The position numbers and the translations under genes were made by a program. The notes under the pieces are model-generated. The model saw only the letters and a list, made by a program, of their open reading frames with translations. It was not told where the DNA came from and ran no database searches. 64,000 bases of DNA from an uncultured delta proteobacterium (GTDB lineage: Bacteria; Desulfobacterota; Syntrophia; Syntrophales; UBA2185): positions 608,001 through 672,000 of the forward strand of contig CAVSPA010000004.1 of assembly GCA_963729715.1 (NCBI GenBank). Reading direction: 5' to 3'. Position 1 is the first letter of the stretch; every line of letters starts with the position of its first letter. Below are positions 1-64,000 of the stretch, piece after piece.

Positions 1-492
1 ATCTCGATAAGATTTCTCTGAGTTCAAGGCGGGATAATCTCCCCTGTGCTTTGTCATAAAATTAAAATTCTTTCTGAATGGCTCCCCGCCAGACCTGCAG
101 GTAACATCCAGAATAATCCCTTTTCTCTCGTTGTCGTAGAGCCAGTCGGAAAAGTAATGCAGGCGCGTGGAGTATCCCTTTAATACGTTACTGCGGTAAC
201 GGATTTTCTTCAGCTGCGCGGCATAGCTCTTGAAATGCGTCCTGCCTTTGCTTAACAGCCGCGCCAGGACCACGCAATTTTCCACAAAGGTAAAGCAGTC
301 AAATTCCCTCAAATTTATAACGAGAGTCTCCCTCCCTTCCCTCTCCAGCGTATGACTCACATAGGGAGAACCCAGAAAATATTTTCCCACGACCAGCATC
401 ATTTCACCGATGGGTCTCGTTCTTTCCCCCTGCTCCTGAAAGGAGCTAACAAGATCATCGTAGATGGCGCGGTCTTCCGGCCGATAAATCAT
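1..492 (-). CDS. DUF1460-family (NlpC/P60-like amidase) protein, 3' end runs off the window
   Basis: Hand translation from ATG at 492: MIYRPEDRAIYDDL...FLGSPYVSHTLE...LVINLREFDCFTFVE...RYR...YSTRLHYFSDW, which carries the DUF1460 motifs; GAGGT SD upstream. Not in the ORF track. Confidence 0.85.
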   Translation of the reverse strand, partial: MIYRPEDRAIYDDLVSSFQEQGERTRPIGEMMLVVGKYFLGSPYVSHTLEREGRETLVINLREFDCFTFVENCVVLARLLSKGRTHFKSYAAQLKKIRYRSNVLKGYSTRLHYFSDWLYDNERKGIILDVTCRSGGEPFRKNFNFMTKHRGDYPALNSEKSYRD

Positions 493-549
493 AATTGGAC
501 CTCTAAGCCGCCGAATTGAAGCTCTCAGCAGCAAACGGTGGAAAATGCG

Positions 550-1422
550 TCAACTTCCGAATTCAAGTGAAGCATAGGATCCATCTCCGGGAATTACCAA
601 AGACACGAACTTCTTGTCATCATAGGTGGAACCCGGGTTGATTGATGTCAGAGATCCTTTTCGCACAACTTTCTGGTCGTGCGTGTGGCCGCATATATGG
701 TACCTGACCTTTGGATGATTGTATAGCATCTCCCCGAGTCCTTTGCTTCCCATGAAGGCATTACAGAAATTCCACCCGGGAAACTCTTCCCTCATGGTCA
801 GCATTTCGATAAATCCGATGTGATGGGTGACGGCAACGATCTGGTCTGCCTTGGCTTCCAGTTTCTGTATATCCGCTTCCAGTTTTCCCTGGAGTTCATC
901 GGTATATTCCAAATCCGTCTTGTCGAGCCTCACGAAATGGACGTCATTCCAGATGATGTGGCCGCCGAATATCTTCTTCTCGTATGATGACCGTGGAGGC
1001 AGCAGAGCAGGGGAAAAGGAATAATCATACCACAGGCAATTTCCCGCAAAGCCGATGCCGCCTGTGATTACGGGTTCTTCATCCAAGAGCTTGAATCCGC
1101 AACTTTTGACTCTTGATTTCAGTATTTCCAGATTACTGAGAGTATCCCCTTCCGTGCTCCAATAATCATGGTTGCCGAACACCTTGAGCCTGACGGGCGC
1201 CACGCCTCTGAAGAAATTCAAACATTCCTCCAGCTTCGAGGAACCAAGTCCCACAGTATCACCCGCAAGTACAAGCACGTCAGGCTTTTCCCTCTCCAGG
1301 CTTCTTATAAAATTGAGGAATTTGTCATGCTCCGCCGGGCTTCGTATCAGATCATAATGGATATCGCCGGTTGCTGCAATTTTCATAGTTTTAGAAATAT
1401 TACTCATCGGCTCATGTGCCAT
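550..1422 (-). CDS. Calcineurin-like metallophosphoesterase
   Basis: GDIH, LAGD, GNHD, THH and GHTH motifs; start codon uncertain. Confidence 0.9.
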   Translation of the reverse strand: MAHEPMSNISKTMKIAATGDIHYDLIRSPAEHDKFLNFIRSLEREKPDVLVLAGDTVGLGSSKLEECLNFFRGVAPVRLKVFGNHDYWSTEGDTLSNLEILKSRVKSCGFKLLDEEPVITGGIGFAGNCLWYDYSFSPALLPPRSSYEKKIFGGHIIWNDVHFVRLDKTDLEYTDELQGKLEADIQKLEAKADQIVAVTHHIGFIEMLTMREEFPGWNFCNAFMGSKGLGEMLYNHPKVRYHICGHTHDQKVVRKGSLTSINPGSTYDDKKFVSLVIPGDGSYASLEFGS

Positions 1423-1591
1423 CTTAAATTCCTGTCTGAAAAATAGCACATCTTGCAGTGGAATTAAATCTTAATTAACTGTTTAGTGAAGGAATAGCAT
1501 AATCGTAAACGGCAGCCTTTACCCGGAAAAACTAAACTCCATGAGAAGGACGGCATCTATCGTTGATTTTTGGGTTGTTATGCGTTAATAA

Positions 1592-2710
<1,119 letters not shown>

Positions 2711-2726
2711 CCAGCGTATTTATTTA

Positions 2727-3326
2727 ATGCCTATGCCTGCAAAGAAAAAAATACTGACATACTTTCTTGTTCTATTTCTGGCCATTTTCTTTGTCGCACT
2801 TTATTATGGCCCCCGGTATCTGACTTACGCCGATAAGCCTCTGAGGTCGGACGCTCTCGTACTCTTTGTGGGGCCGGATAACAAAGCCAGGCAGGAAGAC
2901 GCGAATCGTCTCATGAGTCAAGGTTATGCACGCTACCTCTTCATCCCCGCCTACGGAAGAATCACGGAAGCCTCGTCTTTGTCATCCACGGCTGGCTCAA
3001 AAAAAGCAAACCCAAATCTGATCATTTCCGGTCTAAAACCAAAGCCCTATTTTGAAAATACCCATGTCGAGGTACTCGAAGCAAAACGCATGATGGAGCA
3101 GTACGGCTTAAAGTCAGCCATCTTCGTCAGTTCACCTGATCACATGCGCCGTATAAAGATTATTGCAGAGAGAATCTTTCATGAGGAATCTGTGACAATT
3201 GTCTTTGTACCAATCCGGGTTGAACCGGCACATCAAGATTTGATGCTGTCCGATTACAGGCGCATGGGAAAAGAGTATATCAAGATCATCTGGTTTTTGA
3301 TGTACTCCTTATACCGGTCAACCTGA
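2727..3326 (+). CDS. YdcF/DUF218 (ElyC-like) envelope protein
   Basis: N-terminal TM segment, ENTHVE and VSSPDHMRR motifs. Confidence 0.8.
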   Translation: MPMPAKKKILTYFLVLFLAIFFVALYYGPRYLTYADKPLRSDALVLFVGPDNKARQEDANRLMSQGYARYLFIPAYGRITEASSLSSTAGSKKANPNLIISGLKPKPYFENTHVEVLEAKRMMEQYGLKSAIFVSSPDHMRRIKIIAERIFHEESVTIVFVPIRVEPAHQDLMLSDYRRMGKEYIKIIWFLMYSLYRST

Positions 3327-3761
3327 CATCTTGAATAATCATTTGCGAAAAACGTGAGATTTCAACTGTCGATCGTTCTGCGTCTAAACGAGTCACGTAA
3401 CATGAATAATTACATTGACGGAAAAGAAGTAACCCGCAGAACCTTCCTCAAAGAAGCTGCCGCAGAACTCGGCACGATCGGGATGGCAGGATTTACGGCG
3501 GAAGCAAAGACGACAAACCTGCGCATCTCAGCCATCAATTCTTAACCTTGCTCGTGGATCGGAAGCGGCGCGCACCAGGCGTGACGCACAAACCCTCATA
3601 GCAAAGCCTTTCGATCGCCTACCCTTTAGCTTCCTCCGATTAGTCGTGAGCATGCGCGGCGCCACTTCTGCTACGGGCAGCAAAATCAGCCGATGGTCAA
3701 CCTTGGGATAGATGGTTATGTAAAATGATCTTTACAATTGACAGGGATGGAGTTATAAATC

Positions 3762-3777
3762 CGTTGATATGACAACG
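3762..3777. promoter_or_regulatory. Palindrome, candidate operator of the downstream MarR regulator
   Basis: CGTTGATATGACAACG imperfect inverted repeat just downstream of TTGACA (3738-3743) and upstream of the marR-emrAB operon. Confidence 0.5.
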
Positions 3778-3828
3778 TTTTTAGTGTAGTAATACCCCGT
3801 TCTCAGGAATTAGATAATTTCAGGTGCA

Positions 3829-4281
3829 ATGGAAATAAAGCTTTTTCCCATCAATGAATCGCTTCTTTTCTGGCTGTATCGCGCACGCATTCAGAGTCTT
3901 GCCGTAATGCGGCGGGCTTTTCAGGCTGCGGGATATGACGTGACGCCCGAACAGTGGGGCGTCCTTGTCCGGGTGGGAAAGCATGAGGGCATGAGCCAGA
4001 GCCAGCTCGGTAAAGACACCTTAAAAGATCGCCACAACATCACACGAATCGTGAACCATCTTGAGAAGCGAGGATATATTGAGCGTTGTCCTGACAATAT
4101 TGACAAACGTGCATATCGCCTTTTTCTTACGAAATCAGGGAGAATAATCCAGAAGAAGCTGACGCCAGTCGTCCTCAACCACTTGCAAGAGATGTTCAAT
4201 GGTCTAAGCTCCGAGGACCTCCGGACGTTGCTCAGGATATTCAAACGCACAGTGAACAATCTCGAAAAAAAGCTGAAATAA
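3829..4281 (+). CDS. MarR-family transcriptional regulator
   Basis: VTPEQWGVL...SQSQL...ITRIVNHLEKRGYIER...DKRAYRLFLT winged HTH. Confidence 0.92.
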   Translation: MEIKLFPINESLLFWLYRARIQSLAVMRRAFQAAGYDVTPEQWGVLVRVGKHEGMSQSQLGKDTLKDRHNITRIVNHLEKRGYIERCPDNIDKRAYRLFLTKSGRIIQKKLTPVVLNHLQEMFNGLSSEDLRTLLRIFKRTVNNLEKKLK

Positions 4282-4329
4282 GGGGCAAACACACCTCACT
4301 GGGTGAAACTGACACGGGGTAGGACACAT

Positions 4330-5376
4330 ATGAGGAAATGGGCATTAAGAGGGTCGGTAATATTGGTAATCCTGGCAGGTTGTATCTATTCTGCCATTCT
4401 CCTCGTCCATTCATTTTCACATGAAAGTACGGATGATGCATATGTAGCCGGCACAATCGTACCTATCGCGTCAGAGGTTAGAGGTAGAGTGGTAAAAGTC
4501 CATATAAACGACAATGAGCAAGTGGCGGCCGGTGCGTCTCTGCTTGAAATTTTTAGTGATGATTATGTTCACGCCGTTCAAGATAGAAAGGAGGCTTTGT
4601 CAACATTGACAGCGGAAAACTGCGAAATACAAGCGTCCATAGAGGGGAAAAAGAAAGCTCTCGTTCAGGCGCAAGCCAATTTGAGCGCTGCTATCGCCGA
4701 GGAAAATCTGGCTGCCAAAGAGGCGAAACGTTACGACAAACTGCACAGTCAGGAGGTGGTTTCATCCAGCCATTATGACCGCGTCAAATCTGTTTGGGAG
4801 GTAGCTCACGCCAGAAAGGAGGCTGCGACAGCCGCCGTCATTGAAGCAGAGGCGGCAGTCAAAACCCTGCAGGCGAAGTTAGCAACTCAGGAATTTAGGA
4901 TCAAAGAGACAGAGGTGTCACGAAATCAGGCCCAACTGGATCTGACAAGGACGGTCGTCGTGGCGCCTGTCTCCGGAAGAATTGCCATGAAGAACGTTGA
5001 CCCGGGAAAGTATGTGCAACCCGGACAGGCCCTTCTTTCTATTGTGCAGGAGGATACTTGGGTAATCGCCAATTTCAAGGAGACGCAGATAAAAAAAATG
5101 GCTATAGGCCAACCCGTCGATGTAAAAGTTGATGCTTACCCGGGAATAGTTTTCCGGGGACGTATAGACAGTCTGCAATCAGGGACTGGATCCGTCTTCA
5201 GTCTGCTTCCTGCGGAGAATGCAACAGGAAATTTCGTCAAAGTGGTTCAGAGAATTCCGGTCAAGATCGTTATGGAATCACCGCTCGACCCCGTTCATCC
5301 TTTATTGCCCGGCATGTCCGTTGAACCTTCTGTGGATGTGAGCCGGCAAACGGGCCCCAAACTCGCTAACAAATAG
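4330..5376 (+). CDS. EmrA/HlyD-family efflux membrane fusion protein
   Basis: STDDAYV, WVIANFKETQ, LLPAENATGNFVKVVQRIPVKI. Confidence 0.93.
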   Translation: MRKWALRGSVILVILAGCIYSAILLVHSFSHESTDDAYVAGTIVPIASEVRGRVVKVHINDNEQVAAGASLLEIFSDDYVHAVQDRKEALSTLTAENCEIQASIEGKKKALVQAQANLSAAIAEENLAAKEAKRYDKLHSQEVVSSSHYDRVKSVWEVAHARKEAATAAVIEAEAAVKTLQAKLATQEFRIKETEVSRNQAQLDLTRTVVVAPVSGRIAMKNVDPGKYVQPGQALLSIVQEDTWVIANFKETQIKKMAIGQPVDVKVDAYPGIVFRGRIDSLQSGTGSVFSLLPAENATGNFVKVVQRIPVKIVMESPLDPVHPLLPGMSVEPSVDVSRQTGPKLANK

Positions 5377-5383
5377 AGGTCTC

Positions 5384-6937
5384 GTGGACGAAAGTCATAA
5401 GAGTTATAAATGGCTGGTTACGGTAACTGTGATAACAGGAGCAATAATGGGTGCTCTCGATATGAGCATCGTCAATGTTGCCCTGCCTCACATGCGAGGA
5501 AGCCTCGGGGCTTCTGTTGAAGAGATTACCTGGGTTTCAACAGGCTACATTCTCTCCAGCGTCATCATCATGCCCATTGTCGCCCTTCTAAGTTCCAGGT
5601 TCGGGCGCAAACGCTTCTATATCTTTTCCGTCATCCTGTTCACAGGCGCTTCCATGCTTTGTGGAATTGCCTGGGATCTTCCGTCAATGGTCATCTTCCG
5701 TATTCTTCAGGGCATAGGCGGCGGCACCCTTATACCGGTCGCACAGGCAATACTTAGAGAAACATTTCCTCCCGAGGAACAGGCAATGGCTATGGGTATC
5801 TATGGCCTCGGCGTTATTCTCGGTCCCGCGTTTGGCCCGACTCTCGGAGGATGGCTTACCGACAATTATTCCTGGCCATGGATCTTTTATATCAATATTC
5901 CCGTCGGCATCATCAACACCCTCCTGGTGATGCGATACATACAGGACCCGCCATACCTCGTCCGGGAAAGAGGGAAACTTGATTTTGCAGGCCTTCTATT
6001 TATGGCGATTGGCCTGGGAACGCTGCAAATCCTACTCGAAAAAGGCGACCAGAAGGATTGGTTCTCATCTGATTTTATCACATATCTGGCAATTATTTCC
6101 TCCGCAGGTCTTCTGCTGTTTATATGGCGGGAATTGACCACGGACAGGCCGGCAGTTGATCTGCGAATCCTGAAGGATGTCAATTTTGCCTCGGCAACCT
6201 TCCTTGGCAGTGTGCTCGGCATAACCCTTTTTAGCAGCATCTTTATCCTACCGCTTTTCCTGCAGCAGCTTCTCAATTACCCTGCCCTAGACTCGGGGTT
6301 GGCGCTTATGCCGAGGAGCATAGCCATGGCTGTTGCAATGCCGGTCGGTGGGAAGCTTTACAACAGGGCGGGGCCAAGACTGTTAATCGGGGCGGGACTC
6401 TTTATGAATGTAGTTTCATTTTATCAGCTTTCTCGCCTCTCGCTAGCTGTGGGTTATTGGGATATATTCTTCCCTCAATTCCTGCAGGGAATCGGGTACG
6501 GATTCATATTTGTCGCGCTGACCACGGCGGCACTCTCTACCATTGAAAAGCCTCTTATGACTGCTGCTTCGGGCCTCTATAACGTCGTCCGGCAGATCTT
6601 CGGCAGCATAGGCATCGCTCTGGCCGCCACTTTGTTGACACGGGGAGAAAACTGGAACAGGGCGATCATTACGGAGCATGTGACCATCTTCCGGGACGTT
6701 ACCTCAGAATCACTTAACAGGCTTTCATCTTTTTTCTATTCTCAAGGCCTGGACCGGATTAGTGCAGGCAGAAGGGCGCTTAAGGTGTTGGATGGATTCA
6801 TCATGCAACAAGCCAGTATGCTTTCATTTAACCACATTTTTTTTCTGATGGCGGCGCTCTTTTTATTTTCAATACCTCTAGTCTTCCTCATTAAAGACAA
6901 ACAAAGGACCGTAAGCGCGGAGATCGTTACAGACTGA
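5384..6937 (+). CDS. EmrB/DHA2-family MFS efflux permease
   Basis: LDMSIVNVALP, RFGRKR, GPAFGPTLGGWLTDNYSWPWIFYINIPVG; many TM segments. Confidence 0.93.
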   Translation: MDESHKSYKWLVTVTVITGAIMGALDMSIVNVALPHMRGSLGASVEEITWVSTGYILSSVIIMPIVALLSSRFGRKRFYIFSVILFTGASMLCGIAWDLPSMVIFRILQGIGGGTLIPVAQAILRETFPPEEQAMAMGIYGLGVILGPAFGPTLGGWLTDNYSWPWIFYINIPVGIINTLLVMRYIQDPPYLVRERGKLDFAGLLFMAIGLGTLQILLEKGDQKDWFSSDFITYLAIISSAGLLLFIWRELTTDRPAVDLRILKDVNFASATFLGSVLGITLFSSIFILPLFLQQLLNYPALDSGLALMPRSIAMAVAMPVGGKLYNRAGPRLLIGAGLFMNVVSFYQLSRLSLAVGYWDIFFPQFLQGIGYGFIFVALTTAALSTIEKPLMTAASGLYNVVRQIFGSIGIALAATLLTRGENWNRAIITEHVTIFRDVTSESLNRLSSFFYSQGLDRISAGRRALKVLDGFIMQQASMLSFNHIFFLMAALFLFSIPLVFLIKDKQRTVSAEIVTD

Positions 6938-6945
6938 CGGATGAA

Positions 6946-7597
6946 ATGGAGATACGCATGGGAGAAAAACCGAATATCGCAATAACCATATCGCGGCAGA
7001 TGGGAAGCGGTGGATCTTATGTCGGCTATTTGGCGGCGAAAGAACTTGCGTTCAAGTATGTGGATAGGGAGATCCTGCAGCGGGCCGCCAAACATCTTGG
7101 TACAAGCACGGGAGCGCTGAAAGACCTTGATGAAAGATCCATGGGCCTCGTCATGAGTATAATCAGGGGGTTCTCTTTCGGCCTACTGGACGCCAACTAT
7201 GCACCTCCGATGATACGGCCGATTTATGACAAGGATTTGTTCATGTTAGAATGCAGGATAATGGATCAGATCGTCGATGAGCACAGCGCCGTTATCGCGG
7301 GCGGGGTGGATTTCATGCATTGAGAGAACGGCGGGGAATGATCCGCATTTTTATCCATGCCCCTAAAGAGTTCCGAGTCAATCGGGTAATGATGGTGCAT
7401 AATATAAAAAATGTGCGAGAGGCACGGGATGAGGTGGAAGAATCAGACCGTAGAAGGGCCAGTTTATACGGGACATGGTTAGCGTCCATTGGACAGACGC
7501 GCGAAATTATCACCTCTGCATAGACTCAAGCGCTGTAGATTTCCTTACGAGTGTAGAGATAATCATCCGGATGGTAGAAAAACAAAGAGCCACCTGA
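6946..7597 (+). pseudogene. Cytidylate kinase-like protein with two single-base frameshifts
   Basis: ITISRQMGSGG start. Adding one base near 7300 and one near 7460 restores VIAGRGGFHAL...IFIHAP...ESDRRRAQFIRDM...WTDARNYHLCIDSS, ending at TGA 7595-7597. Confidence 0.8.
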
Positions 7598-7746
7598 AAA
7601 AAGAACAACAGCTTAACTTAAGGCTATTCCCGCGTTTTGGATGCAATTGGAAATCATTTATTGCTTAGCCTATCCGTGTAACATCTAACATGTGTATGCA
7701 ATGCTCTCAGAAAGAATGTGAAAATACACCTTGAAAAGGAGAAAAT

Positions 7747-9123
7747 ATGTGCAGGAAATACGTCATTCCCCTGTTTACTGCGGGGTTCTTATTGCTTGCC
7801 TGTATAAGCCCCGCTGCTCAGGAAACACTCTCCACAGGTCAGGAAAGGGACAACCCGGGTGCCGATGTTAAGAAAATGGAAGATTCGACAGCCGTCACAC
7901 TTGCTGAAGGACTGAAGACCGTAACTGCCGAAAGCCATGTCGTCAAGGTTGCAAGGCAGGATGAGGCCATCGCCGAAGCGGACTCACTTATTGCAAGAGC
8001 CAGGCTCCTTCCCAGCGTTAATGCATCAGGCTCGTACACATCCCTCGCAAACCAGCCTGCTGACGTGTATCTCGGGCAGGCGATCCCAGTCTCTGACCGG
8101 TACTATAAATCCTATGGCATAAACATTCAGCAGATCCTTTTCGACTTCCGGGGCAATCTCTCACGCTACGAAGCGAGCCGCATGCTCTTGGAAGCTCAAA
8201 AGTTGAACACTGCCAGTATCCGGAACGCCATGGCCCTCGAATTCACCATCGGGTTTTATGACTTCCTCGAATCGCAACGCTTGGTGAAGGTTGCGGCAAA
8301 AGAGGTCGAAAGTGTAGAGTCCCACCTCAAGAATGCACAAAACCTGTACGGCGCAGGCGTCATTACGAAGAACGACCTGCTCCAGGCCCAGGTCAGGCTC
8401 TCCGATGCCCGCCAGAGGCTCCTTTCCGCCAAGAATATACAATCTATACGTGCCTCACGACTGAATAAGCTTCTTCTGAGGCCTTTGTACTGGCAGGTCC
8501 ATGCCATTGAACAGCAACGGGAAATAGCGGCGCCCGGAGGTCTCAACCTTGACAAGGCCTGGCAGACGGCTCTTGCGGGACGACCTGAGATCCAGATTGT
8601 CGACAGGACACTGCAGTCCCTCGACCTCGAGAGTGTTGCGAAAAAATCGGAGTTTCTGCCAAAGCTCTTCGCAAGGGGTTCTTATGATTATATGGAGAAT
8701 TCCTACTCGGTTCATGACGACAACTGGTCATTAATCCTCGGTATCGACATTAACCTGTTCGAAGGCGGAAGCTCCCTCGCAGATCTCAAGAAGACGAAAT
8801 ATCGAAAGTCACGTCTTATCGAACAGAGAGCCAAGCTCGCAGATGAGATCAAGATCGAGGTTCAGAGGTACATTCTTGACCTGCAGGATGCATATGAGCG
8901 CATCCAGGTGACACGGGATGCCGCGAGCCAAGCTCAGGAGAATCTGCGCATCAACAAAGCGCGCTACGATGAGGGTGTAGGCACGGCAACGGAGGTACTT
9001 GATGCCGTTACCCTGCTGACGACGGCAGAGGCAAATTATATCCGGTCCGTTTACGACTACAGGAAGGCAGAGGCGGCTACCCATTATGCCGCGGGTGAAG
9101 ATTTGCTCCAGATTTACAACTGA
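7747..9123 (+). CDS. TolC-family outer membrane efflux protein
   Basis: Signal/lipoprotein-like N-terminus, two OEP repeats (ARYDEGVGTATEVLDA), end of the EmrAB operon. Confidence 0.9.
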   Translation: MCRKYVIPLFTAGFLLLACISPAAQETLSTGQERDNPGADVKKMEDSTAVTLAEGLKTVTAESHVVKVARQDEAIAEADSLIARARLLPSVNASGSYTSLANQPADVYLGQAIPVSDRYYKSYGINIQQILFDFRGNLSRYEASRMLLEAQKLNTASIRNAMALEFTIGFYDFLESQRLVKVAAKEVESVESHLKNAQNLYGAGVITKNDLLQAQVRLSDARQRLLSAKNIQSIRASRLNKLLLRPLYWQVHAIEQQREIAAPGGLNLDKAWQTALAGRPEIQIVDRTLQSLDLESVAKKSEFLPKLFARGSYDYMENSYSVHDDNWSLILGIDINLFEGGSSLADLKKTKYRKSRLIEQRAKLADEIKIEVQRYILDLQDAYERIQVTRDAASQAQENLRINKARYDEGVGTATEVLDAVTLLTTAEANYIRSVYDYRKAEAATHYAAGEDLLQIYN

Positions 9124-9279
9124 CCTTCTTCTTCAAATTGACCTGAGGCATGAAGGCACATCTTTCGCTGCATGAAAAGTGACAGGCTGTTTCGGCGGGC
9201 CAAACGCTTGAAATGGGTTGCTGAAGTTCACACATCGCAAGCCCCACACAGAAATTGTCAGAGGTGTTTTTTGATTGGC

Positions 9280-10368
9280 TTATTTTTTTAGAATGGCCTC
9301 CCTGATTGCATCACCCATTTCGTGCGTTTTGTTTTTCCCGCCCATGTCAGCGGTCTTCACCTTTCCCAAGGTCAGGGTCTTCATCACGGCTTCTTGTATA
9401 TCAAGGGCTGCGCGTCCCTCTCCAAGATGATCCAGCATCATTCGCATCGATTCAATCGCTGCAATAGGATTCACTATGGCCTTTCCTGCATATTTCGGGG
9501 CTGAGCCGTGAATCGGTTCAAACATGGACGGATAGATTCTTTCCGGATTGATGTTGCCGCCGGCTGCAAACCCCATCCCTCCCTGAAGCATGGCTCCGAG
9601 GTCCGTGATGATATCACCAAAGAGATTAGAGGCCACGATCACATCGAAGCATTCGGGGTTCTTCACAAACCACATGGTTATAGCATCGACCAATGCCATG
9701 TCGGTCTTTACGTCCGGGTATTCTGCCGCCACTTTCTTATACACTGAATCCCAAAAGACCATCGAATAGTTGAGCGCATTGGATTTCGTGCAGTTGGTAA
9801 CCATGCCGACGGGGACCTTTTTGCCAAACTTTTTCCGCTTTCTGGCGAACTCAAAGGCATAGCGTATCGCCCTCTCACACCCTTTTTGTGTGAAGATACC
9901 GGTCTGAAGCGCAAAGGCATCAGGGGTACCGAGCTTGAAAAACCCCCCTGCCGCCGCATATTCTCCTTCCGTATTCTCGCGGATTACAACCATATCAATT
10001 GTTTCGGGTGTGGCAGTTCTCACCGGTGATTCAACCCCGGGATAAAGCTTGATCGGCCGCAGATTTATGTATTGATCGAAACCTTTTCGTATTGCGATGA
10101 GCAGAGTAAGCGATATGTGATCAGGAACGTTATTGGCATCACCGATACACCCCAAAAAAATTGCATCAAACTCCTTCAAGACCTCCAATGCATCCGCGGG
10201 CATCATGATGCCCTTCTTCAAATAATAGTCGCATCCCCAGTCAAAATTTACCACCTTCACTTTGAAACCAAATTTATCAGCAACAGTCTGTAGGGTCTTT
10301 ACGGCTTCTGCTGCGACCTCAATACCAACCCCATCCCCGGGGATGATTGCAACTCGATAGGACGACAT
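9280..10368 (-). CDS. Beta-decarboxylating dehydrogenase (tartrate/D-malate/3-isopropylmalate family)
   Basis: IPGDGVGIEV, RENTEGEY, SNLFGDIITDL, SMFEPIHGSAP; the FDWGCDYY, FDQYINLRP and TKSN features resemble tartrate/D-malate dehydrogenases. Confidence 0.88.
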   Translation of the reverse strand: MSSYRVAIIPGDGVGIEVAAEAVKTLQTVADKFGFKVKVVNFDWGCDYYLKKGIMMPADALEVLKEFDAIFLGCIGDANNVPDHISLTLLIAIRKGFDQYINLRPIKLYPGVESPVRTATPETIDMVVIRENTEGEYAAAGGFFKLGTPDAFALQTGIFTQKGCERAIRYAFEFARKRKKFGKKVPVGMVTNCTKSNALNYSMVFWDSVYKKVAAEYPDVKTDMALVDAITMWFVKNPECFDVIVASNLFGDIITDLGAMLQGGMGFAAGGNINPERIYPSMFEPIHGSAPKYAGKAIVNPIAAIESMRMMLDHLGEGRAALDIQEAVMKTLTLGKVKTADMGGKNKTHEMGDAIREAILKK

Positions 10369-10463
10369 ATGCTCCCCTTTCAATCTAAATTATTCCTTCT
10401 CTTCCCGTGCAGGTTCTATAATTTCATACGACCTTGAGATACTGTCTCTTTTCCCTATCAATA

Positions 10464-11882
10464 TCATGAATAGATAGAAAGGAGATACGGAGTGCCGATT
10501 GCTAAGAGCACAGCAAGAAAGATCAGCCCGAAGATGAGTCCCAAAGTCCAGAAATCTTTGCGGTTGACATAGGCGCTCCCGAAATAGACCGGGCCGGGAC
10601 CGGTGGCATAAGGAGAGATGATACCCATTATCCCCAAGCTGTAGCAGAGAAGAAGGGCAAAAACCTTGACGGGAATGCCCGGCACAAGCGCGCCTGCAGC
10701 CAGCATCACGGGCAGCACCGCCGTTACGTGCGCGGTGATGCTTGCAAACATATAATGAACTAAGAAAAATATTCCTACGAGGCAGACCATGACGACTATG
10801 GGCGACATTCCCATGAGGAGTGCTGATGCGCTTTTGGCGAACCAAGTCACGAAGCCCACCTTATTGAGACCGTCCGCCATAGCCACGAGCGTGGCAAACC
10901 AGACAAGGACATTCCAGGCGGCTTTGTTGCTCAGGATATCGTCCCACGTAACAACTGCCGTAACCACCATCAAAGATATGACCACTCCTGCGACAGTCGT
11001 GGCATCCACAATCTTTCCTCCGAAGATCCACAGAGTCAGGGCGAGAATGGCCAAGAGAGCCATCATCAGTTCCTTGCGGGTGAACTTGCCCATCTTGCCC
11101 AACTCCTGAGATGCCCAGGCTTGGACATCTCCGCTCGCTTTGATTTCCGGCGGGTAAATCTTGTAAATGAGGTACGGCAAAATGGAAAAGAGAATGACAC
11201 CGACAGGCAAGAATCCCATAAACCATTCAGTCCAGGAAATGCTGATCTTCGCGGTCTTATTGACCAACTCAAGGGCCAGCAGGTTCGGGGCCAAAGATGT
11301 GATGAACATAGAGCTGGTCACACAGGTTGTTGCAAAGGCAGTCCACATGATATACGCCCCAATCTTGCGGCTTGTCTCCCCTGGGGCGGAACCGTAAAGA
11401 CCGGGAATGTTGCGGATGATGGGAAAAATAGTGCCCGCACTCCGGGCGGTGTTCGAGGGAGTAAAGGGGGCGATAATAAGATCAGAAAGGGCTATCGCAT
11501 ACCCCAAACCTAGGGTCCTCTTGCCTAAAAACCCCACCAGGACCAAGGCTATGCGTTTGCCGAGCCCTGTCTTCTCATAGCCCAAGGCGAACATAAATGC
11601 CCCGAATATGAGCCAGACCGTCGTATTGGAAAAGCCGGATAATGCCCACTTGATTGAATCTGACGGCTTCGATCCTGCGAGACCCAGAACCGCTACCAAG
11701 AAAACACCGATAAACCCTATGGCGGCAGCCGGCATAGGCTCCAGGATCAGGGCAAGAATAACAGCCGCGAAGATGGCAAAATAATACCAAGCTGTGAGAC
11801 TCAGCCCCTCCGGCGCCGGGAGCAATGCGATGACGACTCCCATGAGCAGCGGCAGTATGGATTTCCAGATGAGCGATTTCAT
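10464..11882 (-). CDS. DASS-family anion permease (CitT/TtdT-like)
   Basis: GYEKTGLGKRIAL, PSNTARSAG, HYMFASITAH, PYATGPGPVYFG. Confidence 0.92.
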   Translation of the reverse strand: MKSLIWKSILPLLMGVVIALLPAPEGLSLTAWYYFAIFAAVILALILEPMPAAAIGFIGVFLVAVLGLAGSKPSDSIKWALSGFSNTTVWLIFGAFMFALGYEKTGLGKRIALVLVGFLGKRTLGLGYAIALSDLIIAPFTPSNTARSAGTIFPIIRNIPGLYGSAPGETSRKIGAYIMWTAFATTCVTSSMFITSLAPNLLALELVNKTAKISISWTEWFMGFLPVGVILFSILPYLIYKIYPPEIKASGDVQAWASQELGKMGKFTRKELMMALLAILALTLWIFGGKIVDATTVAGVVISLMVVTAVVTWDDILSNKAAWNVLVWFATLVAMADGLNKVGFVTWFAKSASALLMGMSPIVVMVCLVGIFFLVHYMFASITAHVTAVLPVMLAAGALVPGIPVKVFALLLCYSLGIMGIISPYATGPGPVYFGSAYVNRKDFWTLGLIFGLIFLAVLLAIGTPYLLSIYS

Positions 11883-12041
11883 TTTAGCCTCCTTGTGCTG
11901 CTGATTTGAAGTAATAAATAGCATTCAGTGAGGATGACGCACCACGAGATCCTCCAATGCGTTTCTATATTTCGGATTACCGGTAATCTTTCTACTAATG
12001 ATAGTTTTATAACAATGAGGACAGCATTTCAATATGGTATT

Positions 12042-12434
12042 TCAGCTTCGTTCGAAAAACTCCACGATATTTCCATCTGGGTCTTTCACCATCGCGATGC
12101 GCACGCCCTGCCGAATTTCCGTTTCCGGCAATGTAAATTCAATACCCTTACCTTTGAGTTCAGAACATACCTGGGAAATATTCTTTATGACGAAAGTCAC
12201 GTAGCGATATCCCAGTTGATTTTCCAGGCCAATCGTTCCCCGGGGAGGAACAGTCTTGGGTTCGATCAACTTGAAGTCGCTGGTACCGAATCTCAGCCGG
12301 TGCATGGTTCCAAACCATACCGGCGTAATTCCCACAAACTCCAATCCTAGCATATCCTGGTAGAAGTTGAGACTGGCCCTGATGTCACTGACTACTATCC
12401 CCATGTCCAACGAATCTTTCGCGGGAACTATCAT
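12042..12434 (-). CDS. VOC/glyoxalase-family protein
   Basis: SLNFYQDMLGL ... DPDGNIVEF. Confidence 0.88.
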   Translation of the reverse strand: MIVPAKDSLDMGIVVSDIRASLNFYQDMLGLEFVGITPVWFGTMHRLRFGTSDFKLIEPKTVPPRGTIGLENQLGYRYVTFVIKNISQVCSELKGKGIEFTLPETEIRQGVRIAMVKDPDGNIVEFFERS

Positions 12435-12536
12435 TTTGTCGGGCTCCTTTCCTATGTGTTTATGTGACAGAAAAATGCCTTAACTATAATAATACATGTA
12501 CCACATTCTAAATAAGAGTTCTGCCATAGACAGGAA

Positions 12537-12560
12537 AGGGTGGGGAACACCTCCCACCCT
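12537..12560 (-). terminator. Stem-loop downstream of the HU gene
   Basis: AGGGTGGGG/TCCCACCCT inverted repeat; only a short U-tract. Confidence 0.5.
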
Positions 12561-12617
12561 CTCATGTCTCATAAACTATGACTAAATACTTGCAGCTCTT
12601 ATCGTCATAATAATAAA

Positions 12618-12887
12618 TCACTTCACGGCATCTTTCAATGCCTTACCCGCCGTAAACTTGGGGACCTTCTTAGCGGCAATCTTGATCGGTTTGCCGGTCT
12701 GAGGATTTCTTCCTGTTCTGGCAGCTCTTTTAGAAACGGAGAAAGTACCGAAACCGACGAGAGTAACCTTGCCTCCCTTCTTTAACCCTTTCTTGATTGC
12801 ATCAAGGACGGCAGTGACTACATTGGCTGCCTCTGCCTTGCTGCAGGTAGTTTTTGCAACTACGTTGACGAGATCTTCCTTATTCAT
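12618..12887 (-). CDS. hup: DNA-binding protein HU
   Basis: MNKEDLV...[23 protein letters not shown]...[15 protein letters not shown]. Confidence 0.97.
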
Positions 12888-13169
12888 TCTTCATCCTCCC
12901 TTCTTATTATTGTAACGCCGCCATGGGCGGCAACATCGATCTCTCAGGATCGATAACACCTTTTATGAATGTATATATAAATTTTGAGCGCAAAAAAAGC
13001 AACATTAAATCGTATCTATGCTAAAAACATTTTTGAGACCCATACAAGCATACGTAGAGTGGGCACCTCCACCATGAAAGAGCAGCCATGAGCCTATCCC
13101 ATGTGCACCCGCCCTTTCTCACATTTGTAGCCGCAGACGCTTCAGACAATCGCCTCATCAGCTTCCGTA

Positions 13170-13724
13170 CTATTTTTTAAGCTTGGTGATTTTCGCGCCT
13201 TCTAAGGTCGCGCCGGCCATGACCCCTTTCTGACCGAACACAAACCCGACAATAGGTTGATTTATTTTAGTCGTGTCCACGGAACCCTCAACGCCGACAT
13301 TAACCGCCGTCACCGTACCGTCGACACCGGCTTGCCAGTTGTCGCTGTTACGGAATTTCTTCAGGGCAGCCTCATCTATGAACAGCAGAATAATGTCCTT
13401 TTGCTGGGCGCCTATCTGAAGGCCGAAAGAAGCTGCTACGATATTATAGTAATCGACGGATTTTCCGTCGATTCTCAAGGCGCCTTCGCCATATTCGCCG
13501 CCGATGATAAAACCGGCCTGCACGACATTAGGGATGACAAGAACACCCTTGGCGGCTTTGAGAAACTCCTGAGCGCCGTTCACCTCCCTGCCAAAGCGAT
13601 CAAGAGCCACATCAACGCTGACATCAATCTCCTTGGCTGTGGCAGCAAAGGTGGTATGTACCGGAAGAAGCCCTATGACTAATAACACAGCAAACATAAT
13701 ATTGGTGCTCGTCCTGATCTCCAT
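13170..13724 (-). CDS. YSC84/SYLF lipid-binding domain protein, exported
   Basis: AKGVLVIP, AGFIIGGEYGEG, SFGLQIGAQ; start MEIRTS follows a GGAGG SD. Confidence 0.85.
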   Translation of the reverse strand: MEIRTSTNIMFAVLLVIGLLPVHTTFAATAKEIDVSVDVALDRFGREVNGAQEFLKAAKGVLVIPNVVQAGFIIGGEYGEGALRIDGKSVDYYNIVAASFGLQIGAQQKDIILLFIDEAALKKFRNSDNWQAGVDGTVTAVNVGVEGSVDTTKINQPIVGFVFGQKGVMAGATLEGAKITKLKK

Positions 13725-14087
13725 TTTAGTTCCTCCTGTTCTCATAGACCTGCAAAGTGGAAACGTCCATGTGCTTTTTTGCACTGGACAAATCTTATTC
13801 CTCTTATGGCTATTTTTCAATTTATAAAAAGACTGATTTGCATGTGCGAAATGCCGCACTCCCTACTCAGGAAAAAGATGCCTCAGGACGATGAGACGTG
13901 CGCTACGGTCGGGCAACCTTGCTATGGTTGGCACTATTTCGATCGCCACGAGGAAAAGACCTCTTTAATATGAATTTATTGAGATGCCGGAAGAATGGCT
14001 GAGTAGAACTTTAGCTTGAAATTTGGCGCATATAGTGGCAGTAGATCAGAAATTTATGAAGTGTGCTCCTGCGTCAGGATCCGATGC

Positions 14088-15311
14088 ATGAAGTATCTTA
14101 CCATCAACAACGAAAAAAAAATTGTCCTATTTACCTTTACGGCTCACTTCCTGTTCCATTTCTACGAACTGGTCTTTCCCGCATTGGCGATTCCTCTCGT
14201 CCTTTCATTGAATATGAATCTCGAAGAAGTTTTGAAGCTGGGTTTCCCCATGTACCTTAGTTTCGGCCTCTTTTCCCTGCCCTGGGGTTTTTTCGCCGAC
14301 CGTTTCGGCAACAGGATTGCTCTTATCATCTGCTTCTTCGGTACCGGCATCGGGGCTATTATGACAGTCCTTGCAACATCTTCCTTACAAATCATGCTGT
14401 CATTGGCCGTGATCGGCATCTTCGCGGGCATTTGTCATCCCGCAGGCATGGGTCTCATCTCCTTGGGCGTGAAGAATCGCGGGATGGCCCTGGGGATCAA
14501 CGCCATTGCCGGGAGTATCGGTCTCACGGCCGCACCTTTTCTGGCGGGCTTGCTCAACTGGATGGCGGGATGGAAAGCGGCGTACCTTGCCGCTGCCGTG
14601 TTTGCAATCTTCTGGGGCATTGTGATGTTGTTTGCCAAAATCGACGAAACCCCGCTCGTCCATACGCACGAAGTGAACCCGACTTTCAAGAAAGGCTACC
14701 GATCTTACCTCTCATCTATCATCCTTTTTTTCGCGATCGTCACCCTGGGAGGTTTCACCTATCGAATAAACATCGTCGTGCTCCCTGCATACCTCGAGTG
14801 GAAGGCATCTTTTCTTTCCGACTTGCTTCATTTTCAGGCGCCGGCGGCAATCACGATGGCTGCCGGCATACTGACATCGGTTATCTATATAGTCGGGATC
14901 GGCGGTCAACTATTTGGCGGGAAGCTGGCAGACCGCTTTGAGCTGCGCCGTCTGTACCTTGTATTCAATGTCGTGAGCCTACCCTTCGTGATCATGATGG
15001 CATACGGGACGGAAGAGTTCCTTTTCGTTGCCTCCGCTCTCTACGTCTTTTTTGCGTTAGGCATCCAACCCATCGAGAACAGCCTGATCGCCAAATTTAC
15101 GCCCCTGCGGTGGCGCAGCACCGGCTATGGTTTAGCGTCCGTTTTAATTTTTGGAGTTGGCTCCCTCTCGATCTATCTGGTCGGCTGGGTGAAGGATACA
15201 TGGCATCTCGGTTTCATCTATATCTTCTCCGGCATCATGATCATCATGATTATTGCGGGAATCTTGCTCCTGGTGCGGATCACGCAGGATGTCTCTTTTA
15301 AGAACTTTTGA
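14088..15311 (+). CDS. MFS transporter
   Basis: About 12 TM segments; motif A-like GFFADRFGNR and GKLADRF. Confidence 0.88.
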   Translation: MKYLTINNEKKIVLFTFTAHFLFHFYELVFPALAIPLVLSLNMNLEEVLKLGFPMYLSFGLFSLPWGFFADRFGNRIALIICFFGTGIGAIMTVLATSSLQIMLSLAVIGIFAGICHPAGMGLISLGVKNRGMALGINAIAGSIGLTAAPFLAGLLNWMAGWKAAYLAAAVFAIFWGIVMLFAKIDETPLVHTHEVNPTFKKGYRSYLSSIILFFAIVTLGGFTYRINIVVLPAYLEWKASFLSDLLHFQAPAAITMAAGILTSVIYIVGIGGQLFGGKLADRFELRRLYLVFNVVSLPFVIMMAYGTEEFLFVASALYVFFALGIQPIENSLIAKFTPLRWRSTGYGLASVLIFGVGSLSIYLVGWVKDTWHLGFIYIFSGIMIIMIIAGILLLVRITQDVSFKNF

Positions 15312-15526
15312 CCATCGGATAGTATATGCTGGAATATCCTGCCAATCATGGCATTAGCTTCTTGATGCAATTTCGCTTTTTCTATGTTAACCTTTGCTAT
15401 TAAATTAAGGAGTCATGAATGACATCGATTATCAGCAGATCAGCCCACAGAGCCGGCCCCGCGGGCAGTGGAGGGATTGACAATCAACCCAAGTGCACAG
15501 CGCCAAGTTAATGCGGGAGGCCGATA

Positions 15527-16975
15527 ATGACCCGTGCCCATCTTGAACGAAGTGCCAAGGGGAGCAGATTGCATAAAATTATAGCTCTCGTCCTGCTTAT
15601 CTTAGCGTGCGCGCTTGCCATAGCATTTCAGAGAATGGCAGAAGGTCACAGAGTCATCCCTGTGGAAACATATATGCTCGCGCCTTTCGTCCTCCTTCTC
15701 CTTGCCATAGCCATTGTGCCTTTTATAAGCAGCGACTGGTGGGGAAGGTATTATCCGCATGTTTCCTTCGTCCTCGCAACGACAGTTGTGGTCTACTATT
15801 TATTCATCCTCAATAACGGCCCCAGAATGTGCGTGACCGCACTCGACTATTTCAGCTTCATGGCAATTACGGGCTCGCTGTTCGTAGTGTCCGGCGGAAT
15901 CGTGATAAGGATACCCGGAGGGGCGACGCCCTTATCCAACACGCTGATGCTGCTCATAGGATCGACTATCACGGCAGTATTCAGCAACACTGGTGCATCG
16001 ATGATTCTTATCAGACCCTACCTGCGAATGAACAAGGGACGTCTCTCTGCATACCACGTTGTCTTCTTCATCTTTACCGTATCGAACATAGGAGGGCTCC
16101 TGACTCCCGTAGGGCCACCCCTATTTCTCGGTTACTTGAAAGGAGTGCCCTTTTTCTGGGTCACGGCCCACTTGTGGCTTATCTGGGTGTTCGAAACCGC
16201 CCTCATCCTTGCCGTGTTTTATCTCATGGACAGGCACTTCTACAATAAGGCCAAGCATACCATGGCGCCTGTTGCAAAAAAGACGAAAGAACATTTTTCC
16301 GTGAAAGGTTGGCACCACAGCATCTTCATTGCAGTCATCCTCGCGGCCGTATTTCTGGAGACACCTGTCCGTGAAATAGTAATGATCGCGGCTGGTTTTT
16401 TGAGTTATGTCGTGATGCAGGAAGAAGTTCACAAAGAGAACGAATTCAACTTCATCCCCGTAAAGGAGGTCGGGATCCTGTTCTTCGGCATATTTGCAAC
16501 GATGGTGCCTGTCCTCGACTGGCTGGAGCTGAATGCGGGGAGGGTCGGGCTTACCGAGCCGGGCCAGTTCTACTGGGCATCGGGCATTCTGTCCAGTTTC
16601 CTCGATAACGCCCCTACTTATCTGAACTTCCTGAGCGCCGCCTGCGGGCTTCACGGCCTCAGTGTCGACAACGTCGCCCATGTGAAGGCCATGCTCGGAC
16701 TCTTGCCCATCGATGAACTGGCTAAACTCCAGATAGCCGCCGACGCCCCGCGCTTACTCAACAATCTCTCCTGGAAGTATGTGGCGGCCACAGCCGCAGG
16801 GTCGGCAACATTCGGAGCGTGCACTTACATAGGAAACGGTCCCAACTTCATGGTCAAGTCGATAGCAGAACAGGCCCACGTAAAGATGCCGAGCTTCGTG
16901 GGCTATATGGTCAAGTACTCGATCCCGATCCTGGTCCCGATTTTTACGCTCGTCTGGTACCTCTTCTATTACTGA
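15527..16975 (+). CDS. Putative sodium:proton antiporter / ion-transporter superfamily (CitMHS_2-like)
   Basis: GASMILIRP, SNIGGLLTPVGPPLFLGYLKGVPF, LSSFLDNAPTY, YIGNGPNFMVKSIAE. Confidence 0.82.
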   Translation: MTRAHLERSAKGSRLHKIIALVLLILACALAIAFQRMAEGHRVIPVETYMLAPFVLLLLAIAIVPFISSDWWGRYYPHVSFVLATTVVVYYLFILNNGPRMCVTALDYFSFMAITGSLFVVSGGIVIRIPGGATPLSNTLMLLIGSTITAVFSNTGASMILIRPYLRMNKGRLSAYHVVFFIFTVSNIGGLLTPVGPPLFLGYLKGVPFFWVTAHLWLIWVFETALILAVFYLMDRHFYNKAKHTMAPVAKKTKEHFSVKGWHHSIFIAVILAAVFLETPVREIVMIAAGFLSYVVMQEEVHKENEFNFIPVKEVGILFFGIFATMVPVLDWLELNAGRVGLTEPGQFYWASGILSSFLDNAPTYLNFLSAACGLHGLSVDNVAHVKAMLGLLPIDELAKLQIAADAPRLLNNLSWKYVAATAAGSATFGACTYIGNGPNFMVKSIAEQAHVKMPSFVGYMVKYSIPILVPIFTLVWYLFYY

Positions 16976-17020
16976 TAAGCGCAGGCAACCACGTCTCGAA
17001 GTCAGTACCCTGTCTTCCTC

Positions 17021-18700
17021 CTATCGGAACTGCTCAGGCACCTTATACAAGCCGCCCGACCATGCCACAAGATCATCCATAGATCGGGCTGCAAGGAGAG
17101 AAGTATTCGCCTGAGCTACATCGATCCCCAGGTCCTCCGGTGTCTGAACGACCTTACGCTTTCTTAAATCTGCCGTCTCGTCCGCTTTTGCCGCCTTGCC
17201 GAGGTCAGTGTCGCCGGCGACGGCCTTTATGGCAGCCTCTCTCTCCGCGAGTGTGGCGCACTTGTGGAGATGGGCGATTCCTTTTTCGCTGACAATCTGT
17301 GTGACCGCGTCGCCGTAAATCATGACCGGCGGCACTTTAAGACCGGCCCGCTTCATCAGATCCCAAGCATCAAGTTTGTCAACGAAGCACTGTATGCCCT
17401 TCGGTCCACGGGTCTCCAGGATCTGGACGACGAGTTTACGGCCCCGGGCCATATCGCCGATGAGTCCTGCACGCATGCCGCTCTCCTTTCCTACCTTGAC
17501 CCACGCTTCGCTGGAATGGCGCCTGCCTGGTGAGTCACAGCCCATATTGGGTGCGCCCCCGAATCCGGCGATGCGGTCGGCAACTGCCGTGGAGCTGTTT
17601 CCATACCGGTCGATCTGAAGTGTGGAGCCCACGAAGGCGTCCACTGCATAGTGCCCGACAGCCTGACAGAAGGCCCGGTTCGACCGGAGATTGCCGTCCG
17701 GTCCCACAAAGAAGATATCCGAACGCGATGAGACATAATCCTCTGTACCCACCTCGGAACCAAAGGAATGTATCGATTCCACAAAGCCCGACTCAATTGC
17801 CGGAATCATAGTGGGGTGGGGATTGAGGGCCCAGTGTGTGCATATCTTGCCCTTGAGACCGAGCTCTGTGGCATAGGTGGGAAGAAGGAGCTCGACCGCA
17901 GCTGTGGCAAACCCGATCCCGTGATTGAGAGAACGCAGTCCGTATTCCGCATAAATCCCCTTGATCACCATCATGGCCGTGAGGATATGTACGTCCCTGA
18001 TTTGCGCCGGGTTACGGGTGAACAGGGGCTCGACATAGCACGGCTTTCCCGTAGGGACAACGAAATCCACCCAGCCGCCGGGAATGTCGATCCGGGGCAG
18101 CTTGCTTGTAACCTTCTCCACCTGCGCCACAACTATGCCCTGTTTGAACCGTGTCGCCTCGACGATGGCTGGCGTGTCCTCCGTGTTGGGACCTGTGTAG
18201 AGGTTGCCGTTCTTGTCCGCCATGACACCCACTACAAGGGCGACTTGCGGCGTGAGATCGAGAAAATACCGCGCGAAAAGTTCGAGATAGGTATGAATCT
18301 CCCCGATCTGCATCTTCCCTTCATGCACAAGCTTTGTTACCTGCACAGCTTGCGGACCGGAGAATGAGAAATCGACCTTCGTCGCGATCCCGCGGACGAA
18401 CAACTCGCAATGCGCAGGGAGGGCGATAACCGACTGCACCATGTGAAGCCCGTTCACCTTCGCAGGATTGACCTTGCAGAGACAGTCAGCGAGATACTCG
18501 GCCTGTTTCTGATTGTTCCCTTCGAGGGCCACACGGTCTCCGGGACGGATGATCGTCTCGAGGAGGGCAACGACGCGGGAGGGCTCTACAATCTTGCCTT
18601 TGCCTCCTTCCGTCAGCGCCTTCGCCTTGGCCGTCCGGGCTTTGTATTCCTTCTTGCGGGATTCCCAGTCTTCTCTCGCGTGTATAATCTGTGCTCCCAT
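17021..18700 (-). CDS. mdcA: Malonate decarboxylase alpha subunit (acetyl-S-ACP:malonate ACP transferase)
   Basis: GDRVALEGNNQKQA, IHTYLEL, GPNTEDTP, LNHGIGF, GFGGAPNMG, PVMIYGD, WSGGLY. Confidence 0.93.
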   Translation of the reverse strand: MGAQIIHAREDWESRKKEYKARTAKAKALTEGGKGKIVEPSRVVALLETIIRPGDRVALEGNNQKQAEYLADCLCKVNPAKVNGLHMVQSVIALPAHCELFVRGIATKVDFSFSGPQAVQVTKLVHEGKMQIGEIHTYLELFARYFLDLTPQVALVVGVMADKNGNLYTGPNTEDTPAIVEATRFKQGIVVAQVEKVTSKLPRIDIPGGWVDFVVPTGKPCYVEPLFTRNPAQIRDVHILTAMMVIKGIYAEYGLRSLNHGIGFATAAVELLLPTYATELGLKGKICTHWALNPHPTMIPAIESGFVESIHSFGSEVGTEDYVSSRSDIFFVGPDGNLRSNRAFCQAVGHYAVDAFVGSTLQIDRYGNSSTAVADRIAGFGGAPNMGCDSPGRRHSSEAWVKVGKESGMRAGLIGDMARGRKLVVQILETRGPKGIQCFVDKLDAWDLMKRAGLKVPPVMIYGDAVTQIVSEKGIAHLHKCATLAEREAAIKAVAGDTDLGKAAKADETADLRKRKVVQTPEDLGIDVAQANTSLLAARSMDDLVAWSGGLYKVPEQFR

Positions 18701-18719
18701 AAATTCACCTCCGGGATGT

Positions 18720-18762
18720 AAAAAAAATGGTGCCCCGCTCCCAATGTGCGGGACACCATTTT
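18720..18762 (-). terminator. Intrinsic terminator between the symporter gene and mdcA
   Basis: Minus strand ATGGTGTCCCGC-loop-GCGGGGCACCAT followed by a long T run. Confidence 0.7.
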
Positions 18763-18780
18763 CATTTTAACAACACATAA

Positions 18781-20310
18781 CTAGCTCGCCTTTGTGTGGA
18801 AGACGTGATCGAGATGCACCTTGTCGGGCATATCGCTCGCCGTTATCTTGCAGATGACGATATAAGCGATGAGGGATACGATGAAGCCCGGTATAATTTC
18901 GTGGATGTCCTTCATCCCGGGAAGATAAAAACGCAGACCGAAGCGCCAGATTACGGTAGTTGCGATACCGATGATCATCGAATAGAAGGCGCCCTTCCCT
19001 GTTCCCCACCGCAGGAAGAGGCCGCCGAATACGGCCGGGAAGAAGCCTGCCGTAAATACGGCCCCCGAAAAGGCCGTCAGCTCCACGATACCAGCAGGGG
19101 GGTAGAGTGTAAGAACAAAGACGATGAGGCTGTAGAGCCACATTATCCTTTTCGTATAAACAACCTGCGCCTTTGGCTCCAGAGGTTTTACAACTTTCCA
19201 GATGTCGCCCACGAAGGCTGTGCCGACTATGATCGATACAGCGGCGTAGGAAGACATGCCCGCCGCAAAGAGACCGGCCATGACGATCCCTGTTATCCAG
19301 GGACTTCCGTATTTCACCAGCATGAATCCGACAACTTCATCCGTGTGTCTGATTAGATAGGCAGATTCCTGGTCCGTAGCCATCCCATGAACGAGGGCGC
19401 CGACCGCGAAGACACAGGCCAGGGAAATGCCGAGGAAGAGCGGGGTAGCTATCATGGCGAACTTCATGCTTTTCGCGTTGTCGATGGAGTAGAAGCGGAT
19501 CAGGCAGCGGGGTTCCGCTATCTGTTTCATACCGACGGCAAGGCCGATACTGGTAATGTATGCGAAAGACACGAGGGTGCAAAAGGTCATGAGGCCGTTT
19601 CCTATGGGCTGGCCCTTTGCCGTCAGGTGCGTCGTGTGGGCGACGCTGTTCATGAGAGGTTCCCAGCCGCCCACGTACATAGCCGGAATCATGACCATGA
19701 GAATCGCCACAAAGAACATGATGAGACCCTGCACGGCGTCAGTCCATAAGACGCTGTACATTCCGCCCATGACTGAGTAGAGGGTCGTGATAAAGATAAC
19801 CAGGAATGCACCCCACGCATAAGGTATACCGAGTGTGGAAGTCAACAGATGGGCGCAACCCTTGGCAATAGCCGCCATGTACCAGAGAGTGGCGAAGATG
19901 ATGATGACGGCGGAGAAAATCCTGATGGCCTTCGAATATGTGCTCTTGTAGCGGAAGTCAAAATAATCCGGAATTGTGACAGAGCTCAGCTTGGCTGTCT
20001 GTACCCTCATCCTCGGACCCAGGAGGAGCCAGGAGATCATGCAGAAGACCGTCCAGTAGAGGCCGACCCACGCCCAGGATAGACCCGCCTGAAACGAGAA
20101 CCCCGCCTGCCCGATGTATGTATTTGTGCTGATGAATGTAGAAAAAAAGGCGAGGGAAATGGCCCAGCCGGGTATTGACCTTTTGGCGACATAAAAGGCA
20201 TCGACGCCCTCAGCCGCTCTCTTCTTAAACCACTGGCCTATTCCCAGGCAGAACCCGGTATAGAGAATCATGATGGCTAATATTACCCAATGTTTCGCTA
20301 AGTATTCCAT
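18781..20310 (-). CDS. Sodium:solute symporter (SSS; PanF/PutP-like)
   Basis: FYVAKRSIPGW, TIPDYFDFRY, GGMYSVLWTDAVQG, AAGMSS; about 13 TM segments. Confidence 0.92.
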   Translation of the reverse strand: MEYLAKHWVILAIMILYTGFCLGIGQWFKKRAAEGVDAFYVAKRSIPGWAISLAFFSTFISTNTYIGQAGFSFQAGLSWAWVGLYWTVFCMISWLLLGPRMRVQTAKLSSVTIPDYFDFRYKSTYSKAIRIFSAVIIIFATLWYMAAIAKGCAHLLTSTLGIPYAWGAFLVIFITTLYSVMGGMYSVLWTDAVQGLIMFFVAILMVMIPAMYVGGWEPLMNSVAHTTHLTAKGQPIGNGLMTFCTLVSFAYITSIGLAVGMKQIAEPRCLIRFYSIDNAKSMKFAMIATPLFLGISLACVFAVGALVHGMATDQESAYLIRHTDEVVGFMLVKYGSPWITGIVMAGLFAAGMSSYAAVSIIVGTAFVGDIWKVVKPLEPKAQVVYTKRIMWLYSLIVFVLTLYPPAGIVELTAFSGAVFTAGFFPAVFGGLFLRWGTGKGAFYSMIIGIATTVIWRFGLRFYLPGMKDIHEIIPGFIVSLIAYIVICKITASDMPDKVHLDHVFHTKAS

Positions 20311-20398
20311 ATGACTGTTCTCCTTTTAAATTAAAAAACAACGCAGGTATAAACGACCACCTATCGGGCAGGCAGTCGCAATTCCGTAACATTGCGGA

Positions 20399-20539
20399 TC
20401 AGCCGACACTACACGAGCCTCCCTTTTCGTCACCTTCTTCTTCGCCGTGAATCACGATTTTCATTCTTGACACGACGATCGCATTGATGACGGCAAGAAG
20501 GATGATCCCCCAATAAGCCATGCCTGTCATAAAATCCAT
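20399..20539 (-). CDS. 46-aa single-TM protein, likely symporter accessory subunit
   Basis: Hand translation MDFMTGMAYWGIILLAVINAIVVSRMKIVIHGEEEGDEKGGSCSVG*; AAGGGGG SD upstream; lies directly before the SSS gene. Confidence 0.72.
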   Translation of the reverse strand: MDFMTGMAYWGIILLAVINAIVVSRMKIVIHGEEEGDEKGGSCSVG

Positions 20540-20620
20540 AACCGCACCCCCTTAGTAAGATTAATTATTATCTATAAAGCTTCAATTCCTCGAAACCCGC
20601 TTCTACCTCTGTTCCGACCT

Positions 20621-21187
20621 CTATTCCCGCGAATAGACACCCATCAGCGCGCCTTCCGCCAGGATATGGCCTTTCATGGCCTCAACGAGCTCCTCCTTTT
20701 TTGCACCTGCCTTCAGATTTGTCAGGCCGTCGAGGGCATAAACCCTGAAGAAGAAGCGATGCTCGCCTGCCGGCAAACATGGGCCGAAATAGCCCACCTG
20801 ATCGAAGTCGTTCTTGCCCTGCCTGGCGCCGAAATCAAGTTCTCCCGTCTTTGCCACGGCTTGAGGCAGATTCGTCATGTTGGCGGGAATATCAAAGATC
20901 ACCCACTGCACCCAGTTACCACTCGGGGCGTCGGGTGTTTCGCAGATGATGGCAAAAGACTTTGTGCCTGTCGGGGCGTTTTTCCACTCCAAGGGAGGCG
21001 ATATGTCTACGTCGTCGCACGTATACTTGTCTGACATCGACTTCGCGTTACCGAAGCCCGTGCTTATTACCTCCAAGGCAACACCCTTCTTTGCATCTCC
21101 GCCTGACTTGGAGCATGAGACGAAGATCATAAGAATCAATATCATCACAATCATCACACGGGAAACGAAAGGTTCCTTGAAATGCAT
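20621..21187 (-). CDS. YbhB/YbcL (PEBP) family lipoprotein
   Basis: YTCDDVDISPPLEW, PDAP, GKNDF..GYFGPC, HRFFFRVYALD; lipobox FVSC. Confidence 0.9.
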   Translation of the reverse strand: MHFKEPFVSRVMIVMILILMIFVSCSKSGGDAKKGVALEVISTGFGNAKSMSDKYTCDDVDISPPLEWKNAPTGTKSFAIICETPDAPSGNWVQWVIFDIPANMTNLPQAVAKTGELDFGARQGKNDFDQVGYFGPCLPAGEHRFFFRVYALDGLTNLKAGAKKEELVEAMKGHILAEGALMGVYSRE

Positions 21188-21764
21188 CTGTCACTTACCT
21201 GCCTTTATAGTTATTGTGTTAGTGTTGAGATATACGCTGATACGAACCGGAACGATTATCATCATGACGGCACCTGCCTTCTTGCTGCAGCGGCTTTTCC
21301 ATTGACAACGAATTATGACTACCGCATCTAACTGCCGACAAACGGGAGAAGATGCTTTTTCAAGGATAAGGCGAGATATTTTCGTATATCAATATTTCCA
21401 TCCCGAATCAAGTGCGAAAAAGAGATTTAATCACCACATATACTGAAAGAGGCGACGAGCTGAAGTCTCTATTTCGCCCTCTTGAGCCAAGACACGGCAA
21501 AAAATTTTGCAGGCATCATGGCGCCTCAGCTGCAAGATTAAAAAACTTTAAATTAGTCATAAAGTTAGCTGGGCAGATCGCCGATAATATGATAAAGGAT
21601 GGCAGCTAATTATGAGAATGCAACTTACGGTTCGACAGGAAGTCGATACGTAGTTGCATATCTTCATGTTTCACATGGTATTTGAGACCTCTAGGTCTCC
21701 GCGGCTGTATCATCGGCGGTCGTTATGCTCTTACTGAAAAACCGGAGTCATTGAGGAAATCTCT

Positions 21765-22655
21765 ATGGAAGGTATAACTATTTATATCATAAATGGGGTC
21801 TTATTGTTGGGAGCGTGTCTCCTCTGCATTTCCTTTTTCCCCATACAGCGTCTCGTAGGGCAACTGCCTGAGGGGGCGCTAAGAAAAAGATGGAACGACT
21901 TAAGGGCACTGATCCTCTTTTTCATTATGGGCTATGTTTGTTTCACTTTCCTCTATTGGATGGAATACAGTAACGCCTTCAATCTCGTTGTGCCGGCGGT
22001 ATTCTTCCTCGGCGCAGTTTTGATACTCTTTGTCGGCACACTCGCCCTGCAGACGGCTATCGAAATAAAGCAGATGTCCGCCCTTCAGTATGAAAGCGTC
22101 ACTGACCATTTGATCGGCATCCACAACCGCAGGTATCTGGACAGGAGGACGGACGAAGAGATTTCCAGGGCGCGCAGATATGACATGCAGCTCTCGCTGC
22201 TGCTGCTTGATATTGACCACTTCAAAATAGTCAATGACAATTACGGACATCAGATCGGAGACCGTGTCTTAATGAGCCTGGGCCAGCTGCTTTTCAGGGA
22301 GGTTCGAGATACGGATATCGTCGCCCGTTACGGGGGTGAAGAGATTGCCGTCCTTGCGCCACACACCTCTGTCGCCAGCGCGATTGAATTGGCAGAGCGG
22401 CTGCGCCGATCCGTGGAAAAATCAATCATGGTCCCGGCCAACGAATACGAAAAGAGGCAGGCAATAACAATAACTGTCAGCATTGGCGTTGCAGGATTGG
22501 ATAAAGAGACTGTTGACCATCAGTCCCTCATCAATCGAGCCGACAAGGCCCTCTACGGGGCGAAGCAACAGGGGCGCAACAGAGTCATTGACTTTGACAG
22601 CTTAACGATTCCCACTAAGAGACCCCTATTGGTAGGGAAGGATGCGCCCATTTGA
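21765..22655 (+). CDS. Membrane-anchored diguanylate cyclase
   Basis: Three N-terminal TM segments; DIDHFK, RDTD I-site, RYGGEEI, ADKALYGAKQQGRN. Confidence 0.92.
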   Translation: MEGITIYIINGVLLLGACLLCISFFPIQRLVGQLPEGALRKRWNDLRALILFFIMGYVCFTFLYWMEYSNAFNLVVPAVFFLGAVLILFVGTLALQTAIEIKQMSALQYESVTDHLIGIHNRRYLDRRTDEEISRARRYDMQLSLLLLDIDHFKIVNDNYGHQIGDRVLMSLGQLLFREVRDTDIVARYGGEEIAVLAPHTSVASAIELAERLRRSVEKSIMVPANEYEKRQAITITVSIGVAGLDKETVDHQSLINRADKALYGAKQQGRNRVIDFDSLTIPTKRPLLVGKDAPI

Positions 22656-22769
22656 GAAGAAGAACCGGTCATGGATATGCTGTTTCCGCAGAATGATAGT
22701 TTTATACTAGTATATTAACAGTATTTTTTTATTATTGTATTTGTGGAAATAGCATATTAACAAAACTGA

Positions 22770-23279
22770 ATGAAAATGACTGCAGGAGAAGACGTGTCAG
22801 ATAATAGCATCAAGAAACTGTATGTCGATGATACAGGCATGGTGACATTCCTCTGTCCGAAGTGCGGTGATTCACGGAAGCAATCCGTGATAAAATACAG
22901 AGACCATATAGGCTCAGTAAGAATGAGTTGTGTGTGCGGATACGACTCTGAAGTGAAACTTGAGTTCAGAAAATTCTTCAGAAAAGATACAGAACTTGAA
23001 GGATTATACTACAGAACCACTCCCGAAGGTCATTGGGGGAAAATGATCGTAAAAAATCTGTCCATGGTGGGGTGCAGGTTTGAAATGGTCAGGAAAGACC
23101 CCCTGGCAGTGGGAGAAGAAATAAAGATCCAATTTACGTTGGACAATCCGAGAAGCTCCATTATCAGAAAAAAAGCCGTCATCTCTGAAGTAGAAGAACG
23201 TTCCGTCGGCTGTAGATTTTGTGAACTTCCAGGTTACATAGATTCAGAACTGGGCTTCTACCTGAGAAACCCTAAATAG
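22770..23279 (+). CDS. PilZ-domain protein with N-terminal Zn-ribbon
   Basis: CPKC...CVCG, then RKFFRK and NLSMVG PilZ motifs. Confidence 0.85.
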   Translation: MKMTAGEDVSDNSIKKLYVDDTGMVTFLCPKCGDSRKQSVIKYRDHIGSVRMSCVCGYDSEVKLEFRKFFRKDTELEGLYYRTTPEGHWGKMIVKNLSMVGCRFEMVRKDPLAVGEEIKIQFTLDNPRSSIIRKKAVISEVEERSVGCRFCELPGYIDSELGFYLRNPK

Positions 23280-23848
23280 CATACCCCGCCAAATCGTCCG
23301 CATATGTTCACTATGCTGTTCCGTTCTTAAATCACATATGAAGACGGATGCCGCATATACCTCCATATCCTGAAACCCGCCCCGTCAACCCCAGTGACTT
23401 GCCGTCACATGACCGGGAGAGGAAAAAACGTCGGATAACTCAGATACGAGCAGAGAGAGGCGAGGTCAGGTCGAAGCCTCACCCAGGCCTCTGAAGCGTT
23501 CCAAACGTGTGCAAACTTGGAGGTAGCAACGCAGGAGGCTTCGGTGCAGCTCTAACATATTGGAAGCCAATGTCAACAAATCTGTTCCAAAATTCGTGAA
23601 AAATTTGACGATGCCATTGGACCCTATCGCGATACGCGCTTAGGACAGGCATGAATCCGCAAGTGATGAGGAAGCTCTCGACTGCCAAAAGATTCCGGAT
23701 AACCGTAACCAGCAAACAATATTATGTTTTTGAAGATTAATTTGATTATGGTAGGAAAGGCATAATGTGCTTGAATGGTCATTCTATTGAAAAGGCAGAG
23801 CCGGTTATGACGAGCCTTTCTGTTTTATGCCGAAATTTTATACTTGCA

Positions 23849-24406
23849 TCAATGTGCAGCCGTCAAGAAAGAGGTGACGTTTCTGACACCCCCTACGCTC
23901 TTGGCGTGAGCGGCAGCTTTAGCAATTTCCTCGCCGGACCTGACAATGCCAAGCAGCACGACATTACATTGAACCACTTTAACATCAATATTCGTGGACC
24001 GGATATCCTTATCCGCGGTCAGTTTAGCATCAACTTTTCCCGTGATAGCCACGTTGTCGCTTGTCCCGCATGTATCGCCTTTCTTCTCGGGAAGAAGATA
24101 AGTCTGCACGGATTTTACGCCCTCTACCTTCTTGGCCATTTTTTCGGCCTTTTCTTTCTGCTCTTTATTATCGTATTCCCCTACCAGGAACACATGGCCG
24201 TCGTAGCAGTAGGAGGAAATATCAAGTACCTTGATGGTGCTATCCTCAAGAAATGTTTTTTGGATCTCAGCCGTAATTTTTTTATCTGAGGCAATGGTAC
24301 TTGCCTTCCTCTCATCTACGGCTACCCCGTAGATCGTTCCGTAGGGAGAACATCCGACGACAAATACAAGAAGCAGCAGACAGATAATCATGTTATTTTT
24401 CTTCAT
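23849..24406 (-). CDS. Dual BON-domain lipoprotein
   Basis: Lipobox VVGC; two BON repeats (DKKITAEIQ...GVKSV; DNVAITGKV...GVRNV). Confidence 0.9.
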   Translation of the reverse strand: MKKNNMIICLLLLVFVVGCSPYGTIYGVAVDERKASTIASDKKITAEIQKTFLEDSTIKVLDISSYCYDGHVFLVGEYDNKEQKEKAEKMAKKVEGVKSVQTYLLPEKKGDTCGTSDNVAITGKVDAKLTADKDIRSTNIDVKVVQCNVVLLGIVRSGEEIAKAAAHAKSVGGVRNVTSFLTAAH

Positions 24407-24699
24407 ATAATCATTTCCTTTACTCGTGAATATTTCTACGCCATGTCCCTATGTTTAAAATAACACGCTCCTGAAATAGTTAATATAAGAAAAACCGGCT
24501 TCTCGTGTCGCTAAAAACCTTAATGCTTATTGGTCATCGGATTATCTCCAAAAAAGCGGCATTCCCAGCGATCGATTAATCCGTAGTGGTCAACTTCAGA
24601 AAACCCAAGAGTAAGGCTAAGTTGTTCAAATTAGCCTTACCTTTTATTCACAACCTTGGGTAACATTTAATGTGAGGCAATTCGCTTACCGATTAATGC

Positions 24700-24793
24700 T
24701 TGACATTGGCGGAAGAGAAGCTTATATTACTTCACAAGATGGTTTTGGTTCATGTCCCCAGGGCCTGACGAAGGCTTTTTGGGGATTTTTTTT
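24700..24793 (+). promoter_or_regulatory. Sigma70 promoter followed by a leader hairpin and T-tract
   Basis: TTGACA(24700)-17 bp-TATATT(24723); hairpin TCCCCAGGGCCT...AGGCTTTTTGGGGA (24755-24785) then T8. Confidence 0.65.
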
Positions 24794-25084
24794 AACGTAA
24801 AAAAGTTTTGCAAAATAAGATGTATGAGCGATTCCTGTCGAACACAGGAGGAACGTAAGGAACCAAAATCAAAACAAGTTTATCAAGCGCAAAGAAGAAA
24901 TTGTGCGCATGCGAAACGCGAAGCAAGAAAATGGTGAGGAGGCAGGGTGAACAGAATAAGACGACGGCGTCCGACGGATCCCAAATATTCGAACAGCCCG
25001 GGGAGACCTCGAACAATTGAGCATCAGCAATCAATCATCCGTCCCAAGTTTGTACTTGGCAATACAGAGAAAAAAGGAACGATA

Positions 25085-26431
25085 ATGAATTTTGAGTCGT
25101 TTAATCTACACCCCCACATCGAATCAGGTGTCAGGGCTTTCGGCTATACGGAGCCCACGCCGATTCAAATACAAGCTATACCTCCCATTCTTCAGAACAA
25201 GGACGTAATGGCACAGGCACAGACCGGAACGGGGAAAACCGCCGCCTTCGTTCTTCCAATTCTGCAGCGTCTGATCGACGGTCCGCGGAAGCGTATCCGG
25301 GCGCTAATAATCGCACCGACTAGAGAACTGGCGGAGCAGACGCATGAGGCCATCGGTCACCTTGGCCGCTATACGAAACTGAAGAGCGTCACAATCTATG
25401 GCGGCGTGAATCAGAACCTCCAGATCAGGAAGCTCCAGAGCGGAGCGGATATTGTCGTGGCCTGTCCCGGACGTCTGATCGATCTTATGGATAAGGGCAT
25501 TGTCGATTTAAGACGCATTGAAGTACTAGTCCTCGACGAGGCGGATAGAATGTTCGACATGGGATTTCTCCCGGATGTCCAGAATATCTTGAAGCGTCTT
25601 CCCGTCGAGCGGCAGACTCTTCTTTTCTCGGCGACCATGCCTGATGACGTCCGCAACCTCGCAGAGAGCGTACTACGCAATCCCGTCGCGGTCCAGGTCG
25701 GCGATGCGGCCCCGATATCTACCGTCTCACACGCTATTTATCCTGTCGATCCGCACCTCAAGACGCCTCTCTTGATGAAGATCCTGGACAGCACGGACAC
25801 AGCTTCTGTGCTCGTCTTCACGCGCACCAAGGACCGCGCTACGCGCCTGGCGAAGCAGATGAAAACGTCCGGGTTTCTTGTGACATCGCTACAGGGCGAT
25901 CTGCCCCAGAACAAACGCCAGGAGGCGCTCGATGGTTTTCGCAGCGGCAAATACCAGGTACTCGTGGCCACCGACATTGCAGCCCGCGGCATCGATGTTT
26001 CCAAGATATCTCATGTGATCAATTATGACATGCCTGATACGGTTGATGCCTACACGCACCGCATCGGGCGTACCGGCCGGGCTACCAGAACAGGCGATGC
26101 CTTCACCTTTGTGACGCGCCCGGACAGGGCCTTTGTGTGGACCATCGAAAATGTTCTCGGTGAAAAGCTCGAAAGACGAATATTGCCGAATTTCGATTAC
26201 ACGATACCGGCACCGGTCGCCGCCAAGAGGTCCGGCTCATTCCCGAACTCAAGGAAGAGACCGGGCTTAACGAGAGTTACCAAAGATACCTCGGAACGGA
26301 ATGACCGCTCTTCCATGCCGGCTTCGCGGTCCGCTTCAGGCGCAAGGAGAGGACGGAAGGATCTTTCCCAGTTCCCGTTTCCAGCCGGTTCGCCGCAAAT
26401 GAAATCGCGCCGGTCCCACGGCATGCGTTAG
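25085..26431 (+). CDS. DEAD-box RNA helicase (RhlE-like)
   Basis: Q-motif PTPIQ, AQTGTGKT, PTRELA, DEAD, SAT, ARGID, HRIGRTGR; basic C-terminal tail. Confidence 0.95.
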   Translation: MNFESFNLHPHIESGVRAFGYTEPTPIQIQAIPPILQNKDVMAQAQTGTGKTAAFVLPILQRLIDGPRKRIRALIIAPTRELAEQTHEAIGHLGRYTKLKSVTIYGGVNQNLQIRKLQSGADIVVACPGRLIDLMDKGIVDLRRIEVLVLDEADRMFDMGFLPDVQNILKRLPVERQTLLFSATMPDDVRNLAESVLRNPVAVQVGDAAPISTVSHAIYPVDPHLKTPLLMKILDSTDTASVLVFTRTKDRATRLAKQMKTSGFLVTSLQGDLPQNKRQEALDGFRSGKYQVLVATDIAARGIDVSKISHVINYDMPDTVDAYTHRIGRTGRATRTGDAFTFVTRPDRAFVWTIENVLGEKLERRILPNFDYTIPAPVAAKRSGSFPNSRKRPGLTRVTKDTSERNDRSSMPASRSASGARRGRKDLSQFPFPAGSPQMKSRRSHGMR

Positions 26432-26711
26432 GCGCGCCTCTTCGGCGGATCATAACCGATCCGTCGTCGTGCAGTAACGTGCTGGAGAGAGGAATGCCGC
26501 TTTCCGATCGGCAGTCATCCTCCGGAAACATTATCTTCCCAAGGCAAGGCTCTTGACATCCCAATCCATAAGGACCTTGCACAAACGTATATTTAGTAAT
26601 CTCTCCCGGAGAGATGATTGCCCTTTCACTCACTCCTTTTTCATCGCTTTTTCCATCCAATATTGTTTTCACGATTCCGTCCGTCCATAACACATCCAGG
26701 CATAAATTATC

Positions 26712-26740
26712 TTGACAATGGTTTGATATCAAACTATGTT
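26712..26740 (+). promoter_or_regulatory. Sigma70 promoter with a palindromic operator in the spacer
   Basis: TTGACA-17-TATGTT with perfect palindrome GTTTGATATCAAAC (26721-26734); a second copy GTTTGATGTCAAAC lies at 27185-27198. Confidence 0.75.
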
Positions 26741-26746
26741 GCCTCT

Positions 26747-27169
26747 ATGAAAAAGGATCACATCATTTTCTTGATCGGACGCATCCAGTACAAGGCCAAT
26801 CGGTTTCTCTCCCAGGAAATGAAGGCTCATGGTATCAAAGGATTGGCGCCGTCCCATGGCGAGATCCTGGGCTATTTAATGGCGCGCGCTCCCTTGCCCA
26901 TGTCCGAGATCGGGAGGATCATCGACAAGGACAAGTCCACAATCACAGCCTTGGTGAACAAGTTGATTAGAATAGGTTATGTGGAAAAAAAGAGTGATCC
27001 CATCGACAGTCGCATCAGTCTCATCGCCTTGACCCGGAAGGGCATCGCCTTGAAGCCCGACTTCCTTCTCATCGCTCAGAAATTGCGGGCTCAGTCATAC
27101 AAGGGGGTCTCGGACGACGAAAGGGAAACGCTGGTGAATCTGCTCAACAAGCTCAACGTGAACCTCTAA
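26747..27169 (+). CDS. MarR-family regulator, probably leaderless
   Basis: MKKDHIIFLIGRIQ...DKSTITALVNKL...GYVEK...DSRISLIALT; ATG 6 nt after the -10 box, no SD. Confidence 0.9.
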   Translation: MKKDHIIFLIGRIQYKANRFLSQEMKAHGIKGLAPSHGEILGYLMARAPLPMSEIGRIIDKDKSTITALVNKLIRIGYVEKKSDPIDSRISLIALTRKGIALKPDFLLIAQKLRAQSYKGVSDDERETLVNLLNKLNVNL

Positions 27170-27225
27170 TTTCTTTATAATAAAGTTTGATGTCAAACCG
27201 GCAACAAAAAGAAAATTGAAGATCA

Positions 27226-27423
27226 AGTAAACTACCACCGACCTTGTCGGTGGCCTTCAAAATGCGGCAAGCCTACGGACAATGTCCTTCGCCTTGCCTG
27301 ATAAGGGTTGAAACGGCTATTCTAAAATATTGTTCACCAACATTGTTGGTTCACTTAAGGTGTGGGGCCTCCGCCCCCACACCCCACCACTGACAATGTC
27401 AGTGGTTTTGACAGATAAATAAA
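27226..27423 (-). mobile_element. 198-bp hairpin-rich non-coding element, copy 1 (IS200/IS605-derived MITE/PATE-like)
   Basis: Matches 62572-62769 except at 2 positions; subterminal hairpins CCACCGACCTTGTCGGTGG and CCACTGACAATGTCAGTGG; no transposase. Confidence 0.7.
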
Positions 27424-27442
27424 ATAACCGAGGAGGAAACAT

Positions 27443-28228
27443 ATGCAGTTCGACAACATTATTTTCCAAAAGGCCAATCAGGTAGCTGTAATCAGATTCA
27501 ACCGTCCCAAAGCGTTTAATGCTGTTAATATTGAATTATTCACCGATATCATCAAAGCCTTGGAAATCTGCGCAGACGACAGGGATGTAAAGGTGATCGT
27601 GCTCACAGGAGAAGGCAGGGCTTTCTGTGCGGGGGGAGACGTGGCGCTCTTTAACAGCTCCCCCGATGTAAGCGAGATAATCCGCCAACTGACGAAGTTC
27701 TTGCATTTCACAATCGTGGGCATCCGCCGTACTTCAAAGCCTGTCATTGCCATGATCAACGGGACGGCCGCCGGTGCGGGAGTGAGCATTGCCGCCGCGT
27801 GCGACCTGAGAATTTGCGCTTCATCTGTGAAGTTCAGGCAGGCCTACACTTCCATCGGCTTGATTCCGGACGGGGCATGGACCCTTATGGTGCCGCTGCT
27901 GATCGGATTCGGCAAGGCGTCAGAGCTGGTATACTTAGACCCTGTATTCGACGCTAAGGATGCCCTCCAGATGGGGCTCGTCAATAAAGTGGTCGATGAC
28001 ACTGATCTTGAAAAGACCACCATGGATATTGCGCTGAAGCTTGCCTCAGGGCCGGCAGTATCTTACTCTATCGTGAAGGAGAACTTCAACAACGCCTTCT
28101 TTGGACTATTGGAGCGGCAGCTCGAACTGGAGAGGCGGGGGATGATCTGGGTCGCTAAAACAGCGGACGCGAAGGAAGGAATTTCCTCTTTTGTAGAAAA
28201 AAGAAAACCCAGCTTCAAGGGTCAGTAG
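27443..28228 (+). CDS. Enoyl-CoA hydratase/isomerase (crotonase; PaaG-like)
   Basis: FNRPKAFNA, AFCAGGD, INGTAAGAG, IGLIPDGA, DAKEGISSFVEKRKP; GAGGAGG SD. Confidence 0.92.
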   Translation: MQFDNIIFQKANQVAVIRFNRPKAFNAVNIELFTDIIKALEICADDRDVKVIVLTGEGRAFCAGGDVALFNSSPDVSEIIRQLTKFLHFTIVGIRRTSKPVIAMINGTAAGAGVSIAAACDLRICASSVKFRQAYTSIGLIPDGAWTLMVPLLIGFGKASELVYLDPVFDAKDALQMGLVNKVVDDTDLEKTTMDIALKLASGPAVSYSIVKENFNNAFFGLLERQLELERRGMIWVAKTADAKEGISSFVEKRKPSFKGQ

Positions 28229-28674
28229 GGCCTAAGAGAAACCTCTGTGTTTTTGATTCCCGGCGCTGCTCAAGCCGCAAAGCCGGCAAGACAATCCTCC
28301 AGGAATTTAAACACAACACTATTGGTGCGCACACTTATGAGCCGTTTCATCTTCAAGTGGGACGGCTCACTATTTATATCTATAATTTCCCGTTTTCAAA
28401 TCTGCATCGATCCTTCTGGTCAAAGCTCTCCGCCAATTCCCCCGTTACCCCCTGCACTTGCCGTTTTTCCATTAATTCAAAGAGCAGAATGGCAGAACCA
28501 TGCCCTGAGATGTGCGATTGTGGCAGTTTGCCAAACTGCATTTAAAGATTGCAATTTTTCATGTATTTATGAGATAAACGCGTGGGGAACAGGTTTCAGC
28601 GTCATTTGTGGACAGAAAAGAAATATCAACCTTAACTGTTTTCTCACGTGCAGGGGTATAGAAGAGAGGTTAAA

Positions 28675-29802
28675 ATGAACATCTTCTTGATCTCGATCCT
28701 TGCTGCCCTGGTTATAACCCTGTTTACTATATCATCGCAGAGAAAAAAATCCCGCCGGAAACCATCGCAGCATTCGCAGCATGTGCACGATACGGGAAAA
28801 CGTCACAAAGAAAAAGCACCGGCGTCGCCTCACGCCGCAGTTCAGAGCGCCGAAGCCCAAAGAAAAGCCTTCCTCGAATCTTATCCCCTGTTGAAGGATG
28901 TCTCCTATTTCCCTATAGCCGAAGGTGCTGTGCCAAAGTCGATACATGACCTGAGTTCGGAAGTCAGAGAAGCGGTCGAAGAAAAAATCTCCGCCATCAA
29001 GCCTATCCCTGTAAATTATTTGAAACTGATGAACCTCTTGCGGAACCCCGAGTCGAATCCGGGAGAGATTACGTCGGTTACTGTGACAAACCCCGTTTTT
29101 TCGGCGAGAATCCTGCGGGCGGTGAACTCCGCATATTATAACCGCCCGGAAAAGATCACGTCTGTAGGCAGGGCAATAAGCCTTTTGGGATATAACAGCG
29201 TAAGGGCATTGGTTCTACAAGAGACGCTTAATAACGTAATGCCCCGGGAGCATGCTGACGTATACAGCAAGACATGGGCCCACTCTGCCGTGGTTTCCGT
29301 CTGCTCGGGACATCTCGGCAAGAACATATTTCAATTCTCCGAATATGAAATGGGCACGATGGGACTTCTCCATGACATAGGCAAATATTTTATCGACATG
29401 CTAAAACCTGTGGGAGAGGCATCGAAGGAATCACCCCTCATGATAAGGGAAGAGCAGCTGTACGGAATAAACCACGCATGCTTGGGAAGCCTCATTGCAA
29501 AGAACTGGCAACTCTCGGACGGCATCGTAAAAGGCATCCAATACCATCACCATCCTGCATTTTCCCCTCCCGAATCCATCCCCGAACCTTACATAAAACA
29601 GACGTTTGTAATTTGTCTCTCTGACCTGATCTGTAAGACACTGGGATACGGCGCTAATGATGATGAAAAACTGCCCATCAGAAATGAATACTATGAAATG
29701 TTTAAGATGCGGCCTGACCTCGAGGATAATGTAACGCCCCGCCTGGTAAAAGAAATAGAAAAAGCACACGTGACCGTGCAGTCCTACATCCAAGCGCCAT
29801 GA
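28675..29802 (+). CDS. HDOD-domain protein with N-terminal membrane anchor
   Basis: ARILRAVNSAYY, AISLLG, HS, GLLHDIGK, NHACLGSLIAKNWQL, HH. Confidence 0.9.
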   Translation: MNIFLISILAALVITLFTISSQRKKSRRKPSQHSQHVHDTGKRHKEKAPASPHAAVQSAEAQRKAFLESYPLLKDVSYFPIAEGAVPKSIHDLSSEVREAVEEKISAIKPIPVNYLKLMNLLRNPESNPGEITSVTVTNPVFSARILRAVNSAYYNRPEKITSVGRAISLLGYNSVRALVLQETLNNVMPREHADVYSKTWAHSAVVSVCSGHLGKNIFQFSEYEMGTMGLLHDIGKYFIDMLKPVGEASKESPLMIREEQLYGINHACLGSLIAKNWQLSDGIVKGIQYHHHPAFSPPESIPEPYIKQTFVICLSDLICKTLGYGANDDEKLPIRNEYYEMFKMRPDLEDNVTPRLVKEIEKAHVTVQSYIQAP

Positions 29803-29906
29803 CCAAATTGAAGCTCTCCGCTGTAATGGCAATAAAATAAACGGTAACATGTGTTAATCAGTGACCGCAATTTGCCCACTCTTCTTCCAAAGAAAGAATA
29901 TCGACA

Positions 29907-30575
29907 ATGTTTGTACATTTCTGGATGGCAAAATCGCCCGTCGTGGCGACTGAAGAAATGAGTCTTGAAGAAGTCCTGTATTTGATGAAGAAGCACAAGA
30001 TCAGGCGGCTCCCTGTCATTCGCGGGGAAAACGATCTTTGCGGAATGATCGTTATCTCGGATATCTACCCCTATGTCGGTCCACACGCGATGACGAAAGC
30101 CCTTTTTTCTCCCGAAGTGACCGAGCAATTGCGAAATGTGCATGTCGCGTCGGTAATGACCAAGTCGCCGATTACCTGTGCTCGCAATGCGACGATAGAC
30201 GAAATCGGGGTAGTGATGCGGCGCAATAAAATAGGAGCTGTGCCTGTCGTCGAAGGAACAAAAGTGGTCGGCATTATCACGGAATCAGACATTCTCGGGG
30301 TATTGTCCAATATTGCCCAGATGGGATCGGATAGCAGGCGCATATTCTTCCGTATCCCCGTCGCGGAAAGAATAAACACTTTTTACAAAATCGTATCGTT
30401 GTGCGAACAGAACGAGCTTGAGATTTTGACTATCCTCATCCATCCCATTCCGGAAGAACAAAGCCATCTCGTGATGATGAGGGTACGCGGCAAAAAGGTA
30501 TCCGAATTTATCGATATGCTGTGGCGTAACCACTATGAAGTGCTGATTACATCGCTGAAGCAAGAAGAGAAATAA
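29907..30575 (+). CDS. CBS-pair protein with ACT-like C-terminus (AcuB-like)
   Basis: KIRRLPV and KIGAVPVV...VGIITESDI CBS repeats. Confidence 0.85.
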   Translation: MFVHFWMAKSPVVATEEMSLEEVLYLMKKHKIRRLPVIRGENDLCGMIVISDIYPYVGPHAMTKALFSPEVTEQLRNVHVASVMTKSPITCARNATIDEIGVVMRRNKIGAVPVVEGTKVVGIITESDILGVLSNIAQMGSDSRRIFFRIPVAERINTFYKIVSLCEQNELEILTILIHPIPEEQSHLVMMRVRGKKVSEFIDMLWRNHYEVLITSLKQEEK

Positions 30576-30630
30576 GCGTCCTTAAACCGCGTAATTGAAA
30601 GCAGTGAAAGGGGCACCGGGAGATAGCTAA

Positions 30631-31173
30631 ATGAGAAAATTCATCCTCATTATTTTATTCCTCGCAGTAGGGTGTGCTACTCCGCAAATATCAACCTATA
30701 CCAAGCAGGACACAGATTTCTCCAAATACAAGAAGGTTGCTGTCATTAAATTTGATTGTAAGGAATCAAGCGTAGGACAGGAGGTGTCGGATCGAGTTGC
30801 GTTAAGTTTTATGAAAAAAGGATTTAACGTTGTTGAAAAGAGTCAATTGAAGGCCATAATAGACGAAAACTCTATAATGGCCGCCGGTTTGACTGAACCA
30901 ACCAGGTCGGCGCTGCAGATTGAAGGCATTGATGGTTTGGTAGTAGGCTCAGTAACAAGATATGATTGCGAGCAAAGTGCTGCTGCATTCTACGCAAGCG
31001 GAATGGCAATGGCTACTAAGAAAAATCTTTGCCATGCTTCCATCTCTTTTAAAATGTTGAATATACAAAATGGAGAAGTTCTTTGGGCAGGTCAGGGATC
31101 TCATTCGCTAAGAGGGAGGGATATGACTACGGGCAACGTATTGCAGAAATTAATTGAAAAGATAGAAGTTTAA
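30631..31173 (+). CDS. Lipoprotein, CsgG/DUF799-like
   Basis: Lipobox AVGC; KKVAVIKF, GFNVVEKSQL, GEVLW. Confidence 0.65.
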   Translation: MRKFILIILFLAVGCATPQISTYTKQDTDFSKYKKVAVIKFDCKESSVGQEVSDRVALSFMKKGFNVVEKSQLKAIIDENSIMAAGLTEPTRSALQIEGIDGLVVGSVTRYDCEQSAAAFYASGMAMATKKNLCHASISFKMLNIQNGEVLWAGQGSHSLRGRDMTTGNVLQKLIEKIEV

Positions 31174-31397
31174 ATGCCTTAACAATTTCTTGCCTTGAAT
31201 AGGGAGTAGTTTCTTAATATCCTCGGTCTTTCATTGCATAGCGGTGATGAAGATCGATTGATAACCCTCAGCTGCAATACTGCCTTCAAGCATTCCTTCG
31301 TTACTTGTCGCCATTTTGTTTTGACATTGAACGCCTTTTTCCGTATTCTTATCCAACCCCAAACATACTCTTTATCAAGAAAGGAAAGGAGACAGTC

Positions 31398-32567
31398 ATG
31401 AAACATAATAGAGTCCGATTAACAATTGCGACCATAATATTGCTTCTGTTCTTTCCCTTAGCTGCGAGTGCGCAGCTTATGATCATCGGCAACGACGAGA
31501 AAGTGACATGGGACGACGCCGGAAAGGTTGTGTTCACGGCTCCCGGCAAAGACACGGTCTCCATCGTGGACATCTCCAAGCGGGAATCGCCGCGGATCAT
31601 CGCCAACCTTCCGCTGACCAACTCGGTTTTTGGCCCGCCGACGAACTTGGCCATCACGCCGAATGGGCGGCTGGCCATCGTGGCGAACTCCTTCAACAAC
31701 GTGCCTGATGGCGCAGGATGGAAGTCCGTGCCCGATAACAAGGTTTACGTTATCGATCTTACGACAAGCCCGCCCAGCCACATCGCCACCGTTGAGGTGG
31801 GCAAGCAGCCCTCCGGCCTCGACATCAACCGGGCCGGCAACCTGGCGCTGGTCACCAACCGCGCGGATAACTCCATCAGCGTGCTGTCCATTGAGGGGAA
31901 GGAAGTGAAGCTGGTGGACACGGTGCCCATGGGCGAGCAGGTGGCCGCTGTGGCCTTCACCCCGGACGGGAAGCGCGCTCTGGCGGCGAAGTTCCCCGGA
32001 CACAAAGTGGCGTTGCTGGAGGTAGACGGGCAGAAGGTGACCTACAAGAAGTATGACATGAACGTCGGCCTCTGGCCCTACAACGTCGCCGTCACCCCGA
32101 ACGGCAAACTGGCCATCTCCGCCAACAACGGCAACTCGGGCGCCGCAGACGGACAGGTGGACACCGTAAGCATAATCGACATCGAGGCAACCCCCCCGCG
32201 CGTCATCGACCATGTTGTGGTCGGGGATGCGCCGGAAGGCTTGGTTATCAGCCCCACGGGTAAGATCGCCGTGGCAATCTTAATAGGGGGTGGCAACTCG
32301 GCCAAGACCGCGTGGTTCTACAAACGCAACGGCAGCGTGGCGGTGCTAAAGATCGACGGTAAGAAGGTGACAAAGGTGGGTGAGGTGGAGGTGCGGGGGC
32401 TTCCCGAGGGGGCAGTCTTCAGTCCGGATGGAAAGTACATCTACGTAGGCAACTTCCTTGACAGAGACATCTCCATCCTGAAAGTAGACGGCACGAAGGT
32501 CACGAATACCGGCAAGAGCCTGCAACTGCCTGGCCGCCCAGCATCGATGCGTGGGCCGGTCCGATAG
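31398..32567 (+). CDS. Exported YncE/YVTN-type beta-propeller protein
   Basis: Signal peptide; repeats such as AITPNG, VGKQPSG, AFTPDG, VGDAPEG; GC-richer than its flanks. Confidence 0.85.
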   Translation: MKHNRVRLTIATIILLLFFPLAASAQLMIIGNDEKVTWDDAGKVVFTAPGKDTVSIVDISKRESPRIIANLPLTNSVFGPPTNLAITPNGRLAIVANSFNNVPDGAGWKSVPDNKVYVIDLTTSPPSHIATVEVGKQPSGLDINRAGNLALVTNRADNSISVLSIEGKEVKLVDTVPMGEQVAAVAFTPDGKRALAAKFPGHKVALLEVDGQKVTYKKYDMNVGLWPYNVAVTPNGKLAISANNGNSGAADGQVDTVSIIDIEATPPRVIDHVVVGDAPEGLVISPTGKIAVAILIGGGNSAKTAWFYKRNGSVAVLKIDGKKVTKVGEVEVRGLPEGAVFSPDGKYIYVGNFLDRDISILKVDGTKVTNTGKSLQLPGRPASMRGPVR

Positions 32568-32665
32568 ACTGCCTCTGTGTGGCGGTTCTGAGGCAGAAAA
32601 ATCTGCAGCGGTTTGCCGTGCGAGTTCCGGATTCACATCCGGAAAGGAAAATCACAGAGTAGAAC

Positions 32666-32706
32666 CTCATTGCCGCAGTTGCTGATTACGGCGCTGCGGC
32701 AATGAG
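32666..32706. terminator. Strong stem-loop downstream of the beta-propeller gene
   Basis: CTCATTGCCGCAG/CTGCGGCAATGAG 13-bp inverted repeat; no clear U-tract. Confidence 0.5.
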
Positions 32707-33167
32707 AAACTCTCGGTTAATTTAATGCGCAATGGCTTATCGATCACGCATGAAGACTCTTTGGTGACTTATTTTCGTTGTGATCCTGGTCGTTCCTTAC
32801 GCCCTAGATGTCTGGGATGATTATTGATATATATATGCGTCGTAGCAGCAGCCGTCGCTTTATTGCTGATCACGATATTAGGACGCCATGTCACCCCGAC
32901 CTTCTGATGGCAGGGCTTAAAAAAAAAGACAAGGGCGCCTAGCGGATCTTCCGTTCCACCCGCATATCTTGCTCACTATTTCATTGACGCAGAAGGCTGT
33001 TCTTCATCTATTGTCACTTCAGAGAAGGAAACTTCGATCAAGTCAACCGGCATTTTCGCAGTCTATCATCAGGTTTTTCGTAGACATAAATCATGATATC
33101 CCTGATTGCGTATGAGTACCCATTCTATATTATCGGGATTAGAAAACGATCAGGGAGAAGACAGCCA

Positions 33168-33473
33168 ATGAAGGTCTCTGAATGGTTGGATAAGAAGGAA
33201 GCAGACGGCATTGACGTATCTCAAATCTCATTGCCTGATGACCTGTCTTATGACGAAGTCCCCGACGAAACTATTTTTTTCAAGGAGATTAATCCTCACG
33301 GAGTACAATGTACAGGCAATCATCCGTTTTCTACTGTTGAACGCTTTGGAGACTGGTATTATAGTAGAGGTCAGGACAAAGGAGCCGGCATTCACTCATC
33401 CGAAATGAAATGGAGGCTGTTTACAAAGGATAAAAATCTCGCTGTCAGAATAGCAAAATCGCACATAGAATAA
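33168..33473 (+). CDS. Hypothetical protein
   Basis: GGGAG SD, 101 aa, no recognised motif. Confidence 0.6.
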   Translation: MKVSEWLDKKEADGIDVSQISLPDDLSYDEVPDETIFFKEINPHGVQCTGNHPFSTVERFGDWYYSRGQDKGAGIHSSEMKWRLFTKDKNLAVRIAKSHIE

Positions 33474-33548
33474 ATATTGAGCGTAACCAATTGAAGACGC
33501 AATGCGGGTATAAGCGGATATAGCAAAAGGTGCATGGGAGGTGAACTC

Positions 33549-34070
33549 ATGAGAAATAAGGATTCGCATGAAAAGCATTGGGAATCCGGCCCGATGATGC
33601 CCGTGTCGGAGCGTAAGATGCTACACCACCTTTCCGGCATCAAGGTGGTTAAGAAGGGGACGATACCCGTGGACATTCAGGCAAAAGGCGAAATTTATGA
33701 TTTATCAATTCTCCCCACATTTTCACTATGTGCATGTTATCTCGGATATGCAAATTATAAAATACTGGGGGAAGAAGAGATGGAGATTTCCGTCGGCTTG
33801 ATCTGGGATCTGTTTAACTTCACATCCGGTCTGACCACGGACAGGGAAGTAACGGATCGGCATATGATGATCATTGAGAAGGCTTTCGAGTTGCTTGGCT
33901 TCCATGCGGATCTTTCAGTCAGGGATCAACATGTCGTTGTCATTGACCGCATATCAAAGATTAAGGTCACGGAGAGCAGTAAGACGAAACACATTGGTTT
34001 CAACGCAAAAGGAACAAATCCGGACATTTTCTCACAGATGTTGATGCGCGCTTTACTAAGGAGCCTTTGA
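33549..34070 (+). CDS. Hypothetical protein
   Basis: GGAGGTG SD before MRNKDS; no recognised motif. Confidence 0.6.
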   Translation: MRNKDSHEKHWESGPMMPVSERKMLHHLSGIKVVKKGTIPVDIQAKGEIYDLSILPTFSLCACYLGYANYKILGEEEMEISVGLIWDLFNFTSGLTTDREVTDRHMMIIEKAFELLGFHADLSVRDQHVVVIDRISKIKVTESSKTKHIGFNAKGTNPDIFSQMLMRALLRSL

Positions 34071-34121
34071 AGGCATCATCTATTTGACTATAGGAATTGA
34101 GTGCGGAGAAAGGGGATCACC

Positions 34122-34409
34122 ATGGATGATATGTTCATAAAGAAAGTGCGAACGGCGGCAGTGGCTGGATGGTGGACGTTGTTAATCTTCTATTGTGTCC
34201 TGCTGATTCAGTGGCTCGCTTATATGCTGATCATGACCAGGCAGCCGGCAGGAGTACTTTGCTTTTGGGGTGCAGGCGCTACATGGCCGGAAATTCGTAC
34301 TATCTGGCTGTGGGCAATGGTGGCATTTAAGCTCTGCGTCGGAATGATGCTATTTGTCGTCATCTGGCTGACACTTTGGGCGCGACAGCTTTCACGCCAT
34401 AAGGAATAA
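34122..34409 (+). CDS. Small two-TM membrane protein
   Basis: AAGGGG SD; two hydrophobic helices. Confidence 0.65.
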   Translation: MDDMFIKKVRTAAVAGWWTLLIFYCVLLIQWLAYMLIMTRQPAGVLCFWGAGATWPEIRTIWLWAMVAFKLCVGMMLFVVIWLTLWARQLSRHKE

Positions 34410-34722
34410 GTGCTGCCACCTTTTAGTGTGATGATTATGCGTGGTGATAATGTCCTTCAGGTGATCACTGACACACCATCCGCATCTTACGTTACTATTT
34501 CATTGACACATTAGACCTCTTCTTCTTATACTGAAGTGAAAAGTGAAGTTCCTGTCGATAGATGCGCAGGCCCATTGGTCGAACAGCGACCCCCGGCATC
34601 TTCCGCTTTGAACCTTTTTTATTGGATAGATTATTTAGTCAGTAATGAAAGAGGTTGATATGAAAAATCGACTTATTCTTATCTGTAATCTATTTCCAAT
34701 TAGATGATTGGAGAGTGCGCTT

Positions 34723-35112
34723 ATGAAATGGCTTGAAAAGTACGCGGACCACGCTTACGCCCTGTTGCGCATCATGACGGGATTCATGTTCTCGTTCCAC
34801 GGCGCCCAGAAAATTCTAGGGGTGCTTTCCGAAATGCCACCACCGATGTGGTCCCAACTCTGGTTCGGCGGAATCATCGAACTCTCCTGCGGGCTGACGG
34901 TGCTGCTCGGGTTTAAGACGCGCGCGGCGGCTTTTCTCTGCAGCGGCACGATGGCCGTGGCTTATTTTCAATTCCACTGGAAGTTCCAAATGGGAGCCAA
35001 CCTCTTTCCGGCAATCAACAAAGGCGAGTTGGCTGTCCTCTACAGTTTCGTTTTCCTCTTCATTGCCTGCCGGGGCGGGGTGAAATGGTGCCTCGATAAA
35101 AAAGGCCGATAA
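34723..35112 (+). CDS. DoxX-family membrane protein
   Basis: LLRIMTGFMFSFHGAQK, TRAAAF..SGTMAVAYF, NKGELAVLY. Confidence 0.9.
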   Translation: MKWLEKYADHAYALLRIMTGFMFSFHGAQKILGVLSEMPPPMWSQLWFGGIIELSCGLTVLLGFKTRAAAFLCSGTMAVAYFQFHWKFQMGANLFPAINKGELAVLYSFVFLFIACRGGVKWCLDKKGR

Positions 35113-35250
35113 CTTATAAAGACAGCTCACCCCACAGGAGCTGCGGCAGGCTCCATCCAGTTCTTCCGTGGATATGTACTGATTGTTGAGATCCATGAGA
35201 GAAAGCAAGACACATGACATTATCACAAATAAACGTTAGGAGAATGTTTC

Positions 35251-35580
35251 ATGTTTCAAAATGTTCCGATAGCAGAGAAAGAATTGATTTATATGGGGCT
35301 GAAAAAATTAATTTCTGCAAATACCGGGCAGGGTTTTCGTAATGGAGATCAGGGACATCAAGTCTATGTCTTGGGCAGCAAGGGTAATTTGCCTGAAGAT
35401 GATCCTGATTTTCCCGGGAAGCATGCGCTATTCAAGATGCTGAGAGAACTGAGCGACGATTTTAAGGCTAAGGGTCATACGGGTGAGGCATGGTGGTATG
35501 ACTTTTCCTCATGGGGAAATTTCTGCAAATTTGGATTGCAAAGTTTCAAAAAATGTGAAGGCAAGAGATCGGGTGTCTGA
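35251..35580 (+). CDS. Hypothetical protein
   Basis: AGGAGA SD, 109 aa; no recognised motif. Confidence 0.55.
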   Translation: MFQNVPIAEKELIYMGLKKLISANTGQGFRNGDQGHQVYVLGSKGNLPEDDPDFPGKHALFKMLRELSDDFKAKGHTGEAWWYDFSSWGNFCKFGLQSFKKCEGKRSGV

Positions 35581-36182
35581 ATGGTCGGAGTGAGGTACTG
35601 AGAGAAAAGCTGGTAGCCTTGAATACGGTTCCAGTTCCCGTGTGATGTGACAGGTAAGTCTACCTGTGCATGCCACAAAGCAGAAAAGCAGACACGGATA
35701 TGAGTTGACAGCGCCTGAAATCCTTTCATGTTACGGCCGGTGACGATTTCCTAATATTTTTTTGTCAAAGAGCGCTTATGTTACAAAGTGCCTAATCTAT
35801 TACGACACAGTCTCATGGTCGAGAATGAAAGGCATCCATGGGCCATACGAATCTTTGGCAGACTACGAGAGATTCTTGTCTTCTTTGACTATGGGAGGGT
35901 TTGAATTGGAATATGCTATGTACCGCGATTTTTGACGAGTAGTTTCCGGAGCTTTAACGTCAGAACTGATCATGGTTACGCTCAAGATCAACATCTTTGC
36001 ATTTTTTAGGATTTGCTCGTATTTGATTTCCCCCCATTCTCACAAGATTCTCGTTGCACATCAAAATCAGGAAGGTGTGCAAACCTCTTCCCGGACAACT
36101 GGTAATGTTTGAAATATCTCTTTGCCTATTAACCTAAAAGAATGTCTTGACAAACAACAAAGAGAGAGTACGTACTATAGTA

Positions 36183-36201
36183 ATCTGGAATGGTTCCAGA
36201 T
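36183..36201. promoter_or_regulatory. Palindromic Fur/PerR-like operator
   Basis: ATCTGGAATGGTTCCAGAT just upstream of the regulator ATG; repeated as CTGGAATGGTTCCAGAT at about 36686-36702. Confidence 0.7.
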
Positions 36202-36209
36202 AAAATATA

Positions 36210-36649
36210 ATGACAAAAGATTCAATCATTCACAAATTGAAAGAGCGAGGATTGAGAATCACACCTCAAAGACTTGCTATCATTGACGTTTTACTCGAGA
36301 AGGGGCATCTTCATCCGGGTGCACGCTTCATATACAAGGAAGCAAGAAAGAGGAGCAGAAGCCTGAGCCTATCTAGAACCTATGCGACCATCAGTGAATT
36401 TTCATGGCATGGCATCATCAAAACTCTTCAGTTTGATGGGGTGGAGAACCGTTGCAAGGCGGATCTTAACGAGCACATCAATCTGATCTGTGAAAGATGC
36501 GGGAAGATCATCGATTACAAGATCCCCCCCTCTGTTGACCAGAATGAAATGAGAAGGAAAATGGTTTTATAATCACTAGCAATAGATTGGAGTATTACGG
36601 ATACTGCCGAGACTGCAGGCAAGATAAGAAACACCGCCGGATTTCGTGA
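36210..36649 (+). pseudogene. Fur/PerR-family regulator, frameshifted near the 3' end
   Basis: GLRITPQRLAII, HP, HINLICERCGKIID. One extra A at 36558-36561 restores RKNGFIITSNRLEYYGYCRDC with the second CxxC. Confidence 0.82.
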
Positions 36650-36748
36650 CAAGGGTTGTGTTTTCATTTTTTTTGGAATTACAACCTGGAATGGTTCCAG
36701 ATTTCTTAGAAACAAGATTAATCAAGCTCTAAAATGATTTGAAATTAG

Positions 36749-36892
36749 AATGAAGTATTCAAAAAGAATGCCCCAGTGAAATGGCACTGTATTAATTGTG
36801 GTTACATTTTCGACGGCTCCGCTGCTCCATCTGAATGCCCGGCGTGCAAACATCCTCAATCCTATTATGAAGTGCTAGCGGAGAATTACTAG
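36749..36892 (+). pseudogene. C-terminal rubredoxin-like domain of rubrerythrin; diiron domain absent
   Basis: Hand translation NEVFKKNAPVKWHCINCGYIFDGSAAPSECPACKHPQSYYEVLAENY*; in-frame stop immediately upstream. Confidence 0.85.
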
Positions 36893-37151
36893 CCGGTGTC
36901 TATCAATACGTTGGAAATATTCGGAACAATAATCGGCCAACGCAACTGATGCGGGGCATTAGATACGCTGTCAACTGGCAATCATTGATGCCCGATGATG
37001 CGGACAAGGCACCCTTTGCAGGTATTTATCTTGACTTGAATTGAGAATAGGTTTAGGGGCATGTTCGACAGTAAAAAGTTTGTACATGCCCCGTATTTTT
37101 GTGTTGCTAAGCTACAGACCACCCAATGAACAAAATACATGGACAAAACTG

Positions 37152-37829
37152 ATGAATAAACGCCTCATCCTCAAGATTTCTTTTATCATCTTAATTCTTA
37201 TCCTAGGAATTAAACTATACTTTAACTATCATTATTATGATTATTTTATATATTATAATGAAAAACTTGTCGCTTTCATCGAATCTTTTCATCCTTACGA
37301 TGATCTCGTCTTCATTGTTATTCAAATCTTTCAGGTATTAGTCGCGGGAGCAATTCCTGCAGAAATTTCTGGATTCGTTGGCGGCTATCTCTATGGCCCC
37401 GTCGTAGGAACAATTTATTCGACAATTGGTCTCAGCATTGGTTCATGGTTGGCCTTTATTCTTTCAAGGGCATACGGTTTGCCACTTGTAAGAAGGCTGG
37501 TAAAGCCCTCGCTTATAAAAAAGTACGATCACTTCATAGAGGCGCGAGGCCCTCTGGTTTGCTTTATTCTTTTTCTGATTCCCGGGTTCCCCAAGGCTGC
37601 TCTTTGTTACATAATAGGTTTGAGCCAGATGAATATCTGGACGTTTATAGGCGTTTCGACTGTTGGCCGGTTATTCGGCACTATTTTGCTTTCAGTAAGT
37701 GGAGATAGTGTGAGAACCATGAGAATTACCGTAATTCTCATAATCTTGGGACTCGTATCTGCCTTTTATTTATTGGTTTACATATATCGACACAAATTGC
37801 TGGAAATGACGAGAAAACAAGAAAAATAG
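37152..37829 (+). CDS. TVP38/TMEM64 (DedA/VTT) membrane protein
   Basis: IPAEISGFVGGYLYG, FLIPGFPK, GRLFG. Confidence 0.88.
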   Translation: MNKRLILKISFIILILILGIKLYFNYHYYDYFIYYNEKLVAFIESFHPYDDLVFIVIQIFQVLVAGAIPAEISGFVGGYLYGPVVGTIYSTIGLSIGSWLAFILSRAYGLPLVRRLVKPSLIKKYDHFIEARGPLVCFILFLIPGFPKAALCYIIGLSQMNIWTFIGVSTVGRLFGTILLSVSGDSVRTMRITVILIILGLVSAFYLLVYIYRHKLLEMTRKQEK

Positions 37830-37998
37830 AGAATTTGAAATTTTTCTCATACAGCCAATGAAGAAATAAGATTTTAGAACATCTTCTTTGATAGAGAGAC
37901 TCTTGTTTTCTACCTTCCAATACAACGTTTCAATCGGAGATAAAAGAAGCCCCGTAAATAATTACAAAAGAATCAAGGGGGACGACCTCAGCGGTAAC

Positions 37999-38853
37999 AT
38001 GAAACGTAACATAGCACTATTCGGAGTAACAATCGCTTTACTTTGTTTGATTTTCTTTTTTGGGGATATTGCTTCAGCGGAAGTCGGTAAGAAACCCGGA
38101 GAATTTCAGAAATTCGCATCTGACCTTAGAAGGCATTTCGAAAATCTCGGCTGGAACGATTTGGGTACCGAGAAACTCGATTGGGAATATTATCGAAAAT
38201 CTGGGGGTAACAAGCCACTCGTCTTTACTACGTTCGGAAAAAAATCGGGACAGATCGTGCTCTTCTTGGGAGGTGTACACGGAGATGAAAGTCCTCCCGT
38301 TTACATCTTGTTCAGGCTCGCGCAATTCCTTAAGGAGAACCCGGAACTATATCGAGATAAAATGATCATTGTAGCACCCCTTATCAATCCCGATGGCTTC
38401 TTTTCAAAACCTCAAAAAAGAACTAATGGCCGAGGAGTGGACGTCAATAGGAATTTCCCGACGAAAGATTGGAAGCAGGGTAAAAAGGGTAGATACTATT
38501 CGGGGCCCGATGCAAATAGTGAGAGTGAGACAAAGTTCCAGATTGCCCTCATCAACAGGTTCAAGCCCACCCATATTATCAGTATTCATTCTCCACTCGG
38601 GTGTTACGATTATGACGGTCCATCATCTGATTTTGATTCTATAGTGATCTGGATGAAAAAGGTCAGCAGAGAAAATGGCCTGCCTTTCCGTAGGTATCAG
38701 GTTTTTCCGGGCTCGCTCGGCAATTACGCGGGGATGGAGAGGAGAATTCACACCCTTACTTTGGAGTTGCCTTCGTCCGCACCTCAGAAAGGGGCTGAAT
38801 ATTTCGATCAGTTCAAGAGCATGTTTCTGGACATCTTGGACTTGAATCCATGA
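37999..38853 (+). CDS. M14 zinc carboxypeptidase, murein peptide amidase (MpaA-like)
   Basis: GGVHGDE, NPDG, RTNGRGVDVNRNF, ISIHSP, PGSLG, TLELP; N-terminal signal. Confidence 0.88.
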   Translation: MKRNIALFGVTIALLCLIFFFGDIASAEVGKKPGEFQKFASDLRRHFENLGWNDLGTEKLDWEYYRKSGGNKPLVFTTFGKKSGQIVLFLGGVHGDESPPVYILFRLAQFLKENPELYRDKMIIVAPLINPDGFFSKPQKRTNGRGVDVNRNFPTKDWKQGKKGRYYSGPDANSESETKFQIALINRFKPTHIISIHSPLGCYDYDGPSSDFDSIVIWMKKVSRENGLPFRRYQVFPGSLGNYAGMERRIHTLTLELPSSAPQKGAEYFDQFKSMFLDILDLNP

Positions 38854-39477
38854 AATCCTGCATTCTCCCAGGCCAGACTTAATCTGGCGGCTGTTGTCAA
38901 GTTTAGTGCTGCATAGCTGTAAGCATCAATCTGCCACTTTTTGTTTCCGTAGTAGAGTTCTCCTGTACTCGTTAATTCGCATTGTTTGCAAAAAGAACAC
39001 ACTTTCTCCTGAAAATTAATTATCCAAATAGTACCTCCTCTTTACATGTGGAGCAGCCAGTTGAGGTTTTAAAAATTTCTCCTGCGTGCTCTATGGCAAC
39101 ATTGGTTTGTTCTTATAACTGGCTTAGGTCAGTTTCAAATCCGGGGTCTTAAACCACCAGTAAGGTTCGACCTTTGTTCCACGGTATTCAAACTATGCCA
39201 TCTAATAAACGAACAGAGACCTCGGATGCAACCATAATTTTCATTCTTTTTTGTGCCGACTGGTCGGCATGGGGGTTTCAATGAGTATTCCGACGCAAGC
39301 CGCCACCCGAATATGATTGAAAGCGCCACCCTAATATGATTCATTCCGCCACCCGAATATGACGGAAAGCGCCACCCGATTCCGATCCAATCCGCCACCC
39401 CTGATGAAGGGATAAACGACGCTGGATAAATCCGATGAAAGCCGTTAGGACTCCTGACAAAAACCCAGGAGGACACC

Positions 39478-41040
39478 GTGGCGGCAGAAAGGTTATCCAT
39501 GCGCACCATAAAAGAAGTTCTACGATTGAAGTGGGAGAAAAAGTTCTCCAACCAGCAGATTTCACAAAGCTGCAATATCGCCCGGAGCACAATCAGGGGA
39601 TACTTGGCACGCGCTCAAAACGCCGGTCTGAGTTGGCCTCTGAGCCCCGATCTCGATGACGGCTCCCTTGAAGCGCTGATGTTTCCGCCAGCACCAACAA
39701 AAGCCCCTGACAAGGGAGGACTACCCGCAATGGAGTACCTCCGTAAGGAGCTGAACCGCAAGGGGGTAACCCTATATCTTCTGTGGCTGGAATATAGAGC
39801 AGCCAACCCGGATGGGTATCAATACAGTCAGTTCTGTCTCCTTTATCGCCAGTGGACGGGCAAGCTGGATGTTTGCCTGCGCCAGACCCATCGGGCCGGG
39901 GAAAAGGTCTTTGTTGACTATGCCGGTCAGACGATCCCTGTTACGGATCCGGTTTCCGGGCAAATAAAAGAGGCGCATCTTTTTATCGCCGCCTTGGGCG
40001 CCAGCAGCTACACGTTTGCGTGGGCCTCTTTCTCGCAGGATCTTCCTTCCTGGGTCGATGCCCATATCCGGGCATTTAACTTCTTCGAGGGCGTCCCGGA
40101 GATCCTTGTTCCCGACAATCTCAAATCCGGCGTGAACAAACCCTGCACCTACGAACCGGACATCAATCCGACCTATCATGATCTGGCGGAACATTATGGA
40201 GCGGTAGTCATTCCCACCCGCATCGCCAAACCGAAGGACAAGGCCAAAGCAGAATCGGCGGTTTTTGTGGCGGAACGGTGGATCTTGGCGGCGCTTCGGA
40301 ACCACACTTTCTTCGGCATCGTGGAACTGAACCGGGCTATTGCCGAAAAGCTTCAGGACATGAACAGCCGCAAGTTCCAAAAGATGGACGGCACCCGGAG
40401 GAGTCTTTACGAAACCATTGACCGGCCAGCTTTGAAACCGCTGCCTTCTTCTCCTTATGAATATGCCGAATGGAAGAAGGCGAGAGTCAACATCGATTAC
40501 CACATCGAGATCGACGGTCACTATTACAGTGTTCCCTATCAACTTGTAAAAGAACAGGTGGAGGTCCGCTTCACGGCGACCACCATCGAGGCGTTGTTCA
40601 AAAACCGTCGCGTCGCAACCCATCCGAGAAGTTACCACAGAGGTGCGCACACAACGCTGGCAGAACATATGCCCAAGGCACACCAAAAATATTTAGAATG
40701 GACTCCTTCCCGGATCATGGACTGGGCAGGTAAAAACGGTCCCAACACCCGTAATCTGGCTTCCTGCATCATGGAGAACCGTAAACATCCGGAGCAGGGT
40801 TTCCGCTCCTGTCTGGGCATCATGAGGCTGGTAAAGCGATACTCATCCGAGCGGGTGGAGGCAGCCTGTGGACGTTCCCTGCTGCTGAGGGCCTACAGTT
40901 ACAAGAGCGTCGAATCGATCCTGAAAACCAACCTTGACAAACAGGAGTTGCCGGAATCCCTCTCTTCCGAAAAACCGATCCTCCATTACAACATCCGGGG
41001 AAGGGAATATTACCAGCAAGAGGAGGCTGTCGATGCTTGA
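39478..41040 (+). CDS. istA: IS21 transposase
   Basis: N-terminal HTH; VDYAG, PDNLKSGV, KPKDKAKAE DDE core. Confidence 0.95.
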   Translation: MAAERLSMRTIKEVLRLKWEKKFSNQQISQSCNIARSTIRGYLARAQNAGLSWPLSPDLDDGSLEALMFPPAPTKAPDKGGLPAMEYLRKELNRKGVTLYLLWLEYRAANPDGYQYSQFCLLYRQWTGKLDVCLRQTHRAGEKVFVDYAGQTIPVTDPVSGQIKEAHLFIAALGASSYTFAWASFSQDLPSWVDAHIRAFNFFEGVPEILVPDNLKSGVNKPCTYEPDINPTYHDLAEHYGAVVIPTRIAKPKDKAKAESAVFVAERWILAALRNHTFFGIVELNRAIAEKLQDMNSRKFQKMDGTRRSLYETIDRPALKPLPSSPYEYAEWKKARVNIDYHIEIDGHYYSVPYQLVKEQVEVRFTATTIEALFKNRRVATHPRSYHRGAHTTLAEHMPKAHQKYLEWTPSRIMDWAGKNGPNTRNLASCIMENRKHPEQGFRSCLGIMRLVKRYSSERVEAACGRSLLLRAYSYKSVESILKTNLDKQELPESLSSEKPILHYNIRGREYYQQEEAVDA

Positions 41041-41776
41041 TCAACAGACCATAAACAAACTTTATGAACTGAAACTGACGGGCATGGCGGAGGCCTTCGC
41101 CGATCAGCAAAACCAGCCGGATATGGATAAGCTCTCCTTCGCAGAACGTTTCGGTCTTATTGTAGATCGTCAATGGACCTGGAAAGAAAACAACCGATTG
41201 GAACGATATCTGAAAAATGCCCGGATGAAACTCAATGCCTGCATTGAGGATATCGACTATAAAACCCCGCGGGGACTCGATCGCTCAGTTATGATGAGCC
41301 TCAGCTCCTGCGATTGGGTCAAACGACACCACAACATTATTATCACCGGCCCCACCGGTGCGGGAAAAACCTTCCTCGCCTGCGCTCTGACCAACAAGGC
41401 TTGTCGGGAAGGATACCGTGCTCTCTACGTCCGATCCCCCGCGTTCTCATACCAGATGGTCCTGGCCAGGGGAGACGGAAGCTACGGCAAGACCATCAAC
41501 AAACTCGCCAAGGCCCATGTCCTGGTGATTGACGATCTCGGCCTTGCTCCCATGACCGATGCCGAACGAAGAGACCTCCTGGAGGTCGTTGAGGAAAGAC
41601 ATGGCCACGCCTCTACTATCGTCGCCAGTCAACTCCCCGTGGAGCACTGGCATGAACAGATCGGCGATCCCACCATCGCCGATGCTATCCTTGACCGGTT
41701 GATCCATAACGCCCATAAAATAAACCTGTCCATGAAAGGAGGCTCCCTGAGAAAAAAATATGCCGGCTTGACCTGA
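41033..41776 (+). CDS. istB: IS21 helper AAA+ ATPase
   Basis: GPTGAGKT Walker A, LVIDDLG Walker B, ADAILDRLIHNAH; overlaps the istA stop. Confidence 0.95.
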   Translation: MLDQQTINKLYELKLTGMAEAFADQQNQPDMDKLSFAERFGLIVDRQWTWKENNRLERYLKNARMKLNACIEDIDYKTPRGLDRSVMMSLSSCDWVKRHHNIIITGPTGAGKTFLACALTNKACREGYRALYVRSPAFSYQMVLARGDGSYGKTINKLAKAHVLVIDDLGLAPMTDAERRDLLEVVEERHGHASTIVASQLPVEHWHEQIGDPTIADAILDRLIHNAHKINLSMKGGSLRKKYAGLT

Positions 41777-42011
41777 AAAAGCTTCTATGAGAAAGAGCTA
41801 AAAACCAGCGTCGCTATGCTCCGACAAGGGGTGGCGGAATCAACCGGAACACCCTGGCGCTTTGAATCGGAACAGGGTGGCCGCTTCCTTCGGAATCGAG
41901 TGGCGGAATCATCGGAATAGGCATTTCAAATGGAAATCACCAGAGTTATGTTGAGGTTCTTTTAAGGTATCCGCTTGACAAGATAACCTGAATTTGTTTG
42001 ACTGCAAGAAA

Positions 42012-42064
42012 GGTGATGGAGTTCACCCGCAAACAAACCGCCGACAAGGCTGATAACTCCTACC
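42012..42064 (+). ncRNA. Fluoride riboswitch (crcB motif)
   Basis: GGTGATGGAGTTCACC...GCCGACAAGGC TGATAACTCCTACC fits the crcB pattern (GGYGAUGGAGUUCRCC...GCURAURACUCCUAC); P1 GGTGA/TCACC, pseudoknot GGAGT/ACTCC. Confidence 0.92.
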
Positions 42065-42089
42065 AGCGTTATTCTGGAGGAGTTTTTTT
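42055..42089 (+). terminator. Riboswitch expression platform: terminator/anti-SD hairpin
   Basis: AACTCCTACCAG-loop-CTGGAGGAGTT followed by a T-run ending at the ATG; the stem uses the pseudoknot strand and covers the GGAGG SD. Confidence 0.8.
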
Positions 42090-43751
42090 ATGTCAGATAC
42101 TGCCCGCACTCAGGATGTTTCACAGCGGTCACTGAAAGACGTTCTTGAGCTTTGCGACAGATTTTCCATTCTTTCCCTGAACCGCCAGATAGAAGCCTGC
42201 GAGAAGTTACTTGTCCAGAACCCGTCCATTGATGTGGCGATCCTTGGTCAGTTTAAGGCAGGTAAAAGTTCTTTCATCAATAGTCTTATAGGCAAATCAA
42301 TCCTTCCCGTTGGTGTCATACCGGTTACTACGGTGATTACCCGCCTTCAATATGGAGAAAAAGAACAAGTCTTTATAAGATATTTTGACGGCAGGACATC
42401 CGAGATTAGCATTAACGATATTGGAACTTTTACCTCTGAAGCCGAAAATCCATCAAATAATAAAAACGTAGAGGTTGTAGATATTGAGCTTCCGTCTCTT
42501 AGGGCTTATGCCGGTCTCCGCTTGGTGGATACCCCCGGCTTGGGAAGTGTCTTCAAATATCACGTCGAAACCTCTGAAAATTGGCTTCCCCATGTTGGCA
42601 CTGCCATACTTGCCATAAGCTCCGATCGACCCCTTTCGGACAATGACGTGCAATTGATTCGGGAGCTGATGCAGCATACACCGAATATAGTCATACTCCT
42701 CACAAAAGCTGACCTTCTATCGCCGGAACAGCAGAACGAAGTCATAGAATTTTTTGAGCAAACGATTCAGCGAGAATTAAACCGGCGATTACCGATCTAT
42801 GTATACTCGACCCGTGTGAAGACAGAGCAATGCAAGGATCGCCTAGAAGTAGGACTTCTCTACATGTTGTCCTTAAACCGTGATTTCGAGTTCAGGAAAA
42901 TCCTCCAGTACAAGATGCAGTCCCTGATAAAAGACTGTCTCTGCTATCTCGATATTGCCCTGAAAACATCTTTGCAGGCTGAGTATGATCGAGATTTACT
43001 GCGTAAACAGATTTTCGATGAAAAGGTTAATTTTGATCTGATACGTGAGGAACTAACTATTATTGCCCGCGAGAACCAGAGACAGACTCGAACCCTTATT
43101 ATGAATTACCTTGATAATTTTCAGAGGCCTCTTAGGAAAACACTTTCTGAAGATTTGGAAAAAGAGCTTCCCACGTGGAAAGTTAATCTCTGGAAACTCA
43201 CCCGGAGATATGAAGAGTGGCTTGCAGACCGCATGACAGAGGAGATGAAGTATATTTCCAAAACAGAGCATAGACATTTCTATGGCACTCTCAACAAGGC
43301 ACACGCAAGTTTATCCAGATCAATCGAAGCCTTCCGAAATCTTCTGGGTAAAAATATCAAAAAAGTCCTTGGCGTGAGGCTCGCTGATGCGGACTGGAAA
43401 ATCGAGGTATCGGAACCCGATCACCCCGACATCAAGACGATAAGATCATTTGACTTCCATTTCGATCTTATCTGGTTTCTTATCCCCATGTTCATTTTCA
43501 GGGGTCTTTTTGAGAAGCATTTTATTAGCGAGATTCCCCGCGAAGTGGAGGCTAACCTCTCGCGCCATGCCGCCCAGTGGGAGGAACGCATCAACACGGC
43601 AATCGAAGAAATTCGAAAACAGGCGATTAATTACGTAAAAGAAGAACTCTCCACCATAGACGCCTTGTTATGGAAGACGCATGGTCAAACGGATGAGATC
43701 AATGAGGCCATTAAGAAACTCCAAGAAGGATTGCAGGACTTAATTGCTTAA
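42090..43751 (+). CDS. Bacterial dynamin-like GTPase
   Basis: G1 GQFKAGKSS, G2 PVTT, G3 DTPG, G4 TKAD, long helical C-terminal region with hydrophobic stretch LIWFLIPMFIF. Confidence 0.9.
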   Translation: MSDTARTQDVSQRSLKDVLELCDRFSILSLNRQIEACEKLLVQNPSIDVAILGQFKAGKSSFINSLIGKSILPVGVIPVTTVITRLQYGEKEQVFIRYFDGRTSEISINDIGTFTSEAENPSNNKNVEVVDIELPSLRAYAGLRLVDTPGLGSVFKYHVETSENWLPHVGTAILAISSDRPLSDNDVQLIRELMQHTPNIVILLTKADLLSPEQQNEVIEFFEQTIQRELNRRLPIYVYSTRVKTEQCKDRLEVGLLYMLSLNRDFEFRKILQYKMQSLIKDCLCYLDIALKTSLQAEYDRDLLRKQIFDEKVNFDLIREELTIIARENQRQTRTLIMNYLDNFQRPLRKTLSEDLEKELPTWKVNLWKLTRRYEEWLADRMTEEMKYISKTEHRHFYGTLNKAHASLSRSIEAFRNLLGKNIKKVLGVRLADADWKIEVSEPDHPDIKTIRSFDFHFDLIWFLIPMFIFRGLFEKHFISEIPREVEANLSRHAAQWEERINTAIEEIRKQAINYVKEELSTIDALLWKTHGQTDEINEAIKKLQEGLQDLIA

Positions 43752-43834
43752 CTTGACGCAATAGATTGTTAGATATTCAGGTGGAGCTATGTCTTGCCGT
43801 AATTTTTGTGAATTCAATGAAAAGGGGAATATAA

Positions 43835-44272
43835 ATGGAGCAGAAGAAAGGTTGTGTATTTTGTGACATCGTGGCGGGTAAGGCAGAAGCATATAGGATT
43901 TATGAAGATGAGCTTTCCATCTGCATACTGGATATCCACCCTTACACAAAGGGTCACTGCCTGGTAGTTCCAAAGCGGCATGTCCAGTGGTGGCATGAGC
44001 TCGCTGATGAAGAAAATGCAAGTCTTTTTAAGATGGCTAAGGTTGTTGCCAACCGGATGATGAACAAATTTAATTCCGACTTCATTTTTCTCTGGGCAAG
44101 GGGCACAAGAATTCCGCATGCACATCTTTTCGTGGTGCCAAGTTACAACGGTGATGTACTCGACCAATTTTTCAACGCCCTTGAAAATTTCCAGGAATCA
44201 GCAGAGGAACTGACAAGGCTAAGAAAAGCTGAAGCGATGAAAGAAGCAGCGAGGCTTCTCAGCACTAAATAA
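43835..44272 (+). CDS. HIT-family nucleotide hydrolase
   Basis: CVFC, DIHPYTKGHCLVVPKRH, IPHAHLF (third His of the triad replaced by F). Confidence 0.88.
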   Translation: MEQKKGCVFCDIVAGKAEAYRIYEDELSICILDIHPYTKGHCLVVPKRHVQWWHELADEENASLFKMAKVVANRMMNKFNSDFIFLWARGTRIPHAHLFVVPSYNGDVLDQFFNALENFQESAEELTRLRKAEAMKEAARLLSTK

Positions 44273-44621
44273 TTCAAACTGAATAAGTGTAGGTATGCCA
44301 TAATTAAAGGTTTCTACTCGTAATCTTCATCATTCCAACCGTATTCATCTTGAGGACTTAGTGAAGCCAACAAAAAGGGTTGCCTTGCTAAGTATAAAAG
44401 AAAAACACACACTCCTTCCTGAAATATTCACGTGGTCAAATTCAAAAAGCCTACACTCTTTCCAACGATAATTGAGGTGCATTGCCAAAAAGAATCTGGT
44501 ATATAAATTTAATATCGCAGATTCGCCGGGAATAATGGCGGTAGGTGGAGAATGCAAACCTTAACCCACCGTATAGGGAGAAACCGGTCCACTCAAACCA
44601 AATCCTGTCAAATTATCCAGT

Positions 44622-45326
44622 ATGGATTTTCTTATTCAGAATTTATTATTGCTTGATCATTCACTGGCGGCAGTGTTGGCTGGTATAGCCTTTGTGGGCA
44701 TATTGGCATCTTTAAGTTCATGCACAATTGTGAGGCTTCCCGTAATATGGGGATATATTACCGCAGCGGGGAAATCAAGAAGGAGAAGCGTTCTTCTGTC
44801 TCTTTCGTTTGCATGCGGCCTCATCGCCGTTTATACCCTTCTGGGATTTGCCCTCGGGTTTGTTTCCAATTTAACCGGTAAACTTCTCAAGATAAGTCAA
44901 TATCTCTATTTTATTCTTGGCATTGTGTTGCTGATCTTGGGGATTATCTTTGCGGGTCTCATTCCCGTGAAGCAAGGCTGGTTTCATGATCGTTGCGAGA
45001 CGGCCATTAAACATACGAAGACAATCCATTCGGCGTTCATATTCGGGGTGCTTTTTGCATTTCTGGAGACGCCTGCATGTCCGGCCTGCGGGGCCGCGCT
45101 GATGATCATTGGCAGCCTAGTGATTATGAAAGGGTCGTGGCTGTATTCCAGCTTGGTATTTATCAGTTTTGCGATAGGCCAGAGTATTCCCGTTCTGGTC
45201 TTGGGGTTTTCGACCAGCATGTTTAAAAACCTGACATCAAAAACCGCGCGCATTGAAAATGTTATGAGCTTCGTGGCGGGAAACATTTTGATTGTTCTCG
45301 GATTCATACTGATGATGCTTGCATAA
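44622..45326 (+). CDS. ccdA: CcdA/DsbD-type thiol-disulfide transport protein
   Basis: About six TM segments; SLSSC..RLP and TPACPAC cysteine motifs. Confidence 0.78.
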   Translation: MDFLIQNLLLLDHSLAAVLAGIAFVGILASLSSCTIVRLPVIWGYITAAGKSRRRSVLLSLSFACGLIAVYTLLGFALGFVSNLTGKLLKISQYLYFILGIVLLILGIIFAGLIPVKQGWFHDRCETAIKHTKTIHSAFIFGVLFAFLETPACPACGAALMIIGSLVIMKGSWLYSSLVFISFAIGQSIPVLVLGFSTSMFKNLTSKTARIENVMSFVAGNILIVLGFILMMLA

Positions 45327-45331
45327 ATGCT

Positions 45332-45955
45332 ATGGGACAAAAAACGGACTCAAAGGAATTCGCATACGAACATGGTCATAGTCATCATCGTGCATGGTCA
45401 CTTGGTATACGATGGCTGTTGACCGTATTCATTGTTGCAACGCTTCTATTCTTCTTGAAACCTTTTTTGGTGCAGCAGATGCTCTCACGGGTTTCATCAT
45501 ATTCTTCGTCTTATCACTTTGACGATACCATACGCATGTCCAAGAGAATTGTCGCCATTGATAAAAAAAATATGGAAGCTTGGAATTCGGTTGGATATGC
45601 CTATAATCAGAAAGCCATGATTGATAAATCTGCCGCGGATTATGATAAGGAGCAAGACGACATCGACAAGTCTATCAAGGCTTATGAAACGGTATTTTCT
45701 CTCGATCCAAAAGACATAAAGGTCTGCTTTGATATCGGTCTGTTGTATTTTTCGAAAAAAGAATTCGCAAAAGCTGCAGAGTATTTCGAACATGTGCGAA
45801 ACATGGCGGTTGATTCGGGTGAATCTCGAGAAGCAGGCATCTTCAGCTATCGCGGCAGATCGCTTACCATGCTTCACAGATGTTACGAGTCTCTTGGTGA
45901 TACGACCAAGGCCGAGCAAGTTCAGAAAGAGCTGAAGCAATATATTATAAAGTAG
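45332..45955 (+). CDS. Membrane-anchored TPR protein
   Basis: His-rich N-terminus, TM segment, TPR-like repeats (AWNSVGYAY, FDIGLLY...KAAEYFE). Confidence 0.75.
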   Translation: MGQKTDSKEFAYEHGHSHHRAWSLGIRWLLTVFIVATLLFFLKPFLVQQMLSRVSSYSSSYHFDDTIRMSKRIVAIDKKNMEAWNSVGYAYNQKAMIDKSAADYDKEQDDIDKSIKAYETVFSLDPKDIKVCFDIGLLYFSKKEFAKAAEYFEHVRNMAVDSGESREAGIFSYRGRSLTMLHRCYESLGDTTKAEQVQKELKQYIIK

Positions 45956-46083
45956 AACGCAGGAGTTCAGATTTATCTAACAGAAAACTGATTGTATTAC
46001 GTTCAATCTGACATCAAGACACTTGGAGATTAATTAATCTATAAGCTTGGTAGCAACTGTGTTTCACGTCAAGTAGTATTTTA

Positions 46084-48600
<2,517 letters not shown>

Positions 48601-48688
48601 AACACGTATTTATATTATTCTTATTTAACATATGCTATTAAGTTTTTATGCATCTACTAAACGATTTTGATTATACAAGGTGGAGACA

Positions 48689-49506
48689 TCATTTGCTTCT
48701 TCCTTGTAGTCTATCAACCAGCTCCAATTGAATGAGGATATGCCTTATATCCATGGACAAACCTGCGGCCCCTTCCCTGATACCAATGGTATTCTTTGCG
48801 AGTCTGATAAGCATCTCCGCATGGCTTTCCCTGAATTTACCCCTGCTCCTCTTCCTTATCTCTTTGCCAAGCTCTTCCTTTTTTAAACCGCCTATGATTT
48901 CAGGTGTGAGATATTTATTGAGTATATAGAGAGCTGTCTTGACCTGTATATCCTTTATCACCCTTCTGAATTCGGGAAACAAGAGAAAGACCAGTTGCTG
49001 CAACTGATTGAGAAGGGCCGTACGTTCCCCGACATGCCTCTCCCTCGAGTTGTTCAATCTCTTCAAGTAGGCCGCATCACCTTCCGGGATCACAATGCTC
49101 AGTGAGTGCCCCAATAGTATAATATCCGCCAGTACCCGGGGATCCTTGTCATCTGTCTTCAGCGGAGAGTTGTCGTTTATCTCTTTTACCCTCTTTGTGT
49201 GCATGGGATTAACCTGGACTACCGTCACGGGCTTCTTTGACAGGTAATGGCCGATGGGTTCACCATAGGGACCTGTTGATTCGTATCCTACGATCACCTC
49301 ATTGCATCTGAACCTGTTCTTATTCACAACAATCATGCTCCAGAGCCTGTCAAGCCCCGCCCTCGTATTGTCAAATCTGAAAGGCTTTATATCCCTTCCG
49401 TCTGTGGTGGTACAGTACCCTCTGTTCATCTCCAAACCGATTCTATTGTCACGATCAGCGTATCTTCCTTTACCCTTCCTATTTTCCCTGTGCATGCTTT
49501 CTTCAT
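48689..49506 (-). pseudogene. Truncated, frameshifted IS110-family transposase (second type)
   Basis: MKKACTG...LIVTI(frameshift about 49441)IGLEM, YESTGPY, NP, KTDDKD; C-terminal domain missing. Confidence 0.85.
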
Positions 49507-49828
49507 GAATATATTCCCCCTTATTGTCTTAACTGAATAATCAATCTTGCCTCAGGGGGATATATATATCTTTAAACTGCTTCAATCATGAACTACAATA
49601 TAGCAAGCTGTTATGTTGATTTTCTGATTCGTTGCATCAATACAACATTACAAATGGTAACAGTGAAGAAGTGGCAGAATTCTGGTCTAAAGTATAGTAT
49701 TGGGTGTAGGTAATTCGTCATTTATGGGTAATTATATTGACTGATATGACTTTATTATTTAAAATCTTCAAAGATTCTCATAACGAGATTACAAGAATTC
49801 ACGATTTTTATCATTAAGGGGGTGCAGT

Positions 49829-51025
49829 ATGGAAGAAGAGAAAAAGGATAAAGGGGCAACGGAGGTAGATAGGAGGACATTTTTAAAATATAGTGCCGCT
49901 ATTGGAGCTGCTGCAGCTGTGAGTGGTGTAAATTTCCAGACAGCAACAGCCATCGATGTGGGTAGAAAAGTGGCGGGCGGGAACACCCGTGTCTTGGGAT
50001 GTAACCCTATGACGTCTACAGATGGGTACTGGGATAATTCCACACCCCCTGTCCTTCGCATGAAGTCAGGTGAGGTCGTGGAAGTCGAAACAGGAACCCA
50101 CTTGATGGGGAAAATGGTTCCTGGCGCAGACATCAACGACTGGATGAGGTGGTACAAGGAGGTGATAGAGAGGACTCCGGAAACCTATATCTATCCCGAT
50201 CCAACCACTGCAGCGAAAAAGCTGAAAAGGGGCGCAGGCCACCACCATCTGACCGGTCCGGTCTATGTGGAAGATGCAGAGCCCGGTGATATTCTTCAGA
50301 TTGAGATCTTGGACATCGTACCCAACACTTATGGATTCAACCTCTACCCTGAGACATCATTCATGAAGCTGGGCCTTCTCGCGGACGATTTCCCAAAAGG
50401 TGAGGTCAGGTGGTATCGAATAGACCTTAAGAAGATGAAGTTTGAATTCTTACCAGGAATAGAAATACCAATTAGACCATTCCCTGGCACTATAGGCGTT
50501 GAGTTACCTGAGCCGGGAATGTGGAGCAATGTGCCGCCTGGGAAGCACGGTGGGAACCTGGACAACAAGGATCTTGTAGCTGGAACTGTTCTTTATCTGC
50601 CTGTGTGGGTAAAGGGTGCGGGATTAAAAACGGGAGATTCGCACCTTGCCCAAGCCCATGGTGAGGTAGATTTGAATGGCCTGGAAGGAGCTTTCAGAAC
50701 CATCACCATGAGACTAACAGTACGCAGGGATCTCAAGGCTCTGGTGGAATGGCCCATGGCGTCATCCCCCACTCATTGGATCACCATGGGGATGCACACA
50801 GACCTGATGGAATCCTGCAGGATGGCCGTAAGAAAGGCCATAAAGTTCTTAAATAGCTATTACGGTCTCTCTAAGGGTGAAGCATACGCTTTCTGCAGCA
50901 TGGCAGTGGATTTACACGTGACTCAGGTTGTCGATTATACCCTCGGTATCCACGCTATGATTCCTAAGGAATATTTTGTCGGTGAGCGCTTTGCGAGCAA
51001 AAATGGCTTGCTCCTTAAGGCATAA
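49829..51025 (+). CDS. Acetamidase/formamidase-family protein with twin-arginine signal
   Basis: DRRTFLK Tat motif; HHLTGPVYVEDAEPGD, PFPG, HGGNLD, GDSHLAQAHGE. Confidence 0.9.
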   Translation: MEEEKKDKGATEVDRRTFLKYSAAIGAAAAVSGVNFQTATAIDVGRKVAGGNTRVLGCNPMTSTDGYWDNSTPPVLRMKSGEVVEVETGTHLMGKMVPGADINDWMRWYKEVIERTPETYIYPDPTTAAKKLKRGAGHHHLTGPVYVEDAEPGDILQIEILDIVPNTYGFNLYPETSFMKLGLLADDFPKGEVRWYRIDLKKMKFEFLPGIEIPIRPFPGTIGVELPEPGMWSNVPPGKHGGNLDNKDLVAGTVLYLPVWVKGAGLKTGDSHLAQAHGEVDLNGLEGAFRTITMRLTVRRDLKALVEWPMASSPTHWITMGMHTDLMESCRMAVRKAIKFLNSYYGLSKGEAYAFCSMAVDLHVTQVVDYTLGIHAMIPKEYFVGERFASKNGLLLKA

Positions 51026-51045
51026 GTCTCTTGCGGTTGCAACAT

Positions 51046-51074
51046 TCCGGCATGCCATTTAGAGGCATGCCGGA
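51046..51074 (+). terminator. Stem-loop after the acetamidase gene
   Basis: TCCGGCATGCC/GGCATGCCGGA perfect 11-bp stem. Confidence 0.6.
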
Positions 51075-51490
51075 TGTCTGCATCAGATCGGCCTATCACT
51101 CATACTCTCTCAATTCTCCTAAACGGATAAGCAATAAAGTCTGGCTTACTGAATAGATAAGCGCCTTATGAGGTTTTACCTCCTGCTCGGCAGCCTGCTT
51201 CGAATTATCAACAACATTTCTATTCAGGCACTTCTTCAAGTGCACTACCCACTGCATTCATTGTATTTGAATTGTCTTGACACACAAGAATACCTTTCAC
51301 TATATTCTGTATCCGGAAAACGGCGAATTATACGGGGTTGATTATTTTACGTGATATACACAAGGGATGCTGCGACGGCGACGGTTCCACCCACTTCCTC
51401 CGGGTACGCGGGGAGACCTGATTTTCTGCTTCCAGATGCATTACATTATTTTCAGCTTATCTTTTGAATTGGAAACCCTTGTTCTGCCTT

Positions 51491-52723
51491 TCAAGAAATC
51501 CACATCGCCGAAACCGGAACGGCAAACAGCTTCTTTCCGAAAGGTATGATTTGATTCCCGGTGTACAGGGTTATGCCTGCAATGAATCTGTCCCCGATAT
51601 CTTTCTGCAGGACCTTTAAGCAATTAAAGTGTTTTTCGGCAGCTGTTGATGATAGTTTTATCTCTATTCCGCAAATCCTGCCCGCGCTGTCCTCCAATAC
51701 AAGGTCTATTTCCTGACCTGTGCTTGTCCGATAATGATAGAGTCTGATCCTTGACTGACACCACGAGGCCTGTTTGCTTAACTCAGATCCGACAAAATTC
51801 TCAAACAGATTCCCGGCAAGCGTGTGATTGCTTTCCAGATGATCTGAATTCAGTCCCGTAAGAAAACAGGCGAGCCCCGTATCCGTAAAAAAAAGACGGG
51901 GCGATCTGATTACACGTTTGCTCAGGTTAGTGGTCCATGCGGGGAGCAGCTGGATCAGGAAGATCATTTCCAGCATGGACATGTACCGAACGACAGAACT
52001 GTTGGGTATGCCCACACCTCGCGATATTTCAGACTGGTCCCTGATCGCTGATACCCTTGACGCAAGGAGTTTGAGAAGTCGGGTGATCACGGATATGTCA
52101 TGGACGTTAACCAGTTCCTTGACATCCCGCTCTATGATTGTGGTCAAATACGAATCGAACCATGCAGTTCTTCTCTTTTCCTCTTTCCTCTGGACTGGTT
52201 CCGGATAACCTCCGGCAGTAATTCTTTTCATGAGGTTTCTGATATTTTCGTCGGTGTGCCGGAAACGGGGCTTACTGCTGAAGAGGATATCAATGAAATT
52301 TTCTTTTTCCCCCTCAATCTCCCCCTGAGATAATGGCCACAGGGTTATAACTTCCATCCTCCCGGCCAGGGAGTCCGCTACCCGAGGCATAGTCAGCACG
52401 TTTGAGGAACCTGTTAGAACATATTTCCCAGGTTTACGCTCACGATCAACGTCTTCCTTGATTGCGAGCAACAATTGAGGAACCCTTTGTACCTCATCTA
52501 TAATGACGGGCTTTTCGAGACCCCGGATAAAGCCTTCGGGATCCGAACTTGCTGCGGAAAGTGTGCCGGCGCTATCAAGAGTAATATATTCAGCAGGGTG
52601 GCTGGATTTCGCAAGCTCCTTGACAAGGGTGGTTTTCCCCGTTTGCCGCGCACCCCTCAGGAAAACGATAGGTGTGTCAGATAAAGCCTCTAAGATTGTT
52701 GAGGTAATGTTTCTCGGAATCAT
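51491..52723 (-). CDS. AAA+ ATPase with DUF4143 C-terminal domain
   Basis: GARQTGKT, IIDEVQR, LTGSS, SLAGR, GGYP, DTGL, FENFV, EIDLV, EIK. Confidence 0.9.
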   Translation of the reverse strand: MIPRNITSTILEALSDTPIVFLRGARQTGKTTLVKELAKSSHPAEYITLDSAGTLSAASSDPEGFIRGLEKPVIIDEVQRVPQLLLAIKEDVDRERKPGKYVLTGSSNVLTMPRVADSLAGRMEVITLWPLSQGEIEGEKENFIDILFSSKPRFRHTDENIRNLMKRITAGGYPEPVQRKEEKRRTAWFDSYLTTIIERDVKELVNVHDISVITRLLKLLASRVSAIRDQSEISRGVGIPNSSVVRYMSMLEMIFLIQLLPAWTTNLSKRVIRSPRLFFTDTGLACFLTGLNSDHLESNHTLAGNLFENFVGSELSKQASWCQSRIRLYHYRTSTGQEIDLVLEDSAGRICGIEIKLSSTAAEKHFNCLKVLQKDIGDRFIAGITLYTGNQIIPFGKKLFAVPVSAMWIS

Positions 52724-52949
52724 GGTATGCAATTTTACCACATTACGGTAAAAATACAACCAAAATCTGAAGAACAATGTCCCCTAACTCTGAATCTCGG
52801 AAAATGATGAATTCCGACAGTTATTTTTTTAAGAGAATACTGATTATCTTAAAAATCCACATGCCCGTGAGGGCACCACGAAGGCATGAAAATAAGTTGT
52901 TTGAAGCTCTTTGACATTATATCCTTTCTTCAAAAGGAAGCGGGTCGTT

Positions 52950-54358
52950 TTTTATTTTGGTGGTAATACCCCGTTTAAAAATCTGACCCGGGCAGATTAA
53001 AAGAACCACAAATTGTTACCCCGTCTGGGAGTACGCGTAGTAAATTTTTAATCGATAATCTGCCCCCTTTTTTAAAGAGAAAGGAGACATGATTATGGAA
53101 GCCATTATTGAGAGATGCTGCGGCATCGATGTCCACAAGAAGAACATTGTGGTGTGCCTGGCGGTAGGCAAACCCAATGAGAAACCGAGGACAACCGTTA
53201 AGACATTTTCCACCATGACCCGTGATCTTCTTGCCTGCCGTGACTGGCTGGTATCTGAAGGCTGCACCCATGCAGTCGTGGAAAGTACCGGGGTTTACTG
53301 GAAGCCGGTATTCAACATCCTGGAGGACAGCATGGAGATCATTCTGGCCAATGCCAGAGATGTGAAAAACGTTCCCGGACGGAAGACCGACGTGAAAGAT
53401 TGCGAATGGCTTGCCCAGCTCCTTCGTCACGGCCTGGTCAAGGCGAGCTTCATCCCGCCCAAGCCGATCCGGGAGTTGAGAGACCTCACTCGCTACCGTG
53501 AGAAACTTACGCAGAAGCGCTCTTCGGAGATAAACCGCATTCAGAAGTTTCTGGAGGATGCCAATATAAAGCTCTCTTCAGTTGCATCTGATATCAACGG
53601 GGTATCTGCCCGGAACATGATCCAGCACCTGATCGAGGATGACATGAGCCCGCAGGAAATGGCTGATCTCGCCAGAGGGCGTCTCCGGAATAAGATCGAG
53701 GAACTGGAAAAATCCCTGGAAGGTTACATTACGGATCATCACCGTCTCATCTTGAGACTGACGCTTCAGATGGTTGCCTCGTATGACGAGGCCATCGAGA
53801 AGCTGGACACAGAGATAGAGAAGAGGATGGAACCTTTCCAAGAGGAAGCTGAAAGGCTGCAGACCATTCCAGGTGTAAAAAAAAATTTACTGAACGTATC
53901 ATCGCCGAGATCGGAGTAGATATGTCGCACTTTCCCTCAGATGCACACATCTCTTCCTGGGCGGGAGCCAGTCCGGGCAACAATGAAAGTGCGGGAAAAC
54001 GAAGAAGCGGCAAAGTGACACAGGGGAACAAATGGCTGAAAAGCCTCCTGGTGGAGGCTGCATGGGCAGCGTCCAAAACAAAAAATACTTACTTGAGCGC
54101 CAGGTACCGCCGCCTGGCGGCAAGAAGAGGGAAGAAACGGGCAGCCGTTGCTGTCGGACACACCATCTTAATCATGGCTTACCATGTTATCAAAGAGCAT
54201 CGCACCTACAATAAACTTGGTGCTGATTATTTCGACAAATTAAATGAACAACATCTTGTCAGACGTTTAACATCAAGGATCAGTGCTTTAGGTTATGAGG
54301 TCAAAGTGGAAAAACTACCTGTAGCTGCCTGATATACGGTTTTATTTTCGTAGTAATA
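52950..54358 (+). mobile_element. IS110-family element (third type)
   Basis: Bounded by 19-bp imperfect direct repeats TTTTATTTTGGTGGTAATA / TTTTATTTTCGTAGTAATA; exact ends inferred. Confidence 0.7.
53089..54332 (+). pseudogene. IS110 transposase with frameshift at an A9 run
   Basis: GIDVHKK, ESTGVYW, KTDVKD; frame changes at A9 (53877-53885) into TERIIAEIGVDM...WAG..PGNNESAGK. Confidence 0.88.
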
Positions 54359-54692
54359 TTTTCTTAAAAACATGAATTTTGACAGTGTTTTGTTCAATGT
54401 TTTCTATAATCACAACTTCCTGAAGCCAGCAAAATGTCAATTTCGATGATAGCGCTTGACTTCAATCAGCTATCAATGATGTTATTATCCGGATAATAAT
54501 GATATTTGTCACAAGTTATGTGAAGGTTTTGGGGCCAACAGACACATGGTTAAAATCTATTGCCACCGGGCTATGTGGTGAAGCAGAGAAAACAGACCTC
54601 AACATAGCATCGGAGAGACCGGCTTATTTGACTCGATAGAATGCTTATAAGTTTATTAAGAGACCTAAGATGCCTTTAAAATAAATTCTCTT

Positions 54693-56327
54693 ATGAATTA
54701 CGAAATAACCGATCATATTCTCTCCCATGTCCATAGAATAAGCACGCTTTTGACTGAACCATCTTCAGTCGAAAGGGTACTAAACGTTATCATGGAAACG
54801 GTAAAGAAGGACCTTTATTTCAACAGATGCTCCGTCTATCTTATAAACAAGGAGAACAAAAAACTCGAATGTAAATACATTACAGGATTTTCTCCTGAAA
54901 AAGAGAAATTCGTAATGCAAAGACCGTTTGATATGACTAAGCACGACTGCATCGAAACTAAGGTAATCCTTTGGGGTAAACCCATTCTCGTGAAGAACTT
55001 TTACTCCGATCCGGTTGTGACGGAACTGGACAAGAGAGTTACTAACAGAATGGGGCGTGGCTGCACGCTGTATGTACCATTGAAAATTAAGGGTGATATT
55101 ATAGGTATTTTGGGTGTGGACAAGAAACGCAATGAACCTGAAATCAACGAAAAGGAACTCGAATCACTTTCAATTCTCGCCAATTACGCGAGTATCATTA
55201 TTGAAAATTCGAGACTTGTAGAAGCATTGTTGAATGAGAAAAAATTTTCCGAAAATGTTTTAAAGAGTTCTGTTGATGGAATCCTGACAGTGGATGTTAT
55301 CGGCCGGATAACCTCAGTAAATCCGGCAGTAGAAAAAATGTTCGATATAAACAGACCGGATGCAATGAATAAATTTATAGGGGATATTTTCGAATCTTCT
55401 GAATGGAATGAAAGAATAAGCAAAACCCTCAAACAGCATATAAATATTAAAGGGTGGGAATATACCCTTACGAGGAGCAATAATCAGGACATCATACTTA
55501 GCACAAGCACCTCCCAAATCATGAATGAGGAAGGTGATCTTGTCGGTTTCATGTTTCTTATTCGGGACATAACGAATGAACGCAGAAGGGATGAGTATTT
55601 GCAGAGAATGACTCGGTTGATCTCGTTGGGAGAACTTGCGGCCGGTGTGGCACATGAAATCAGGAATCCTCTCACCGGAATCGGTGTGGTACTGGACATG
55701 CTCCGGAGTAAGAAGCGGCTATCTAAAGTTGACTGCGACTTGATAAATCAGGCCAACGACGAAATTGAAAGGCTGGAAAAGTTAATCGCTGATCTCCTCG
55801 TCTTTGCAAAGCCTAGGCAACTTAATTATGAGCCCGTCGAGATTAATGATATCTTGAAAAGTATTTCTTCCCTGATCAGCAAACAGTGCAATAAACAGAA
55901 TATTGAACTGACCGGCAAATTTTGTGATAAGCTGCCCATCGCTTATGTGGATCGAGAAAGAATAAGGCAAGGAATTCTAAACGTCGTTATAAACGCAATT
56001 CAGGCAATGCCGGAAGGCGGGCGTCTTACTGTTGAAACGAACGTTTATCGTCAGGAGAATGCACCTGTCAAAGGTCAATGCATCATGATTACCATCAGCG
56101 ATACCGGGACTGGTATATACACTGCATATAAAGATCGGATTTTCGACCCATTCTTCACCACTCACAGTGATGGAACCGGCCTGGGACTCTCCATTACTCA
56201 CAGTATCATAAAGGAACATAATGGATTGATACGGGTTGATTCTGAGGAAGGAAAGGGTACAAAGTTTACAATCTTGCTGCCACAGGATTGCCGAAAGATC
56301 TCTTCTGAGGATTTGTGTATTTTGTAA
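54693..56327 (+). CDS. GAF-PAS sensor histidine kinase (cytoplasmic, NtrB-like)
   Basis: GAF, PAS, H-box AHEIRNPL, N-box NAIQAM, DTGTG, FDPFFTT, GTGLGL; no TM segment seen. Confidence 0.93.
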   Translation: MNYEITDHILSHVHRISTLLTEPSSVERVLNVIMETVKKDLYFNRCSVYLINKENKKLECKYITGFSPEKEKFVMQRPFDMTKHDCIETKVILWGKPILVKNFYSDPVVTELDKRVTNRMGRGCTLYVPLKIKGDIIGILGVDKKRNEPEINEKELESLSILANYASIIIENSRLVEALLNEKKFSENVLKSSVDGILTVDVIGRITSVNPAVEKMFDINRPDAMNKFIGDIFESSEWNERISKTLKQHINIKGWEYTLTRSNNQDIILSTSTSQIMNEEGDLVGFMFLIRDITNERRRDEYLQRMTRLISLGELAAGVAHEIRNPLTGIGVVLDMLRSKKRLSKVDCDLINQANDEIERLEKLIADLLVFAKPRQLNYEPVEINDILKSISSLISKQCNKQNIELTGKFCDKLPIAYVDRERIRQGILNVVINAIQAMPEGGRLTVETNVYRQENAPVKGQCIMITISDTGTGIYTAYKDRIFDPFFTTHSDGTGLGLSITHSIIKEHNGLIRVDSEEGKGTKFTILLPQDCRKISSEDLCIL

Positions 56328-56336
56328 TGGGGGTGA

Positions 56337-57725
56337 ATGGTTTTGAACAGCGTTCTCATTGTTGATGACCAGAGCCTCATAAGGAGTTCATTAAGATCAG
56401 CACTTAGTAATGAAGGTTACAGAGTTCTTACTGCCGAAACCGGTAAAGAAGGTCTCTCTTTTTTTGAAAAAGAAAATATCGATCTTGTATTGCTGGATGT
56501 CAGACTTCCGGACGCCAATGGCATTGATGTCCTTGAGAAGATGAAAACGGTGAATGATGACGTCATCGTCATCATGATGACAGGATACGGTACAATCGAA
56601 AATGCTGTCACCGCAATGAAACTTGGTGCCTTTGACTACATCAGCAAGCCCTTCAAAACTAAACACATCTCAACCATAATAAAACTTGCACTGGAAACCC
56701 ATAAATTAAAAAGAGAGGTGGAGGATTTTAGGGATAGAACCAGGTCGCTGTATGAGACTGCTAGAATTATCGGCAAGAGTAAGGCTATTCTGAAGACGCT
56801 AGGCATGATCAAGAAAGTTGCCGAGATCGATTCGCCAACCGTACTTATCCAAGGCGAAAGCGGAACAGGAAAAGAACTGGCTGCAAAGGCTATTCACTAT
56901 AACAGTTCAAGGTCCGAAGGGCCTTTTGTCGAGATCAATTGCTCATCGATACCTTATACGCTATTGGAGAGCGAGTTGTTCGGCTATGAGCAGGGAGCAT
57001 TCACCGATGCGAAAAAAACGAAAAGAGGCCTTATTGAGCAGGCAAACGGCGGTACGTTATTTCTCGATGAGATCGGTGACATGGATGTTGCCATGCAGTC
57101 GAAGATTTTAAATGTGCTGCAGGAAAGAAAACTGAGAAGGTTAGGCGGGCATCAGACGATTCAAGTTAATGCCCGGATTGTCGCCGTAACGAATCACAAT
57201 CTTCGCGAGGATATTCGTCAAAATAAATTTAGAGAGGATCTTTTTTATAGGTTAAACGTCATCAATATTTACCTTCCCCCTCTGCGAGAACGCAGGGAAG
57301 ACATCAGTCTTCTCGCAAAATATTTTATTGATGAGTTCAATCAAAGCTACAGAAAAATCGTGAGGGGAATAGACGAAGAGGCTGTTCGCATTATGATGAG
57401 TTATTCGTGGCCGGGAAACGTGAGGGAACTGAGAAACACAATCGAGAGAATCATGATTATCGATAATCCTGGTTTGATCATGAGCAAGCACCTGCCCCGC
57501 GAAGTATTGGAGGAGAGGGGTGTAAACCCGCACTTTACCCCGATTGTGGATATTGAGATCCCCGAAGACGGGCTGGATATCAATAAATTCACGTTTACAG
57601 TCAAAAAGCAACTCGTAAAGAAAACCCTTCTCAAGGCAGGAGGAAACAAATCAAAGGCAGCAAGGCTCCTGAACCTAGATCGTTTTTCTTTACGGTATTT
57701 AATGAAGAAAATGGATCTTTCATAA
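56337..57725 (+). CDS. Sigma54-dependent response regulator (NtrC/AtoC-like)
   Basis: Receiver DD/D/K, GESGTGKE, GAFTDA, LFLDEIG, WPGNVREL, Fis-type HTH. Confidence 0.95.
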   Translation: MVLNSVLIVDDQSLIRSSLRSALSNEGYRVLTAETGKEGLSFFEKENIDLVLLDVRLPDANGIDVLEKMKTVNDDVIVIMMTGYGTIENAVTAMKLGAFDYISKPFKTKHISTIIKLALETHKLKREVEDFRDRTRSLYETARIIGKSKAILKTLGMIKKVAEIDSPTVLIQGESGTGKELAAKAIHYNSSRSEGPFVEINCSSIPYTLLESELFGYEQGAFTDAKKTKRGLIEQANGGTLFLDEIGDMDVAMQSKILNVLQERKLRRLGGHQTIQVNARIVAVTNHNLREDIRQNKFREDLFYRLNVINIYLPPLRERREDISLLAKYFIDEFNQSYRKIVRGIDEEAVRIMMSYSWPGNVRELRNTIERIMIIDNPGLIMSKHLPREVLEERGVNPHFTPIVDIEIPEDGLDINKFTFTVKKQLVKKTLLKAGGNKSKAARLLNLDRFSLRYLMKKMDLS

Positions 57726-57747
57726 ACTTTCGTCATATTACCTCAAT

Positions 57748-57889
57748 TGTGAAATATTTTCACCTTGCCTGTGATCTTTTTCCACATTTATTTATTAGCC
57801 TTTAATAATTGGGATTCTCTTTCTTAAATGCTCATTTGAGATCAGCATGATCATCTATTTGAATTCTATATTCGTGGAATATCTTCACA
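57748..57889. promoter_or_regulatory. Three related 17-bp palindromes, candidate enhancer (UAS) sites
   Basis: TGTGAAATATTTTCACC (57748), TGTGATCTTTTTCCACA (57770), CGTGGAATATCTTCACA (57873). Confidence 0.65.
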
Positions 57890-57985
57890 TTTTCCTCTCC
57901 ATGGTCTTGGTTTATTATCTCGGATATTATTCTAACTGATTAATATTAAAAAACGTTTTTGAGTTTCACCGCAAGAGCATCTTAT

Positions 57986-58001
57986 TGGCATTCTCTGTGC
58001 A
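57986..58001 (+). promoter_or_regulatory. Sigma54 -24/-12 promoter
   Basis: TGGCATTCTCTGTGCA, GG-N10-GC, 45 bp before the mutase start and downstream of a bEBP gene. Confidence 0.8.
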
Positions 58002-58046
58002 ATCTGTCGTTGGCGTAAAACCTAATATGCAAAGGAGGACAGTAAG

Positions 58047-59732
58047 GTGACTACCGCTCTATTTAATAACGATGAAGTGGAAAAAATCGGGAAAGCTGGT
58101 GCGGCGTGGATTGACGAAGTTTATTCCTGCCATAAGGAGCTCAAGAAGAAATTTGAGACCTTATCAGGTTTTGAAGTGAAGCCCCTTTATACACCGAAAG
58201 ATCTGTACAACTTGGATTACATTCGTGATCTCGGTTTTCCGGGAGGGGATCCGTATGTTCGAGGGGTCCATCCCACAATGTACAGAGGCCGTACTTGGAC
58301 ACACCGGCAATTGGCCGGTTTCGGGCCGCCGGAAGAAACGAATAAACGGTATAAGTTCCTCCTTCAACAGGGTGCAACAGGGATAAACGGTGTTTTCGAT
58401 TACCCGACTTTGCGGGGCTACAACAGTGATGACCCCGATGTTTATGCTGATGTAGGGCGTGGAGGCGTCTCAATCGATTCCATTGAAGATATGCGCATAC
58501 TTTTCGAGGGCATTCCCATTGATGAAGTCAGCGTTTCTCTCGTAACATGCCAACCCATCTGCAACATATCAATCCAATCGATGTATTTTGCAAATGCCCA
58601 GAACAGAGGGGTGCCACTGAACAAACTGGCGGGAACAAGTCAGAATGATTTTCTGATGGAAACAGCTATCACCATCGCTCCCGGCGTTACGCCCCCAAAG
58701 GTCTCCTTCAGGCTGAGTTGCGACGCCATTGAATTCTGCACGAAATACGTACCGCGATGGAATCCTATAAGCTTCTCGGGATACAACTACCGCGAGGCAG
58801 GATGCACGGCCCCTCAGGAAATCGCCTTTATGATTGCCAATGCCGTTGCTTGCTCGGAGGAGTTGATTAGACGGGGACACGATATTGACGTATTTGCGCC
58901 ACGGTTGAGCTTTTTCCTCTCCGCCCACAACGACTTCTTTGAGGAAATCGCTAAGTATCGTGCTGCACGGCGTATCTACTGCAAAATCATGAAGGAACGT
59001 TTCTCTCCGAAAGATCCCCGCTCCCTGATGTTCAGGTTTCACGTCCAAACAGCTGGAGTGGCGCTGACAGCCCAGCAGCCCTTGAATAACATTGCCCGCG
59101 CCTCTTATCATGCCCTTGCGGCGGTTTTGGGCGGAGCACAGTCCGTCCATGTCGACGCCTATGATGAAGCACTGTGCGTGCCGACAGAGCTGTCCTCTCT
59201 CACGGCTTTGAGGACCCAGCAGATCCTGCAGTCTGAGACCGGTGTGACCAATGTGGTGGATCCCTTAGGAGGCTCCTATTTCCTGGAATCTTTGACCCGT
59301 CAAATGGAAGAAAGTATAGCCAGCATTCTGGCTGACATTGATTCGATGGGAGGTATTGTCAAATCCGTAGAGAAAGGGTGGATTCACGATGAAATATCAG
59401 CGGCCGCTTTTCAATATCAATCGAAAGTCGAGTCCGGAGAAATGCCCATCGTCGGTGTAAATTGTTTTCAGATAGAGAATGAAAAACTTCCGATCAAGCT
59501 CTTTCGCTTGCCGAAGACGCTTAAGATACAGGAAGCTAAACTCAAAAGGATCAGAAGAAAGAGAGATTCCCTGCAGGTGCAGAAGACGTTGGATGCGGTT
59601 ACCCGCGGATGTGAAGAGGGACTAAACCTTATGGAACTGCTCGTGGAGGGAGTAAAGGTTTATGTGACAGAGGGAGAAATATCACAAGCCTTGAGAAAAG
59701 TCTACGGGGTTTGGAATCCTCCCCTGTTTTAA
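58047..59732 (+). CDS. B12-dependent acyl-CoA mutase, large (substrate-binding) subunit, atypical
   Basis: PYVRGVHPTMYRGRTW, RQLAGFG, FEEIAKYRAARR, LTAQQPLNNIAR, LGGAQS, DEAL, DPLGGSY; GTG start after AAGGAGG. Confidence 0.93.
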   Translation: MTTALFNNDEVEKIGKAGAAWIDEVYSCHKELKKKFETLSGFEVKPLYTPKDLYNLDYIRDLGFPGGDPYVRGVHPTMYRGRTWTHRQLAGFGPPEETNKRYKFLLQQGATGINGVFDYPTLRGYNSDDPDVYADVGRGGVSIDSIEDMRILFEGIPIDEVSVSLVTCQPICNISIQSMYFANAQNRGVPLNKLAGTSQNDFLMETAITIAPGVTPPKVSFRLSCDAIEFCTKYVPRWNPISFSGYNYREAGCTAPQEIAFMIANAVACSEELIRRGHDIDVFAPRLSFFLSAHNDFFEEIAKYRAARRIYCKIMKERFSPKDPRSLMFRFHVQTAGVALTAQQPLNNIARASYHALAAVLGGAQSVHVDAYDEALCVPTELSSLTALRTQQILQSETGVTNVVDPLGGSYFLESLTRQMEESIASILADIDSMGGIVKSVEKGWIHDEISAAAFQYQSKVESGEMPIVGVNCFQIENEKLPIKLFRLPKTLKIQEAKLKRIRRKRDSLQVQKTLDAVTRGCEEGLNLMELLVEGVKVYVTEGEISQALRKVYGVWNPPLF

Positions 59733-59990
59733 GGGAACGGCATATTACAAAAATATCTTCGGTTAATTGAAATGCCGAAAATCTACTAAAACAAACTAAA
59801 GGAATGCATTGCATGGCACGGGTTTGGTCTTTGTTTGTTGCCGGTTGGATTGGGATTTCTTTGGTTGCAGCTATAACCATAAATTCGACTTTCGGCAAAC
59901 CGATCCGACCGCCAACGAGGCTATTTATATCATAATCAAAATCTAATATCTTTTTTAATTTCAGAATCAAACTTGAAAGGAGAATAAGAA

Positions 59991-60386
59991 ATGCGAAAAT
60001 GTCGAATGCTGATGGCGCGTCTGGGGATGGATGCCCACTGGCGGGGAAGCATCGTCGTCGCACGCGCACTTCGCGATGCAGGAATAGAAGTGATTTATGT
60101 CGGTAACCAGATGCCGCCGAACATTGTAAAGACGGCAATACAGGAAGATGTCGATTTCATCGGCCTGAGTTCTCTATCTGGAAACCATCTCGAGCTTGCG
60201 CCCAAGGTCATCAAACTGCTGCGAGAGGAGAATTGCGGCGACATCAAGGTAGTCTTCGGCGGGACCGTAGCTCCCGAAGACATTCCAGCGCTGAAGAAGG
60301 CAGGCATTGCCGAAGTTTTTGGCCCCGGAACACCCCTGAAGAAGATCGTCGAATACATATCCGCTGCAGCGACAGATCTAAGTTAG
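59991..60386 (+). CDS. Acyl-CoA mutase small cobalamin-binding subunit
   Basis: GMDAHWRG (DxHxxG), IGLSSLSGNH, GG, FGPGT. Confidence 0.93.
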   Translation: MRKCRMLMARLGMDAHWRGSIVVARALRDAGIEVIYVGNQMPPNIVKTAIQEDVDFIGLSSLSGNHLELAPKVIKLLREENCGDIKVVFGGTVAPEDIPALKKAGIAEVFGPGTPLKKIVEYISAAATDLS

Positions 60387-60466
60387 TCCTGAAAGGGACA
60401 GGTTTAGAAACTAAGGCCTACATGTTTAAAAAGACTCAGTAAAAATGTCTTAGGAGAAGAATAACC

Positions 60467-61522
60467 ATGAACGGACGACATATAAAAGCCAAGAAGGCCG
60501 AGATTTTATCATTGGAAGAGGCCGTCAAAAAATACATGCACGATGGTATTATGATGTGTACAGGTGGATTCACAGCAATGAACCGGAATCCTGTTGCCTG
60601 GGTTTGGGAAACCATAAGACACGGGCTTAAAGATATCCATAATATTGATCCTCATGGTTGTCTGACATCTTGGATGCTGAATGCAGCCGACGCGATGGCT
60701 ATTCATGAATCGAGTTGGACCGGCTGGGGCGAGATGGCGGGAAAACTCGACATTCAGTCAGGCAATCGATATAAGCAAGGGAAGTTGATCCTGGAAGAAT
60801 ACGCGCATGGAGCCATGGCTTTACGATTCCTGGCGGGTGCAGTAGGCAGCCCCTTCATGCCATATTTTGCACCCCCCGGGTCCGACCTCTACAACCCTGA
60901 TTATGATGCCCTCGGAAAGGCTGGTCTTCGTAATGGTAAAAACCCGAGGATAGCTGATAAAAAGTTCGTCCCCATCGAGGACCCATTTTTCAAAGAAGGC
61001 ACCGTCTATCTTCTGCCGGCCATCAGACCGGAGCTTGCCGTCATTCATGTGTCCCAAGCCGGTGAAAAAGGGACAGCAAGATGGAGAGGCATCAGTACGC
61101 TGGACAAAGAGATGGCCTTTGCAAGTGACAAAGTGGTTCTCACTTGTGAGGAAATCATTTCAGAGGCTGAGCTGCGGCGCCTGCCGGAATCCAATCAGAT
61201 CCCCTATTTTGTCGTAGATTGTATTGTACAGATTCCTTACGGGGCCTACCCGAGTGGTACGCCTTATTTTTATGACTACGACGCACAGTTCATTCGGGCC
61301 ATGGATCAGGCCTCTCGAAACTCGCAGGATCTAAAACAATGGTTAAATGAATGGGTATTTGAACCGGCGTCCTGGGATGCTTTTTTAGACAAGGTGGGCA
61401 CGAAAAGATTACTCGATCTTAAAGCGGACAGTGTGCTGGGTTATAGCCAAAAGCTGGTAAGGGGCAAGAAACCTTCACCGATGATGAGAATGCCCTTATC
61501 CGTGATGAAAAGTGGTTTTTAA
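60467..61522 (+). CDS. Class I CoA-transferase alpha subunit (GctA-like)
   Basis: LEEAVKKY, GGF..NRNP, RFLAGAVGSPFMP, GSDL, PAIRPELAVIH, PYGAYPS. Confidence 0.85.
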   Translation: MNGRHIKAKKAEILSLEEAVKKYMHDGIMMCTGGFTAMNRNPVAWVWETIRHGLKDIHNIDPHGCLTSWMLNAADAMAIHESSWTGWGEMAGKLDIQSGNRYKQGKLILEEYAHGAMALRFLAGAVGSPFMPYFAPPGSDLYNPDYDALGKAGLRNGKNPRIADKKFVPIEDPFFKEGTVYLLPAIRPELAVIHVSQAGEKGTARWRGISTLDKEMAFASDKVVLTCEEIISEAELRRLPESNQIPYFVVDCIVQIPYGAYPSGTPYFYDYDAQFIRAMDQASRNSQDLKQWLNEWVFEPASWDAFLDKVGTKRLLDLKADSVLGYSQKLVRGKKPSPMMRMPLSVMKSGF

Positions 61523-61539
61523 CTTTTTAAGGGGGAAAA

Positions 61540-62439
61540 ATGTCAAGTAAATCTATTGAAGAACTAGTCGCCATATTGGAAATAATTCCGGATGAACCAG
61601 CAAAGATCGGCGAATTCGCTTTGCCCGAGTTAATGGCCATTGCATGCTCACATGAGGTCAAGGACAGCGATATCGTTTTTGCCGGCACGGGTCTCCCTAT
61701 GGTCGGCATCATGACAGCAAACCTGCTTCATGCCCCCCATGCGGCTCTGATTTATGAAGCTGGGATATGTGACGGAAAGACCATGCATACCCCTATGAGT
61801 GTTTGCGATGGCAGAGCGAGTTATATGGCATCCACCCTGGGAGGATTAGTAGATACTTTCGCTTATTATCTTCAGCGGGGTTACGTATCGCTTGGGTTCC
61901 TCGGAGGAGCAGCCATCGATCAATTCGGGGGGGTCAACGTCACCTGTATTGGTGATAATTATTTCAAACCAGATAATCGCCTAACGGGGAGCGGCGGCAA
62001 CTCAGACATTGGGACCATGGCAAAAAGGACCGTCTTCATTATGCTTCAGGAAAAGAGAAGATTCGTCGAAAGAAATGAATACACAACTACGCCGGGCTGG
62101 TGGTGCTGGGATTGGAAAAAAAGAGAATGGAAGCCCAAGAGAGAAGCTTTAAAAAATAGCCCCTTTGCAGATTGTGGACCTGAGGCCGTTGTTACGAACA
62201 TGGGCATATTCAGGTTTGATGAAAAGGGCATTATGTACTTGGAGTCCTATCATCCCGGTGTGACTGTTGAAAAAATTGCAAATAATTGTAATTTCGGTCT
62301 CAACATTTCCAGGGTGAAAGGAGAAACGCGTTATCCGACTTACAGAGAATTATTTGTACTCAGGGAATTTGTTGATCCTGAATTAATCTTTATGTCTGAG
62401 AGGCCGGAATACCCCGAAGACATAAGAAACTTGCTCTAA
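61540..62439 (+). CDS. Class I CoA-transferase beta subunit (GctB-like)
   Basis: VFAGTGLP, LIYEAG (candidate catalytic Glu), GFLGGAAIDQFG, LTGSGG. Confidence 0.87.
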   Translation: MSSKSIEELVAILEIIPDEPAKIGEFALPELMAIACSHEVKDSDIVFAGTGLPMVGIMTANLLHAPHAALIYEAGICDGKTMHTPMSVCDGRASYMASTLGGLVDTFAYYLQRGYVSLGFLGGAAIDQFGGVNVTCIGDNYFKPDNRLTGSGGNSDIGTMAKRTVFIMLQEKRRFVERNEYTTTPGWWCWDWKKREWKPKREALKNSPFADCGPEAVVTNMGIFRFDEKGIMYLESYHPGVTVEKIANNCNFGLNISRVKGETRYPTYRELFVLREFVDPELIFMSERPEYPEDIRNLL

Positions 62440-62571
62440 CGTCTAACATAGCGTGAAGTTGGTGACGCCGAATCCCGGGTGCAACCGGAGATTGCCTTTT
62501 ACGTCCCTCTGATAAATAGATAACTCAATTTTCTTGCACACTGAAGTGTGTTCATATAGTTGATGATTGCC

Positions 62572-62769
62572 AGTAAACTACCACCGACCTTGTCGGTGGC
62601 CTTCAAAATGCGGCAAGCCTACGGACAATGTCCTTCGCCTTGCCTGCTAAGGGTTGAAACGGCTATTCTAAAATATTGTTCACCAACATTGTTGGTTCAC
62701 TTAAGGTGTGGGGCCTCCGCCCCCACACCCCACCACTGACAATGTCAGTGATTTTGACAGATAAATAAA
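62572..62769 (-). mobile_element. 198-bp hairpin-rich non-coding element, copy 2
   Basis: Same orientation as and 196/198 identical to 27226-27423; unrelated flanks. Confidence 0.7.
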
Positions 62770-63136
62770 CGGTCTCAAAGGGTGTTTCATAATTCAAACC
62801 ACAGTCTGCTTGCCCTTTAATCATCTTCAGAAACCGTGAACGGAAAGTATCTCTCAGCAGGGCACGTTTAACCGGCGACAACCTTAGAAAAGCGTCAATA
62901 AGCGCCGCCCTTTCTGCCCCTCTTGCCATCAGAAGCGAGTGGTAGAATTTAGGGAGTGACTATTACATGTTTCCATCGGTAATGCGCAAAATTTAAACTT
63001 TTTGACTCTATTTGTTAGGTGTTAGCAACAAGTGTTGCAAGAATTATTTCACGAATACCGATTATCTTTAAGATAATGGTAATACTCTTAAAAATACCGA
63101 ATTTTGACCATAATTATTAAGTATACCTACAAGTAT

Positions 63137-63667
63137 TTATACAGATACATTTCTGCAAAAGGAACATAGCCTATCGTCGCAGCAAATAATAGATTCAATT
63201 GATTTGCTAAATTTAGGTTGCCAAATTGCCCTAAGCTCTCCTTGCTTTTCAAATTTGGTTTCCTTTATCATTGCTGGGTGACGTCCCCAATCTTGTCCGT
63301 TCCAATCTTCTTTCCGGTTTTGATACACTACTTCGTAAATACCTTGAAAAGAAACGGGAACTATTGAATTGAGGGCATATGTTAAGATCTCATAAAAAGG
63401 TTCAATCTCTACAATCTCAACACATGAATCCGCATTCTCAAATTGATTCATCGTTTCCCGTGAGCATATTTTTGATGTGCACAGAATAAAGCAATCAGGT
63501 GCCTCAAAGTGTCGGCCAAAGGTAACATTTACGAACGTGGTGTTTTTCGCACCATCACCGAACTCAATTGCACGAAATGCTCCCATTGCCCTCATCGAAG
63601 AATAACGATACATTCGTCTTTCCATTTGACTATGTTTGCTGACCACTGGGAGAGACAGATGACCCAT
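63137..63667 (-). CDS. Hypothetical low-GC protein, possibly 5'-truncated
   Basis: Open frame with FILCTS...K...F..QGELRAIW; the N-terminus looks spurious. Confidence 0.5.
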   Translation of the reverse strand: MGHLSLPVVSKHSQMERRMYRYSSMRAMGAFRAIEFGDGAKNTTFVNVTFGRHFEAPDCFILCTSKICSRETMNQFENADSCVEIVEIEPFYEILTYALNSIVPVSFQGIYEVVYQNRKEDWNGQDWGRHPAMIKETKFEKQGELRAIWQPKFSKSIESIICCDDRLCSFCRNVSV

Positions 63668-63711
63668 ACGTGGGCGGCAGGAAGCTTAAACGAATGTTGG
63701 TCTCATCTTCT

Positions 63712-64000
63712 TTAAATGGAAGCAGCAAAAGCACAAGCTTTGTAAAATCTCTTGTGCCTAATATTCAGCAGTGTACCGTCCTCCATGTTTTTCAGGAGAG
63801 CGTATTTTTCAACTAGTGGTTTGAATTTCTCCCGGCCATAAATGCTGAGACAATTATAGAAAAGTAAGTTGAGTTCACTACTGGATAATTGGGCTCTAAC
63901 CAGATTAGTATAAAATTTTTTATCAGGGATTTCGCTGGTTTCTATGAATTTAACGATGTTGTATAAATTACGAAAATAATGCCCGAGGTACGACTGATAA
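63712..64000 (-). CDS. Putative phage abortive infection protein (putAbiC-like), C-terminal part
   Basis: Hand translation LGHYFRNLYNIVKFI...KKFYTNLVRAQLSSSELNLLFYNCLS..G.EKFKPLVEKYALLKNM; start lies beyond the window. Confidence 0.78.
   Translation of the reverse strand, partial: YQSYLGHYFRNLYNIVKFIETSEIPDKKFYTNLVRAQLSSSELNLLFYNCLSIYGREKFKPLVEKYALLKNMEDGTLLNIRHKRFYKACAFAASI

Follow-up and report, generated by a model that had tools for sequence, protein, structure and literature searches.

The window, by which we mean the whole 64-kb stretch of DNA analysed here, holds a fluoride riboswitch directly in front of a gene for a dynamin-like GTPase. The features of this locus are given below in the order in which they lie.

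39282..41924 (approximate ends), forward strand: IS21-family element, with istA at 39478-41040 and istB running to 41776 (Pfam Mu-transpos_C_2/rve and IstB_IS21)
41975..42003, forward strand: likely promoter, from sequence reading, with a -35 box TTGACA at 41975-41980, a 17-nt spacer and a weak extended -10
42003..42069, forward strand: fluoride riboswitch aptamer (crcB motif), Rfam RF01734
42055..42089, forward strand: predicted expression platform hairpin, from folding, in which the pseudoknot strand pairs with the Shine-Dalgarno (SD) sequence, followed by seven T
42090..43751, forward strand: dynamin-like GTPase of 553 aa (Pfam PF00350, motifs, AlphaFold2 model, fold matches)
43835..44272, forward strand: putative nucleotide hydrolase of the HIT family, 145 aa (Pfam PF01230, E 8.4e-16)

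The host assembly comprises 3.76 Mb in 19 contigs and is 100% complete and 6.5% contaminated. Its 42003-42069 segment matches the whole RF01734 covariance model (positions 1-64) on the forward strand (55.0 bits, E 1.6e-12; gathering score 34). RF01734 is the sole Rfam family in the 64-kb window, and this copy is the one fluoride riboswitch that Rfam finds in the 3.76-Mb genome. P1 is formed by 42012-42016 with 42023-42027, P3 is present, and the pseudoknot joins GGAGU to ACUCC at 42056-42060; the core positions are invariant across 33 aligned leaders. The likely promoter carries an extended -10 consisting of TG and then TTGACT at 41998-42003, and TTGAC stands at the matching -35 place in 49 of 60 leaders, the host's own counted. 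The IS21 element, on which the first-pass annotation was silent, stops some 50 nt short of the likely -35 box. The ends of this element are defined by two further copies in the genome at 99.96% identity; it is a recent insertion and lies outside the riboswitch-GTPase module.

The pseudoknot strand has a second potential partner. On folding, AACUCCU (42055-42061) and AGGAGUU (42078-42084) form an outer stem that encloses CCAG/CUGG as the inner stem (-13.6 kcal/mol), which places the SD sequence GGAGGAG (42076-42082) inside the hairpin; a run of T follows at 42083-42089, and the ATG stands directly after it at 42090. The platform is therefore predicted to compete for the 3' strand of the aptamer, and the hairpin is predicted to be an OFF state that is both terminator-like and SD-blocking. 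In the folding calculations, the probability that the SD is unpaired is approximately zero in this OFF state and reaches 0.49-0.87 for five of its seven nucleotides when the aptamer is sequestered. This bulged hairpin is absent from the output of the simple terminator scan, as is the 41975-42003 promoter from that of the consensus promoter scan; both assignments rest on direct reading and conservation. The covariance score, together with the sequence and its folding, bears out the first-pass reading of a full crcB aptamer whose ACTCC strand alternatively pairs in an SD-burying hairpin with a U-tract; the accompanying distance of 25 nt from ACTCC to the ATG is corrected here, as ACTCC (42056-42060) ends 29 nt upstream of the start codon.

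This arrangement recurs in related leaders. Across the 33 aligned leaders the outer stem is set by the aptamer and the SD, and the inner stem varies in sequence and is more stable than its own shuffles in 27 (p<0.1). A script sorted 60 leaders, the host's included, into 39 with a single hairpin before the start codon (30 with at least five T, 9 without), 10 with two linked hairpins and 11 others, six of which appear by eye to be a single hairpin with a T-run. We therefore consider SD blocking to be the constant feature and termination a frequent second layer. The crcB-motif class follows ON logic (PMC2864571, available in part), and by analogy with this class we infer that fluoride would switch the gene on in this host as well.

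The protein encoded behind the switch belongs to the dynamin superfamily by several measures. Dynamin_N (PF00350) matches the 553-aa reading frame with 87 bits against a cut-off of 27 (E 1.8e-24). The G domain spans approximately residues 47-240 and contains G1 (GQFKAGKS), G2 (T80), G3 (DTPG) and G4 (TKAD), with neck helices and a helical trunk around it. Among 124 diverse sequences G53, G58, K59, P78, T80, D147, P149, G150, K206 and D208 are invariant, and K56 is conserved in 98%. The AlphaFold2 model (pLDDT 94.1, pTM 0.87) shows neck helices from both ends of the chain, the G domain and a long helical trunk; it thus has the helical neck and trunk of bacterial dynamin-like proteins (DLPs), and its top fold matches are all DLPs. 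Foldseek ranks IniA first (E 1.8e-19) and BDLP1 second (1.1e-18), followed by Cj-DLP2 and SynDLP, with TM scores of 0.30-0.38; global fold similarity to solved DLPs is modest (TM 0.33-0.41), at 15-17% identity. VIA-align gives Z 28.4 for truncated Fzo1 (rmsd 2.8 over 306 residues), 26.8 for MFN1 and 23.3 for IniA (rmsd 12.4 over 472 residues). The first-pass assignment of a dynamin-like protein is thus upheld by the domain match, the GTPase motifs and an IniA/BDLP/mitofusin fold. A predicted G-domain dimer with GDP and Mg scored 0.39 against a mark of 0.42.

No other short stretch of the protein is as hydrophobic as residues 458-474, which are conserved, with P466 present in 98% of sequences. 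The 19-residue hydropathy at this place is 1.55, and a clear full transmembrane helix was not seen in the GTPase. From its place between trunk helices, we predict that this segment is a membrane tip at the far end of the trunk. A shared fold by itself demonstrates no function; the dynamin-like fold together with the conserved, predicted tip supports the membrane remodelling that the first-pass annotation had suggested.

Comparison with characterized DLPs places the GTPase among them and also sets it apart. IniA of Mycobacterium smegmatis (6j72/6j73), besides being the best Foldseek match, shares a profile match (E 7e-24), the neck-G-trunk layout and stress-induced expression, the last being a prediction for the host GTPase. 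The two differ in that identity is 15%, and that IniA works with IniC and is drug-induced, whereas the host GTPase is a lone family copy behind a riboswitch. The G domain and neck also superpose well on BDLP1 of Nostoc (2j68/2j69), Campylobacter DLP1/DLP2 (5owv) and Fzo1/mitofusin (9kfd, 5yew), and by sequence profile Cj-DLP2 matches best (E 8e-29). Bacterial DLP genes are mostly paired (PMC6104087, in part); unlike this group, the host GTPase is unpaired in its genome and at most close loci, is shorter at 553 aa and is without a clear full transmembrane helix. A second DLP occurs in some distant loci, for example L187. DynA of Bacillus subtilis and CrfC/YjdA of E. coli share the Dynamin_N domain, and DynA guards membrane integrity under stress (PMC12998192, in part), but the host GTPase is single-headed and falls far below the NCBIfam equivalog cut-offs (41 of 1600 bits for NF052648, 20 of 1146 bits for NF007368). 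The family numbers 2,086 representatives at E up to 1e-30, and plasmids gave no match at E 1e-20. Clusters of look-alikes are found most often in Verrucomicrobiota, Bacteroidota, Acidobacteriota and Bacillota; these are leads only, by protein similarity rather than riboswitch linkage.

The association between switch and GTPase is strongly conserved. A scan of GTDB returned 74 loci, mostly from Syntrophales, Smithella and Syntrophorhabdus; 73 of them share 54-89% identity, and the remaining one 36%. Fourteen were left out because the gene start or enough upstream DNA is missing; in 59 of the 60 evaluable loci a pattern search places the riboswitch motif within 350 nt upstream, and Rfam confirmed 13 of the 13 motifs tested. 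A cultured carrier, Syntrophus buswellii DM-2 (L049), is among the loci with the motif upstream. At the one exception (L022) the aptamer is reduced to its 3' half. In 121 genomes of the order, the host's included, 10 of 62 family hits were left out for want of a gene start, and RF01734 lies directly upstream, by Rfam coordinates, of 51 of the 52 hits with intact starts. Seen from the other side, 53 of the 100 switches above cut-off in the order head the GTPase gene, and for 79 such a gene is no more than 12 kb away. By genome, switch and gene occur together in 56, the switch alone in 8, the GTPase gene alone in 4 and neither of them in 53. Over the order and phylum samples together, exceptions with the gene and no switch are G118, G194 and G223.

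The linkage also extends to more distant relatives. The family is present in 26 of 151 phylum genomes, and a fluoride switch in 26 of these 26 versus 42 of the 125 family-free genomes. With G271 left out for a contig edge, the 24 evaluable cases other than the host's own include 18 with a switch within 300 nt, 4 with one within 3 kb on the same strand and 2 with none, such that 22 of 24 are linked; they span 16 families and include a group of about 600 aa at 25-39% identity. Among 29 metagenome loci at 36-46% identity, a same-strand switch lies upstream in 13 (directly in 7, further up in 6) and only downstream in 1; the other 15 have none in the DNA at hand, several of these pieces being short or running in one strand as far as the edge. 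As controls, none of 32 distant GTPase hits in the order sample has a switch within 3 kb upstream, nor does Rfam find one at any of 18 distant GTPase loci, which come from only two lineages. A quick G-domain tree puts the 18 switch-free controls on one side of a branch with SH-aLRT 93, which is below the starred level, and with long-branch warnings.

These counts do not represent independent events, since the genomes are related to one another and the samples are partly shared. The pairing is not due to chance, given its presence at 51 of 52 intact genes, its share of the 100 order switches and its absence from the 32 distant GTPases. The first-pass annotation had allowed that orthologs might never carry the riboswitch and had called for riboswitch-dynamin pairs to be counted across genomes; the motif count in GTDB and the Rfam count in the order decisively show the opposite. 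We consider it very likely that the GTPase gene belongs to a fluoride regulon. A switch left behind after exporter loss, or placed here by the IS21 insertion whose end is about 50 nt from the promoter, is an explanation that we regard as scarcely credible and that the counts of orthologs have already refuted: the linkage, with its tuned hairpin for pairing the SD, survives as protein identity falls from 89% to about 25-39%, and close relatives differ in their upstream genes yet keep the leader.

Downstream, the HIT gene follows after a gap of 83 nt in which no terminator was called, and from this spacing it is likely to be co-transcribed with the GTPase gene. The Pfam match agrees with the first-pass call of a HIT hydrolase, and the 145-aa protein shares the Pfam HIT domain with Hint and Fhit and matches solved HIT proteins to E 8e-17. 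It differs from them in that the third histidine of the triad is replaced (HAHLF), leaving the His-x-His-x-His of canonical HIT hydrolases incomplete. This histidine is missing in 15 of 15 neighbouring HIT orthologs, and thus from the host's subfamily, and is present in two solved HIT proteins among the matches listed; the activity of the host protein is putative. Fhit cleaves adenosine 5'-monophosphofluoride at its P-F bond (PMC7072326, in part), by analogy with which a clean-up role for the host protein is only a lead. A HIT gene stands behind the GTPase gene in a same-strand run at 15 of 68 loci. As HIT is a variable partner, the conserved core consists of the riboswitch and the GTPase.

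Other neighbours vary as well. Across the 74 loci they include enolase (21), a Na+/H+ exchanger (17), HIT (15), a prenyltransferase-like toroid (15), an AAA/STAND ATPase (13), DUF6062 (11), GGGtGRT (10, with a NifU-like partner in 9), MFS (7), HEAT (7), histidine phosphatase (5), MutS_V (5) and USP (4), to which the distant loci add DUF190 and metallophosphoesterase; CRCB was not found among the 22 recurring neighbour clusters scanned. The neighbours change among loci and the switch stays. Enolase, antiporters and MutS, and with them USP, are known fluoride-regulon classes (PMC2864571 and PMC11139923, both in part), and their presence near the GTPase supports fluoride as the real signal. For the most part the neighbours are phosphoryl-transfer enzymes sensitive to fluoride (enolase, histidine phosphatase, AAA and MutS-type ATPases, metallophosphoesterase), which would suit a GTPase with an everyday membrane job that is poisoned by metal-fluoride, like enolase, and whose amount is raised by the switch. 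For enolase, making more of the enzyme is the accepted reading (PMC11139923, in part). We consider such compensation unlikely for the GTPase: the gated gene is the sole family copy in the host genome, folding suggests that the OFF hairpin hides the SD almost fully, and the gene is found in 60 of the 121 order genomes, unlike a housekeeping enzyme.

The genomic setting in which the switch operates is poor in known exporters. No exporter gene lies in the window, as the first-pass annotation had stated; furthermore, a search of the whole host genome gave no match to CRCB (Fluc), and the lone CLC gene is on another contig. This CLC protein reads GHGTE, GKEGP and GIVTP in place of the CLC-F signatures GNNLI/GMGLI, GREGT/V and GEVTP (PMC11139923, in part), and fluoride transport by it is unlikely, although the third motif is just one change off its signature. 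The signatures were read in the host protein and in the 30 best-scoring CLC loci of the 57 positive genomes in the order, and the CLC-F signatures are absent from those 30. A Na+/H+ exchanger led by a switch was not found in the host genome. Fluc occurs in 6 of the 121 order genomes and in none of 22 family genomes. Fluc or CLC-F is present in more than 85% of surveyed prokaryotes, and those without are described as mostly reduced symbionts (PMC11139923, in part); the order has genomes of 1.5-4.6 Mb and senses fluoride, as judged by the presence of a switch, in 64 of 121.

Could the GTPase itself lower cell fluoride, replacing the missing exporter by vesicle shedding or membrane fission that removes fluoride-loaded or damaged material? 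IniA and IniC drive vesicle release (PMC10240201, in part), and 21 of 50 order genomes with both switch and GTPase, including the single-contig G014, are without Fluc, CLC and a switch-led Na+/H+ exchanger. In the phylum, Fluc is rarer in genomes with the GTPase (4/26 versus 60/125, Fisher p 0.002, uncorrected for kinship). Within the order, however, there is no such trend (1/60 with the GTPase versus 5/61 without, p 0.21), both Fluc and the GTPase are missing from 56 of 121 genomes, and one genome (G239) carries riboswitch, crcB and GTPase in a single run. Other Na+/H+ exchangers (PF00999) are present in four of the five "exporter-free" genomes tested, and vesicles would be a costly defence against a freely entering weak acid. 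Removal of fluoride by the GTPase is thus an improbable function. Strict substitution of the GTPase for Fluc was rejected on the missing order trend, the genomes with neither and the shared G239 operon; since both can share an operon, the GTPase does not merely stand in for Fluc. The idea of a stoichiometric fluoride sink was also rejected, as binding 100 uM at three fluorides each would take about 20,000 copies per femtolitre.

That same operon, with crcB beside the GTPase gene, would fit a GTPase that helps a fluoride or proton transporter by placing, clustering or turning over Fluc, the switch-led CPA2 exchanger or an exporter yet to be identified. The Na+/H+ exchangers found at 17 of 74 loci point the same way, and in the order all 25 copies of the CPA2 exchanger follow a fluoride switch at a distance of 18-95 nt. 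Against this, the host genome has neither Fluc nor a switch-led exchanger and the transporter partners are inconstant, and we think it quite unlikely that assisting a transporter is the main task of the GTPase.

Because the linkage is conserved in bacteria mostly without known exporters, membrane upkeep by the GTPase is likely to be part of the fluoride response. We propose a fluoride-induced membrane-maintenance GTPase, which would act at the inner membrane, binding to it and spending GTP on its stabilisation or repair, and we regard the chances of this proposal as about evenly balanced. In the absence of fluoride, ACUCC would pair with the SD so that the hairpin blocks the ribosome, and its U-tract would likely end transcription. 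With fluoride bound, ACUCC would be engaged in the aptamer pseudoknot; the SD would then be free and the terminator disrupted, such that rising fluoride would switch the single GTPase gene on. The protein is then expected to attach to the inner membrane through the hydrophobic trunk tip (458-474) and to remodel membrane that is damaged or under stress, in the way that IniA and DynA act when the envelope is stressed, which may limit leak and lysis in cells without a known fluoride exporter.

This proposal also makes sense from what is known of related proteins. The trunk-tip loop of IniA binds lipids, and IniA catalyses GTP-dependent fission and is a proposed keeper of membrane intactness (PMC6715688, in part); DynA needs Phe and Lys residues for membrane binding and clusters under pore-forming stress (PMC12998192, in part). 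In several bacteria fluoride alters envelope integrity and causes autolysis (PMC11139923, in part). Against membrane maintenance stand the modest global fold similarity, the exceptions to the linkage and the 53 of 121 order genomes with neither gene nor switch. Metal-fluoride chemistry is a further concern: together with Mg or Al, fluoride traps GTPases in a transition-like state, so that induction of the enzyme may coincide with its inhibition. GDP.AlF4 was used in work on bacterial DLPs (PMC6104087, in part).

A bolder possibility, which we hold to be doubtful, is that the GTPase clade constitutes a dedicated, widespread third route of fluoride defence, independent of Fluc and CLC-F. The protein would be fluoride-induced and perhaps assembled via metal-fluoride at the GDP site, and would seal the membrane or shed vesicles as the main fluoride-riboswitch output across an entire order of anaerobes that are free-living and have no known exporters.

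The riboswitch and the DLP fold are each of a known kind, and what appears to be new, within the literature searched, is their coupling. Described RF01734 regulons comprise crcB/Fluc, eriC-F/CLC-F, Na+/H+ antiporters, enolase, pyrophosphatase, MutS and formate hydrogen lyase (PMC2864571 and PMC11139923, both in part). The present one shares with them a full aptamer, a hairpin competing for the pseudoknot strand and recurring accessory genes, and differs in that its first and most constant gene encodes a dynamin-like GTPase; the available portions of those papers do not mention this class. Specifically, the main text of PMC11139923 mentions neither "dynamin" nor "GTPase", and that of PMC2864571 does not mention "dynamin", in the portions available; eight PMC2864571 supplements are without "dynamin", "COG0699" and "pfam00350", which is weak evidence because per-RNA gene lists seem to be absent from them. 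We found no report of a fluoride riboswitch-dynamin coupling in the literature searched, which stopped short of Baker 2012 and its supplement, the likeliest prior listing.

Importantly, an order with almost no Fluc aims over half of its fluoride switches at one GTPase, which makes this protein a concrete, testable candidate for a missing arm of fluoride resistance. Bacterial dynamins, whose natural triggers are mostly unknown, would gain a defined small-molecule inducer if the predicted switching holds. The pairing is also relevant to anaerobic communities that face fluoride from organofluorine breakdown.

A fluoride riboswitch lies 18-95 nt upstream of a CPA2-type Na+/H+ exchanger family (400 aa) in all 25 order-wide cases; one example locus is as follows.

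L035:10412-11614, CPA2-type Na+/H+ exchanger, 400 aa

We propose that this switch-led family is a candidate for an unrecognised fluoride exporter; none of its members was found in the window's own genome. DUF190 genes, which are usual neighbours of Fluc, come next after the exchanger in L192, L195 and L198.

Among the leaders of the dynamin-like GTPase genes, two-hairpin relay platforms are seen at eight related loci (L024, L031, L033, L037, L040, L043, L073 and L077). There the SD is held by the second hairpin (ACTCCT/GGAG), and the GGAG arm of the first has two alternative pairing partners, the aptamer strand and the second anti-SD strand. At L022, the leader (about 5880-5955) has lost the aptamer's 5' half and retained the SD-blocking hairpin. 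This predicted hairpin, without the aptamer's 5' half, would leave the GTPase gene off. Elsewhere, tandem fluoride-aptamer-like motifs trail an enolase gene (L018:9028-9124; L067:2975-3065; G087:C15).

Within the window, the HIT protein encoded at 43835-44272 belongs to a subfamily in which a conserved RIPH-x-H-(L/V)-F segment replaces the complete triad. The window also holds an IS-rich stretch (39282-41924, 46501-47751 and neighbours up to about 49500), which includes a Mutator-family transposase and an IS21 element (39282-41924) present in three near-identical copies in the genome. Its short ORFs resemble additional transposase pieces.

46081-46416, short ORF
47850-48449, short ORF
48689-49495, short ORF

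Many genomes of the order carry a second, switch-free dynamin-like family of about 560 aa (L273-L287), whose P-loop reads GEVKSGKS. In the two phylum genomes that have the GTPase without the switch (L270 and L271), the GTPase gene is followed by an ORF of 681 aa, which we take to resemble a membrane pyrophosphatase.

L270:8858-10903, 681-aa ORF
L271:10209-12254, 681-aa ORF

In 8 of 68 loci, the genes immediately behind the GTPase encode a NifU-like scaffold and a GGGtGRT protein.

L058:7652-9354, NifU-like scaffold / GGGtGRT protein (occurrence in 9-10 loci)

This arrangement hints that Fe-S repair may be part of the fluoride response.
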